In this document: positions 1 through 6,783 of the stretch, piece by piece
Position numbering within the stretch: position 1 is the first letter of the stretch
Layout: the number at the start of each line of letters is the position of its first letter
DNA from: a virus
Lineage: Duplodnaviria; Heunggongvirae; Uroviricota; Caudoviricetes
IMG/VR virus record: IMGVR_UViG_2713897055_000013
Length of the DNA: 6,783 bases
Reading direction: 5' to 3' (one strand)
Program-made: the position numbers and the translations under genes
The notes under the pieces: generated by a model
Told to the model about the DNA's origin: nothing
What the model saw: the letters and a program-made list of their open reading frames with translations, nothing else
The model's database searches: none

Positions 1-201
1 TTTCAGAGCGTTATAGATAGCCAGCCCTTCAAAGATGTCGCCACCAGGTGAATGAATGCTCAGATGGATTTCAGACACATTACCGCACGCGTTGATCTCG
101 TCAGTAAGTGCCGATGCCTTTACACCGTACCCGCCGATCTCGTCATAAATGCGCACATGTACAACATCTGCCATAGCCTTAATGGAAAACCATGTTTTCA
201 T
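1..201 (-). CDS. ClpP/SppA-clan serine protease, probable prohead/head-maturation protease; N-terminal 67 codons only, gene continues past the window start
   Basis: Minus-strand ATG at 199-201 with AGGAG (plus 209-213) 7 nt upstream; frame open to position 1. My translation: MKTWFSIKAMADVVHVRIYDEIGGYGVKASALTDEINACGNVSEIHLSIHSPGGDIFEGLAIYNALK. The I-x-SPGG-x5-G-x-AIY block is the conserved segment of ClpP-fold (S14/S49) proteases. The catalytic Ser lies outside the window. Confidence 0.7.
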   Translation of the reverse strand, partial: MKTWFSIKAMADVVHVRIYDEIGGYGVKASALTDEINACGNVSEIHLSIHSPGGDIFEGLAIYNALK

Positions 202-392
202 AGCCAGGCTCCTAACGTTGCCCTGTACCAGTATTCAACCGCGCTGCGTGTGATTTGTCCTTTCGTGGGCACTGGCATACCCGGGTGATTATCTTTGATG
301 AACTGCTGATAGCGTTCGATCTTCTCCATAGTTCCGGCGTCTATGTGTACCGTGGCACTTTTATCCGGCTTTCTGGTGTTGTTCTCTGGCAT
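198..392 (-). CDS. Hypothetical small protein (64 aa from ATG 390-392; tracked ORF extends to 425), translationally coupled to the protease
   Basis: GGAGG (plus 400-404) 7 nt upstream of ATG 390-392, whereas the upstream ATGs at 425/422 have no SD. Stop TGA overlaps the protease ATG (ATGA at 198-201). Product MPENNTRKPDKSATVHIDAGTMEKIERYQQFIK...; a beta-strand then helix pattern hints at a ribbon-helix-helix fold, unverified. Confidence 0.5.
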   Translation of the reverse strand: MPENNTRKPDKSATVHIDAGTMEKIERYQQFIKDNHPGMPVPTKGQITRSAVEYWYRATLGAWL

Positions 393-587
393 AAATCCGC
401 CTCCGTTTTGATTAACGGGCATCATTATTGATCGATAAAAGTAATAGATAAATCATTTTCTACCATAAAATCAGATTATGTTTTTTCTGATTATTCTCAG
501 AAAGGCAAAGTTATTGACGCATTTTTGCCATTGAAGCAGTATTAAGACTCGTCATCCTGGCGATAAAAACTCCTTTGTCGTGTAAAA

Positions 588-624
588 GCGCCTCCGGTAA
601 CAGCAATCGGGGGCGCTTTTTTTT
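588..624 (+). terminator. Intrinsic terminator-like hairpin followed by T8 (weaker in the minus orientation)
   Basis: GCGCCTCCG (588-596) pairs with CGGGGGCGC (608-616) with one G-U, loop about 11 nt, then T8 at 617-624; a second GCGCC plus T7 follows at 625-638. An A4 run upstream gives a weaker minus-strand reading. Confidence 0.5.
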
Positions 625-821
625 GCGCCTGTTTTTTTGTAAATGCTTTCGGGAACGCTCCAGTGATGAACAAAAAACAACCTGATTCGACACTAAAAAT
701 TTTTATTCTTCAATATATCAATAACTTATAGTGGTGGTGATGGTGCCATAAAAATCAAAAAATGCGCCTTTTTCCGCGCCCCTCCGCCCCGTGGACAGGC
801 CCCCCCCACCAGGAGTACCTA

Positions 822-845
822 CAAAAAAGCCGGATTGCTCCGGCT
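822..845 (-). terminator. Intrinsic terminator downstream of the PerC-like gene
   Basis: AGCCGGA (828-834), loop TTGC, TCCGGCT (839-845); on the minus strand the hairpin is followed by T6 (plus A-run 823-828). It sits 7 nt past the stop at 852-854. Confidence 0.5.
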
Positions 846-851
846 GTGTGA

Positions 852-1124
852 TTAGCTGTCTTGGTAATTACACCATATTTCATCGCTTACACCATCTATA
901 CCCATTTCAGCATAAGTGCGATCTACTGCCTTTCTCAGGTCTCCGAAGTTATCCGGCGGCTCCGGTGGCCTCTGTGCCTTCCTGGAACATTCCAGCCGTC
1001 GCATCGTAACCTGATGCCGTTCCTTGTCTGTCTCCACCAGCTGCATGACTTCACCCCATCGCGCCGCCGCCCTCCGGTAAAATCCTTTCGCCTCGAGTTC
1101 CTCCGCTATGCGGTCATGTATCAT
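852..1124 (-). CDS. PerC-family transcriptional regulator (Pch-like), 90 aa
   Basis: ATG 1122-1124 with GGAGAG SD 7 nt upstream. N-terminus MIHDRIAEELEAKGFYRRAAARWGEVM matches the A-x-x-LE-x-x-G-x-x-RRAA-x-RW signature I recall for PerC/Pch activators. Assignment is from memory of the family, not a search. Confidence 0.55.
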   Translation of the reverse strand: MIHDRIAEELEAKGFYRRAAARWGEVMQLVETDKERHQVTMRRLECSRKAQRPPEPPDNFGDLRKAVDRTYAEMGIDGVSDEIWCNYQDS

Positions 1125-1389
1125 CGCCTGACTCTCCGGTTTTTACGTTGATGGTTGTTACCTGTTCCGCTTCGGCAATCTCCCGTTCTGTCAACGTGGC
1201 AAAGTTTGCCGTCGCTGTGGTCATGAATGCGCTTATCAGTTCGGGATGCTCCTTCGCGTATCCTTCCCCCGCGTGGCGGTCTATTACCCTGATTGCCACC
1301 TTTAAGGCGTGCTCTGTCATGTCTAACGCTTTATATTTCGGCTCTGTTCTGTCTCTGCGCATTTTGGTTATCTCCTCACTCATGCTCAC
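1114..1389 (-). CDS. Hypothetical protein, 91 aa (GTG start at 1387-1389; in-frame ATG at 1381-1383)
   Basis: GAGGTG SD 5 nt upstream of the GTG; overlaps the PerC-like start by 11 nt; same strand as the operon. No family recognised. Confidence 0.45.
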   Translation of the reverse strand: MSMSEEITKMRRDRTEPKYKALDMTEHALKVAIRVIDRHAGEGYAKEHPELISAFMTTATANFATLTEREIAEAEQVTTINVKTGESGDDT

Positions 1390-1576
1390 TTTTACACCTC
1401 ACTTTTTAAAGCGTCTCGCTTCGTCTCACTTGATATTTTTTGATGCTTTATGTGTGTGTTTCATAAGGATTTTTTTTACTCCTCACTTTTGAGCATGTAT
1501 ACAGGTGAGAAAGTGAGTAATCGTGTTAATATTTTGTAAAAACCTCACCATTACTCACTTTTTCTACTCACTTTTT
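1385..1576. repeat. Iteron-like array of CTCAC(T)n repeats flanking an AT-rich core; putative island replication origin
   Basis: CTCACTTTT-type copies at 1385-1393, 1398-1407, 1425-1431, 1482-1490, 1544-1548, 1554-1563 and 1567-1576, plus two inverted GTGAG copies at 1505-1509 and 1513-1517. AT-rich, T-run-rich spacer at about 1430-1480. The array starts at the stop of the 469-aa ATPase gene. Confidence 0.55.
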
Positions 1577-2984
1577 ACAGTGGTCCTACATCATCACCAT
1601 CAATGTAAATCACGGCGTCTTTTTCCAGTTTGGCTAACCATCGCCGCATATTTTTCACGTCATACCCAAGCCGTTTCATGTCATCACGTAACAGCGGGAT
1701 CGTGCACTTGTCGCCGTTCTGTGTGCGTGAACGGATGCACCCCCATAGTGCGGTATGGTTTTCCGTCTTGTTGCCTGCCTCCTCGATGCGTTCCAGTTCA
1801 ACGGGAGGGCGCGGCTTATCCACCACCACCAGCGACGTGATTAACTCCCCGTCAGCGTCGGTAAACAACTCCACCACGCGTAAGTCATATGCGGCTTCTT
1901 TGAGTTCCTCCGCGTCCTTCATTTTGGTGCATGAGATAACCAGCGCTTCGCTTCCTGCGTCCTCCCTGCGTATCCGGTATTCAGCATCCAGTGATGCACG
2001 AAATGCACTGGAACCGCGCGCGCCTTTCGTCTCATCCTTGCCGGAATGGTGAACCACCAGCACCGTGGCCCCTGTGCGTCGTTTCAGTTCGTCACAACCA
2101 CGGATAAACGCCCCCATATCACGGGAATCATTTTCATCATTCCCACCAAAGCAACGCGCCAGCGTATCCAGAATAATCATGCGTACAGGTTTACCCGTTT
2201 CCCGCTCCACCTGACGGGCAGCGATAACCATTTCATCAACATCAAGCGGGACCGCCGGAAAGATGGGACGGTTTACCAGATACAGATTTTTCACCTGCTC
2301 ACCGTGCACAACCTCCCAGGCTTTTACACGACGCGGAACGCCGATACCGCCTTCACCAACCACATAGAGAACAGCGCCATGCGCCACCCTGCGGCCTCCC
2401 CACTGGCGGCCCGTGGAAACGTGACACGCCCACGATCCGGCAAGGAATGATTTATAGGAACCGCTCGCCCCGTATATGCTGCAAAGCGACGATGCCGGAA
2501 TAATCCCCTTTACCACGTAATCAAGCTGTGTGTCGTATCCGGTAGATCCAACGCTCATCGGTAGCGTGGTTTTTCGCTGGGGGATTTTTTTCATGACCAG
2601 GCTTTCCCCGCGTTCCCATGCCTCCCTAAGCCGTGGAAGCTGGTCGCTCCATTCCTCCAGCAATTCGAAATTTTCAGAAAGTAGCCGCGCCTCCTGGACT
2701 CCGGCGATCGCCAGTTTCGTGGCGATGGTTAACAGCTGCGGCTCTTCAATATTTCCGGCGCGTATCACCGTCGCCCTGTATCGCCCATCATCAACAATCT
2801 GGAGGTTATCCAGTTCGCTTAACTGATAACGCCCCAGATAAACGGGAGGGACTGGATCGCCTGCTTTTTTGGCCTGTGCAATGATGTAATGCTCTGCGAA
2901 TGAGTGAGCATCAATACCCGCAAAAATAATCGCATCGGTGTATTTGTCTTGCGGTAATCGTTTTACGTTCGGTGCCAGTTTCAT
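1575..2984 (-). CDS. RecA-fold P-loop ATPase of the AAA_25 / RepA-DnaB-like type, 469 aa; putative island replication initiator/helicase
   Basis: Long ORF with GGGGT SD 6 nt upstream of the ATG. P-loop-like IYGASGSYKSF (aa 172-179), Walker B-like VRMIILDTL, then VLVVHHSGKD and GSSAFRASLDAEYRI blocks typical of RepA-like RecA-fold ATPases. About 100 aa of C-terminal extension could be a DNA-binding domain. Followed directly by the iteron array. Confidence 0.85.
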   Translation of the reverse strand: MKLAPNVKRLPQDKYTDAIIFAGIDAHSFAEHYIIAQAKKAGDPVPPVYLGRYQLSELDNLQIVDDGRYRATVIRAGNIEEPQLLTIATKLAIAGVQEARLLSENFELLEEWSDQLPRLREAWERGESLVMKKIPQRKTTLPMSVGSTGYDTQLDYVVKGIIPASSLCSIYGASGSYKSFLAGSWACHVSTGRQWGGRRVAHGAVLYVVGEGGIGVPRRVKAWEVVHGEQVKNLYLVNRPIFPAVPLDVDEMVIAARQVERETGKPVRMIILDTLARCFGGNDENDSRDMGAFIRGCDELKRRTGATVLVVHHSGKDETKGARGSSAFRASLDAEYRIRREDAGSEALVISCTKMKDAEELKEAAYDLRVVELFTDADGELITSLVVVDKPRPPVELERIEEAGNKTENHTALWGCIRSRTQNGDKCTIPLLRDDMKRLGYDVKNMRRWLAKLEKDAVIYIDGDDVGPL

Positions 2985-3280
2985 TTTTTACCCCTGAATA
3001 CGTTAAGCATCTTTTTTATTTCCTGAATATTGGCGCGTGCTTTCTCCCTGCTGGTTGGTTTACTGCGGGGCGCTGCCTGTACCAGAGAAAAATCACGATC
3101 GAACTGATAAACAGGCATAACGCAATCATATTCGTAGCCTTCACGGCGGTAAGTGATGCGCCGTTCCTCCACGCCTTTAATCGTTACCGTGCCGCCGTAC
3201 TGGTCGCGGTAAATATCACCGCGCGTAAATTTAGGGTGAGTGTTGCCACTGGCAGTTAAGCCAGAATATTTAAGTTTCAT
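2981..3280 (-). CDS. Hypothetical protein, 99 aa, translationally coupled to the ATPase gene
   Basis: Stop TGA overlaps the ATPase ATG (ATGA at 2981-2984); GGAG about 9-10 nt upstream of ATG 3278-3280. No family recognised. Confidence 0.6.
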   Translation of the reverse strand: MKLKYSGLTASGNTHPKFTRGDIYRDQYGGTVTIKGVEERRITYRREGYEYDCVMPVYQFDRDFSLVQAAPRSKPTSREKARANIQEIKKMLNVFRGKK

Positions 3281-3285
3281 TATTT

Positions 3286-3516
3286 TTATTCTCCGGTGTG
3301 GGGCGAGTTATTATTCTCGTGAATTGCCATTGCCTTATCCAGTTCATCAATAACAGGCGATAGTAATGTCTGAATGGCTGCAAACATTAATACACCTGAT
3401 TCTTCACCACCTTCCGGCACTTCAATTAATTTAATTAACAACGCATTCATTTCGCGTGCTTTAATTAATGCGTTTTCAGAGTGGATTAATACTTCAAAAG
3501 GGATTTTATGCATCAC
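3286..3516 (-). CDS. Hypothetical small protein, about 75 aa, in the AT-rich cassette (start GTG 3514-3516 or ATG 3511-3513)
   Basis: AGGGAG (plus 3524-3529) 7 nt upstream of the GTG; start overlaps the stop of the upstream ORF (GTGATGCATAA). Lies in a strongly AT-rich stretch. Confidence 0.5.
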   Translation of the reverse strand: MMHKIPFEVLIHSENALIKAREMNALLIKLIEVPEGGEESGVLMFAAIQTLLSPVIDELDKAMAIHENNNSPHTGE

Positions 3517-3736
3517 AAATTTTCTCCCTTATTCTTTTAATGTCCTCATTAAGGATGTCTGTAACTTTTATCAGCGAGTTTTTGGCAATTATTTTTATTG
3601 TTTTAAGTTTTCTTTTGTCGTGCTCCGACTGTGATTTTCTCTCCATGCTCTCCACCATGTGGGTAACATCAACGAGCGCACGTATCAGTATTTGCATTGC
3701 TTCTTCTGCTGCGTCTGGTGTGGTTTTATTGCACAT
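3506..3736 (-). CDS. Hypothetical small protein, 76 aa, in the AT-rich cassette
   Basis: Strong SD GGAGGGG (plus 3743-3749) 6 nt upstream of ATG 3734-3736. Charged, probably helical product MCNKTTPDAAEEAMQILIRALVDVTHMVESMERKSQ... Confidence 0.55.
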   Translation of the reverse strand: MCNKTTPDAAEEAMQILIRALVDVTHMVESMERKSQSEHDKRKLKTIKIIAKNSLIKVTDILNEDIKRIREKICDA

Positions 3737-3960
3737 GGTGTACCCCTCCGCATTTTTTTTTCGTTAGAAATAAGCGTTCTTCTTTCCTGTTCATCGCTCA
3801 GGAATACGCAGACCTCACCGCTAAGGCGTTTAAGTAAGCCGATGATTGCCCCTGATTCGCTGTCGGTCATCATGCCAGGGTAATCCTCTGCCAGTGCGCA
3901 AATAACTTCGATTTGGTGGGCGCGTTCTGCTGCCTGTTGTAGTGTGATTTCCTGGCTCAT
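3685..3960 (-). CDS. Hypothetical protein, 91 aa (MSQEITLQQAAERAHQIEV...); the track's 110-aa version starting at 4017 is less likely
   Basis: ATG 3958-3960 overlaps the stop of the upstream 64-aa ORF (ATGA) and is preceded by a G-rich SD. Its last 22 codons run through an A9 tract and overlap the next gene's SD and start. Confidence 0.5.
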   Translation of the reverse strand: MSQEITLQQAAERAHQIEVICALAEDYPGMMTDSESGAIIGLLKRLSGEVCVFLSDEQERRTLISNEKKMRRGTPCAIKPHQTQQKKQCKY

Positions 3961-4151
3961 AAGTCCACCCCCTGACGAATACGGGCGGCAAATACAGCGA
4001 CACAACCGGACGGGCAACGGCTACGCGCTTCGCGTTCCGTCCAGGCGGTTACGTGGATGATTTGAGATTCTCCGGCACTCAGTGCCAGAAAACGCCACAC
4101 AAAGGCCGTTTGTGTGTGTACAAGGTGTGGGGTATGATTTACGGCAACCAT
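3957..4151 (-). CDS. Hypothetical protein, 64 aa; first gene of the leftward operon
   Basis: Strong SD GAGGAG (plus 4157-4162) 5 nt upstream of ATG 4149-4151; stop coupled to the next gene (ATGA). No family recognised. Confidence 0.5.
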   Translation of the reverse strand: MVAVNHTPHLVHTQTAFVWRFLALSAGESQIIHVTAWTEREARSRCPSGCVAVFAARIRQGVDL

Positions 4152-4224
4152 AACGGCTCCTCGTTTACGTTGTTGGTTAGAAGCCCGTTGGTGTTCATAG
4201 CGCCAGCGGGCTTTGCTTTTGTGG

Positions 4225-4294
4225 TGTCATTGGTATACATTGTCACCGTAAGGCCATTATTATACTCGAGGTATACAATGTCAACCAATGACAA
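4225..4294. promoter_or_regulatory. Divergent control region with nested direct and inverted repeats (operator candidate) and overlapping promoter hexamers
   Basis: 14-bp direct repeats GGTATACATTGTCA (4232-4245) and GGTATACAATGTCA (4270-4283). 10-bp inverted pair TGTCATTGGT (4225-4234) and ACCAATGACA (4284-4293). On the minus strand a perfect TATAAT (plus 4259-4264) and TTGACA (plus 4279-4284), but only 14 bp apart. The second repeat overlaps the SD and ATG of the RHH gene. Confidence 0.45.
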
Positions 4295-4454
4295 CAAAAA
4301 GGAAAGGTTTTCCGTACAGCTTCGTCTTGATGCTGACTTATTCGAACGCTTAAGCATCGCCATGAAAGAAGATGGCGATGATAACCGCTCAGGATGGATA
4401 AAAAGGCTTTTGCGCCGTGAGTTGGATAAACGCGGCATAGAATCAAAAGAATAA
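4278..4454 (+). CDS. Ribbon-helix-helix (CopG/Arc/MetJ-like) DNA-binding protein, 58 aa; candidate island repressor
   Basis: ATG 4278 with GAGG SD (4268-4271) 6 nt upstream. Product MSTNDNKKERFSVQLRLDADLFERLSIAMKEDGDDNRSGWIKRLLRRELDKRGIESKE shows the strand-helix-helix pattern. Divergent from the main operon with repeats over its own start. Confidence 0.6.
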   Translation: MSTNDNKKERFSVQLRLDADLFERLSIAMKEDGDDNRSGWIKRLLRRELDKRGIESKE

Positions 4455-4511
4455 TTACTATCAGCGCCGTGGCGTGAGGAACTCCGGCGCATTGCTTTAC
4501 AGGTACACACA

Positions 4512-4715
4512 ATGACCAACAAAGAATCAACCAATACACCATCGCAAAAAACGAACAGAGAGCACGAAAATATGGCGCTCGAGCATGAATCAGAAAGATT
4601 CGCACCATGCGCTTTTGTCCTTGATGAGTTTCTAAAAAAATATTCACGTTCCGAACGGATGAAAATGGCAGCACAATACGGCCCCAACAAGCAAGATAAT
4701 TGCCCACCAGCCTGA
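4512..4715 (+). CDS. Hypothetical small ORF, 67 aa, downstream of the RHH gene (weak call)
   Basis: Same strand as the RHH gene and followed by a plus-strand terminator, but no convincing SD and a hydrophilic, low-complexity N-terminus. Confidence 0.3.
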   Translation: MTNKESTNTPSQKTNREHENMALEHESERFAPCAFVLDEFLKKYSRSERMKMAAQYGPNKQDNCPPA

Positions 4716-4785
4716 TCGCGGTTATCATGCCCGGGCTTATGATTGTTGACACATACGGCGCAGCGGGTTAATTGTTCAGAAAGGT

Positions 4786-4811
4786 GGCTCCATTTCGGGG
4801 CCGCTTTTTTT
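4786..4811 (+). terminator. Intrinsic terminator closing the plus-strand RHH module
   Basis: GGCTCC (4786-4791), loop ATTTC, GGGGCC (4797-4802) with one G-U pair, then GC and T7 (4805-4811). Confidence 0.5.
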
Positions 4812-4836
4812 ATGTTCATCATTTGCCCTATATATG

Positions 4837-5045
4837 TTAAGCGGTCGTTCCGCGCGCTTCTTGTTCGCGTTCTTTCATCCATGCGATTACGTCTTCCTCA
4901 TACCATCCGCGACGGCGCAAACCGACACGAAAACCCTGCGGGAATTCTCCGGCGTTGATCATGCTTTGCAGCGTGCTGTCTGCCTTAATGTGGATAAGTT
5001 TTTTTTACTTCCTGGCGAAAGATGACTTTTTTTGATTGCTTCCAT
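4837..5045 (-). pseudogene. AlpA/excisionase-family-like small regulator interrupted by a frameshift at an A8 run (pseudogene or frameshift-dependent gene)
   Basis: ATG 5043-5045 with GAGGT SD 8 nt upstream opens a frame (MEAIKKSHLSPGSKKN...) that stops at 4959-4961. The -1 frame continues from the A8 run (plus T8 4999-5006) as ...LIHIKADSTLQSMINAGEFPQGFRVGLRRRGWYEEDVIAWMKEREQEARGTTA to a stop at 4837-4839. That C-terminal segment resembles the AlpA/Xis recognition-helix and wing region. Confidence 0.45.
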
Positions 5046-5175
5046 CGTGATTTACCTCATTAATCCGGTGTATTCCGGTGAGAAATACGGTAAATCATCG
5101 GATGCAGGGAAAAACAGTACTCACCGTTTTTAAACGGTATACACAGTTTTTTATATTGATGATTTGAAAGGGATT

Positions 5176-5202
5176 TATAAAAAAAGCGGCATTTCTGCCG
5201 CT
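5176..5202 (-). terminator. Intrinsic terminator downstream of the integrase / small ORF unit
   Basis: Perfect 7-bp stem AGCGGCA (5185-5191) / TGCCGCT (5196-5202), loop TTTC; on the minus strand it is followed by T7 (plus A-run 5179-5185). Confidence 0.55.
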
Positions 5203-5212
5203 TTCAGGATTG

Positions 5213-5464
5213 TTACCGCCATTTTTTTGGCCTGCCTCCGGTCTTCATGGATGCCGGACGTACAACCTTATCAATACTTACAGCCAGATTTCTGGAAGCC
5301 CCACGGGATACCAGGAAATCTACTACCTGTTTTTTTGATGGGGCCGTCGTTCTGTCCTCCGGATCGTAGGTTGACCAAAATTCATGCTGAACCATCAGGG
5401 CCAGTTGCAGCCCGTCGCAATTGCATCTGAAATTTGTTTGCATCTTAACAGTTTCATTTTTCAA
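5213..5464 (-). CDS. Hypothetical small ORF between integrase and terminator (weak; TTG start in the track, in-frame ATG at 5441-5443)
   Basis: ORF ends just before the minus-strand terminator, but neither start has a convincing SD and no family is recognised. Confidence 0.3.
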   Translation of the reverse strand: MKNETVKMQTNFRCNCDGLQLALMVQHEFWSTYDPEDRTTAPSKKQVVDFLVSRGASRNLAVSIDKVVRPASMKTGGRPKKWR

Positions 5465-5541
5465 GGCCTCGTCGTTAAATGTGATGCAATTATACGACGG
5501 TTTTAAATGGTTTTCGTAGTTTTTACTGGTTTTCTGTACAG

Positions 5542-6783
5542 CTAAACGGCTCGGATACCCCTTTTACCACTGGCGAGGGTTACGCCCGTCGCCGCAGCCT
5601 CGACAAATTCGCCCCACCAGCGCATAAGCACGATGCGTTTTTCTATGTAGTTGCTCCGGTTGTATGCCCGTCTGACTTCGTTGGTGTCGACGTGGGCAAG
5701 TGCGGCCTCTATTACGTCCGGCTCAAAGCCTTCTTCGTTCGCTGCTGTGCTGAATATGGCGCGTAATCCATGAGACACCAGCACGCCAGCGAATCCCATG
5801 CGTCGTAATGCTGCGTTAGCGGTCTGGCTGTTCATCGGCTGCTGTGGGTCTTTCAGACTCGGGAAAACATAATCGCGGTGGTGGCTGATTGGTTTCATAG
5901 CCTCCAGCACTGCCATAGCCTGGTCACAAAGCGGGATAACGTGGTCGCGGCGCATCTTCATGCGTCCGGCGGGTATGGTCCAGCGTTGCGCTTCCATGTC
6001 GATTTCTTCCCAGCGTGCCGACGATGCTTCAACGGGACGGGTTACGGTCAGTAACTGCCATTCAATCAGTAATCTGGTCTGCCGTTCTGTTGCCGATACT
6101 GATAAAGCCTGCATAAGCTCCGGCAGCTGTTCGGGGCGGATTGTTGGCATATGTTTTTTTACAGGGGAGGGGAACGCCTTACGCACATTCATAGCCGGAT
6201 TGGCATCAATCATCCCACTATTGGCGGCGTAATCCATTACCTCATTTATACGCTGTAAAACTCGCTTGAGCGTTTCCAGGTTGCCACGTTCCTTGATGGG
6301 GGTAAGCACCTCAACGAACCTGCGAGCGGTCAGGGTGTCTATTGGCGTGTTGCCGATGAACGGGAATACATATTTTTCCAGCGATCGCCAGATGTCTTTA
6401 ATCGTATTGGGGGCCAGATTCTGGCTGATTTTCACCTGGTACCATGCTGTTGCCACATTTTCGAACGTGTTCCCTTGTCTTCGGGCCTCTGTCTCTCTTT
6501 TTTGCCTCTCGTGGTCCTGTGGGTCAGTTCCGGCACGAATTAACGCCCTGTACTCGCTACGGCGTTTTCTGGCATCAGCCAGGGAAACATCATCAAGCGA
6601 TCCAAAACTCAGCAATATTCTTTTTTTGTCCGATGGTCGGTAGTAGGAAAATCTCCAGAGTTTTGATCCGGACGGTTTGATCAGGAGAAAAAGCCCTCCG
6701 CCGTCCTGTAGGGTGTATTCCTTTTCTGCTGGTCTGGCTGCTTTGATCTGTACTGTGGTTAATGGGGGTGTTTTTCTCGCCAT
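5542..6783 (-). CDS. int: Tyrosine recombinase, P4-type integrase (N-terminal arm-binding domain plus C-terminal catalytic domain), 413 aa
   Basis: N-terminus MARKTPPLTTVQIKAARPAEKEYTLQDGGGLFLLIKPSGSKLWRFSYYRP matches the characteristic start of P4-family integrases. C-terminal HGLRAIFST (H-x-x-R) and a terminal RAYNRSNY block fit the catalytic region. ATG is 6781-6783, so upstream signals and the att site are outside the window. Confidence 0.9.
   Translation of the reverse strand: MARKTPPLTTVQIKAARPAEKEYTLQDGGGLFLLIKPSGSKLWRFSYYRPSDKKRILLSFGSLDDVSLADARKRRSEYRALIRAGTDPQDHERQKRETEARRQGNTFENVATAWYQVKISQNLAPNTIKDIWRSLEKYVFPFIGNTPIDTLTARRFVEVLTPIKERGNLETLKRVLQRINEVMDYAANSGMIDANPAMNVRKAFPSPVKKHMPTIRPEQLPELMQALSVSATERQTRLLIEWQLLTVTRPVEASSARWEEIDMEAQRWTIPAGRMKMRRDHVIPLCDQAMAVLEAMKPISHHRDYVFPSLKDPQQPMNSQTANAALRRMGFAGVLVSHGLRAIFSTAANEEGFEPDVIEAALAHVDTNEVRRAYNRSNYIEKRIVLMRWWGEFVEAAATGVTLASGKRGIRAV

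Follow-up and report, generated by a model that had tools for sequence, protein, structure and literature searches.

The open reading frame that runs off the left edge of the 6,783-nucleotide stretch of DNA analysed here (the window; IMG/VR record IMGVR_UViG_2713897055_000013) is, by homology, the 5' end of a Gifsy-2-type tripartite gene, whose product joins a ClpP-fold prohead protease to a scaffold/linker and an HK97-type major capsid protein. The best overall explanation, and probably the right one, is that this is a capsid gene in the late zone of a cos-carrying, helper-dependent classical PICI. The role of such genes in Gram-negative PICIs matters, as they are found in most reference elements (21 of 29), yet the single one tested had no phenotype. 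The present cassette offers a convenient test case: one gene supplies protease, scaffold and shell, it is under selection, and it has a partner ORF found only in satellites. Some details are modestly new: the tripartite genes of satellites form a clade of their own, a small ORF is coupled to the gene, and cos copies flank the cassette. All genes of the window, from the integrase onward, are on the minus strand. Its features are the following.

1 to 201, minus strand: 5' end of the tripartite capsid gene, the first 67 codons of about 629; the ORF leaves the window at the left edge.
198 to 425, minus strand: small ORF specific to satellites, 75 aa at its longest, with a likely start at Met12 (position 392) that gives 64 aa.
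209 to 213, minus strand: Shine-Dalgarno sequence AGGAG, read from the sequence, 7 nt 5' of the protease ATG and within the 3' end of the small ORF.
584 to 620, no strand assigned: strong GC-rich hairpin separating cos from the small ORF; with an A-run on one side and a T-run on the other, it resembles a terminator in either direction.
655 to 826 (approximately), minus strand: cosA, a complete helper-type cosN-cosB region recognized by phage homology, between the perC terminator and the small ORF.
828 to 845, minus strand: intrinsic terminator after perC, from a terminator scan; the hairpin is identical in the EcCICFT073 locus (L002).
852 to 1124, minus strand: PerC-family regulator, last gene of the upstream operon (Pfam PerC, E = 1e-43; 81% identity to the PerC of CFT073 by tblastn).
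1575 to 3280, minus strand: replication module, with a DUF4222 protein at 2981-3280 (E = 7e-24) and a RepA-type helicase at 1575-2984 (AAA_25, E = 1e-43), as in the RefSeq annotation of a relative.
4837 to 5046, minus strand: AlpA-like HTH regulator gene, out of frame in the window through two single-A insertions in homopolymer runs.
5542 to 6783, minus strand: tyrosine integrase with an arm-binding domain (Pfam Phage_integrase, Phage_int_M and Arm-DNA-bind_3); its start codon is at the window's last base.

The 67 codons inside the window (MKTWFSIKAMADVVHVRIYDEIGGYGVKASALTDEINACGNVSEIHLSIHSPGGDIFEGLAIYNALK, the minus-strand translation of positions 201 to 1) match the Pfam family CLP_protease over residues 41-67 (24.9 bits against a gathering score of 20.2, E = 2e-5) and PHROG 133, "head maturation protease," over residues 2-67 (E = 1.4e-28). 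Annotated proteins of complete E. coli genomes differ from this sequence at 1-4 residues. Judged by these scores the protease match is not a chance one, and an initial sequence-only reading had correctly recognized a ClpP-fold, prohead-type protease at this edge. Positions 1-3300 of the window show 98% DNA identity to several complete E. coli chromosomes, the best of which (L001) carries a full-length relative of the ORF at 12312-14201. In Pfam searches its 629-aa product shows CLP_protease at residues 41-173 (E = 4e-33) and Phage_capsid_4 at residues 330-623 (E = 1e-54); it matches PHROG 133 with E = 2e-280, and its RefSeq name is [quoted passage not shown] The reading within the window stops at residue 67, ahead of the catalytic Ser; the full chain, the catalytic Ser83 and His106, and the capsid domain lie to the left of the window and are known from the 98%-identical relatives, not from this contig. 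All 31 full-length homologues keep both Ser83 and His106, and 29 of them have Asp170. As in other Gifsy-2-type genes, the protein is predicted to process itself, removing protease and scaffold once the shell has assembled. The expectation that the island would encode capsid components of its own is thus borne out in these relatives, where protease, scaffold and HK97-type capsid protein form one chain. A housekeeping ClpP or SppA was considered for the full protein and rejected, since it is a 629-aa fusion to which solved ClpPs align solely over residues ~38-177, and its context is that of a mobile element.

The element was also correctly taken for a phage satellite. Its PICI backbone, made up of integrase, an AlpA-like regulator, a RepA helicase, PerC and a terminal 93-aa ORF, is also that of EcCICFT073. 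The L001-type island resembles EcCICFT073 in PerC (81% identity), in the terminal 93-aa ORF (78-88% identity), and in having the same perC terminator. In L001 the island is about 9.6 kb long and adjoins tRNA-Pro, with att-like repeats 9.6 kb apart; the fusion is followed by an annotated 67-aa ORF, the 93-aa ORF, the att-like repeat and the chromosomal gene yejO, and by nothing else, so that the island ends ~0.8 kb beyond the fusion. The islands of strain 042 and strain 2017.17.03CC have a different integrase and sit at a cspD/clpS site, with the same cassette end. The cassette therefore ends islands in three integration contexts: next to tRNA-Pro, at cspD/clpS, and inside a prophage terL. The E. 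coli-type island encodes no Rpp or TerS homologue, and its packaging determinant is a helper-type cos. By gene content the element is a classical Gram-negative PICI of the EcCICFT073 type, with the capsid gene as the main gene of its late zone; it also has the integrase at one end, a single gene direction, and roughly the 10-20 kb size of that class. Helper-induced excision, replication and high-frequency transfer are predicted for islands of this kind. The AlpA-like protein is an HTH protein at the position expected for the regulator, but it scores 16.7-17.8 bits against Pfam Phage_AlpA, below the cut-off of 21, and the frameshift from single-A insertions in the poly-A runs at ~5010-5035 may leave this particular island inactive.

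The cosA segment has 91.7% identity, over 95% of its length, to the segment just 5' of terS in phages 1720a-02 and CP-1639, and 75% identity over 159 nt (E = 6e-22) to the same segment of mEp460. Its cosN-like core, CACGGGGCGGAGGGGCGCGG, lies at 793-774; the record of phage cdtI begins at the homologous GGGCGGGAGCGT, which is the position of the 12-nt cohesive end of lambda, GGGCGGCGACCT. The core pattern is unique in the window (0 occurrences are expected by chance). The exact core is absent from the EcCICFT073 locus, and its matches among the loci searched are just the two L001 copies. A longer core pattern is unmatched in the mEp460 locus within 3 mismatches; gapped alignment shows the mEp460 cos to be related, with indels, and the cosN cores of the island differ from those of each candidate helper by indels of 1-2 nt. 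A 127-nt direct repeat stands on either side of the capsid cassette, its upstream copy being cosA in the window, and relatives have a second, shorter cos copy just 3' of the fusion. Because the annotated 67-aa ORF of L001 overlaps this downstream copy, it is probably not a real gene. Recognition of the island cos by the helper terminase is predicted from these similarities, with the indels in the cosN cores counting against it.

The small ORF was proposed to be translationally coupled to the protease, and this is supported: its TGA (200-198) overlaps the protease ATG (201-199) in an ATGA. The better-supported start is likely Met12, as an ATG at 392-390 with GGAGG at 404-400 fits both the homologues and one RefSeq annotation. 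The protein matches PHROG 4934, of unknown function, with E = 2e-51; its homologous clusters number only 12, all of them enterobacterial and uncharacterised, and tblastn finds no match among 50,697 phage records. It is identical in the window and in three E. coli loci (L001, L082 and L084). A homologue is found directly 5' of the fusion in six satellites of other genera, with the ATGA overlap in four of the five checked. An AlphaFold (AF2) model built on a 9-sequence alignment has a pLDDT of 59.6 and only two helices. Foldseek gives no match in the PDB at E <= 0.001, a PDB profile search gives no match, and Pfam at E <= 10 gives nothing relevant. A ribbon-helix-helix fold, suspected from the sequence pattern, accordingly finds no support from AlphaFold, Foldseek, Pfam or the PDB profile search. 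The 68-aa ORF ahead of the capsid gene in EcCICFT073 was tried as a counterpart and rejected, with no BLAST alignment and an hhalign E of 0.13 (probability <1%).

It is plausible that the small ORF and the protease open a second operon, since an intrinsic terminator after perC is followed by a 420-nt intergenic region. That part of the original proposal stands, with the terminator at 845-828, but no sigma-70-like promoter is predicted anywhere in window positions 1-1200. The hairpin at 584-620 has its stem in both the MFE and the centroid structures of an RNA fold of 426-660, and there is a terminator-like call on the plus strand at 611-630; the only Rfam match falls on this hairpin, below threshold (24 bits against 50). 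The lack of a promoter call and this terminator-like hairpin ahead of the small ORF count against the preferred model, in which the capsid operon would have to be expressed.

Among phages, the fusion has its relatives in lambdoid siphoviruses whose protease and coat genes are fused in the Gifsy-2 manner: mEp460, cdtI, CP-1639, 1720a-02, long-tailed Stx phages, and Sp15. The satellite fusion is ~51% identical to the phage genes and collinear with them over residues 2-623. The architecture is the same in the phage proteins (e.g. mEp460 gp05, cdtI orf5, and those of Sp15, CP-1639 and 1720a-02), and the ClpP-like Ser and His are kept. The phage gene, however, belongs to a full head operon (TerS, TerL, adaptor, portal, fusion, decoration), whereas the satellite gene stands alone behind the satellite-specific small ORF. 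The satellite versions also form a separate clade, and they are without the 25-35-aa Pro/Ala/Val-rich linker that follows the protease domain of the phage versions. Because the island has no portal, adaptor or terminase, it would depend for terminase, portal and tail on a lambdoid helper, most likely to be sought in the mEp460 / CP-1639 / 1720a-02 / Sp15 group. Tripartite genes of the phage clade occur in 2,070 of 5,426 E. coli genomes. Some genomes hold both partners. In E. coli O157:H7 NE122 the satellite sits inside the terL of a helper prophage that itself has a tripartite gene; compared within this genome, the two fusions show 51.5% protein identity, and the satellite's cos copies show 83-85% DNA identity to the helper's cos. 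The satellites of Kluyvera (L006) and Rahnella (L073) split the tripartite gene of the helper at codons ~98-112, their own copy being intact.

A total of 144 among 5,426 complete E. coli genomes have the island-type gene; all of these copies but one (143 of 144) are full length, and 141 are at least 95% identical. Pairwise comparison of four copies, taken from different islands, gives a dN/dS of 0.09-0.11 for five of the six pairs and of 0.31 for the remaining pair; by part, it is 0.08 for the protease, 0.16 for the linker/scaffold and 0.18 for the major capsid protein. The satellite tripartite gene is under purifying selection. A scan of one genome per species yields ~40 phage-type loci, in which the fusion follows TerS, TerL, adaptor and portal genes, and six satellite-type loci, in Kluyvera (two), Yersinia, Buttiauxella, Moellerella and Rahnella. 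In the six satellite-type loci the fusion comes immediately after a small-ORF homologue, and no portal lies beside it. The tree places eight satellite copies, from six genera, in a single clade (bootstrap 100/100), and all of the eight have the small ORF upstream and are missing the 25-35-aa linker. By this phylogeny the satellite tripartite genes are an old lineage, specific to satellites.

A helper-dependent PICI with such a gene would be expected to work as follows. On induction of the helper the island would excise and replicate, and the helper terminase would act on the island's cos, with portal and tail coming from the helper. The tripartite protein would be made late, would process itself through its own Ser83/His106 protease, and would join procapsid assembly on helper portals. 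Shells formed or co-formed by the satellite protein would favour the satellite and penalise the helper. SaPIbov5 is the closest analogue for such a role, being likewise a cos-type satellite that carries the helper's cos together with a diverged capsid-protein homologue; its Ccm forms the pentamers of small T=4 shells. Ccm is only 24% identical to the helper capsid protein, has no protease domain, and makes no shells alone, whereas the protein type of the window is ~51% identical to that of the helper and keeps protease, scaffold and shell parts. No E. coli PICI is known to redirect capsid size. That the specific role of the tripartite gene is competition or size redirection in the manner of Ccm, and is not strictly needed for transfer, is by analogy a reasonable suggestion, though somewhat under an even bet.

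EcCICFT073 has the gene order of the present island type: after PerC and its terminator come a small ORF that runs into the start of the capsid gene, the capsid gene itself and finally the 93-aa ORF, with neither portal nor terminase. According to the literature, the late zone takes up helper late genes and also contains a cos-like segment shared with the helper. Packaging of EcCICFT073 is of the cos type and needs the helper terminase, and the packaged DNA is phage-sized, in full-size heads. Deleting its c1499 (capsid) or c1500 (decoration) changed neither transfer nor lambda interference, from which it may be that the capsid gene of the satellite is dispensable or conditional in the present type as well. 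The slot is filled differently, however: in EcCICFT073 by a lambda gpE-like major capsid protein (c1499) and a gpD-like decoration protein (c1500), followed by rppA; here by a single fusion. The fusion has no sequence similarity to the EcCICFT073 capsid protein, and an RppA homologue is absent from the window's island type. The cos of that type also sets it apart from EcCICFT073, since it nearly matches the helper's and stands on both sides of the cassette.

The HE-PICIs (e.g. Eco567.11capE; NAR Genom Bioinform 2023) are similar in carrying their own copy of a helper late gene, mostly capsid, and a cos-like segment common to the helper. Members of the present cassette family resemble them where they sit in a helper terL (O157:H7 NE122) or in the tripartite gene of a helper (Kluyvera, Rahnella). 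The closest relative of the window, by contrast, is in the chromosome next to tRNA-Pro rather than in a prophage, and the capsid gene of 11capE is of the lambda E type, unlike the tripartite fusion.

A bolder version of the same scheme would make the island a capsid-forming satellite that has gone half way. Its own shells would be built on stolen helper portals and filled via the copied cos, with the coupled 64-aa protein as an assembly or regulatory factor; the shells might be smaller, helped by loss of the linker after the protease. We regard this as unlikely, at about one chance in five. If true, it would supply an evolutionary intermediate between classical PICIs and cf-PICIs.

Similarly unlikely is that the gene is a spare or complementing copy, a captured late gene of the helper that replaces an interrupted helper gene and is otherwise near-neutral cargo. 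The HE-PICI paper proposes the same for its elements and notes a tolerated knockout of the PICI capsid gene, and the deletion of c1499 in EcCICFT073 without phenotype points the same way. The Kluyvera and Rahnella satellites, which split the helper gene while their own copy is intact, count in favour of a spare copy, although their interruption of the helper gene fits redirection as well. Against a spare copy, the satellite protein is only ~51% identical to that of its helper, even within the same genome. An old clade found only in satellites, which has a partner ORF and a linker deletion that are not shared with the phages, is unlike a recent capture; the E. coli copies are at chromosomal sites or in terL, where the capsid gene of the helper is intact; and a dN/dS of ~0.1 speaks against neutrality.

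Pure interference is less probable again. Here the product, as a poisoning or decoy subunit or as a protease that attacks helper proteins, would block capsid assembly or maturation of the helper, an anti-phage function, and would have no part in satellite particles. Satellites often do interfere with helper assembly, and a gene that has diverged from that of the helper, yet is constrained and keeps its catalytic residues, would suit such a purpose. However, all three parts are collinear over residues 2-623 and constrained, which goes beyond the needs of a poison subunit, and the analogues in EcCICFT073 did not mediate interference with lambda.

The sequence-only reading had gone further and likened the island to a cf-PICI, which would build full capsids, use a portal and terminase of its own to package its DNA, and borrow nothing but tails from the helper. 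By definition a cf-PICI has genes for capsid, protease, portal, head-tail adaptor/connector, HNH, TerS and TerL, and De Sousa et al. set them apart from PICIs by adaptor/connector genes and terL. Like the prototype EcCIEDL933, the present island has the PICI backbone (integrase and RepA-type helicase by Pfam; the AlpA-like match is sub-threshold) and, in its 98%-identical relatives, its own major capsid protein and head maturation protease, here in one protein. EcCIEDL933 differs in also encoding portal, connectors, HNH, TerS and TerL, which the window's island type lacks. Annotation and ORF lists show no portal, head-tail adaptor, TerS, TerL or HNH after the fusion in four E. coli islands, where every copy examined has only the cos copy, the 93-aa ORF and the island end. 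Inside the six related satellites of other genera there is no tblastn match for portal, TerL or TerS, nor for an adaptor, no HNH gene, and no ORF of portal size after the fusion; a TerS-like ORF occurs in some of these, and the E. coli type is without it. The sole terL of O157:H7 NE122 is that of the helper, split by the satellite. Looking leftward in the relatives for capsid, portal and terminase genes thus turns up the capsid and neither of the others. With the island stopping ~0.8 kb past the fusion and helper-type cos sites carried instead, the cf-PICI assignment is very improbable, and a helper-dependent classical PICI with a capsid gene is the reading that we retain. Still more remote is a decaying prophage remnant, or a housekeeping ClpP or SppA lying by chance beside an integrase: the fold matches ClpP, and lambdoid prophage debris is frequent in E. 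coli, but ClpPs match only residues 38-177 of a fusion that includes a capsid domain, the gene is intact in 143 of 144 genomes with a dN/dS of ~0.1, and it has a fixed place at the end of PICI backbones, with att-like repeats 9.6 kb apart.

Natural satellite/helper pairs in cis are present in O157:H7 and in other Shiga-toxin-producing strains, and the helpers include relatives of Stx phages. Genome annotation should label such loci satellites, and not prophage remnants or cf-PICIs.

Three satellites sit inside helper prophages.

L082 1373-13925, satellite with the same capsid cassette in E. coli O157:H7 NE122, inside terL (large terminase) of a lambdoid prophage
L006 3236-16146, related satellite in Kluyvera genomosp. 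1, splitting the tripartite capsid gene of a helper prophage
L073 2660-15203, related satellite in Rahnella victoriana, splitting the tripartite capsid gene of a helper prophage

The prophage hosting the O157:H7 satellite carries its own protease/major capsid protein fusion, and this locus is a natural pair, a helper together with the satellite embedded in it. In the Kluyvera and Rahnella cases the helper capsid gene is interrupted at codons ~98-112, while the satellite's own diverged copy of the gene is intact.

Taking the window together with L001, its best E. coli relative, the capsid cassette (small ORF plus fusion) is bracketed by two directly repeated cosN-cosB regions of the helper-phage type.

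Window 655-826, upstream cosN-cosB region, cosN-like core at 774-793
L001 12180-12306, second cosN-cosB region

The window copy shares 92% identity with its cos counterpart in phages 1720a-02 and CP-1639. Of the two O157:H7 copies, the downstream one is the fuller (204 nt vs 94 nt). These repeats could also act as recombination sites for exchange of the cassette.

Between cos and the small ORF lies one further element.

Window 584-620, strong GC-rich stem-loop with an A-run on one side and a T-run on the other

It resembles a terminator in either direction. A sigma-70-like prediction over window 1-1200 found no consensus promoter for the capsid operon, whose expression may require an activator or antitermination.

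Several ORFs lie at or beyond the 3' end of the fusion.

L001 11773-12054 and L002 3374-3655, terminal 93-aa ORF (PHROG 1561, function unknown)
L001 12173-12376, annotated 67-aa "hypothetical protein" (PHROG 5188)
L005 7382-8225, L007 12401-13024, L008 12110-13509 and L073 12442-13050, additional ORFs 3' of the fusion

The 93-aa ORF is a conserved gene at the PICI end, 78-88% identical between the L001 island type and EcCICFT073 (L002), islands with unrelated capsid cassettes. The 67-aa ORF, which overlaps the fusion 3' end as well as the downstream cos copy, is probably an annotation artefact; phage annotations likewise place similar ORFs across cos. The additional ORFs occur in some other-genus satellites of the fusion clade. 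A TerS-like ORF (L005, L006, L008) shows 35-41% identity to mEp460 TerS, and an ORF of ~200 aa (L005, L007, L008, L073) has an N-terminus reminiscent of lambda tail assembly protein I; both are absent from the E. coli islands.

Within the fusion protein, phage versions have a Pro/Ala/Val-rich linker of 25-35 residues after the protease domain that is absent from every satellite copy and, in the E. coli islands, entirely lost.

Residue ~207 of the fusion protein in L001 numbering, after which the linker is missing

The regulator gene differs from its L001 counterpart.

Window ~4837-5046, minus strand, AlpA-like regulator gene, frame differing from L001

The frame is shifted relative to L001 by an extra A in each of two poly-A runs (A7 vs A6 and A8 vs A7), both in the first ~13 codons. 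This is either homopolymer sequencing error or inactivation of the master regulator, possibly phase-variable. The other 55 residues are 100% identical, and the Pfam Phage_AlpA match is sub-threshold in both copies.

Follow-up and report, generated by a model that had tools for sequence, protein, structure and literature searches.

At positions 852-1124 of the window (the whole stretch of 6,783 nucleotides analysed here) lies a perC gene on the minus strand, co-oriented with all the island genes up to the integrase except a divergent plus-strand gene at 4278-4454. Read 5' to 3' on the minus strand, the order is integrase, a small ORF, an AlpA-like HTH gene, the divergent RHH/YlcI-like gene (plus strand), an icd-like gene, several small ORFs, DUF4222, an AAA_25 helicase, an iteron stretch, orf85, perC and a terminator, and 3' of the terminator follow a 396-bp AT-rich spacer, orf75 and the start of a ClpP-protease/major-capsid fusion gene. 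The main features are as follows.

5542-6783, minus strand: integrase, 100% identical to WP_000101906.1, with Phage_integrase domains.
4256-4284, minus strand: sigma-70-like promoter, TTGACA-17-AATAAT, near-consensus (11/12) in a promoter scan.
2981-3280, minus strand: DUF4222 gene.
1575-2984, minus strand: RepA-type replicative helicase (AAA_25; PF13481, E 1e-43), named 'helicase RepA family protein' in RefSeq.
1380-1580, no strand: probable replication origin, AT-rich (34% GC), with seven AAGTGAG iterons, between rep and orf85/perC.
1114-1389, minus strand: orf85 (phrog_1231), immediately upstream of perC; 85 aa when read from the RefSeq ATG (1114-1371).
1132-1137, minus strand: Shine-Dalgarno-like GGAGAG, 7 nt 5' of the perC ATG (1124-1122), by direct reading of the sequence.
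852-1124, minus strand: perC/pchE-type gene, 90 aa, ATG start; an ORF with a full-length Pfam PerC match.
822-845, minus strand: intrinsic terminator, hairpin AGCCGGA-GCAA-TCCGGCT (845-828) plus T6, from a terminator scan and RNA folding.
426-821, no strand: AT-rich spacer (GC 35-43%) between the terminator and the capsid module.
198-425, minus strand: orf75 (phrog_4934), start of the morphogenesis module.
From about 200 and running off the window, minus strand: 5' end of the ClpP-protease/major-capsid fusion gene, from the annotation of locus L001 and Pfam.

The family assignment of the gene lies far above chance level. In the Pfam profile search, residues 1-89 matched model positions 1-89 of 90 of PF06069 (PerC) with an E-value of 1.2e-43 (147.8 bits against a curated cut-off of 22.6), and the protein also matched phrog_994 (E 1.2e-45), so that the preliminary description was right to place a PerC-family regulator here. 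In an alignment of 53 PerC-family sequences, L10, E11, R17 and A19 are invariant and D4, A7, G14, R18, R22, W23, C46, M74 and G75 are conserved in at least 90%, and the window protein carries every one of these residues. Its DNA is 100% identical to the gene for WP_000581018.1 of E. coli MDP9-27, a protein named 'PerC family transcriptional regulator' in RefSeq. Compared with two O157 alleles the gene has a pN/pS of 0.20-0.47 and, judged from the sequences, the family is under purifying selection. Relatives in the phage collection are rare (5 of 50,697 records) and, at 36-39% identity, distant from the window protein. Scanned against Rfam at E <= 1, the full window yielded only three sub-threshold matches of chance level, none of them at perC.

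The preliminary description had also spoken of a satellite-like island, and the integrase, AlpA-like HTH gene, AAA_25 helicase and downstream iterons bear this out. By its gene content the element has the layout of a Gram-negative PICI, that is, unidirectional int, alpA and rep with the origin downstream of the replicase in a small, site-specific island. MDP9-27 is the closest complete genome, matching 94% of the window at 98.6% identity, and its copy of the island, about 9.5 kb long, is inserted between tRNA-Pro (beside yejM) and yejO; the island has one capsid gene and lacks tail and lysis genes, and the window reaches neither of its ends. The full fusion protein (L001:12312-14201) has 629 aa with the Pfam domains CLP_protease and Phage_capsid_4, and its gene is the sole morphogenesis gene of the island, with a 75-aa ORF before it, a conserved 93-aa ORF after it and no portal or terminase. 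Two +1 insertions in A-runs (A7 in place of A6, A8 in place of A7) put the alpA-like gene (4837-5045, minus strand) out of frame compared with its intact 68-aa counterpart in MDP9-27, the 231 aligned nucleotides being otherwise identical; the insertions are either sequencing errors or an inactivation of the island's inducer.

Layouts of about 9.5 kb with a lone protease-capsid fusion recur in many genomes. At three further loci (L025 and L027, from CP027449.1 and JAWVHI010000001.1, and L018) the same island type sits inside the large-terminase gene of a prophage, which is split with GpA_ATPase on one side and GpA_nuclease on the other, and the hosting prophage has a portal gene and its own protease-capsid fusion gene next door. 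Such terminase insertion is the helper-embedded PICI configuration described in PMC10111431. Induction by a helper phage, replication and packaging have been reported for EcCICFT073 and EcCIEDL933.

Several features suggest how perC would be transcribed. The motif AAGTGAG is matched seven times, always inside 1385-1573, against 0.66 matches expected by chance; the iterons (six on one strand, one inverted) flank an AT-rich core, the last two overlap the first codons of the longest orf85 reading, and the stretch, which also holds the repeat families D1 and D2, is the likely origin. The orf85 DNA occurs in 1,567 genomes of E. coli. The promoter-like site at 4284-4256 is the only near-consensus one on the minus strand, with none comparable between it and perC, and the best sigma-70-like candidate found directly upstream of orf85/perC had only 8/12 matches. 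The site at 4284-4256 is thus the likely start of a transcription unit that ends after perC. Since the start of perC overlaps the stop of the co-oriented orf85 by 11 nt, and given the common orientation, the single strong promoter-like site and the terminator, we infer from the sequence that perC is indeed the last gene of the rep operon, as had been proposed, and that it directly precedes the first strong terminator of this leftward unit. The same promoter-like site overlaps the 5' end of the divergent gene at 4278-4454 (plus strand), which encodes a 58-aa ribbon-helix-helix/YlcI-YnfO-like protein; the plus strand holds, at 4180-4214, a 16-bp hairpin whose tail is rich in T, and window positions 4180-4454 may be an island control region.

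The terminator has a GC-rich stem of 7 bp and a GCAA loop followed by TTTTTTG, and begins 7 nt past the perC stop codon. Its attribution to perC as the gene's own does not hold. The hairpin AGCCGGAG[C/A]AATCCGGCT with a T-run recurs at the junctions between modules in many E. coli PICIs (in the window and at L003, L004, L017, L018 and L019), where it is placed after PerC, SSB, orf85 or a further small ORF, depending on the island. In islands that lack PerC an identical hairpin follows SSB or orf85, so that it closes the early module where SSB or nothing replaces PerC, and the homology of these islands to the window stops at base 845 (the hairpin) or 869. O157 islands carry two copies, one after pchE and one after the next ORF. 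Because the hairpin occurs after SSB, after an empty slot and after a truncated SSB, and twice in O157 islands, the terminator is a shared module junction. An intrinsic terminator 3' of PerC was also sought in 12 loci that are not of the E. coli type, with none obvious, and the tight pairing of PerC and terminator is therefore specific to E. coli-type islands. The junction hairpin may act as a recombination point for the gain or loss of cassettes.

The distribution of the gene agrees with an exchangeable slot. A spacer probe for the capsid module (window 150-822, at least 80% coverage) was present in 144 of 5,426 complete E. coli genomes, with perC adjacent in 20; the other 124 have no adjacent perC of the window type. 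In these the slot holds SSB alone in O121 RM8352 (L018) or a truncated SSB in E. coli 042 (L003), and in strain 08-00022 (L019) it is empty after orf85. Strain 08-00022 carries a PerC gene of a second type at the distal island end beside yejO (L019:785-1087, minus strand), coding for 100 aa and 50% identical to the window type (Pfam PerC, E 4.5e-23), and PerC genes therefore occupy at least two positions in such islands. Conversely, PerC proteins sharing 90-95% identity stand before morphogenesis modules of three unrelated kinds, namely a protease-capsid fusion, a set resembling lambda E/D and a full set resembling that of HK97, and homology breaks exactly at the terminator, so that PerC does not co-vary with any downstream promoter. 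A search for motifs common to the regions 3' of perC in the three module types found nothing beyond the terminator hairpin. Spacer 426-821, with promoter-like sites whose -10 boxes are good and -35 boxes weak, travels with the capsid module, not with perC. The best-supported reading of this distribution is that perC is an optional island cassette, required neither for replication nor for capsid expression.

Two further observations concern the DNA downstream of perC. A hairpin at 584-626 in the spacer has 13-nt arms that are 92% complementary, with a long T-run on the plus strand and a short one on the minus strand, and coincides with a weak, sub-threshold Rfam match to ctRNA_p42d (E 0.074); it may terminate transcription in both directions or form the 3' end of a small antisense RNA. 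A palindrome, AATCAGA/TCTGATT, seen by eye upstream of two capsid modules at differing spacing, is unproven.

Beyond E. coli, a narrower PerC alignment gathered 12 loci from other species, spread over about ten genera of Enterobacterales. Here the layout is int-alpA-AntA-Ash-primase, and PerC, co-oriented with a tyrosine integrase 8-9.5 kb upstream, comes directly after a replicase that is a DUF927/Toprim primase, with or without SSB or ProQ. The genes after PerC in these non-Escherichia islands are variable, with no recognizable morphogenesis genes directly downstream. The island of Pantoea septica (L014:10001-10114) has a PerC pseudogene with a premature stop at codon 38. The recurrence of this post-replicase place in satellites of about ten genera hints at a role tied to the island.

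Among named proteins, the window PerC is closest in type to PchE. Amino acid identity is 94.5% with the E. coli O157:H7 Sakai protein PchE (ECs_1588) and 91% with PerC from the island of O157:H7 FRIK2533, and on this sequence evidence the window protein is of the group 3 (PchE) type. The Sakai gene is part of 'prophage Sp7; untypable', a 15.4-kb element flanked by roxA and phoQ that fits the published description of the cf-PICI EcCIEDL933 and has the order integrase, small ORFs, primase, orf, SSB, pchE, orf, head, protease, portal, adaptors, terminases. Both proteins have 90 aa, both genes occupy the slot after replicase, origin and orf85 (with SSB in addition in Sakai) and ahead of the morphogenesis genes, and both are followed by the same terminator hairpin. 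However, the Sakai island has a primase where the window island has the RepA-type helicase, an SSB gene before pchE, an extra ORF and second hairpin after it, and a full capsid-portal-terminase module where the window island has only the protease-capsid fusion gene. In EcCICFT073, too, a PerC-family gene directly precedes the capsid genes. Alleles of PerC in E. coli PICIs have already been published (PMC6092414, PMC11773190), and the arrangement is the published norm among E. coli PICIs rather than anything unusual. With the gene annotated as PerC in RefSeq, a near-identical PchE already studied and PerC in PICIs already reported, the original finding is correct but ordinary.

The published functions of the PerC subtypes differ. 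EPEC PerC and EHEC PchA/B/C (group 1) share PF06069 and the core LE..G..RRA..RW...C with the window protein and are, as it is, small horizontally transferred regulators, but group 1 proteins activate LEE1/ler and the PchE type does not. O157 has five perC homologues in three groups; according to PMC6265319 and PMC7369912, only group 1 (pchA-C) is needed for ler/LEE expression, whereas pchD (group 2) and pchE (group 3) have little LEE effect and are dispensable for ler/espA. Over-expression of pchE brings strong repression of csgD, curli and biofilm together with higher motility and flagellar expression; these phenotypes all come from plasmid over-expression, and deletion changed curli only slightly (PMC6265319, PMC7369912). 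Another relative, EcCIMP1_025 (Pick et al. 2025), is likewise a PerC-family gene in a Gram-negative PICI with int, alpA and primase, although its backbone is of a different type (AntA/Ash/DUF927 primase, as in loci L007-L016), and it has been tested as a trans regulator of host virulence genes. In Citrobacter rodentium the EcCIMP1 protein, which shares about 40% identity with the PerC-like genes of EcCIEDL933 and EcCICFT073, silences LEE1, and it is possibly ANR-like, as its authors suggested (PMC11773190). According to the same paper, citing Porter 2005, the PerC-like genes of EcCIEDL933 and EcCICFT073 left LEE1-lacZ unaffected.

The predicted structure fits with action through protein contacts. 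An AlphaFold model built on the 53-sequence alignment is confident (pLDDT 85), with helices at 5-13, 16-29, 33-50, 60-74 and 80-84, and the window protein is accordingly predicted to be all-helical and without a helix-turn-helix. No solved relative came out of a sequence-profile search of the PDB, which gave just a weak match of chance level to a helix of ribosomal protein uS3, and Foldseek against BFVD gave nothing at E <= 0.001 besides a known Klebsiella phage homologue. The NCBIfam model ANR_neg_reg (NF033650) matched the window protein over model positions 9-54 of 54 with an E-value of 0.0023, its 17.7 bits lying below the curated cut-off of 32, and matched 39 of the 53 PerC-family members at E <= 0.01 (best 5e-07), which suggests a remote relationship between PerC and ANR rather than membership. 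Proteins of the ANR family, which bind H-NS and regulators of the AraC type (PMC4983702, PMC5570504), are built of three conserved helices and carry the published signature residues A10, E14, A22, W26, A29, W43 and R47 (PMC4983702). In the alignment, PerC A7, E11, A19, W23, R42 and C46 fall on ANR A10, E14, A22, W26, R47 and C51 (PMC4983702); the equivalent of ANR A29 is V26 and that of W43 is Q38 in the window allele, with W at the latter position in many relatives. PerC would thus share with the ANR family (Aar, Rnr, Cnr) a three-helix N-terminal domain with the pattern A-x3-E-x7-A-x3-W ... R-x3-C, and a PICI PerC-like protein acts on LEE as a repressor (PMC11773190). The window protein differs in being longer by about 35 residues, with an extra conserved C-terminal helix and an MG(I/L) motif and, unlike ANR systems, its island shows no sign of a partner AraC-type gene. 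From these similarities, the first 50 residues of PerC would form an ANR-like N-terminal domain acting via protein contacts.

Taken together, we consider it probable (about 0.6) that the gene, as final cistron of the early operon, encodes an optional trans regulator of the PchE type that makes ANR-like protein contacts with host regulators. The early/replication unit would run from the promoter at about 4284-4256 through the icd-like gene, the small ORFs, DUF4222, the helicase, the origin and orf85 to perC, with translation of perC probably coupled to that of orf85 and transcription presumably ending at the junction terminator common to many islands. By analogy with its relatives, PerC would then act in trans via contacts with H-NS/StpA/Hha complexes or AraC/XylS proteins, and not as a classical activator, with csgD and curli down, flagella up and LEE unaffected or down as the expected outcome. 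Such a contact mode seems the most likely one for the window PerC, and island-borne control of host genes, implied by the preliminary description, is plausible. With alpA frameshifted, expression through induction of the island may be lost in the window copy.

A different possibility is that PerC regulates the life cycle of the satellite itself, de-silencing or activating the AT-rich promoter region of its own capsid module or helper late genes; made at the end of the early operon, it would resemble an early-to-late switch. The morphogenesis module directly follows perC in EcCIEDL933/Sp7, EcCICFT073 and the FRIK2533 island as well as in the window, the 12 loci of other species keep PerC co-oriented and directly behind the primase, and the family is nearly absent from isolated phages. 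The AT-rich spacer with its poor -35 boxes would suit a silenced late region, and PchA-C are anti-H-NS factors that activate via relief of H-NS/StpA/Hha silencing (PMC4764244). However, most genomes with the same spacer and capsid module (124 of 144) lack an adjacent perC, the presence of near-identical PerC before three unrelated modules speaks against any specific pairing, at the DNA level, with a promoter downstream, and the non-Escherichia islands have no morphogenesis genes recognizable directly after PerC. Furthermore, the essential genes described for PICI induction and transfer are int, alpA and pri, with perC not among them (PMC10111431), the steady basal transcription of pchE in O157 drops on SOS induction (PMC6265319, PMC7369912), and when the EcCICFT073 genes after ori were cloned singly only c1503 affected lambda (PMC6739421). 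We therefore regard the life-cycle role, and its likeness to an early-to-late switch, as unlikely, and hold an anti-silencing function intrinsic to the satellite to be possible at slightly longer odds.

It is more doubtful still that perC is an unexpressed passenger, without current function, in a decaying island. The two A-run insertions in alpA and the lack of a strong promoter directly upstream of orf85/perC would fit such decay, but perC has an undamaged reading frame, matches the MDP9-27 allele exactly and belongs to a family under purifying selection, and two homopolymer insertions with no substitution in 231 nt resemble sequencing errors. Moreover, the 11/12 promoter-like site at 4284-4256 need not depend on AlpA, and in O157 pchE is transcribed at a basal level.

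That PerC here switches on ler/LEE1 in the manner of EPEC PerC and EHEC PchA-C, ler having been named as a candidate target in the preliminary description, is very improbable despite its family membership and the report that some PICI-coded PerC homologues activate LEE (PMC6092414), since at 94.5% identity to PchE it belongs to group 3, for which the papers cited above give little or no LEE/ler effect, the EcCIEDL933 and EcCICFT073 genes have none on LEE1-lacZ as there cited, the relatives in the phage collection are so distant, and close relatives occur in non-LEE isolates from spinach and ground beef.

For the biology of these islands, the window PerC subtype is not to be read as a LEE activator, perC sits in an exchangeable slot bounded by a common terminator hairpin, and its presumably ANR-like N-terminal domain leads to a concrete partner hypothesis, H-NS or AraC-type proteins. 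The normal location of the family is apparently the post-replicase position in satellites, with few members in isolated phages. The part of real interest would be only the satellite-intrinsic anti-silencing role, if true. It is a rather improbable but conceivable proposal that three-helix proteins of the PerC/ANR type are native to Enterobacterales satellites, where, produced late in the early operon, they counter H-NS-type silencing of the satellite's own AT-rich late region or of helper genes while the island is being induced. If this is true, virulence regulation by PerC and PchA-C, and the effects of PchE on the host, would be by-products or co-options of a satellite anti-silencing factor.

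Follow-up and report, generated by a model that had tools for sequence, protein, structure and literature searches.

A putative iteron-type replication origin directly downstream of a RepA-family helicase gene in an Escherichia coli phage-inducible chromosomal island

Gene organization of the island

The 6,783-nucleotide stretch of viral DNA analysed here (IMG/VR record IMGVR_UViG_2713897055_000013; hereafter, the window) is, as judged from Pfam matches and synteny, part of an Escherichia coli phage-inducible chromosomal island (PICI), with genes for an integrase, an AlpA-like helix-turn-helix (HTH) protein, an Icd-like protein, a DUF4222 protein, a replication protein (Rep), a PerC-family protein, and capsid proteins (Table 1). 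All long open reading frames (ORFs) of the window are on the minus strand, as are several further small ORFs, and the reading frame of the AlpA-like gene is broken at homopolymer runs. In the closest genome, that of strain MDP9-27, the island is located between yejO and tRNA-Pro/yejM, and Fillol-Salom et al. 2018 (PMC6092414) give the yejM site in a supplementary table as that of the PICIs EcCIED1a.1 and EcCIATCC25922. The position of the DUF4222 gene is constant, always immediately 5′ of rep, and its product may be a replication accessory protein. A terminator-like hairpin (845–828) follows the PerC-family gene, and a search of the region 1100–1800 for sigma-70 promoters and terminators found none in the repeat array that lies 3′ of rep. 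Because this hairpin comes after the PerC-family gene and no promoter-like or terminator-like site is present in the array, rep, the array, the small ORF, and the PerC-family gene are probably contained in one transcript. An Rfam scan of the whole window gave no family at the gathering score.

Table 1 Positions of the genes and sequence features of the island in the window
Feature	Position	Strand	Basis and remarks
Tyrosine integrase gene	5542–6783	−	Pfam/ORF list
AlpA-like HTH gene	about 4837–5040	−	Pfam/ORF list
Icd-like ORF	3957–4151	−	ORF list/synteny
DUF4222 gene, directly upstream of rep and overlapping it	2981–3280	−	Pfam, E = 6.6e-24
rep, 469-aa RepA-family helicase, putative initiator	1575–2984	−	Pfam AAA_25, E = 1e-43
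Predicted C-terminal winged helix of Rep (aa 400–469)	1578–1787	−	AF2 and Foldseek
Asn445 codon (AAT)	1650–1652	−	Position 4 of the iteron core varies together with this residue
Iteron cluster A, three direct copies (cores 1567–1571, 1554–1558, 1544–1548)	1544–1577	−	Repeat scan; AAAAGTG.G blocks invariant in alignment A4
AT-rich spacer 1 (19% GC), between cluster A and the inverted pair	1518–1543 (26 bp)		Composition, stability
Inverted iteron pair, GTGAG-AAA-GTGAG	1505–1517	+	Repeat scan, alignment A4
Conserved central element CCTGTATACAT (rep orientation)	1495–1505		Columns 72–80 of A4 invariant or near-invariant
Single direct iteron AAAAGTGAG	1482–1490	−	Imperfect palindrome (I2) with the inverted pair
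AT-rich spacer 2 (25% GC)	1431–1481 (51 bp)		Better conserved of the two spacers
Iteron cluster C, exact direct copies 1425, 1398, 1385, 1375 and degenerate CTCGC 1415	1375–1430	−	Repeats D1, D2, D6; A4
Small ORF 3′ of the array, 82–91 aa by start choice	1114–1389	−	No Pfam match; relatives: 83-aa protein
PerC-family gene, same operon	852–1124	−	Pfam PerC, E = 1.2e-43
ClpP-protease/capsid fusion gene, start only	1 to about 200	−	Pfam/synteny

Iteron array downstream of rep

The region immediately 3′ of rep contains an array of short repeats, the unit of which consists, in the gene orientation, of an A-tract followed by GTGAG; the form AAAGTGAG is present six times. The sequence-only reading had described at least six direct and two inverted copies of the complementary CTCAC core within 1385–1576, a conservative count: eight direct cores on the plus strand start at 1375, 1385, 1398, 1425, 1482, 1544, 1554, and 1567, two inverted cores (GTGAG on the plus strand) are located at 1505–1509 and 1513–1517, and a degenerate copy, CTCGC, is found at 1415–1419 (family D6). 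The array does lie in the interval so delimited, but one more copy at the left extends its true span to 1375–1577. Its proposed beginning at the ATPase stop codon was confirmed, as the A-tract of the first iteron, in cluster A, overlaps this codon and begins with TAA at 1577–1575 on the minus strand; likewise, it overlaps the start of the next ORF as had been proposed, with the copies 1385–1389 and 1375–1379 lying inside the 5′ end of that ORF. AT-rich DNA is also present as described, although it is divided into two spacers (1518–1543 and 1431–1481) instead of the one T-rich core that had been assumed. Seven of the eight direct cores (all except 1544) and one of the two inverted cores have the form CTCACT. 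Neighboring cores are 13 and 10 bp apart in the cluster next to rep; in the distal cluster, the spacings are 10, 17, 13, and 10 bp.

The plus strand of the array region is T-rich (87 T in 202 nt), and the repeats might for this reason be regarded as a chance cluster in AT-rich, low-complexity intergenic DNA. The ten exact CTCAC/GTGAG cores at the array compare, however, with eight in the other 6.6 kb of the window, in which no other cluster of the same motif was found. The sequence CTCACT occurs 9 times in the window against 1.69 expected, a number reached in 0 of 200 shuffles. With regard to density, 10 cores were observed within 200 bp. In 2000 runs of a first-order Markov simulation of the whole window, the maximum averaged 1.9 and did not go beyond 6; even under the composition model of the region itself, 0.49 cores are expected, and none of the 20000 composition-matched simulations reached 6 copies (never more than 5). 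Since the positions of the motif are also conserved across genera (see below), a chance origin of the cluster is already refuted, and we consider its probability to be negligible.

As in the described PICI origins, the copies are arranged around AT-rich DNA, here as three clusters (3 + 3 + 5 copies) around spacers much poorer in GC than the window (48.5%; Table 1), and cluster A (1544–1572) and the pair 1505–1517 are oppositely oriented across the spacer 1518–1543. This is one cluster and one spacer beyond the usual PICI scheme of two sets. Clusters A and C constitute a 49-nt duplication with 73% identity (D1), and the latter overlaps the ribosome-binding region and the start of the next ORF. 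Spacer 1 is spanned by an inverted repeat (I1) and shows a single-strand fold with a z-score of −4.3. Relative to the window mean, the stability of the two AT-rich spacers is lower by only ~1.5–2 SD, and weaker DNA is present elsewhere in the window; moreover, spacer 1 is not AT-rich in the EcCIO42/O157 islands (alignment A4). The site of unwinding can therefore be assigned only tentatively, with spacer 2 (1431–1481) as a candidate region. No DnaA box, IHF site, GATC, or oriC 13-mer was found in the array, and the lack of the first three fits with a self-contained initiator.

Conservation of the array in related islands

A blastn search with the segment 1340–1620 against 5426 complete E. coli genomes found the region in 659 of them, always beside a gene for a RepA-family helicase; the E. 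coli copies number roughly 820. In each of 12 diverged E. coli islands, the rep stop codon marks the start of the array (12/12), and the full plan is present in ten; in L003, L010, and L012, the distal part is truncated or the gap to the next annotated gene is shorter. A wider scan of one genome per species added 80 more loci, covering Xenorhabdus, Citrobacter, Kluyvera, Pantoea, Erwinia, Serratia, Pectobacterium, Morganella, Gilliamella, and two Oceanospirillales, and most of these loci have a repeated core directly 3′ of the rep stop codon. Altogether, the same layout is found 3′ of a homologous rep, at the position of PICI origins, in about 90 loci, mainly of Enterobacterales.

In the alignment of eleven origins (A4), no variation is seen in the AAAAGTG.G blocks, the inverted C.CACTTT, or the central CCTGTATA, whereas the spacers diverge. 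The first inverted copy (C.CACTTT) is present in all the aligned relatives, and the second has been lost in L002/EcCIO42, L004, and L096. The central element CCTGTATACAT is unchanged across the iteron types described below. Between the islands L005 and L095, the origin region is 65% identical, compared with 90% for the adjacent coding DNA, and the iteron cores are kept. The Shine-Dalgarno region of the next ORF coincides with the last iteron in the relatives.

The same comparison bears on the idea that the array serves as a signal for packaging (cos/pac) or provides arm sites for the integrase or excisionase. Satellites do carry short-repeat cis-acting sites for packaging and recombination, and this island encodes capsid and protease genes. 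[quoted passage not shown] In the related islands, the array keeps its place at the rep stop codon despite differing integrases, integration sites, and packaging modules, and its sequence tracks Rep and not the integrase or the packaging modules. A packaging or recombination function is thus highly improbable.

Domain structure of Rep

Rep consists of an N-terminal domain (aa 1–130), an AAA_25 ATPase domain (aa 151–318), and a predicted C-terminal winged helix (about aa 400–469). K178, within an invariant GASGSYKS motif, is presumably the Walker A lysine. The AAA_25 match has a score of 149.7 bits against a Pfam gathering cut-off of 27, which places Rep in the RepA family (RSF1010 RepA-like); the direct match to RSF1010 RepA (PDB ID: 1G8Y) is weak (E = 0.007), and RefSeq relatives of Rep carry the annotation ‘helicase RepA family protein’. 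AAA_25 is the only Pfam domain found in the Rep of the window, with D5_N, DUF5906, and Pox_D5 all absent, and hence Rep is not of the SaPI/EcCICFT073 type.

The AF2 model of full-length Rep has a pLDDT of 68, with the N- and C-terminal domains being confident and the segments of aa 131–175 and 315–397 being poor. A Foldseek search of the PDB with this full-length model gave weak matches, mostly to unrelated α/β folds with a few RadA/Rad51 entries. When aa 395–469 were modeled alone, a pLDDT of 88.7 was obtained for a three-helix and β-hairpin topology (H-H-H-β-β), and the best PDB matches in Foldseek were mostly winged-helix DNA-binding domains (MepR, LexA, DtxR/IdeR, HrcA, ArsR, Fur, and an MCM entry) with TM scores of 0.6–0.67 and weak E-values of 0.1–0.4. 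Weak E-values are expected in fold searches with 75 residues. Helix 3 of this domain, the predicted recognition helix, comprises aa 446–455 (MRRWLAKLEK), and residue 445 is located directly before it.

Covariation of the iteron core with Rep residue 445

The related islands fall into types with the core GTGAG, GTGGG, or GTGCG, and the copies within an island switch together; at the P0086 locus, a GTGAG array is accompanied by two stray GTGGG copies. Among 13 E. coli Reps, a single one of the 471 alignment columns separates the GTGAG from the GTGGG islands, namely the Asn/His at position 445 in the motif LGYxxK[N/H]xRRWL. We then compiled 75 unique Reps, with duplicates removed and at least three iterons for each, and found that Asn is combined with GTGAG (26 proteins), His or Lys with GTGGG (40 proteins), and Ser or Gly with GTGCG (9 proteins), a rule obeyed by all 75. 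In the GTGCG type, Rep has RK[S/G]F in a loop that is one residue longer. On a neighbor-joining tree calculated with residue 445 masked, the iteron base has changed at least eight times, each time together with the matching residue. The rule also held for predictions made from the protein before the locus was looked up: GTGAG arrays were confirmed for three Asn proteins (P0094, P0099, and P0086), and eleven GTGGG copies were found for P0003, which has His in a window-like background. GTGCG arrays are present at the loci of two RKGF proteins, and four further islands obey the residue–core rule.

Asn–adenine and His/Lys–guanine are preferred contacts between proteins and DNA. Owing to these preferences, the direction of the covariation is that expected for direct readout, and residue 445 of Rep appears, from the sequence comparisons, to set which repeat sequence is recognized. 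Part of the covariation could also be due to linkage. A distance of only ~75 nt separates the codon for residue 445 from the first iteron, so that recombination can transfer the residue and the iterons jointly. The 3′ end of rep and the origin evidently do move as one cassette, and island 1 of RM14516 is window-like overall but has a His/GTGGG cassette. Linkage could accordingly contribute to the perfect concordance between residue and core, and the closest Asn/His pair compared (L005/L095) represents diverged lineages and not point mutants. The occurrence of the same variant base in all 8–12 copies points nevertheless to selection by a common reader, a uniformity for which linkage does not account.

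The sequence-only reading had named binding sites for the nearby PerC-like regulator as an alternative meaning of the repeats. The point in its favor is the proximity of PerC, encoded 250 bp downstream. PerC is, however, 96% identical between the islands L002 (GTGAG) and L007 (GTGGG), and was therefore rejected as the determinant of the iteron type; the repeat core tracks the Rep residue instead. Furthermore, the array is retained in five islands (L004, L006, L008, L009, and L012) for which no PerC is annotated within the ~2.4 kb retrieved downstream, and the activity of the PerC family reported in the literature consulted is directed to the LEE1 promoter (PMC11773190). This alternative is thus left unsupported, and we regard it as very unlikely.

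Two further proposals on the iteron types were not upheld. The DUF4222 protein was rejected as their determinant, being 79% identical in EcCICFT073 despite the unrelated iterons of that island. It was also conceivable that the types keep co-resident islands orthogonal; this was unsupported, as RM14516 contains two His/GTGGG islands and ST130 two Asn/GTGAG islands.

Comparison with known replication systems

The sections of Fillol-Salom et al. 2018 (PMC6092414) on Gram-negative PICI replication place the origin immediately 3′ of rep, with an AT-rich region flanked by two iteron sets, and report for EcCICFT073 that the rep-ori segment maintains a plasmid, that deletion of rep abolishes the maintenance, and that deletion of ori significantly reduces it. 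The window resembles EcCICFT073 in gene order (int, alpA, Icd-like, DUF4222, rep, small ORF, [SSB], PerC, and capsid genes), in having short iterons, some direct and some inverted, around AT-rich DNA just 3′ of rep, where the origin of EcCICFT073 lies, and in the closely similar DUF4222 protein. The N-terminal 130 aa of Rep are 45% identical and are the only part that the two Reps share. In contrast, EcCICFT073 has a 584-aa Pri-Rep with D5_N/DUF5906/Pox_D5 (SF3-type), whereas the Rep of the window is of the AAA_25 type (SF4, RecA-fold), and the syntenic place is occupied by GTCTACC/GGTAGAC iterons in EcCICFT073 and by AAAGTGAG in the window. These differences indicate two alternative replication cassettes in the island family which, on sequence grounds, have a common N-terminal domain and differ in the helicase core, the C-terminal DNA-binding part, and the iterons. 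EcCIO42, a PICI named in PMC6092414, has the AAA_25 Rep type with Asn and GTGAG iterons, as found here.

The Reps encoded by the pathogenicity islands of Staphylococcus aureus (SaPIs) are self-loading SF3 helicases, the C-terminal winged helix of which binds iterons located just 3′ of rep (PMC9371898). SaPI origins comprise six to twelve penta- or hexanucleotide iterons downstream of rep (Ubeda et al. 2007; Qiao et al. 2022, PMC9371898). The common features are the AT-rich center and the opposed iterons; a Rep that is both helicase and initiator, with a C-terminal winged helix giving the iteron specificity, is predicted for the window as well. On the other hand, the SaPI helicase is of the SF3/AAA+ type and not the SF4/RecA-type AAA_25, SaPIs reside in a Gram-positive host, the sequences show no similarity, and two iteron sets with one spacer stand against three clusters with two AT-rich spacers here.

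RSF1010/IncQ RepA (PDB ID: 1G8Y) belongs to the same ATPase/helicase family (AAA_25) as Rep. In IncQ plasmids, the iterons are bound by a separate protein, RepC, and RepA is not known to have a DNA-recognition domain. The helicase of the window differs from it in being fused to a predicted winged helix and an extra N-terminal domain. Phage P4 is also a satellite of an enterobacterial phage; its multifunctional α protein combines a helicase with C-terminal origin binding, and its ori consists of short repeated octamers. Unlike Rep, α is a primase and SF3 helicase and needs a distant second repeat element, crr, and the origin of P4 lies elsewhere than at the 3′ end of the α gene. P4 α and its cognate ori site are also described in the corresponding part of PMC6092414.

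The origins of iteron plasmids (pPS10, F, R6K, and RK2; Rep_3/RepA WH1–WH2) likewise have direct repeats bound by the initiator beside an AT-rich unwinding region, recognized by winged-helix domains as predicted for Rep. Plasmid iterons are about 17–22 bp long and are accompanied by DnaA boxes, and the initiator lacks helicase activity of its own and recruits DnaB. The array of the window is not of this class, having 8-bp cores at 10–13 bp spacing, no DnaA box or IHF site, and an initiator with a helicase domain.

Assignment of the array as the replication origin

The repeats might alternatively be operator sites of Rep with a mainly transcriptional role, such as autoregulation or control of read-through into the small ORF, PerC, and the packaging genes, with the origin being located elsewhere. 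Initiators that bind plasmid iterons often autoregulate, and the array indeed lies inside the operon: rep and the next ORF are not separated by a terminator, and the last iterons overlap the ribosome-binding region and start of that ORF. Several observations speak against such a role: the array is downstream and not upstream of rep and contains no sigma-70-like promoter, a second cluster of the motif is missing from the window, and opposed iterons around AT-rich DNA 3′ of rep are the proven plan of the origins of SaPIs and EcCICFT073. Sites of a mainly transcriptional function are accordingly an unlikely explanation, though Rep binding could have a regulatory side role beside origin function, for example on the translation of the next ORF.

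In contrast to these alternatives, the assignment made by the sequence-only reading, an origin of the SaPI/PICI plan with iterons directly 3′ of rep, has gained in strength, since the host element is a PICI, the position and layout are conserved in about 90 related loci, the array sequence co-varies with a predicted recognition-helix residue of the adjacent Rep, and the rep-ori segment reported to be functional in EcCICFT073 (PMC6092414) lies at the syntenic position. By analogy and from the covariation, it is thus very probable that the array at 1375–1577 is the replication origin of the PICI.

The following course of initiation can be envisaged. Upon induction by a helper phage, the leftward operon of the island would be transcribed and Rep would be produced, as a RepA-family (SF4, RecA-fold) hexameric helicase equipped with its own origin-recognition module, the C-terminal winged helix. 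We infer that the winged helix would bind the A-tract-phased AAAGTGAG iterons, with Asn445 reading the A at position 4 of the core, that bound Rep would oligomerize and melt one or the other of the AT-rich spacers, and that it would then load itself as the helicase with neither DnaA nor a separate loader. As an SF4 helicase, Rep is expected to translocate in the 5′ to 3′ direction. The host primase and polymerase would finally replicate the excised circle.

Implications

The position and layout of PICI origins have already been described (Fillol-Salom 2018), and the array is in this respect to be expected in an element of this known kind. In the literature searched, the origins tested use Reps of the D5/SF3 type, and no functional test of an AAA_25-type (SF4) PICI Rep was found. 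We are slightly inclined to the view that satellites possess a second class of self-loading helicase-initiators, of the SF4 (RepA/AAA_25) type, which would follow the origin plan of the SF3 Reps of SaPIs and EcCICFT073 and in which one residue of the recognition helix sets the specificity of the replicon. In this view, A would be read by Asn445, G by His or Lys, and C by Ser or Gly in the longer loop, with the change repeated in all 8–12 iterons of an island. The cis and trans parts of such a replicon are now defined for the building of PICI-based delivery vectors.

As the region was matched in 659 of the 5426 E. coli genomes, a large share of enterobacterial PICIs would use for their replication an SF4 RepA-type helicase that carries a fused, predicted winged helix, whereas the characterized PICI initiators are of the SF3/D5 type. 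The covariation of one residue with one base in every iteron provides a testable specificity rule and a means of sequence-based replicon typing: if residue 445 reads the base directly, replacement of Asn445 by His (N445H) should shift the preference of Rep from GTGAG origins to GTGGG origins. If this is true, these islands would possess a natural, programmable one-residue/one-base code for origin specificity.

Domain organization of Rep and coding features beside the probable origin

Residues 1–130 of Rep, the 469-aa RepA-family helicase, gave no Pfam match in the window protein, and were confidently modeled as a domain with alternating β and α elements. This N-terminus is 45% identical to that of the D5-type Pri-Rep of EcCICFT073, a related PICI, while the remainders of the two proteins are unrelated to each other. 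Among the AAA_25-type Reps, the N-terminal part falls into two alleles, with identities of about 99% and about 45%, which are distributed independently of the remaining protein. The domain looks like a common, swappable module, and perhaps provides a docking site for DUF4222, encoded directly upstream of rep, or for a host factor.

Downstream of the origin, the homologous 83-aa ORF of related islands starts at ATG, whereas the corresponding codon is ATA in the window and in the closest island, that of E. coli MDP9-27, for which the RefSeq annotation still begins the homologous ORF at ATA. The last iterons of the window contain an in-frame ATG (1383) and an in-frame GTG (1389). The expected Shine-Dalgarno position is taken up in the relatives by the final iteron, which reads GTGAGGA or GTGGGGA, and this placement suggests that Rep binding might also affect translation of the small ORF. 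In most related islands (loci L002, L004–L007, L009, L011, L096, L098, L104, and L105), SSB is encoded directly after this ORF; the window island and L001 are without the SSB gene, the small ORF being followed directly by PerC.

Positions of features in and around the replication region
Feature	Position	Strand	Remark
Terminator-like hairpin with T-run	828–845	-	directly 3' of PerC
Second terminator-like hairpin	611–630	+	
C-run	801–808		
Very AT-rich DNA	694–724		
Extra bases in alpA-like gene	4999–5006 and 5027–5033	-	comparison with MDP9-27 island
Rep N-terminal domain (aa 1–130)	2595–2984		confident structure model
Small-ORF start region	1369–1371 and 1375–1389		comparison with relatives

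Operon border and homopolymer runs

Beyond the PerC hairpin, 400 nt within 430–850 are non-coding and contain the second terminator-like hairpin, the C-run, and the very AT-rich DNA listed in the table. This region is the border of the replication/PerC operon with the capsid module, and is missing or rearranged in some related islands (94% coverage). The window and the MDP9-27 island are 98.6% identical. Two homopolymer runs in the alpA-like gene each have one extra base in the window, by which the 68-aa AlpA-like frame is split into pieces; the A-run of the origin (1466–1473) likewise exceeds its MDP9-27 counterpart by one base. Either the extra bases are sequencing errors of the homopolymer type, or the activator has been lost from the window's copy of the island.

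Several islands in one genome

In Xenorhabdus spp. (L013–L038), at least two copies of the AAA_25-type Rep with its origin are often found in one genome, as in X. sp. TCT-1, X. bakwenae, X. hominickii, and X. stockiae, all copies being of the Asn/GTGAG type (Rep residue 445/iteron core) with 9–10 iterons. A few copies of rep are frameshifted (L037, L084, and L089). Two islands with AAA_25-type Reps also reside in E. coli RM14516 (L103 and L004, both His/GTGGG) and in E. coli ST130 (L104 and L105, both Asn/GTGAG); therefore, identical origin specificity does not prevent the co-residence of islands.

Follow-up and report, generated by a model that had tools for sequence, protein, structure and literature searches.

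Two small, overlapping open reading frames of low G+C content, here called A and B, lie within the replication operon of a 6,783-nucleotide stretch of viral DNA (IMG/VR record IMGVR_UViG_2713897055_000013; the window throughout this text means that whole stretch). The question raised by this locus is whether the pair is foreign cargo, swapped into a variable slot of a satellite island and possibly directed against phages, as the initial annotation proposed, or part of the island's own machinery. The analysis below shows that the AT-rich pair belongs to a backbone module of the PICI, of which it is one ordinary allelic form, and that it is not defence cargo of foreign origin; it should therefore not be prioritised as a new defence system.

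A phage satellite and its early operon

The window is the left half of an Escherichia coli capsid-forming PICI (cf-PICI), a type of phage satellite. Its set of elements (integrase, AlpA, Icd-like, DUF4222, RepA, and PerC) supports this identity. Megablast searches of 5,426 complete E. coli genomes located related islands in 1,788 of them. In the best match, MDP9-27, the island sits between tRNA-Pro/yejM and a gene for a ClpP-like protease/capsid fusion; in E110019, the small genes share an island with genes for capsid, protease, portal, connectors, HNH, TerS, and TerL. The capsid/protease/portal/terminase module falls outside the window and was seen beside these genes in MDP9-27 and E110019. 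The same architecture is found in EcCIEDL933/CP-933C, a capsid-forming PICI (bioRxiv 10.1101/2022.09.08.507074). A tyrosine integrase was called as an open reading frame on the minus strand at 5542-6783, followed on the same strand by an AlpA-like gene at about 4837-5045. The C-terminus of the latter (4837-4962) matched Pfam at E 0.032, weaker than the cutoff; alpA is an intact gene of 68 aa in MDP9-27 and is broken in the window by two +1 A insertions in homopolymers, at about 5006 and 5033.

The early operon also runs on the minus strand. A sigma-70-like site upstream of the Icd-like gene, TTGACA-17-AATAAT (11 of 12 consensus positions; minus strand, 4256-4284), is the probable operon promoter. 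The order of genes from this site (~4284-4256) is Icd-like, MSQ, A, B, DUF4222/RgdR, and RepA helicase. The Icd-like gene opens the operon (minus strand, 3957-4151). The gene labelled MSQ (minus strand, 3685-3960; phrog_1478) is an optional module upstream of A; its tail is frameshifted in the window by a run of 9 A (3753-3761). This run is 8 A long in 18 of 20 relatives, whose product has 76-77 aa. Downstream of B, the gene of the DUF4222/RgdR family (minus strand, 2981-3280; Pfam E 6.6e-24) encodes a basic protein of 99 aa with a charge of +9.6, and its stop overlaps the start of the RepA-family helicase (AAA_25; minus strand, 1575-2984; E 1e-43), the island replicase. The N-terminal ~120-140 aa of RepA are 40-48% identical to primase-type replicases of sister islands. 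An iteron array, CTCACTTTT repeated six times, is located downstream of repA at 1385-1575. The minus strand of the window also carries a 91-aa open reading frame and a PerC-family gene.

The block that follows A and B is the RgdR-replicase module known from CP-933C/EcCIEDL933 and EcCICFT073, which belong to the same island family and have the same operon as the window. The DUF4222 gene of CP-933C/EcCIEDL933 is the regulator RgdR; of the genes in the block, only RgdR has been studied experimentally (PMC3378721). A and B lie directly upstream of the RgdR homologue in the window, and likewise in E110019 and MDP9-27; RgdR itself is a different, basic protein. Searches of the literature returned no functional data on the small genes upstream of RgdR. 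In EHEC, RgdR influences both type III secretion and motility, and PICI islands are widespread vehicles of gene transfer; the roles of B and A could thus clarify the control of PICI replication and of RgdR activity.

Two real genes under purifying selection

ORF A (allele A-i; minus strand, 3506-3736) starts with ATG and encodes 76 aa. ORF B (allele B-i; minus strand, 3286-3513) encodes 75 aa when read from its ATG at 3513, the start used here and in the RefSeq annotation; an alternative GTG at 3516 would give 76 codons (3516..3286). A GGAGG Shine-Dalgarno site for A lies at 3745-3749 on the minus strand with a spacer of 8 nt. The GGGAG site for B (minus strand, 3524-3528) is inside the 3' end of A, 7 nt from the GTG and 10 nt from the ATG. 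The end of A, with its stop codon TAA at 3508-3506, shares 8 nt with B if B is read from the ATG, or 11 nt if it is read from the GTG. The initial annotation had described two overlapping frames of about 76 codons (3506-3736 and 3286-3516), each with its own Shine-Dalgarno site, and this description is confirmed. The DUF4222 gene in turn has a GGAG site (minus strand, 3291-3294) within the codons for HTGE, the conserved C-terminus of B. A promoter scan of the A/B segment found no promoter-like site on the coding strand. Comparison with Rfam matched no structured RNA in the A/B region. The only Rfam signal in the window was a sub-threshold ctRNA at 584-626.

Both A and B are real genes under purifying selection. 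The median pairwise dN/dS was 0.21 for the window type of B (B-i), 0.34 for B-ii, and 0.35 for the window type of A (A-i), the last from only three informative pairs. Identical or near-identical proteins are annotated as hypothetical in many genomes of E. coli, Shigella, and E. albertii. The products had been thought to resemble no recognisable family; in fact, residues 1-70 of A align with positions 1-72 of the 74 in phrog_5146 (E 5.3e-8), and residues 1-68 of B align with positions 1-70 of the 74 in phrog_2196 (E 2e-8). The N-terminal 39 aa of A also match phrog_2512, a 154-aa profile corresponding to a fusion of A with a third small protein, C2 (A~C2). These profile matches are consistent with the fusions described below. 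None of the PHROG families has an assigned function, so membership gives A and B a name and explains nothing. Neither protein matched Pfam or NCBIfam, PADLOC returned no family at E ≤ 1 for A, B, MSQ, the Icd-like protein, DUF4222, or the 91-aa frame, and 50,697 phage genomes searched by tblastn contained no match to either protein. The island is of known type, the proteins are already catalogued as hypothetical proteins and as PHROG members, and nothing at the locus points to a new kind of system.

Allelic replacement between close relatives

MDP9-27, the closest relative, served as the reference for defining the replaced tract. Identity between the two is 98.1% over positions 1-3300 of the window and 98.8% over 3665-6783. 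Between these blocks, 364 bp of the window (3301-3664; 36.5% G+C) are without a counterpart in MDP9-27, which has instead a segment of 604 bp with 43.9% G+C that carries the same gene families plus one extra module. The tract has sharp borders, with identity dropping from 100% to about 44% at 3300 and regained by about 3700. Both borders lie within genes, at about codon 24 of A and about five codons before the stop of B, which identifies the exchanged unit as an allele of A and B. This unit is flanked by the conserved 5' end of A on one side and, on the other, by the conserved 3' end of B with the Shine-Dalgarno site of DUF4222. The idea of a swapped insert was right in that 3301-3664 has been replaced relative to MDP9-27; what replaced it is an allele of the same A and B families. 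At least 80% of the segment 3240-3800 of the window is present in 43 of the 5,426 complete E. coli genomes. The comparison with MDP9-27 also revealed a further mosaic patch, a small one, in the 3' half of the DUF4222 gene.

The allele of B varies independently of its neighbours. RepA is 100% identical between the window and MDP9-27, yet the window carries B-i and MDP9-27 carries B-ii; at another locus (L007), DUF4222 is 99% identical to that of the window, yet the B gene is again of type ii. This lack of linkage between the B allele and the DUF4222 or replicase allele counts against a tightly co-evolving interface among the three.

Base composition

The G+C content is 29.4% over 3421-3600, within the range of 28-32% obtained earlier by hand count, and 39.1% over 3286-3750. 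ORF A has 38.1% and ORF B 37.7%, as compared with 48.5% for the window, 53.7% for repA, and local maxima near 63%. The value of about 60% first given for the ATPase gene is therefore correct locally but too high for the gene as a whole. The segment is compositionally distinct and lies in a mosaic part of a satellite island, as had been reported.

Its low G+C content had been read as a sign of foreign origin, a reading that the alleles do not bear out. The B alleles of E. coli, types i to iv, are all AT-rich (38-40% G+C), and consequently low G+C is no sign of a recent foreign insertion. A-i is also AT-rich (38%), as opposed to 48-51% for A-ii to A-iv, whereas the B genes of Pectobacterium (51%) and Salmonella (45%) are not. 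Judged from these alleles, both the B gene of E. coli and the A-i allele have long had a low G+C content.

An AT-rich tract might also act mainly in cis, as an origin or as a site of H-NS silencing, with the reading frames incidental. The 29% G+C over 180 bp and the TTAATTAA palindromes at 3421-3434 and 3458-3471 are compatible with such a function. However, dN/dS values of 0.2-0.35 and the retention of reading frames across alleles indicate selection at the level of the protein, and the Pectobacterium and Salmonella homologues of B do without the AT-richness, leaving a mainly cis-acting role very improbable. Apart from the palindromes, no origin or iterons were located in the tract, the iteron array being at 1385-1575. 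A secondary effect of H-NS binding to the AT-rich tract may exist.

Conserved gene order and the place of B

The slot was surveyed in 80 IMG/VR loci seeded on the DUF4222 protein and in E. coli genome loci, and the genes between Icd-like and DUF4222 were extracted from 81 loci. These samples are mostly E. coli contigs from IMG/VR and are phylogenetically non-independent, and the ORF starts in the relatives were set by a simple rule. Gene order was collinear across the 81 loci: Icd-like, then optionally C6, C7, or C8, optionally MSQ, A, optionally C5, optionally C2, B, DUF4222/RgdR, and replicase. The slot holds the same few families throughout, and its variation is allelic or consists in the presence or absence of MSQ, C5, and C2. 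Comparison of related islands thus contradicts the earlier picture of a variable slot exchanging unrelated cargo.

B was present in 78 of the 81 DUF4222-seeded loci, every time immediately upstream of DUF4222, and this adjacency was kept whether the replicase was a RepA helicase, a DUF927 protein, or a D5-type primase. In the reverse direction, a search seeded on B found DUF4222 beginning at a constant 9 nt past the B match in 20 of 20 loci. (In the window, the B stop is at 3286, the DUF4222 start at 3280, and the RepA start at 2984.) The B proteins comprise at least four allelic types with only 15-31% identity between types; common to them are a hydrophobic pattern (HSENAL..., LL.PVI.EL) and the C-terminal HTGE, whose codons contain the Shine-Dalgarno site of the next gene. 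A was found in about 61 of the 81 loci, free in 47, fused to C2 in 13, and fused to MSQ in one. Its N-terminal ~25 aa (MCNKTTPDAAEEA..L..AL.D) are conserved across the family, and its C-terminal two thirds are allele-specific.

The association extends beyond E. coli. When 1.84 billion representative proteins were searched exhaustively by HMMER with a combined A~B profile, only 65 clusters were returned, with members in E. coli, Salmonella, Citrobacter, Enterobacter, Yersinia, and Pectobacterium; the profile was a concatenation of A and B, and it returned mostly A~C2 fusions and under-sampled free B alleles. A Salmonella locus has a B homologue about 28% identical to that of the window, followed by an extra open reading frame, DUF4222, and a D5-type primase. 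In Pectobacterium, B precedes DUF4222 and a D5-type primase in six of eight loci, with the primase directly after DUF4222 in five of them and one extra frame between the two in the sixth (L113); in the other two loci, B-like genes were present and DUF4222 was not detected. Three distant B proteins used as single queries against IMG/VR gave no match. The counts of 78 of 81 and 20 of 20 loci, together with the synteny in Salmonella and Pectobacterium, place B with the backbone and not with the cargo. On this comparative evidence, B is a conserved backbone gene of the island and A a semi-conserved accessory module. The fixed position of B next to RgdR/DUF4222 and the replicase, in satellites across Enterobacterales, is a new observation.

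These data bear directly on whether A and B are swapped cargo that interferes with helper or competing phages. The replaced tract, with its sharp borders and atypical G+C content, is what such cargo might leave behind, and alleles of A and B so deeply diverged at a fixed site recall genes engaged in an arms race; satellites are also known to carry defence genes (bioRxiv 10.1101/2025.02.11.637232). But a gene that is near-universal and syntenic with DUF4222 and the replicase across Enterobacterales is unlike accessory cargo, the alternatives found in the slot are homologues and not unrelated systems, and the cf-PICI literature places presumed immune hotspots at the flanks of the packaging operon, not in the A/B slot. 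Nor did PADLOC, Pfam, or NCBIfam yield a match for either protein, and hairpins of 75 aa without an enzymatic or sensor domain do not suggest a defence system. We regard an interference or anti-phage role as quite improbable.

Pairing, recombination, and fusion of A and B

The two genes had been called tightly paired, and for one direction this is accurate: A-i was found only alongside B-i (14 of 14). B-i, on the other hand, occurred without A in 13 of its 28 loci and once with A-iii, so the A/B pair is not obligate. B types ii-iv have other upstream partners; C2, for example, precedes B-ii in 42 of 44 cases. Furthermore, A-i proteins are 97-99% identical while the adjacent B-i proteins span 72-100%, a difference indicating that recombination separates A from B.

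The genes are also joined in nature. Single-chain A~B fusions (P0120-P0126) take the place immediately before DUF4222, and fusions of A to C2 are abundant. At the A/C2 junction, the length of a G-run toggles between the fused state, ENGG(G)VMRDD, and the split state, ENGGGYA* plus MGGVMRDD. By the Rosetta-stone argument, such fusions suggest that A and the hairpin protein encoded next in the operon are physical partners. The behaviour of A, C2, and B as modules that are shuffled and sometimes fused is a second new observation.

Two small overlapping genes, one product basic (A, pI 8.6) and the other acidic (B, pI 4.9), might suggest that the island is stabilised by an addiction module or type II toxin-antitoxin pair. 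Non-obligate pairing, with B-i lacking A in 13 of 28 loci, largely refutes this explanation. Other B types pair with different upstream genes, Pfam, NCBIfam, and PADLOC found no toxin or antitoxin domain, the genes sit within a long operon and have no promoter of their own, and A and B occur as single fused polypeptides. An addiction function is barely credible.

Predicted structure

An AlphaFold2 model of B, built from an 18-sequence alignment, is a two-helix hairpin (residues 6-30 and 36-68; pLDDT 80.4, pTM 0.64) with a tail that is predicted to be disordered and ends in HTGE. A is predicted to be a helix-loop-helix protein. The model of the natural fusion P0120 has four helices, two in each half, and with a pLDDT of 69.9 and a pTM of 0.47 the packing of the two hairpins against each other is only tentative. 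Taking fusions, allele linkage, and predicted folds together, A most likely docks onto B to form something like a four-helix bundle. Conservation within B is confined to core hydrophobic positions, which indicates the lack of a catalytic motif and points to a binding or adaptor role.

Foldseek comparisons of the B model with PDB and BFVD, and of the A~B fusion model with PDB, gave no match at E ≤ 0.001, and profile and HMM searches of PDB sequences gave only noise (E > 0.1). The Foldseek listings contained generic hairpins and bundles only. ROP/Rom-type hairpins dimerise into four-helix bundles. B, as modelled, would resemble ROP/Rom in being an antiparallel two-helix hairpin of similar size, and a single-chain ROP variant was among the non-significant Foldseek matches to the A~B fusion model (E 0.79); however, no structural or sequence match to A or B was significant, all having E > 0.1. 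MSQ, A, C2, and B are all helix-loop-helix proteins of about 76 aa; tandem paralogy among them was considered and rejected, with no similarity in BLASTP or hhalign (probabilities <1%).

Proposed role in the replication module

Our preferred reading, to which we give somewhat less than an even chance, is that A and B are all-helical adaptor proteins of the RgdR-replicase module in the cf-PICI early operon. After induction of the island, the operon would yield B together with RgdR and the replicase. Translation of B is probably coupled to that of DUF4222/RgdR and the replicase, on the evidence of the Shine-Dalgarno sites, the overlaps of 8-11 nt, and the lack of an internal promoter on the coding strand. 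Either by itself or with A as a cap (A-i in this allele), B would then act on the RgdR-replicase step as an adaptor or modulator without enzymatic activity, and may control DNA binding by RgdR, or the loading or activity of the replicase. The charges of the proteins are complementary, with -7 for B and +9.6 for DUF4222. The 364-bp tract is one of several interchangeable A/B alleles, exchanged by recombination at the conserved 5' end of A and 3' end of B. Contact between A and B and between B and RgdR or the replicase, as well as the role in replication or regulation, is what we infer from gene order, fusions, and models.

The deep divergence of B types at a fixed site (15-31% identity) would also fit selection exerted from outside the island, by a phage or host partner. 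A and B could thus be takeover or specificity factors directed at the host or helper, with alleles diversified by that partner; for instance, they might inhibit a protein of host defence or host replication, or decide which helper or host is available to the island. Their site in the early operon, beside an Icd-like host cell-division inhibitor, would suit such factors. Small, acidic, helical proteins are typical of protein-binding inhibitors, the B alleles are unlinked to neighbouring island alleles, and the types are highly divergent while dN/dS within each type is below 1. This view would not explain, however, why the genes are so strictly tied in position to DUF4222 and the replicase, and A and B have no similarity to catalogued anti-defence or inhibitor families in Pfam, PHROGs, PDB, or BFVD. 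We consider this explanation unlikely.

The adaptor role and external selection could be combined if the A, C2, and B hairpins were interchangeable specificity cassettes that set which helper or host is able to trigger or support replication of the island. The conserved face of B would dock onto the RgdR-replicase machinery; recognition of a variable external partner, for example a protein of the helper phage or host, would fall to the allele-specific face of B and its cognate cap (A-i or C2). This is a rather speculative proposal and more probably wrong than right by a wide margin; if true, it would reveal a layer of helper specificity previously unrecognised in Gram-negative PICIs.

Parts of this arrangement have parallels in other mobile elements. 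In satellite P4, small accessory genes (epsilon, orf151, and cnr) lie upstream of the alpha gene, which encodes a primase-helicase, and Cnr modulates the replicase. The analogy would be one of layout, a run of small, translationally coupled genes ahead of the replicase in a satellite early operon; P4 proteins were absent from the tblastn results of A and B against phage genomes. The early regions of lambdoid phages belong to another type of element and encode other proteins, but they share with this locus a collinear gene order and alternative alleles exchanged at short conserved junctions.

Replication genes and the region downstream of repA

The N-terminal 120-140 aa or so of the window RepA (residues 1-140, window 2565-2984) form a domain that recurs, at 40-48% identity, in replicases of different classes. 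Across the window RepA and the related loci L003-L088, this homologous domain was found at the N-terminus of AAA_25 RepA helicases, DUF927 replicases and D5-type primases. Nothing in Pfam matches this N-terminal region, which is a candidate for a shared docking or origin-recognition domain of the module formed by ORF B, the second of the two small helical-protein genes, and DUF4222.

Immediately 3' of the repA stop lies an AT-rich tract (approximately 31% G+C) containing six copies of CTCACTTTT at window 1385-1575, five direct and one inverted. When up to one mismatch was allowed, the window held 7 matches against 1.8 expected, a count reached by none of 200 shuffles. A longer 17-nt unit recurs within the same region at a period of approximately 84 bp. 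The repeat region is probably the replication origin of the island.

The DUF4222 gene itself is mosaic. When compared with the closest island, that of E. coli MDP9-27, its 3' half (window 2990-3200) constitutes a second mosaic patch, where identity falls to 64-94% per 50-nt bin between flanks that are otherwise 100% identical; as a result, the RgdR-like proteins of the two islands, which have identical RepA proteins, are 81% identical. The synteny of B and DUF4222 has an exception in two Pectobacterium loci, L119 and L120, which carry a tandem pair of B-like genes (3599-3736 and 4001-4207) with no DUF4222 detected 3' of them.

Frameshifts and gene fusion

The poly-A run at window 3753-3761, within the upstream gene MSQ, has 9 A; 18 of 20 relatives have 8. 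The MSQ tail is consequently read in a shifted frame, giving a 91-aa product that overlaps ORF A by 52 nt, rather than one of 76-77 aa with the C-terminus ...NEKKCGGVH(H)VQ. Relative to MDP9-27, alpA (4837-5045) carries two +1 A insertions in homopolymers, at approximately 5006 and 5033, which break the 68-aa AlpA frame and leave only a 41-aa C-terminal ORF. That all three +1 changes fall in A-runs suggests that the assembly from which the window was taken contains sequencing errors at homopolymers, rather than that the genes are decaying into pseudogenes.

In related loci (for example, L001 11055-11519 and L047 3305-3769) and proteins P0138-P0217, ORF A meets C2, the optional module that follows it, at a G-run whose length determines whether the two are fused into a single gene or remain separate, overlapping genes. 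All three frames occur among relatives: ENGGVMRDD, ENGGGYA-stop and ENGGGLCVMIVLIP-stop. This G-run may be slippage-prone or phase-variable.

Other repeats and hairpins

The 10-bp unit CACCGGAATA, which may be a regulator-binding repeat, lies 5' of alpA (window ~5061-5080) in two copies, with three in MDP9-27. In the leader that separates the operon promoter (4284-4256) from the start of the Icd-like gene is a hairpin with a 16-bp stem (4180-4214), without an Rfam family match. Read on the plus strand, this hairpin has a terminator score, with nothing obvious upstream of it. Window 584-626 gave a sub-threshold match to Rfam ctRNA_p42d (E 0.074), scoring 24.3 bits where the gathering cutoff is 50. 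That match overlies a GC-rich inverted repeat (arms 584-596 and 608-620), terminator-like and situated in the AT-rich region past perC.

What the first reader, a model, noticed from the sequence alone, without database searches (positions are those of the whole stretch)
4225..4294. Dense direct-plus-inverted repeat operator in the divergent control region, overlapping the RHH gene start
Two 14-bp direct repeats (13/14 identical) and a 10-bp inverted pair are nested within 70 bp. They overlap a perfect minus-strand TATAAT (and a TTGACA with a 14-bp spacer) as well as the SD and ATG of the RHH gene. This is the layout expected for an autoregulated repressor controlling the leftward replication operon, a functional analogue of a satellite master repressor.
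Basis: partly seen in the sequence, partly recalled or inferred. Interest (0 to 1): 0.55.

Follow-up and report, generated by a model that had tools for sequence, protein, structure and literature searches.

The report
Repressor operator in a phage satellite
A small DNA-binding protein gene in an E. coli phage-satellite island sits next to a conserved, mirror-symmetric set of short repeats covering a strong back-to-back promoter, most likely the switch that keeps the island's replication genes off; this is a familiar kind of switch, but no repressor has been described for this group of islands.

Summary
The repeats are real. The dominant feature is larger than reported: an imperfect 31-nt dyad (4213-4243 / 4275-4305), matched by 0 of 2000 shuffles. 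The 14-bp direct repeat is only marginal alone.

In 30 non-redundant relatives across Enterobacterales the dyad centre stays 19-19.5 bp upstream of the regulator's ATG. The inner flanks covary. Four CAWTG boxes lie at 10/38/10 spacing.

Codons 1-3 of the gene (ATG TCA ACC) hold an invariant minus-strand TTGACA.

The 58-aa protein models as a ribbon-helix-helix (RHH) fold, closest to the NikR N-domain and Arc. In E. coli, operator plus gene swap as one cassette with YlcI/YnfO-type regulators that carry different repeat sets.

Best reading: an autoregulated RHH repressor closing a bidirectional promoter, and so the Icd-like/replication operon of a Gram-negative PICI-type satellite. No binding or transcription data exist, so "master repressor" is inference.

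A conserved plus-strand antisense RNA candidate over the Icd-like start adds a second control layer.

This is a new member of a known kind, of moderate interest.

The parts
4213..4243 (.). Left arm of the dyad (TTGCTTTTGTGGTGTCATTGGTATACATTGT). The conserved core is about 4225-4249.
   Evidence: I1; 0/2000 shuffles; conserved left box TGGTGTACATTG at -48..-37 in relatives
4275..4305 (.). Right arm of the dyad (ACAATGTCAACCAATGACAACAAAAAGGAAA). The conserved core is about 4269-4293. It overlaps RHH codons 1-9.
   Evidence: (right box CAATGTCAACCAA at -2..+10; frozen synonymous sites)
4228..4232 (.). CAWTG box A (CATTG)
4238..4242 (.). CAWTG box B (CATTG)
4276..4280 (.). CAWTG box C (CAATG). It includes the RHH ATG and abuts the -35 of the leftward promoter.
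4286..4290 (.). CAWTG box D (CAATG)
4232..4245 (+). Direct repeat copy 1, GGTATACATTGTCA
   Evidence: D2; kept in L024-L027
4270..4283 (+). Direct repeat copy 2, GGTATACAATGTCA
   Evidence: (D2)
4279..4284 (-). -35 hexamer TTGACA of the leftward promoter PL, embedded in RHH codons 1-3
   Evidence: (TGTCAA in 29 of the 30 non-redundant relatives, the exception being L017; Ser codon TCA in all 29 genes of the codon alignment)
4256..4261 (-). -10 hexamer AATAAT of PL, with a 17-nt spacer. The predicted start is near 4249 (inferred).
   Evidence: 11/12; (A/G)ATAAT at 17 nt in L024-L027; TATATT at 16 nt in more distant relatives
4255..4263 (+). Candidate -10 of the rightward promoter PR for the RHH gene: CATTAT at 4255-4260 or TATTAT at 4258-4263. 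The -35 is weak (TGGTAT/TATACA, 4231-4239). The predicted start is about 4267-4270. This is an inference.
   Evidence: TATACA-18-TATTAT, 9/12; CATTAT kept in close relatives; 18-bp spacing rule from PMC12825309
4268..4271 (+). Shine-Dalgarno GAGG of the RHH gene
4278..4454 (+). RHH gene, 58 aa
3957..4151 (-). Icd-like gene, first gene of the leftward operon. The operon continues to DUF4222 (2981-3280) and the RepA-type helicase (1575-2984).
   Evidence: (phage_ICD_like, E = 7.5e-18)
4133..4224 (+). Candidate cis-antisense RNA gene. It has a -10 TATGAT at 4133-4138 and a predicted start near 4145. A helix pairs ACCA (4147-4150) with TGGT (4174-4177). A small stem-loop carries the anti-SD CUCCUC. 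A terminator hairpin at 4180-4214 is followed by a T-run.
   Evidence: terminator; 94.7% paired, 12 of 20 pairs compensatory, many G-U pairs

Best explanation
The 4213-4305 dyad is the operator of the 58-aa ribbon-helix-helix (RHH) protein encoded immediately beside it.

Layout. The region is a pseudo-symmetric, back-to-back promoter.
- A strong leftward promoter PL has its -35 TTGACA at 4284..4279 and its -10 AATAAT at 4261..4256. It drives the Icd-like/DUF4222/RepA-helicase/PerC operon.
- A weaker rightward promoter PR drives the RHH gene and shares the same A+T-rich -10 segment.
- Two operator arms flank that segment. Each arm carries two CAWTG boxes 10 bp apart: A and B at 4228 and 4238, C and D at 4276 and 4286.

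Proposed mechanism.
- By analogy with Arc-type RHH repressors, one dimer sits on each box and the two dimers of an arm bind cooperatively on one face of the helix.
- Occupancy of C and D covers the PL -35.
- Occupancy of A and B covers the PR -35 region and lies at about +8 to +22 of the PL transcript.
- One protein would therefore shut both promoters. This gives autoregulation plus repression of the island's replication operon while the island is quiescent.

What is shown: the repeats, their conservation and covariation, the promoter-like hexamers, the RHH fold of the model, and the cassette behaviour.

What is inferred: binding itself, stoichiometry, transcription start sites, the direction of regulation, and how repression is lifted. 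Possible routes are a helper-phage protein, or convergent transcription coming from alpA.
For: 1. The dyad is far beyond chance: 0 of 2000 shuffles reach it, and it is the best inverted repeat in the window.

2. In 30 non-redundant relatives from many genera of Enterobacterales the dyad centre is fixed at -19.5 or -19.0 from the ATG.
- The mean complementarity of mirrored positions is 0.58, against 0.19-0.29 when the partner column is slid.
- Several Watson-Crick pair types occur at the inner-flank positions. Examples are TCAACTCC/GGAGTTGA, GGTGTT/AACACC and TCAAC/GTTGA.

3. CAWTG occurs 11 times in 6783 nt, and four of those lie at 4228, 4238, 4276 and 4286. Relatives keep boxes at -51, -41, -2 and sometimes +8. 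ACCA and TGGT recur with a 10-bp period.

4. There is a DNA-level constraint inside the coding sequence. Ser codon 2 is TCA in 29 of 29 genes, and codons 3-8 have low synonymous entropy. The rest of the gene is saturated, with 2.0-2.5 bits at six-fold codons.

5. PL matches the consensus at 11 of 12 positions and is conserved in relatives.

6. The protein looks like an RHH.
- The AlphaFold2 model has pLDDT 79.6, with an extended N-terminus and helices at 19-32 and 37-51.
- The leading Foldseek matches, through rank 45, are RHH or RHH-like proteins: NikR N-domain at 36-39% identity and probability 0.99, then Arc, CopG, MazE, AmrZ and ParG.
- hhalign against the NikR N-domain gives E = 4.6e-5.
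- Weak NikR and YlcI_YnfO_N hits also appear.

7. The site behaves as a cassette.
- About 600 E. coli genomes share only the leader 4152-4222.
- The right boundary is the regulator's stop codon.
- Alternative YlcI/YnfO regulators occupy the same slot with their own repeat sets: four GTGATATAC-type 9-mers (three GTGATATAC plus GAGATATAC), or three copies of CTGGATTCCAG-type palindromes.

8. The divergent partner gene is Icd-like in most loci where a divergent ORF could be read.
Against: - There is no experimental evidence here for binding, repression or any transcription start site.
- The Pfam RHH_1 score is below the gathering threshold: 15.2 against 20.5 bits.
- The PDB sequence search gave nothing significant.
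- Part of the right arm's conservation is explained by the -35 hexamer, the start codon and a preference for A-rich early codons.
- The relatives are phylogenetically related, so the number of independent compensatory events is small.
- PR is poorly defined. It has a weak -35, and the predicted leader is only 8-11 nt.
- Related islands have no divergent regulator at all (L021), so the module is dispensable for the island type.
- No other operator copies exist elsewhere in the island, which argues against a multi-site 'master' regulator.
Confidence: 0.65

Rival explanations
1. The dyad is a real protein-binding site, but its ligand is another factor: AlpA, PerC, a helper-phage protein or a host nucleoid protein. 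The RHH protein would then act elsewhere.
For: - In Gram-negative PICIs the known regulator is the activator AlpA, and no repressor has been found (PMC6092414).
- No binding data exist for the RHH protein.
Against: - The dyad always accompanies the RHH gene across genera, while the downstream neighbours vary: AlpA-like, Bro-N proteins, others or none.
- In E. coli the repeats are replaced together with the regulator gene, while the flanks stay the same.
- Dyad symmetry with boxes 10 bp apart suits small dimeric RHH proteins.
Confidence: 0.12
2. The symmetry only reflects a bidirectional promoter, with mirrored -35 and -10 elements for RNA polymerase in both orientations. No dedicated operator is involved.
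For: - Promoter-like hexamers occur on both strands around one shared A+T-rich -10 segment.
- The predicted divergent starts are about 18 bp apart. That is the commonest spacing at bacterial bidirectional promoters (PMC12825309).
Against: - Symmetry and covariation extend outside the hexamers. They cover inner flanks -9..-3 with -36..-30, and outer positions up to about 34 bp from the centre.
- The two -35 positions are precisely where symmetry is invariantly broken: GT on the left against CA on the right.
- CAWTG and ACCA motifs repeat with a 10-bp period.
- The alternative cassettes have quite different repeats in the same place.
Confidence: 0.1
3. The RHH protein is the antitoxin of a two-gene toxin-antitoxin pair with the 67-aa gene at 4512-4715. 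The dyad would be the autoregulatory operator of that pair and would have no role in island control.
For: - Many type II antitoxins are RHH proteins that autoregulate through palindromes.
- In this window a small ORF follows on the same strand.
- YlcI-type proteins hit a post-segregational-killing transcription factor family weakly.
Against: - The 67-aa gene is found downstream only in the E. coli loci.
- In the other genera the RHH gene has no conserved same-strand partner downstream, and in most loci the next sizeable ORF is on the opposite strand.
- The same 67-aa gene follows a different regulator in L002.
- The 67-aa protein matches no toxin family.
- The operator also covers the promoter of the divergent operon.
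Confidence: 0.04
4. The repeats are a chance feature of an A+T-rich intergenic region.
For: The 14-bp direct repeat on its own is matched by 0.5-1.2% of shuffles and exceeded elsewhere in the window.
Against: - The dyad is matched by 0 of 2000 shuffles.
- The dyad centre is conserved and the flanks covary in 30 relatives.
Confidence: 0.02

Closest known systems
Phage P22 immunity I region (Arc and Mnt RHH repressors, divergent Pant/Pmnt promoters, sar antisense RNA)
   Same: - Small RHH repressors act on operators in a compact divergent promoter region.
- An antisense RNA adds a second layer of control. [quoted passage not shown]
- Arc appears among the Foldseek matches.
   Different: - There is no significant sequence similarity to Arc or Mnt.
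- Only one repressor gene is present here.
- The controlled operon starts with an Icd-like gene and carries replication genes, not an antirepressor.
- The operator has two arms flanking a shared -10 segment, and the -35 lies inside the repressor's own first codons.
- Details of the P22 operator layout are from my own knowledge and were not tested here.
Plasmid pMV158 copy control (RHH repressor CopG plus antisense RNAII controlling repB)
   Same: - Replication genes are under dual control by an RHH transcriptional repressor bound at the promoter and by a small antisense RNA over the translation start (PMC4485353 and PMC2724298 abstracts).
- CopG is among the fold matches.
   Different: - CopG is co-transcribed with repB. 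Here the RHH gene is divergent from the operon.
- The element is an integrated satellite, not a plasmid.
- The antisense RNA here is only predicted.
SaPI Stl / Gram-positive PICI Rpr master repressors
   Same: - The regulator gene is divergent from the excision and replication operon of a phage satellite.
- It has the same positional logic as the 'pair of divergent regulatory genes' (PMC6092414).
   Different: - Stl and Rpr are larger helix-turn-helix proteins co-oriented with int. Here int and alpA converge on the RHH gene.
- Derepression by a helper protein is untested.
- The module is absent from many related islands.
NikR N-terminal RHH domain (E. coli)
   Same: - It is the best structural and sequence relative: 36-39% identity over about 40 residues, Foldseek probability 0.99 and hhalign E = 4.6e-5.
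- The strand SVQLRLD aligns with NikR RVTITLD.
   Different: - There is no metal-binding C-terminal domain, so there is no nickel sensing and no NikR-type tetramer.
- The NCBIfam NikR scores are far below the cut-off: 18.9 against 83 bits.
YlcI/YnfO family regulators and lambdoid-style immunity cassettes
   Same: - They occupy the same slot between the same conserved flanks, each with its own repeat set.
- The RHH protein has a weak YlcI_YnfO_N hit, E = 0.0039.
   Different: - The score is below the family cut-off: 17.2 against 30 bits.
- hhalign against a YlcI protein is not significant, E = 0.12.
- No paper on YlcI or YnfO function was found.

Membership tests
Ribbon-helix-helix (Arc/MetJ/CopG) superfamily | Strand-helix-helix topology of about 45 residues | tested here: met
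   The AlphaFold2 model (pLDDT 79.6) has an extended N-terminal segment, then helices at 19-32 and 37-51. The leading Foldseek PDB matches, through rank 45, are RHH or RHH-like proteins.
Ribbon-helix-helix (Arc/MetJ/CopG) superfamily | N-terminal strand with alternating polar and hydrophobic residues, and a G-x-(S/T/N)-type turn before helix 2 | tested here: met
   The strand F-S-V-Q-L-R-L-D and the turn D-G-D-D-N-R-S are invariant or nearly so in 38 homologues. They align with NikR RVTITLD and G-Y-N-N-R-S.
Ribbon-helix-helix (Arc/MetJ/CopG) superfamily | Significant match to a curated RHH sequence model | tested here: not met
   Pfam RHH_1 gives E = 0.021 and 15.2 bits, below the 20.5-bit cut-off. 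The PDB profile search gave no significant hit. Sequence-level membership therefore rests on the hhalign match to NikR and on the fold.
Ribbon-helix-helix (Arc/MetJ/CopG) superfamily | Obligate dimer that inserts a two-stranded sheet into the major groove of repeated sites | not testable with these tools
   Only single-chain prediction was available. The sites fit the expectation (four CAWTG boxes 10 bp apart within each arm), but binding is untested.
Gram-negative PICI-type phage satellite | int, alpA, a replication module and a late or capsid zone in a small island at a tRNA gene | tested here: met
   In L001 the order is tRNA-Pro, int, alpA-type HTH, Icd-like, DUF4222, RepA helicase, PerC and a protease/capsid fusion, spanning about 9.3 kb. 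This fits the Integration/Bro/Replication/Late scheme of PMC10111431.
Gram-negative PICI-type phage satellite | Induction and packaging by a helper phage | not testable with these tools
   No experimental data exist for this island.
Satellite master repressor (Stl/Rpr-like role) | Regulator gene divergent from the excision and replication operon, with its operator over that operon's promoter | tested here: met
   The RHH gene is divergent from the Icd-like/RepA operon, and the dyad covers the PL -35.
Satellite master repressor (Stl/Rpr-like role) | Repressor co-oriented with int, on the int side of the divergent pair | tested here: not met
   int and alpA are on the minus strand and converge on the 3' end of the RHH gene.
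Satellite master repressor (Stl/Rpr-like role) | Keeps the whole island silent and is inactivated by a helper-phage protein | not testable with these tools
   There are no functional data. Related islands lack the module entirely.
Type II toxin-antitoxin (RHH antitoxin) | Conserved cognate toxin gene immediately downstream in one operon | tested here: not met
   The downstream 67-aa gene occurs only in the E. coli loci. Other genera have no conserved same-strand gene downstream of the RHH gene. The 67-aa gene also follows a YlcI regulator in L002.
YlcI/YnfO family | Score above the NCBIfam NF041551 cut-off | tested here: not met
   17.2 bits against a 30-bit cut-off. hhalign against a YlcI protein gives E = 0.12.
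Bidirectional (pseudo-symmetric) sigma-70 promoter | Overlapping -10 elements on opposite strands, with divergent starts about 18 bp apart | tested here: inconclusive
   AATAAT (minus strand, 4261..4256) overlaps CATTAT (plus strand, 4255-4260). Predicted starts are near 4249 and 4267, 18 bp apart (rule from PMC12825309). No start sites have been mapped.

The most novel reading that the evidence does not exclude
[quoted passage not shown] Each cassette would be a small RHH-type repressor (this family, or a YlcI/YnfO type) plus its own operator, slotted between two conserved hairpin-containing flanks. These cassettes would work together with a conserved, previously uncatalogued cis-antisense RNA over the Icd-like start codon. 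The island's replication operon would then be under dual protein and RNA control like a plasmid copy-control circuit, on top of the known AlpA activation.
Probability: 0.4. Interest if true: 0.65.

Novelty: new member of a known kind. Interest (0 to 1): 0.45.

Why it matters
[quoted passage not shown] No repressor has been found for them. A divergent RHH repressor with its own operator over a near-consensus promoter for the replication operon would explain how some of these islands stay silent. It would also give a concrete and easily testable target: a 58-aa protein and a 90-bp site.

The cassette swapping with YlcI/YnfO-type regulators suggests immunity-group diversification among satellites, as seen in lambdoid phages. 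It would also assign a first function to the widespread but unstudied YlcI/YnfO family.

The kind of switch itself is textbook, so the gain is in satellite biology rather than in mechanism.

Tried and rejected
- Rfam scans of the whole window and of the control region found nothing near any gathering score. This includes the C4/CI-type immunity RNAs expected near icd-like genes. The only lead is a weak plus-strand STnc390 match (14.8 bits against 50).
- A sequence search of the PDB with the family profile gave no significant hit. Fold comparison was needed.
- I asked whether the two arms could form an RNA hairpin. The non-Watson-Crick mirrored pairs are not enriched for G-T. With the predicted starts neither transcript holds both arms. 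Rejected in favour of DNA-level symmetry.
- I looked for a third operator at the start of the 67-aa gene (GGTACACAATGACCAAC, near 4503). That sequence is shared with the YlcI cassette in L002, so it is not specific to the RHH protein. Not pursued.
- I searched the whole island for extra operator copies. None exceeded chance.
- The toxin-antitoxin reading was rejected because the downstream gene is not conserved.
- I looked for a correlation between the strand residues of the protein and operator variants. The putative reading residues Q14 and R16 are nearly invariant or invariant, and so are the box cores. No specificity covariation could be extracted.
- Literature searches for an RHH or YlcI/YnfO regulator in PICIs found nothing relevant.

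Full report
**Context**

The window is part of a small island inserted next to a tRNA-Pro gene in E. coli. It is 98-99% identical over its two aligned blocks (and 99.5% over 3900-4700) to NZ_CP146515, strain MDP9-27.

- On the minus strand it encodes an integrase (5542-6783), an AlpA-type HTH gene near 4837-5043, an Icd-like gene (3957-4151), several small ORFs, a DUF4222 gene (2981-3280), a RepA/AAA_25 helicase (1575-2984) and a PerC-like gene (852-1124).
- Just outside the window lies a ClpP-protease/major-capsid fusion gene.
- This fits the Integration/Bro/Replication/Late organisation described for Gram-negative phage-inducible chromosomal islands (PMC10111431).
- Only two genes point the other way. 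One is the 58-aa gene at 4278-4454. The other is a 67-aa gene at 4512-4715.
- The finding concerns the 126-bp gap between the 58-aa gene and the Icd-like gene.

Yes.

The repeat finder shows that the inverted pair is the core of a 31-nt dyad. Its arms are 4213-4243 and 4275-4305, with 25 of 31 positions complementary and 31 nt between them.

- With a match/mismatch score, this dyad scores 19. Dinucleotide-preserving shuffles of 4152-4311 give a mean of 7.6 (sd 1.2, maximum 16), and 0 of 2000 reach it.
- It is also the best inverted repeat in any 160-bp slice of the window.
- The direct repeat is much weaker evidence. Between 0.5% and 1.2% of shuffles match it, and other slices have longer direct repeats.
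- Part of the direct repeat arises because GTATAC and ACAWTGT are themselves palindromes, so the same bases count as both direct and inverted.

**The protein**

- Pfam RHH_1 matches below threshold: E = 0.021 and 15.2 bits against a 20.5-bit cut-off.
- NCBIfam gives weak hits to NikR (E = 0.0012) and to YlcI_YnfO_N (E = 0.0039).
- Ninety-six homologues, all unnamed, occur across Enterobacterales at 65-97% identity among the 37 that were aligned.
- An AlphaFold2 model built on 38 of them has pLDDT 79.6. It shows an extended N-terminal segment and two helices at 19-32 and 37-51.
- The leading Foldseek matches in the PDB, through rank 45, are ribbon-helix-helix or RHH-like proteins: the NikR N-domain at 36-39% identity and probability 0.99, then Arc, CopG, MazE, AmrZ and ParG.
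It aligns SVQLRLD with NikR RVTITLD.
- I accept the RHH fold. Sequence-model membership is formally not met.

**Comparative test of the repeats**

I collected 17 loci from one-genome-per-species contigs and 25 from viral contigs, plus E. coli records. These gave 30 non-redundant upstream regions.

- In most loci where a divergent ORF could be read, it has an Icd-like motif.
- In most loci the best or near-best dyad centre lies at -19.5 from the ATG. It lies at -19.0 in the window's own clade.
- Conserved boxes are TGGTGTACATTG at -48..-37 and CAATGTCAACCAA at -2..+10.
- Mirrored positions 14-40 bp from the centre are complementary in 58% of cells. The figure is 19-29% when the partner is slid by 1-3 columns.
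- The inner flanks show several Watson-Crick pair types at one position. Examples are TCAACTCC/GGAGTTGA, GGTGTT/AACACC and TCAAC/GTTGA.
- Secondary symmetry centres 5 and 10 bp away, and ACCA/TGGT peaks every 10 bp, indicate a periodic array.
- The simplest unit is the palindromic pentamer CAWTG. It occurs only 11 times in the 6783-nt window, and four of these are at 4228, 4238, 4276 and 4286.
- Relatives keep boxes at -51, -41, -2 and sometimes +8.
- In the window's clade the 14-bp direct repeat is also kept. L027 shows the same A-to-T change in both copies.

**DNA-level constraint inside the gene**

In 29 aligned genes the synonymous sites are saturated. Six-fold codons reach 2.0-2.5 bits and other Ser codons 1.6-1.8 bits.

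Codon 2 is TCA in 29 of 29 genes, and codons 3-8 have low synonymous entropy.

ATG TCA ACC contains the reverse complement of TTGACA. A preference for A-rich early codons may add to the effect at codons 4-8.

**Promoters**

The consensus scan finds a minus-strand TTGACA-17-AATAAT (4284..4256, 11 of 12 matches). It also finds a plus-strand TATACA-18-TATTAT (4234-4263, 9 of 12 matches).

- The closest relatives keep TTGACA-17-(A/G)ATAAT. More distant ones have TTGACA-16-TATATT.
- PL is therefore near-consensus. Its -35 lies inside the regulator's first codons, between boxes C and D.
- Its predicted start near 4249 places boxes B and A at about +8 to +22.
- The rightward promoter is less clear. 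A conserved CATTAT at 4255-4260 overlaps the PL -10 on the other strand. It predicts a start near 4267, 18 bp from the PL start.
- An 18-bp separation is the commonest at bacterial bidirectional promoters (PMC12825309).
- All start sites given here are inferences.

**Cassette behaviour**

Of 5426 complete E. coli genomes, 675 match some part of 4152-4454. Only 11 hold most of it. About 600 share only the first 70 nt or so, which is the leader of the Icd-like gene.

- The right boundary of the variable segment is the regulator's stop codon. The sequence downstream is shared with loci that carry a YlcI/YnfO-type regulator instead.
- Those alternative regulators have their own repeat sets at the same place. 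One has four GTGATATAC-type 9-mers (three GTGATATAC plus GAGATATAC). The other has three copies of an 11-bp palindrome, CTGGATTCCAG or GTGGAATCCAC.
- One genome carries both cassettes in tandem.
- O157:H7-type islands have no divergent regulator. There the order is int, alpA, a 247-aa gene and Icd-like, all on one strand.
- Operator and regulator are thus inherited and exchanged as one unit. This is the behaviour expected of a cognate pair.

**Most likely mechanism**

An RHH repressor binds two operator arms, each with two boxes 10 bp apart. The arms flank the shared -10 segment of a pseudo-symmetric divergent promoter. Binding would close PL, which drives the replication operon, and PR, which drives its own gene. 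I put this at 0.65.

**Rivals**

- Another protein binds the dyad (0.12). This is disfavoured by the co-inheritance with the RHH gene while the neighbouring genes vary.
- Promoter symmetry alone explains the dyad (0.10). This is disfavoured because symmetry and covariation lie outside the hexamers, and the -35 positions are exactly where symmetry is broken.
- The region is a toxin-antitoxin operator (0.04). This is disfavoured because the 67-aa gene is not conserved downstream and also follows a different regulator.
- Chance (0.02).

No further operator copies occur in the island. The protein therefore looks like a local switch rather than a multi-site regulator.

**A second layer noticed nearby**

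The plus strand from about 4133 to 4224 looks like a small antisense RNA gene.

- All 20 aligned loci have a TANNNT hexamer in one alignment column. In the window it is TATGAT at 4133-4138. About half are preceded by TGn.
- After it come three helices ending in a G+C hairpin (4180-4214) and a T-run. This scores as an intrinsic terminator on the plus strand.
- On the alignment, 94.7% of cells pair, against 35-50% for slid controls. Twelve of 20 pairs show compensatory changes.
- About 60 cells are G-U pairs, which would be A-C mismatches on the other strand.
- The small stem-loop carries the complement of the Icd-like Shine-Dalgarno sequence.
- The element is present in islands with and without the RHH cassette.
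- No Rfam family reaches threshold.

If real, the operon is under dual protein and RNA control. Two known systems work that way. In pMV158, CopG and RNAII control repB (PMC4485353). In P22 immI, the Arc and Mnt repressors and sar RNA control ant (PMC2629481).

**Comparison with the literature and novelty**

- I found no paper describing an RHH or YlcI/YnfO regulator in these islands.
- The switch itself is a standard RHH repressor-operator arrangement.
- It is a new, uncharacterised member of that kind in a setting where a repressor would be informative.
- The 'master repressor' label is not earned. The module is optional, int and alpA are not co-oriented with it, and nothing is known about how repression would be lifted.

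Noticed in passing
window 4133-4224 (+): Candidate cis-antisense small RNA, about 75-80 nt, over the Icd-like start codon and Shine-Dalgarno sequence. All 20 aligned loci have a TANNNT -10 in one column. Three helices show 12 of 20 compensatory pairs and many G-U pairs, which favours the plus strand. A terminator hairpin at 4180-4214 is followed by a T-run. No Rfam family matches; there is a weak STnc390 hit at 14.8 bits. It is shared by about 600 E. coli genomes, including islands without the RHH cassette.
   Followed up: partly
window 4222-4454; L002 3253-3750; L003 3229-4282: The regulator slot is mosaic. The RHH cassette is replaced by, or stands in tandem with, YlcI/YnfO-type regulators that carry different repeat sets (GTGATATAC, or CTGGATTCCAG palindromes). 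The conserved flanks on both sides each end in a hairpin followed by TTGCTTT.
   Followed up: partly
window 4837-5043 (-): The AlpA-type HTH gene is interrupted in the window by two frame shifts at A-runs, relative to the intact 68-aa gene in L001. Either sequencing errors at homopolymers or decay of the activator gene could explain this.
   Followed up: partly
L001 3176-5065 (just left of the window): The island carries its own ClpP-like prohead protease/major capsid fusion gene, although it is only about 9 kb and lacks other head genes. This resembles the capsid-bearing PICIs noted in PMC10111431.
   Followed up: no
L017 2801-2965, L019 2713-2886, L020 2659-2814: Some genera carry a second, 45-51% identical RHH paralogue in tandem with the homologue of the window's gene. 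In L017 and L019 the homologue then lacks the left operator box.
   Followed up: no
window 4096-4116 (-): A terminator-like hairpin plus T-run (CACACAAACGGCCTTTGTGTG GCGTTTTCTG) lies on the sense strand inside the Icd-like coding region, about 35-55 nt after its start. It may be an attenuation point.
   Followed up: no
window 4490-4540 (+): The start region of the 67-aa gene resembles the RHH start region: CATTG, GGTACACAATGACCAAC and TCAACCAAT. It is also present downstream of a YlcI regulator in L002, so it is not specific to this cassette.
   Followed up: partly
window 3957-4151 (-): The Icd-like protein matches PHROG families labelled 'transcriptional repressor' (phrog_1743 and phrog_6196), as well as the NCBIfam Icd-like model. 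The basis of that label is unclear.
   Followed up: no
window 3300-3691: This stretch of small minus-strand ORFs does not align with the otherwise 98-99% identical island L001. It is a second variable segment within the operon.
   Followed up: no

Follow-up and report, generated by a model that had tools for sequence, protein, structure and literature searches.

A candidate ribbon-helix-helix repressor cassette lies antisense to a long open frame in an Escherichia coli phage satellite

In SaPIs and Gram-positive PICIs, Stl and Rpr, which are helix-turn-helix proteins, set quiescence from a divergent regulatory region beside the replication genes. The small ribbon-helix-helix (RHH) repressors Arc and Mnt (P22 immI) and CopG, of ~45–85 aa, act at short repeated sites overlapping divergent or overlapping promoters and are autoregulated; in P22 immI the small antisense RNA sar targets the ribosome-binding site of the next gene. 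Immunity of satellite P4 is of a different nature, in that an RNA, CI, pairs with seqA within a region arranged as PLL - vis - eta/kil - PLE. Gram-negative PICIs and capsid-forming PICIs have been described as having one transcription direction, as being switched on by AlpA and as having no identified repressor, and EcCICFT073 is reported to be induced by AlpA expression alone (PMC6092414). Here we describe a module between alpA and the replication operon of one such element that may supply a repressor.

The window that we analysed, the whole 6,783-nucleotide stretch of IMG/VR record IMGVR_UViG_2713897055_000013, is by its sequence the left arm of a capsid-forming PICI (a phage satellite) of E. 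coli. The satellite carries int, alpA, an Icd-like gene, DUF4222, a RepA helicase, PerC and a ClpP-protease/capsid fusion, is integrated at tRNA-Pro adjoining yejM, and has six CTCACTTT iterons immediately 3′ of the helicase gene (an iteron origin); it thus shows the set of features that defines Gram-negative (capsid-forming) PICIs, namely int, alpA, capsid genes, a site next to a tRNA gene and a replication gene followed by an iteron origin. The copy in the window may be inactive, since its alpA is frameshifted by two 1-nt A insertions relative to locus L001. We note that the 'putative repressor' of EcCIMP1, considered as a counterpart of the protein described below, is a PerC/ANR-like protein and unrelated. 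From the replication operon to alpA, the region contains the following features.

3957–4151, minus strand: Icd-like (P4 Kil-like) gene, first in the leftward replication operon (NF033153, E = 7.5e-18; RefSeq annotation).
4139–4822, minus strand: eta-like open frame, antisense to the whole module.
4180–4222, plus strand: second terminator-like hairpin followed by UUUGCUUUU, upstream of the candidate RHH operators.
4228–4242: left operator candidate CATTGGTATACATTG (CATTG-N5-CATTG), one of an inverted pair, with cross-genus conservation in non-coding DNA.
4234–4266, plus strand: candidate RHH promoter(s), TATACA-18-TATTAT (4234–4263) or TTGTCA-15-TATACT (4240–4266).
4256–4284, minus strand: putative leftward early promoter, PLE-like, with TTGACA (4284..4279), 17 nt and AATAAT (4261..4256).
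4276–4290: right operator candidate CAATGTCAACCAATG, holding the RHH ATG (4278) and the -35 TTGACA of the leftward promoter.
4278–4454, plus strand: gene for an RHH DNA-binding protein of 58 aa, a candidate repressor (open reading frame, SD, profiles, AF2/Foldseek, homologues, selection).
4455–4511, plus strand: conserved 57-nt spacer with a weak hairpin (4464–4490) and an AGGT SD-like motif 7 nt ahead of the ORF2 ATG.
4512–4715, plus strand: ORF2, 67 aa, predicted small helical protein with the conserved core EHESERFAPCAF-LE-FLK-Y.
4778–4811, plus strand: predicted intrinsic terminator of the RHH-ORF2 transcript, stem-loop and U7.
4837–5045, minus strand: alpA, activator of Gram-negative PICIs (Phage_AlpA match).

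The plus-strand module proposed by the initial annotation, consisting of an RHH gene, ORF2 and a terminator, is present in all three parts, at or near the coordinates given there, and the RHH gene proves to be real. Its SD is GAGG (4267–4270). Its product matches the profile RHH_1 (E = 0.021, 15.2 bits against a cut-off of 20.5) and the NikR N-domain profile (E = 0.0012) weakly, and is a distant relative of the YlcI/YnfO family of E. coli prophages (YlcI_YnfO_N, NF041551; E = 0.0039, 17.2 bits, under the curated cut-off of 30), a family to which the allelic RHH genes that fill the same slot in other E. coli satellites do belong (59.6–59.7 bits, E = 2e-16, for L002 and L003). Literature searches gave no functional study of the YlcI/YnfO family and nothing relevant on RHH proteins in PICIs or AlpA satellites. 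An AF2 model (pLDDT 77) has two helices, at residues 19–32 and 37–51, and its named top matches in Foldseek are the RHH proteins NikR, MazE9, Arc and CopG, with the NikR match at a probability of 0.97, 36–40% identity and an rmsd of ~1 Å; the two helices and the matches to solved RHH proteins place it by fold in the RHH (Arc/MetJ/CopG) superfamily. The N-terminal strand is absent from the monomer model, as expected where strands pair between subunits. Counts of variable sites per codon position (36/20/56 for the RHH gene) cannot separate the strands because third positions of both strands coincide, and we used BLOSUM62 scores of replacements in their place. Identity is 0.83 with a mean replacement score of +0.16 in the sense frame and 0.69 with a mean of -0.64 in the antisense frame, which indicates that protein-level selection at this gene is on the plus strand.

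Comparison with relatives argues against the earlier description of the module as inserted. At least 96 homologues of the RHH protein (67–100% identity, many genera) were found, and an RHH gene occupies the same slot in Klebsiella, Morganella, Yersinia, Xenorhabdus, Photorhabdus, Serratia, Kosakonia and other genera and in the Pasteurella element Pmp8, which was the sole match of the RHH protein by tblastn among 50,697 phage records. In these relatives a divergent region of 130–140 bp separates the RHH gene from the small gene that heads a primase/helicase operon, and alpA, where present, flanks the RHH gene on the other side. The slot is thus, as far as sequence comparison goes, a conserved and ancestral part of the regulatory region in this satellite class, from Enterobacterales to Pasteurella. 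In the one O157:H7 genome examined, RefSeq leaves the RHH-ORF2 module unannotated.

The window contains exactly two copies of CATTG-N5-CATTG, inverted relative to each other, against a chance expectation of 0.04, and the pair falls within a 31-nt inverted repeat (4213–4243/4275–4305). Both operator candidates are conserved across genera, although conservation of the right one may come partly from the protein, since this site is in coding sequence. The two candidates bracket the -10 element of the leftward promoter, and the right one covers its -35 hexamer, which is also overlapped by the RHH start codon. This promoter matches 11 of 12 consensus positions; its -35 TTGACA is invariant across genera, and an equivalent of its -10 is readable by eye in the relatives examined. 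The left candidate sits 7–21 nt past the inferred start of leftward transcription and overlies the candidate RHH -35 elements (TATACA, 4234–4239; TTGTCA, 4240–4245). Either candidate RHH promoter leaves a very short leader, almost none, despite the SD. In E. coli the slot is filled by ~16 RHH allele classes, most of which have their own 8–14-bp repeat in 2–4 copies on a common promoter scaffold (for example TGAAACACAC, TGAATCACA, GTGTTGAACAC, ATGGTAATTACCAT, AGGTGTCAGCCAC and TGTGCGCACA), and the ATGGTAATTACCAT repeat is also found upstream of a related Pasteurella RHH gene. As in an immunity region, a candidate repressor gene is divergent from an early operon, repeats overlap the promoters, and differing RHH alleles are accompanied by differing operator repeats. 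These promoter-overlapping, allele-dependent repeats suggest that 'repressor', as first proposed for the RHH protein, is still its best reading.

ORF2 had been called weak and is better supported than that. Its frame is open in all 80 related IMG/VR loci (39 distinct DNA alleles), its ATG follows the RHH stop by exactly 57 nt in nearly all of them, its pN/pS is 0.44 (48 codons) with 22/21/34 variable sites per codon position, and its replacements score as conservative when read in sense (+0.24) but not when read in antisense (-1.34). Profile searches of the product, which the initial annotation had suggested as a check, gave a match to phrog_21027 (E = 2e-12) and no accepted match to the toxin and defence families of PADLOC and NCBIfam, where the sole match, Cas8g, is spurious (17.5 bits, with the cut-off at 125). 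A helix is predicted for the conserved core (pLDDT 84–92), and fold searches with the model in PDB and BFVD returned nothing. Conservation is limited to the first ~48 residues; the C-terminal tail runs into a DNA motif, ATTGCCCACCAGCC, that other alleles have beyond their stop codon. In L003, a different RHH gene is followed by a distantly related protein of 75 aa that shares the core motif. Of 5,426 complete E. coli genomes, 1,642 carry ORF2-like DNA; a search of 1.84 billion representative proteins yielded only 10 relatives, and tblastn on the 50,697 phage records gave no match. ORF2 is essentially confined to Escherichia, being missing in all non-Escherichia relatives, whose RHH genes and operators persist, and it occurs with ~16 unrelated RHH alleles, tied to no particular one; the co-factor role suggested in the initial annotation is not supported. 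We infer that ORF2 is a real but lineage-restricted protein.

The terminator downstream of ORF2 is, as had been annotated, a plus-strand element, with an extent of 4778–4811 in place of 4786–4811. On the plus strand it folds with -19.8 kcal/mol (z = -5.4; 0 of 200 shuffles equally stable) and on the minus strand with merely -7.3 kcal/mol (z = -1.1), the profile of a strong and plus-strand-specific terminator. An Rfam match to Atu_C8 (4723–4819) merely reflects this terminator; with matches accepted up to E = 1, the Rfam scan otherwise gave chance-level matches across the window and no P4 CI-type RNA (C4, isrK). We also considered an attenuator in the 57-nt spacer and rejected it, as the hairpin there (-14.2 kcal/mol, z = -0.6) resembles those of shuffled sequences and has no compensatory changes. 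The second hairpin (4180–4222) is more stable on the plus strand (-27.1 kcal/mol, z = -5.6) than on the minus strand (-15.3 kcal/mol), as it is in 18 of 18 loci, and it covaries, with most of the unpaired cells in minus orientation (A-C or C-A) being G-U pairs on the plus strand. A TAnnnT hexamer lies upstream of it in loci with a correctly placed anchor. It is possible that this hairpin forms the 3′ end of a ~75-nt antisense RNA over the SD and ATG of the Icd-like gene, in which case it would be comparable to P22 sar.

On the minus strand, an eta-like frame runs opposite the whole module. Like the allele-specific operators and the overlap of the RHH start with the -35 hexamer, this frame was missed by the initial annotation. 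It begins with ATGATG (4822–4817), 15 nt past the alpA stop, and ends with TAA (4141–4139), 10 nt inside the Icd-like gene (13-nt overlap, ATGGTTGCCGTAA); the minus-strand stop-free stretch in the window extends over 4142–4897. The probability of finding no stop in this frame is 0.0046 for the window and at most 0.0012 for 7 other loci, and the remaining two antisense frames contain 7–31 stops. Because synonymous-codon resampling indicated that the composition of the plus-strand proteins explains much of the antisense openness within coding sequences, we retested openness on whole regions, including the non-coding parts, where it was still significant. In E. coli, 80 of 80 loci have no stop in this frame between alpA and the Icd-like gene (227–577 codons), and in several classes an SD and ATG come immediately behind the alpA stop. 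Among 21 RHH-family loci, 7 have a short frame (50–137 codons), and the RHH gene is intact despite a broken minus frame in L007, L093–095, L104, L105 and L107. In most relatives the eta-like frame and the Icd-like gene share one reading frame, which they do not in the window; an O157:H7 element with the same gene set has an in-frame minus ORF of 314 aa. The antisense translation is poorly conserved, its N-terminal parts are non-homologous between loci, and a Pfam search of the long minus ORFs from 8 loci gave no domain. The eta-like frame is a clear candidate for a frame maintained for translation and not for its product.

The layout recalls P4, with an AlpA/Vis homologue upstream and, immediately after it, a long open frame. 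A strong, constitutive-looking promoter lies within this frame, which ends at, or in the same frame as, the small Kil/Icd-like gene that opens the replication operon. The expected logic would also be alike, with translation of the long frame preventing termination on read-through transcripts. In contrast to P4, there is no C4/isrK-type RNA here, a candidate protein repressor gene and ORF2 lie antisense within the eta-like frame, that frame has no Bro/Ash domain, and the window's copy of it does not share the frame of the Icd-like gene. The RHH protein resembles Arc, Mnt and CopG in size and in its candidate sites, but no sequence relationship to them is detectable beyond the fold (13–28% identity), its putative target is the replication operon with the Icd-like gene whereas that in P22 is the antirepressor, and its candidate operator is a CATTG-N5-CATTG pair 48 bp apart. 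Compared with Stl and Rpr, which are larger and transcribed in the int direction, it would serve a similar role with 58 aa, from a gene opposite in direction to int and with alpA in between.

We consider it probable, though by no means assured, that the module is a maintenance (immunity-type) cassette of a capsid-forming PICI in which the RHH protein represses a P4 PLE-like early promoter. Dimers of the 58-aa protein would bind the two inverted CATTG-N5-CATTG sites (4228–4242 and 4276–4290), which bracket the -10 and, with the right-hand site, cover the -35 of the leftward promoter TTGACA-17-AATAAT (4284..4256); this promoter would drive the Icd-like gene and the replication operon. Because the same sites also overlap the candidate RHH promoter and the start codon of the RHH gene, the protein would repress both the satellite early operon and its own gene. 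ORF2 would be co-transcribed with the RHH gene, at the usual place for genes of the quiescent state, and leftward transcription from alpA would pass the terminator unstopped because the terminator acts on the plus strand only. On induction, AlpA-dependent transcripts would cross ORF2 and the RHH gene in antisense to reach the operon, translated through the eta-like frame ending at, or in frame with, the Icd-like gene; this translation would shield the transcript from Rho, as in satellite P4, and convergent transcription would lower RHH expression. More speculative, and a possibility that we hold with some doubt, is that RHH proteins are the missing master repressor of Gram-negative PICIs, with many immunity specificities, encoded antisense within a sequence-unconstrained eta-like frame kept open only for ribosome escort past Rho. 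The repressor strand and the translate-through strand would then form a convergent-transcription switch, with a third layer of control coming from a cis-antisense RNA (~4145–4222) directed at the Icd-like gene.

The RHH protein might be a DNA-binding regulator without being a repressor of the early operon, for instance an autoregulator, a control on the putative antisense RNA or on alpA read-through, an activator, or a ParG/omega-like binder of plasmid-type sites. RHH proteins have many different roles, the candidate sites overlap the start of the RHH gene itself, and EcCICFT073 responds to AlpA alone. We nevertheless regard such roles as unlikely, as the sites sit on the -35 and around the -10 of the strongest promoter-like sequence of the region, aimed into the operon, the repeats change from one RHH allele to another while the promoter scaffold stays constant, a pattern seen in immunity regions, and no ParA-type partner is present. 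It also seems improbable to us that ORF2 is not a functional protein, its frame being open as a by-product of the opposite stop-free frame and its conservation reflecting a constraint on RNA or DNA. With coinciding third positions, openness of one strand does favour that of the other, and composition alone gives a probability of 0.2–0.8 per ORF2 allele that the antisense has no stop; the unconserved tail entering ATTGCCCACCAGCC, the scarcity of relatives, the absence outside Escherichia and the lack of an ORF2 annotation by RefSeq in O157:H7 point the same way. Set against this are the nearly invariant distance from the RHH stop, the conservative sense replacements, the pN/pS and codon-position counts, the well-modelled core helix and the L003 relative behind another RHH gene.

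That the two genes form a toxin-antitoxin pair, with an RHH antitoxin and ORF2 as an atypical toxin, had been raised in the initial annotation and is now very unlikely. The module does share with type II RHH antitoxins the fold, with the antitoxins MazE9, CopA, VapB and HicB among the matches, and a gene order in which the RHH gene is followed by a small ORF, probably on a single transcript. Yet the RHH homologues of other genera are followed neither by ORF2 nor by any conserved ORF, ORF2 is paired with ~16 unrelated RHH alleles and has no match to a toxin or defence family, the two genes do not overlap but are separated by 57 nt, and the operator candidates are on the promoter of another operon. 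We find it scarcely credible that only the minus strand is coding, for a long Eta/Icd-like protein such as RefSeq annotates in part in O157:H7 and ATCC 25922, and that the plus-strand ORFs are spurious. A minus frame that is stop-free beyond chance, the SD and ATG right behind the alpA stop in several classes and pseudo 'Icd-like' calls across the region in RefSeq would fit such a protein, but selection acts at the protein level on the plus strand for the RHH gene and ORF2 alike, alleles in the same position match NF041551 with E = 2e-16, the RHH fold is matched, and the RHH gene survives where the minus frame is broken, while the minus translation has no Pfam domain and N-terminal parts that are non-homologous between loci.

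For the reading that we favour, repression of the early promoter by the RHH protein, we note that the repressor may be dispensable for the on-switch, or narrower in its role, because AlpA alone induces EcCICFT073 and these PICIs have no known repressor (PMC6092414). If the RHH protein does repress the early promoter, these satellites would sort into immunity groups, induction by helper phages might go through the RHH protein as well as through alpA, and engineered PICIs could be controlled through it. A repressor cassette would be new for a kind of PICI described as repressor-free (PMC6092414), and the stop-free antisense frame connects the control of PICIs with the eta/kil mechanism of P4.

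The window corresponds to the left arm of a capsid-forming PICI (cf-PICI), a phage satellite of E. coli. From the integrase towards the capsid gene its features are:

5542-6783, minus strand, integrase gene
between the integrase gene and alpA, minus strand, hypothetical gene
4837-5045, minus strand, alpA
4778-4811, plus strand, terminator of the module
4512-4715, plus strand, ORF2 (67 aa)
4278-4454, plus strand, gene for a 58-aa ribbon-helix-helix (RHH) protein
3957-4151, Icd-like gene, start of the leftward operon beyond the plus-strand module
next in that operon, four small ORFs and a DUF4222 gene
1575-2984, RepA/AAA_25 helicase gene, in the operon
further along the operon, PerC-like gene, then the start of a ClpP-protease/capsid fusion

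Six copies of CTCACTTT lie at 1385-1574 (0.23 expected), immediately 3′ of the RepA helicase gene, the usual place of PICI origins (PMC6092414), and these iterons are probably an iteron-type replication origin typical of PICIs. In strain MDP9-27 a copy 99.8% identical to the window adjoins tRNA-Pro and yejM, and its RefSeq annotation includes the two plus-strand ORFs, each as a hypothetical protein. Relative to that copy, alpA of the window has two single-A insertions, both in poly-A runs, that shift its reading frame; either the sequencing erred at homopolymers or the activator has been inactivated. The satellite copy in the window may therefore be defective or mis-sequenced.

The RHH gene, which has a Shine-Dalgarno (SD) sequence GAGG 7 nt upstream, had been considered well supported in the initial annotation, and it is, despite weak profile matches (RHH_1, E 0.021; NikR N-domain, E 0.0012; YlcI_YnfO_N, E 0.0039). 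Its AF2 model contains two helices (residues 19-32 and 37-51), and the named top Foldseek matches are the RHH proteins NikR, MazE9, Arc and CopG (for NikR, prob 0.97, rmsd about 1 Å and identity 36-40%). At least 96 homologues of 56-58 aa, with 67-100% identity, occur in Klebsiella, Salmonella, Yersinia, Serratia, Morganella, Pectobacterium, Xenorhabdus and other genera. Within E. coli the window's allele is rare (six genomes with at least 80% coverage of 4100-4900). Among the compared satellite loci (L-numbers), some carry tandem RHH genes or tandem modules of RHH gene and small ORF (L003 2169-3287; L104, L106 and L107), and in L105 (6178-6400; Leminorella grimontii) a type I-E-like CRISPR repeat array (TTTATCCCCGC..GCGGGGAAC) directly follows the RHH gene. 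The terminator ascribed to the module is likewise real and strand-specific, folding at -19.8 kcal/mol (z -5.4) and followed by U7 on the plus strand versus -7.3 on the minus strand.

ORF2, by comparison, had been called weak; our data give it firmer support. None of the 80 related IMG/VR loci (39 DNA alleles) interrupts the frame, pN/pS over the first 48 codons is 0.44, and replacements score as conservative when read in sense (mean BLOSUM62 +0.24) but not when read in the overlapping antisense frame (-1.34). Profile searches of the product, which the initial annotation had proposed, matched phrog_21027 (E 2e-12), and an exhaustive search of 1.84 billion representative proteins returned 10 relatives and no more. 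Of 5,426 complete E. coli genomes, 1,642 contain ORF2-like DNA, at up to six places per genome. Conservation is limited to residues ~1-48, with a conserved core predicted to be helical (pLDDT 84-92), and the alleles end in three unrelated C-terminal tails; a basic patch, RKRRRRK, is found in most alleles but not in that of the window. The tail of the window protein, NCPPA, is encoded by ATTGCCCACCAGCC (4700-4713), a motif kept whether it is coding, as here, or lies after the stop codon, as in other alleles (downstream of ORF2 in L012-L091). The first small ORF of L003 (75 aa) is a distant relative. Judging by its position, ORF2 may be expressed in the quiescent state.

The module had been described as inserted, and as possibly a repressor with a co-factor or an antitoxin-like RHH with an atypical partner. 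RHH homologues fill the same slot in very different satellites, among them a Klebsiella cf-PICI (DUF927 primase), Morganella elements (D5/Toprim primases) and the Pasteurella cf-PICI 'phage Pmp8', which is at odds with insertion; the arrangement is common to most species-representative genomes retrieved. In these relatives the RHH gene is encoded on the plus strand: 130-140 bp separate it from the first small gene of the replication operon, alpA and int flank it on the opposite side, and it is usually closed by a terminator of its own; neither ORF2 nor any other conserved ORF follows it in these non-E. coli satellites. Across E. coli loci ORF2 is constant, and the upstream RHH gene varies among about 16 allele classes (59-aa and 101-aa YlcI/YnfO types and 57-58-aa types), with a spacing of 57 nt in nearly all. 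Because ORF2 is thus restricted, its RHH partner varies and it matched no toxin or defence family, both an antitoxin-toxin pair and an allele-specific co-factor role for ORF2 are unlikely.

A repressor cassette is the reading we favour for the RHH-ORF2 module, with some confidence. A leftward promoter close to consensus (TTGACA-17-AATAAT, 4284..4256; 11/12 matches) lies in the 126-bp divergent region. Its -35 hexamer reads as TGTCAA on the plus strand, within ACAATGTCAACC, a stretch that also holds the RHH start codon and is invariant across genera. The only two occurrences of CATTG-N5-CATTG in the window (0.04 expected) form an inverted pair, which lies inside a 31-nt inverted repeat: the right element (4276-4290) overlies the -35 hexamer, and the left (4228-4242) lies just downstream of the inferred leftward start, over a candidate RHH promoter. 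The strongest support for a putative repressor is comparative, in that the repeats differ with RHH allele class. On a shared promoter scaffold, most E. coli classes have their own 8-14-bp repeat in 2-4 copies in the equivalent region (for example TGAAACACAC, TGAATCACA, GTGTTGAACAC, AGGTGTCAGCCAC, TGTGCGCACA and ATGGTAATTACCAT), and ATGGTAATTACCAT is found upstream of the related Pasteurella RHH gene too. Such co-change of presumptive repressor alleles and repeats is the signature of an immunity region; binding and repression, for their part, are our inference. Every functional statement made here is drawn from sequence.

The minus frame that shares third codon positions with the RHH gene and ORF2 is stop-free over 4142-4897. 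It has an ATGATG (4822-4817) 15 nt past the alpA stop and ends at TAA (4141-4139), 10 nt into the Icd-like gene (overlap ATGGTTGCCGTAA). The frame stays open for 227-577 codons in every one of 80 E. coli loci and exceeds 160 codons in 14 of 21 RHH-family loci; most loci have it in phase with the Icd-like gene, and several have an SD and ATG straight after the alpA stop (e.g. TAAAGGGGAGCATATG). Loci with the long frame are the window (4139-4822), L012-L091, L004, L009, L011, L092, L098, L103 and L111. When plus-strand genes were resampled synonymously and non-coding parts shuffled, the probability of no stop was 0.0046 for the window and ≤0.0012 in seven other loci; openness thus exceeds chance, and the remaining two antisense frames contain 7-31 stops. 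The translation contains no Pfam domain, is less conserved than the plus-strand proteins, and has N-terminal parts that are not homologous between loci; it looks unconstrained. In satellite P4, eta translation prevents termination, a constitutive promoter lies inside eta, and Kil is a truncated Eta (PMC10111431). The minus frame, which is unconserved in protein sequence and reaches, or is in frame with, the Icd-like gene, resembles eta/kil. Because it is open beyond chance, looks unconstrained in sequence and matches the P4 description, we read it as a putative eta-like frame that would be translated through by AlpA-dependent transcripts, with the RHH-controlled promoter in the role of the P4 early promoter PLE.

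A second, terminator-like hairpin (4180-4214), followed by UUUGCUUUU (element 4180-4222), also strongly favours the plus strand (-27.1, z -5.6, versus -15.3 on the minus strand), a bias seen in all 18 of the 18 loci compared, which span many genera (means -26.4 versus -17.9). Its stem covaries, and unpaired cells in the minus orientation are mostly A-C/C-A, that is, G-U pairs on the plus strand. Where the anchor, a conserved GGTTAGA, is correctly placed, it is preceded at 36-41 nt by a TAnnnT hexamer; in the window this hexamer is the -10-like TATGAT (4133-4138), with a possible start near 4145, and its position within coding sequence makes the conservation ambiguous. Plus-only stability, covariation and the hexamer together suggest, as a lead and not a finding, a cis-antisense RNA of ~75 nt that would end at the hairpin and cover the SD and start codon of the Icd-like gene.

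Combined into a two-strand switch, a scheme we hold only tentatively and think rather doubtful as a whole, these elements would act as follows. In the quiescent state RHH, with ORF2, would be expressed from a transcript that terminates at 4811 and would repress the leftward early promoter and itself; upon helper induction, AlpA-driven transcripts would cross the plus-only terminator and be translated via the eta-like frame into the operon, and this convergent transcription would oppose RHH expression. One caveat for the repressor model is the published evidence that AlpA by itself suffices to induce a related PICI (PMC6092414). In E. coli O157:H7 (strain H6437, L111 2331-2735) and ATCC 25922 (L112), RefSeq places a minus-strand pseudo 'Icd-like' gene, part of the minus frame, across the ORF2 region; RHH and ORF2 are both left unannotated in the one O157:H7 genome examined, though both ORFs are intact there. 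This omission may partly explain why these satellites have been labeled 'unidirectional'.

Follow-up and report, generated by a model that had tools for sequence, protein, structure and literature searches.

In E. coli PICIs, for which four allelic variants of AlpA have been described, the AlpA protein of EcCICFT073 turns on the operon to which its gene belongs, and both induction and transfer require it. Deletion of alpA abolishes PICI transfer (Table 1 in PMC6092414), and PICI induction depends critically on AlpA dosage (Fillol-Salom et al. 2018, PMC6092414). The gene analyzed here lies in a 6,783-nt stretch of DNA, the whole of which was examined and is referred to as the window. Like the alpA gene of EcCICFT073-type PICIs, it is a 68-aa helix-turn-helix gene that has the same orientation as the tyrosine integrase gene, with one small ORF between the two. 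It also opens, as PICI alpA does, a leftward-to-rightward operon that includes RepA-type helicase/primase and packaging genes, and the satellite is inserted beside a tRNA gene. It differs from PICI AlpA in its divergent sequence, which scores 17.8 bits against Phage_AlpA (cut-off of 21), and in that its ORF is interrupted in this record. The best match by both profile and fold is 8C3T (GIsul2 excisionase/AlpA-family), which shares the MerR-like winged helix; unlike the gene studied here, 8C3T is described as an excisionase and not as a PICI activator, and the match has 23 % identity and weak E values.

The interruption itself invites comparison with two further systems. Programmed −1 sites, such as A_AAA_AAG of dnaX and those of the IS1/IS3 transposases, resemble this locus in that the heptamer A_AAA_AAC lies in the frame of the ATG at 5045 and the downstream ORF is in the −1 frame. 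In contrast to such sites, the locus lacks a conserved two-frame layout, a stimulatory hairpin or pseudoknot and an upstream Shine-Dalgarno sequence at the correct spacing, and its product would not be the conserved protein. The homopolymer errors of flow-based platforms (Ion Torrent, 454) provide the other parallel, as they affect runs of at least six bases, are commoner in longer runs, go in one direction per assembly, give rise to seeming frameshifts in genes that are otherwise conserved and occur in intergenic runs as well. Our case departs from documented examples of such errors in that the platform of the source record (JNNK) is deduced from its accession and that the clean flank has little power on the contig-wide rate.

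The original prediction, made from the window sequence, described an AlpA-like regulator whose halves lie in two frames joined at an A8 run and offered two readings, a slippage mutation that disables induction or expression gated by frameshifting. We show below that the gene is normally intact in relatives and differs in the window by two inserted A residues, which are probably sequencing miscalls.

An AlpA-type regulator gene in a satellite context

The integrase gene (5542-6783) and the alpA-like gene (4837-5045) adjoin each other on the minus strand, in the same orientation and with one small ORF between them. The gene set of the window consists of the integrase, the small ORF, alpA, an Icd-like gene, DUF4222, a RepA-type AAA_25 helicase and PerC. 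The relatives additionally carry a ClpP-protease/major-capsid fusion or Phage_cap_E, together with Nu1-type terminase small-subunit genes, and both in the relatives and in the source contig the integrase is flanked by tRNA-Pro and yejM. Judged by its gene content, the context is that of a putative capsid-encoding PICI-type satellite, which in E. coli is inserted beside tRNA-Pro and yejM.

To assign the gene to a family, we used the repaired 68-aa protein, from which one surplus base had been removed at each of two A-runs. In Pfam, it matched Phage_AlpA (PF05930) with an E value of 0.003 (17.8 bits; cut-off, 21) and HTH_17 with an E value of 0.006 (17.3 bits; cut-off, 27), while the unrepaired fragments of the window scored 14.6 to 16.7 bits against the AlpA profile. 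An NCBIfam scan of the repaired protein gave no match. The below-threshold score marks the protein as a divergent relative and not as a nonmember, since its homologues are still named AlpA family regulator by PGAP. The top PDB match of the family profile was 8c3t_A (AlpA-family), collinear over residues 1 to 61 (E value of 0.22). The AlphaFold2 model of an intact homologue (P0001), obtained with a moderate pLDDT of 68.8, contains a strand, helices at residues 10 to 16 and 22 to 31, a wing and a helix at residues 49 to 65. When this model was submitted to Foldseek, the best hit was again 8c3t (TM scores of 0.69 and 0.81, rmsd of 2.2 Å over 57 residues, E value of 0.16), followed by MerR-family DNA-binding domains. 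The modeled product is therefore predicted to be a single-domain protein in the range of approximately 60 to 75 aa with a MerR-like winged-helix fold.

The profile match, the fold match to 8c3t and the position beside a PICI-type integrase all support the view that the gene encodes a small winged-helix regulator of the AlpA type, an AlpA-like identity having been put forward tentatively in the original prediction. Its description of AlpA as the inducing activator in E. coli PICIs likewise agrees with the published work (PMC6092414), and by analogy with EcCICFT073 AlpA the gene studied here may play the same inducing role.

Reading frames of alpA and its intact relatives

The elements of the alpA-like locus, with the evidence for each, are as follows.

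4837 to 5045, minus strand: alpA-like regulator gene, 209 nt here versus 207 nt (68 aa) in all relatives, with two single-A insertions (ORFs, three-frame translation and alignment to intact coding sequences, WP_000387403.1 and others)
5027 to 5033, minus strand: first A-run, A7 here versus A6 (Lys-Lys codons AAA AAA) in relatives, a +1 change that shifts the frame after codon 6 (A6 in 13 of 13 covering references)
4999 to 5006 (plus-strand T8), minus strand: second A-run, A8 here versus A7 (GTA AAA AAA CTT) in relatives, a +1 change (alignment, reference comparison and pattern scans)
4959 to 5045, minus strand: 28-codon ORF, MEAIKKSHLSPGSKKNLSTLRQTARCKA and stop, native in its first six codons only (ORF list, translation and alignment)
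4837 to 4962, minus strand: 41-codon ORF, MINAGEFPQGF..., which holds the native C-terminal part and is gene KFV31455.1 in the source record
5055 to 5058, minus strand: Shine-Dalgarno-like GAGG, 9 nt upstream of the ATG at 5045 (read from the sequence)

The ATG at 5045-5043 on the minus strand opens the 28-codon ORF, which ends at a TGA at 4961-4959 and is preceded by the GAGG at 5058-5055, in agreement with the predicted good Shine-Dalgarno sequence and stop after 28 codons. Three-frame translation also bore out the AlpA-like C-terminal half, as the segment KKLIHIKADSTLQSMINAGEFPQGFRVGLRRRGWYEEDVIAWMKEREQEARGTTA occupies the −1 frame between the A8 run (T8 at 4999-5006) and the stop at 4837. 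What the prediction had missed was the change at the A7 run at 5027-5033. Alignment to intact homologues revealed that the gene is present not as two halves in two frames but as three pieces in three frames, joined at the two A-runs: MEAIKK (codons 1 to 6) lies in the frame of the ATG at 5045, VIFRQEVKK (codons 7 to 15) in a second frame and LIHIK... in the −1 frame. The missed first shift also accounts for the apparent shortfall of about eight residues relative to canonical AlpA/Xis proteins, because the bases from 5026 to 5007 had been read in the wrong frame, whereas the intact 68-aa protein is collinear with 8c3t over residues 1 to 61.

The same displacement bears on the heptamer A_AAA_AAC, which is found at 5006-4998 and conforms to X_XXY_YYZ in the frame of the ATG at 5045, a frame already displaced by the first insertion. 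A single −1 slip at the A8 run, or one extra A, does fuse the two frames, as had been proposed, here into a 69-aa ORF, but it does not restore the protein, since it yields the seven nonnative residues SHLSPGS in place of the VIFRQEV found in every relative. We therefore rejected either event as the native solution, given that codons 7 to 15 of the intact homologue use the third frame.

The occurrence of the gene in other genomes was examined by megablast of positions 4700 to 5250 against 5,426 complete E. coli genomes. The region was present in 287 of them, chromosomal in all, and the gene is recorded in them without interruption, as a helix-turn-helix or AlpA family regulator. The relatives possess one uninterrupted ORF of 68 aa (MEAIKKVIFRQEVKKLIHIKADSTLQSMINAGEFPQGF...). 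In the four that were retrieved, the coding sequence is 207 nt long; three of the four read MEAIKKVIFRQEVKKLIHIKADSTLQSMINAGEFPQGFRVGLRRRGWYE..., while the more distant EcN copy reads MEAIRKIIFRQEVKKIIHIK.... DNA alignment with the three closest relatives showed that within this gene the window differs from them by exactly two inserted A residues. In the EcN lineage, a G breaks the first run and the second is an in-frame A8.

A 101-nt query spanning both A-runs was then compared with the complete E. coli genomes. All 77 close copies span 99 nt, versus 101 nt in the window, and form a single ORF; neither insertion occurred in any of these 77 copies, none of which was at least 99 % identical to the query. 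Pattern scans that permitted 0 to 3 extra bases at each A-run matched seven viral and four metagenome contigs, all 11 of which carried the minimal 54-nt A6+A7 form, and gave no match in the species-representative genomes and no match whatever in the phage collection. These run-tolerant scans sought the A7+A8 allele elsewhere and retrieved the A6+A7 form alone in the viral and metagenome contigs. Moreover, the repaired protein is identical to a protein (P0034) present on at least 1000 contigs, its sister alleles are found on hundreds more, and among thousands of assemblies no other shared either insertion.

These comparisons bear directly on the proposal that AlpA expression is gated by recoding, that is, by −1 frameshifting on A_AAA_AAC, by transcriptional slippage or by a phase-variable switch of run length that controls induction. 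The proposal can appeal to the formal X_XXY_YYZ heptamer in the frame of the ATG at 5045, to the few public assemblies in which the second run departs from its usual length (A6 in three records, A8 here) and to the sensitivity of PICI induction to AlpA dosage (PMC6092414). Nevertheless, the locus is a single ORF in all high-quality relatives, so that neither a two-frame nor a three-frame layout is conserved, and two corrections, each removing one base, are needed to obtain the native protein. The seven nonnative residues produced by a single −1 slip would fall in the N-terminal strand and helix region. The 74 nt after the run fold with −15.9 kcal/mol (z = −0.29 versus shuffles), and neither a stimulatory structure in these 74 nt downstream of the A8 run nor an Rfam match at the region was found. 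Appreciable transcriptional slippage usually needs runs of at least nine bases, and A7 and A8 are shorter. Frameshift-gated expression, for which the original prediction had itself named uninterrupted homologues as counterevidence, is hence not supported, given the uninterrupted homologues in 77 of 77 complete-genome copies, 11 of 11 viral and metagenome contigs and the at least 1000 contigs carrying P0034. We regard recoding as extremely improbable.

Homopolymer lengths in the window, its source contig and other assemblies

To place the two alpA insertions in context, we compared all homopolymers of the window with those of three close, mutually consistent relatives and then with a wider reference set, with the same result. 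The 6.8-kb window contains five private homopolymer indels, each of them a +1 change in an A-run on the gene strand (A6 to A7 at 5033, A7 to A8 at 5006, A8 to A9 at 3761, A7 to A8 at 1477 and A7 to A8 at 624). They affect one of five A6 runs, three of ten A7 runs and the only A8 run, and in comparison with the relatives no −1 change and no affected run of five bases or other shorter run was seen in the window. The original prediction had counted two frame-switching A-runs in the island, which understates the five; the second of its two is probably the run at 3753-3761. The three runs outside alpA are listed below.

3753 to 3761, minus strand: A9 run (A8 in relatives), which replaces the last 8 codons (CGGVHHVQ and stop) of a 77-aa hypothetical protein (WP_000076670.1 homologue) by 22 unrelated codons (reference comparison and translation)
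1470 to 1477, minus strand: A8 run (A7 in relatives), located in the intergenic spacer that separates the RepA-type helicase gene from the next ORF (A7 in five of five covering references)
617 to 624, minus strand: A8 run (A7 in relatives), intergenic and downstream of the PerC-like gene, where it makes up the hairpin loop enclosed by GGCGC and GCGCC (A7 in five of five covering references)

The 22-codon extension caused by the shift at 3753-3761 enters the next gene (MCNKTT..., start at 3736). Two of the five sites (1477 and 624) are intergenic, and the +1 pattern is therefore independent of the coding context, while two of the insertions lie 27 nt apart inside one 68-codon gene.

The window derives from a 2014 draft contig of 94,492 bp (JNNK01000021.1, assembly GCA_000749525.1) and is located at one of its ends; the helicase protein of the window was found on this public contig only. 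The contig end falls approximately 200 nt into the ClpP-protease/major-capsid fusion gene, within the capsid module of the satellite. The assembly probably broke there owing to several copies of related satellites or prophages in the genome, and up to 7 related places per genome were counted. The drafts with the neighboring prefixes JNNI, JNNJ and JNNL are of STEC O91:H21 strains and were produced with Ion PGM and MIRA at 23-36x (PMC4192381), in a paper that does not mention JNNK itself. The literature search retrieved no searchable paper citing JNNK and no further paper from the same group; from the consecutive accession prefixes, we infer that JNNK belongs to the same submission and was sequenced on Ion PGM as well. 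Homopolymer miscalls, which rise with run length, are the main error of this platform.

Taken together, these data suggest an ordinary, normally intact 68-codon gene of the AlpA type just downstream of the satellite integrase, whose two Lys-Lys A-runs would each have gained a surplus base in the record (A7 for A6 and A8 for A7), so that the ORF appears in three frames. The most likely cause would be homopolymer over-calling in a low-coverage flow-based assembly, presumably from Ion PGM, with no ribosomal or transcriptional slippage at work, and the strain itself probably has a working alpA. We consider it quite likely that such over-calling explains the split gene, and we infer that the insertions are miscalls.

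The main rival reading is that the insertions are real replication-slippage mutations, which would make alpA a pseudogene and leave a satellite that can no longer be induced or transferred, either in a decaying island or in a mismatch-repair mutator lineage. Runs of A6 to A8 are natural hot spots of slippage, the window carries several private substitutions, and as PICIs that have lost alpA are no longer transferred (PMC6092414, Table 1), the host would tolerate an allele of this kind. Yet the five events are without exception +1, with two of them 27 nt apart in a single 68-codon gene, and two events hit intergenic runs that are invariant across all covering relatives. Neither alpA insertion recurs among the thousands of other assemblies.

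The window contains about six isolated private substitutions and two small clusters, which shows that the lineage has some real private divergence. About half of the isolated ones are transversions, as opposed to the transition bias of a mismatch-repair mutator, although the events are few; with transitions about as frequent as transversions, these substitutions are uninformative but do not resemble a mutator signature. At 3059-3076 and 3695-3716, short clusters in which the window differs from its relatives by substitutions and small indels lie at the edges of mosaic segments, and from 3691 to 3300 the window matches none of its closest relatives. Clusters at such edges would be typical of recombination mosaicism in the accessory region of a satellite.

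A further point in favor of real mutations is that every private indel lies within the island, the 8.2-kb chromosomal flank on the same contig being clean. No private indel was found there in the 6.25 to 8.2 kb that were compared, the sole A8 run is unchanged, and the flank has run-length polymorphisms common to several genomes. However, it contains just one run of at least seven bases versus thirteen in the island, and for this reason the clean flank speaks neither for nor against a uniform error rate.

Whether assembly-specific run errors of this kind occur elsewhere could be judged from comparable drafts. The second run is A6, not A7, in AIGF01 (DEC8A), in AFDU01 (STEC_94C) and in the Logan assembly of SRR066813, and five contigs carry a gene call for the 41-aa ORF downstream. 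An indel census detected eight private −1 run deletions in AFDU01, three of them in the conserved chromosomal flank, four in AIGF01 and four in 2.5 kb of the Logan assembly of SRR066813. Run lengths thus change in only one direction within each assembly, +1 in JNNK and −1 in the others, which is predicted by a base-calling bias and not by biological slippage. Overall, run-length variation at alpA was seen in none of 77 complete genomes, and off-length alleles were confined to drafts rich in same-direction homopolymer indels. One-direction, assembly-specific errors being demonstrated in such drafts, real slippage mutations in alpA are in our opinion unlikely; of the original suggestion of a slippage mutation that disables induction, the change in homopolymer length stands, and a mutational origin is less likely than a sequencing artefact in view of five +1 A-run indels, two of them intergenic, in a draft whose neighboring accessions are from Ion PGM.

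The same census tells against recoding, since all off-length alleles are found in assemblies that contain numerous homopolymer errors of one direction. It is also relevant to the idea that the A6 and A7 Lys-Lys runs near the 5′ end of alpA are hypermutable tracts whose ±1 slippage lets subpopulations turn the master activator of the satellite off and on, with the A8, A6 and A4/A5 alleles as real phase variants. If this idea were true, inducibility of the satellite would be a phase-variable trait; we hold it to be very improbable.

An in-frame variant of the protein, MEAIKSHLSPGSKKLIHIK (P0010), with the SHLSPGS middle segment, at first sight backs the fused protein of the original prediction. 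It was discarded, as rplY, yejM, radD and int are all split in its assembly. In L037 (GCA_033660045.1, JAWVHQ010000026.1), rplY, yejM, radD and the integrase gene are split by frameshifts, and the annotation of alpA gives an intact 67-aa 'AlpA family' protein whose middle segment is read in the wrong frame. This record illustrates that compensating miscalls can yield plausible-looking protein variants in databases.

With homopolymer over-calling as the preferred explanation, the split gene carries little biological weight. If the insertions were real, the satellite of one strain would be noninducible, since PICIs are not transferred once alpA has been deleted (PMC6092414). In practical terms, a gene that seems to be frameshifted at an A/T run in an older Ion Torrent, 454 or uncorrected long-read draft should be compared with its close relatives, and with the other homopolymers of the contig, before recoding is proposed. 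Here, this check turned a candidate frameshift-gated regulator into an ordinary AlpA gene of an intact family.

Sequence elements upstream of alpA

Just upstream of the ribosome-binding site of alpA, positions 5061-5080 form a 10-bp tandem repeat (minus strand, CACCGGAATA CACCGGATTA), whose copy number varies by relative; three copies are present in L002, L005 and L035 and two in the window. This repeat could be a candidate operator for AlpA or for a helper-phage inducer. Further upstream, positions 5110-5151 hold an imperfect 20-nt inverted repeat centered on ACCGTTTAAAAACGGT, which was flagged as terminator-like by a consensus scan, and a 12-bp deletion in one relative (L006, RM9387) takes out half of it. 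Finally, the sequence GAAAGCGGCAGAAATGCCGCTTTTTTT at 5179-5204 on the minus strand, which follows the small ORF at 5213-5464, has the look of an intrinsic terminator and as such would set the int-side unit apart from the promoter region of alpA.
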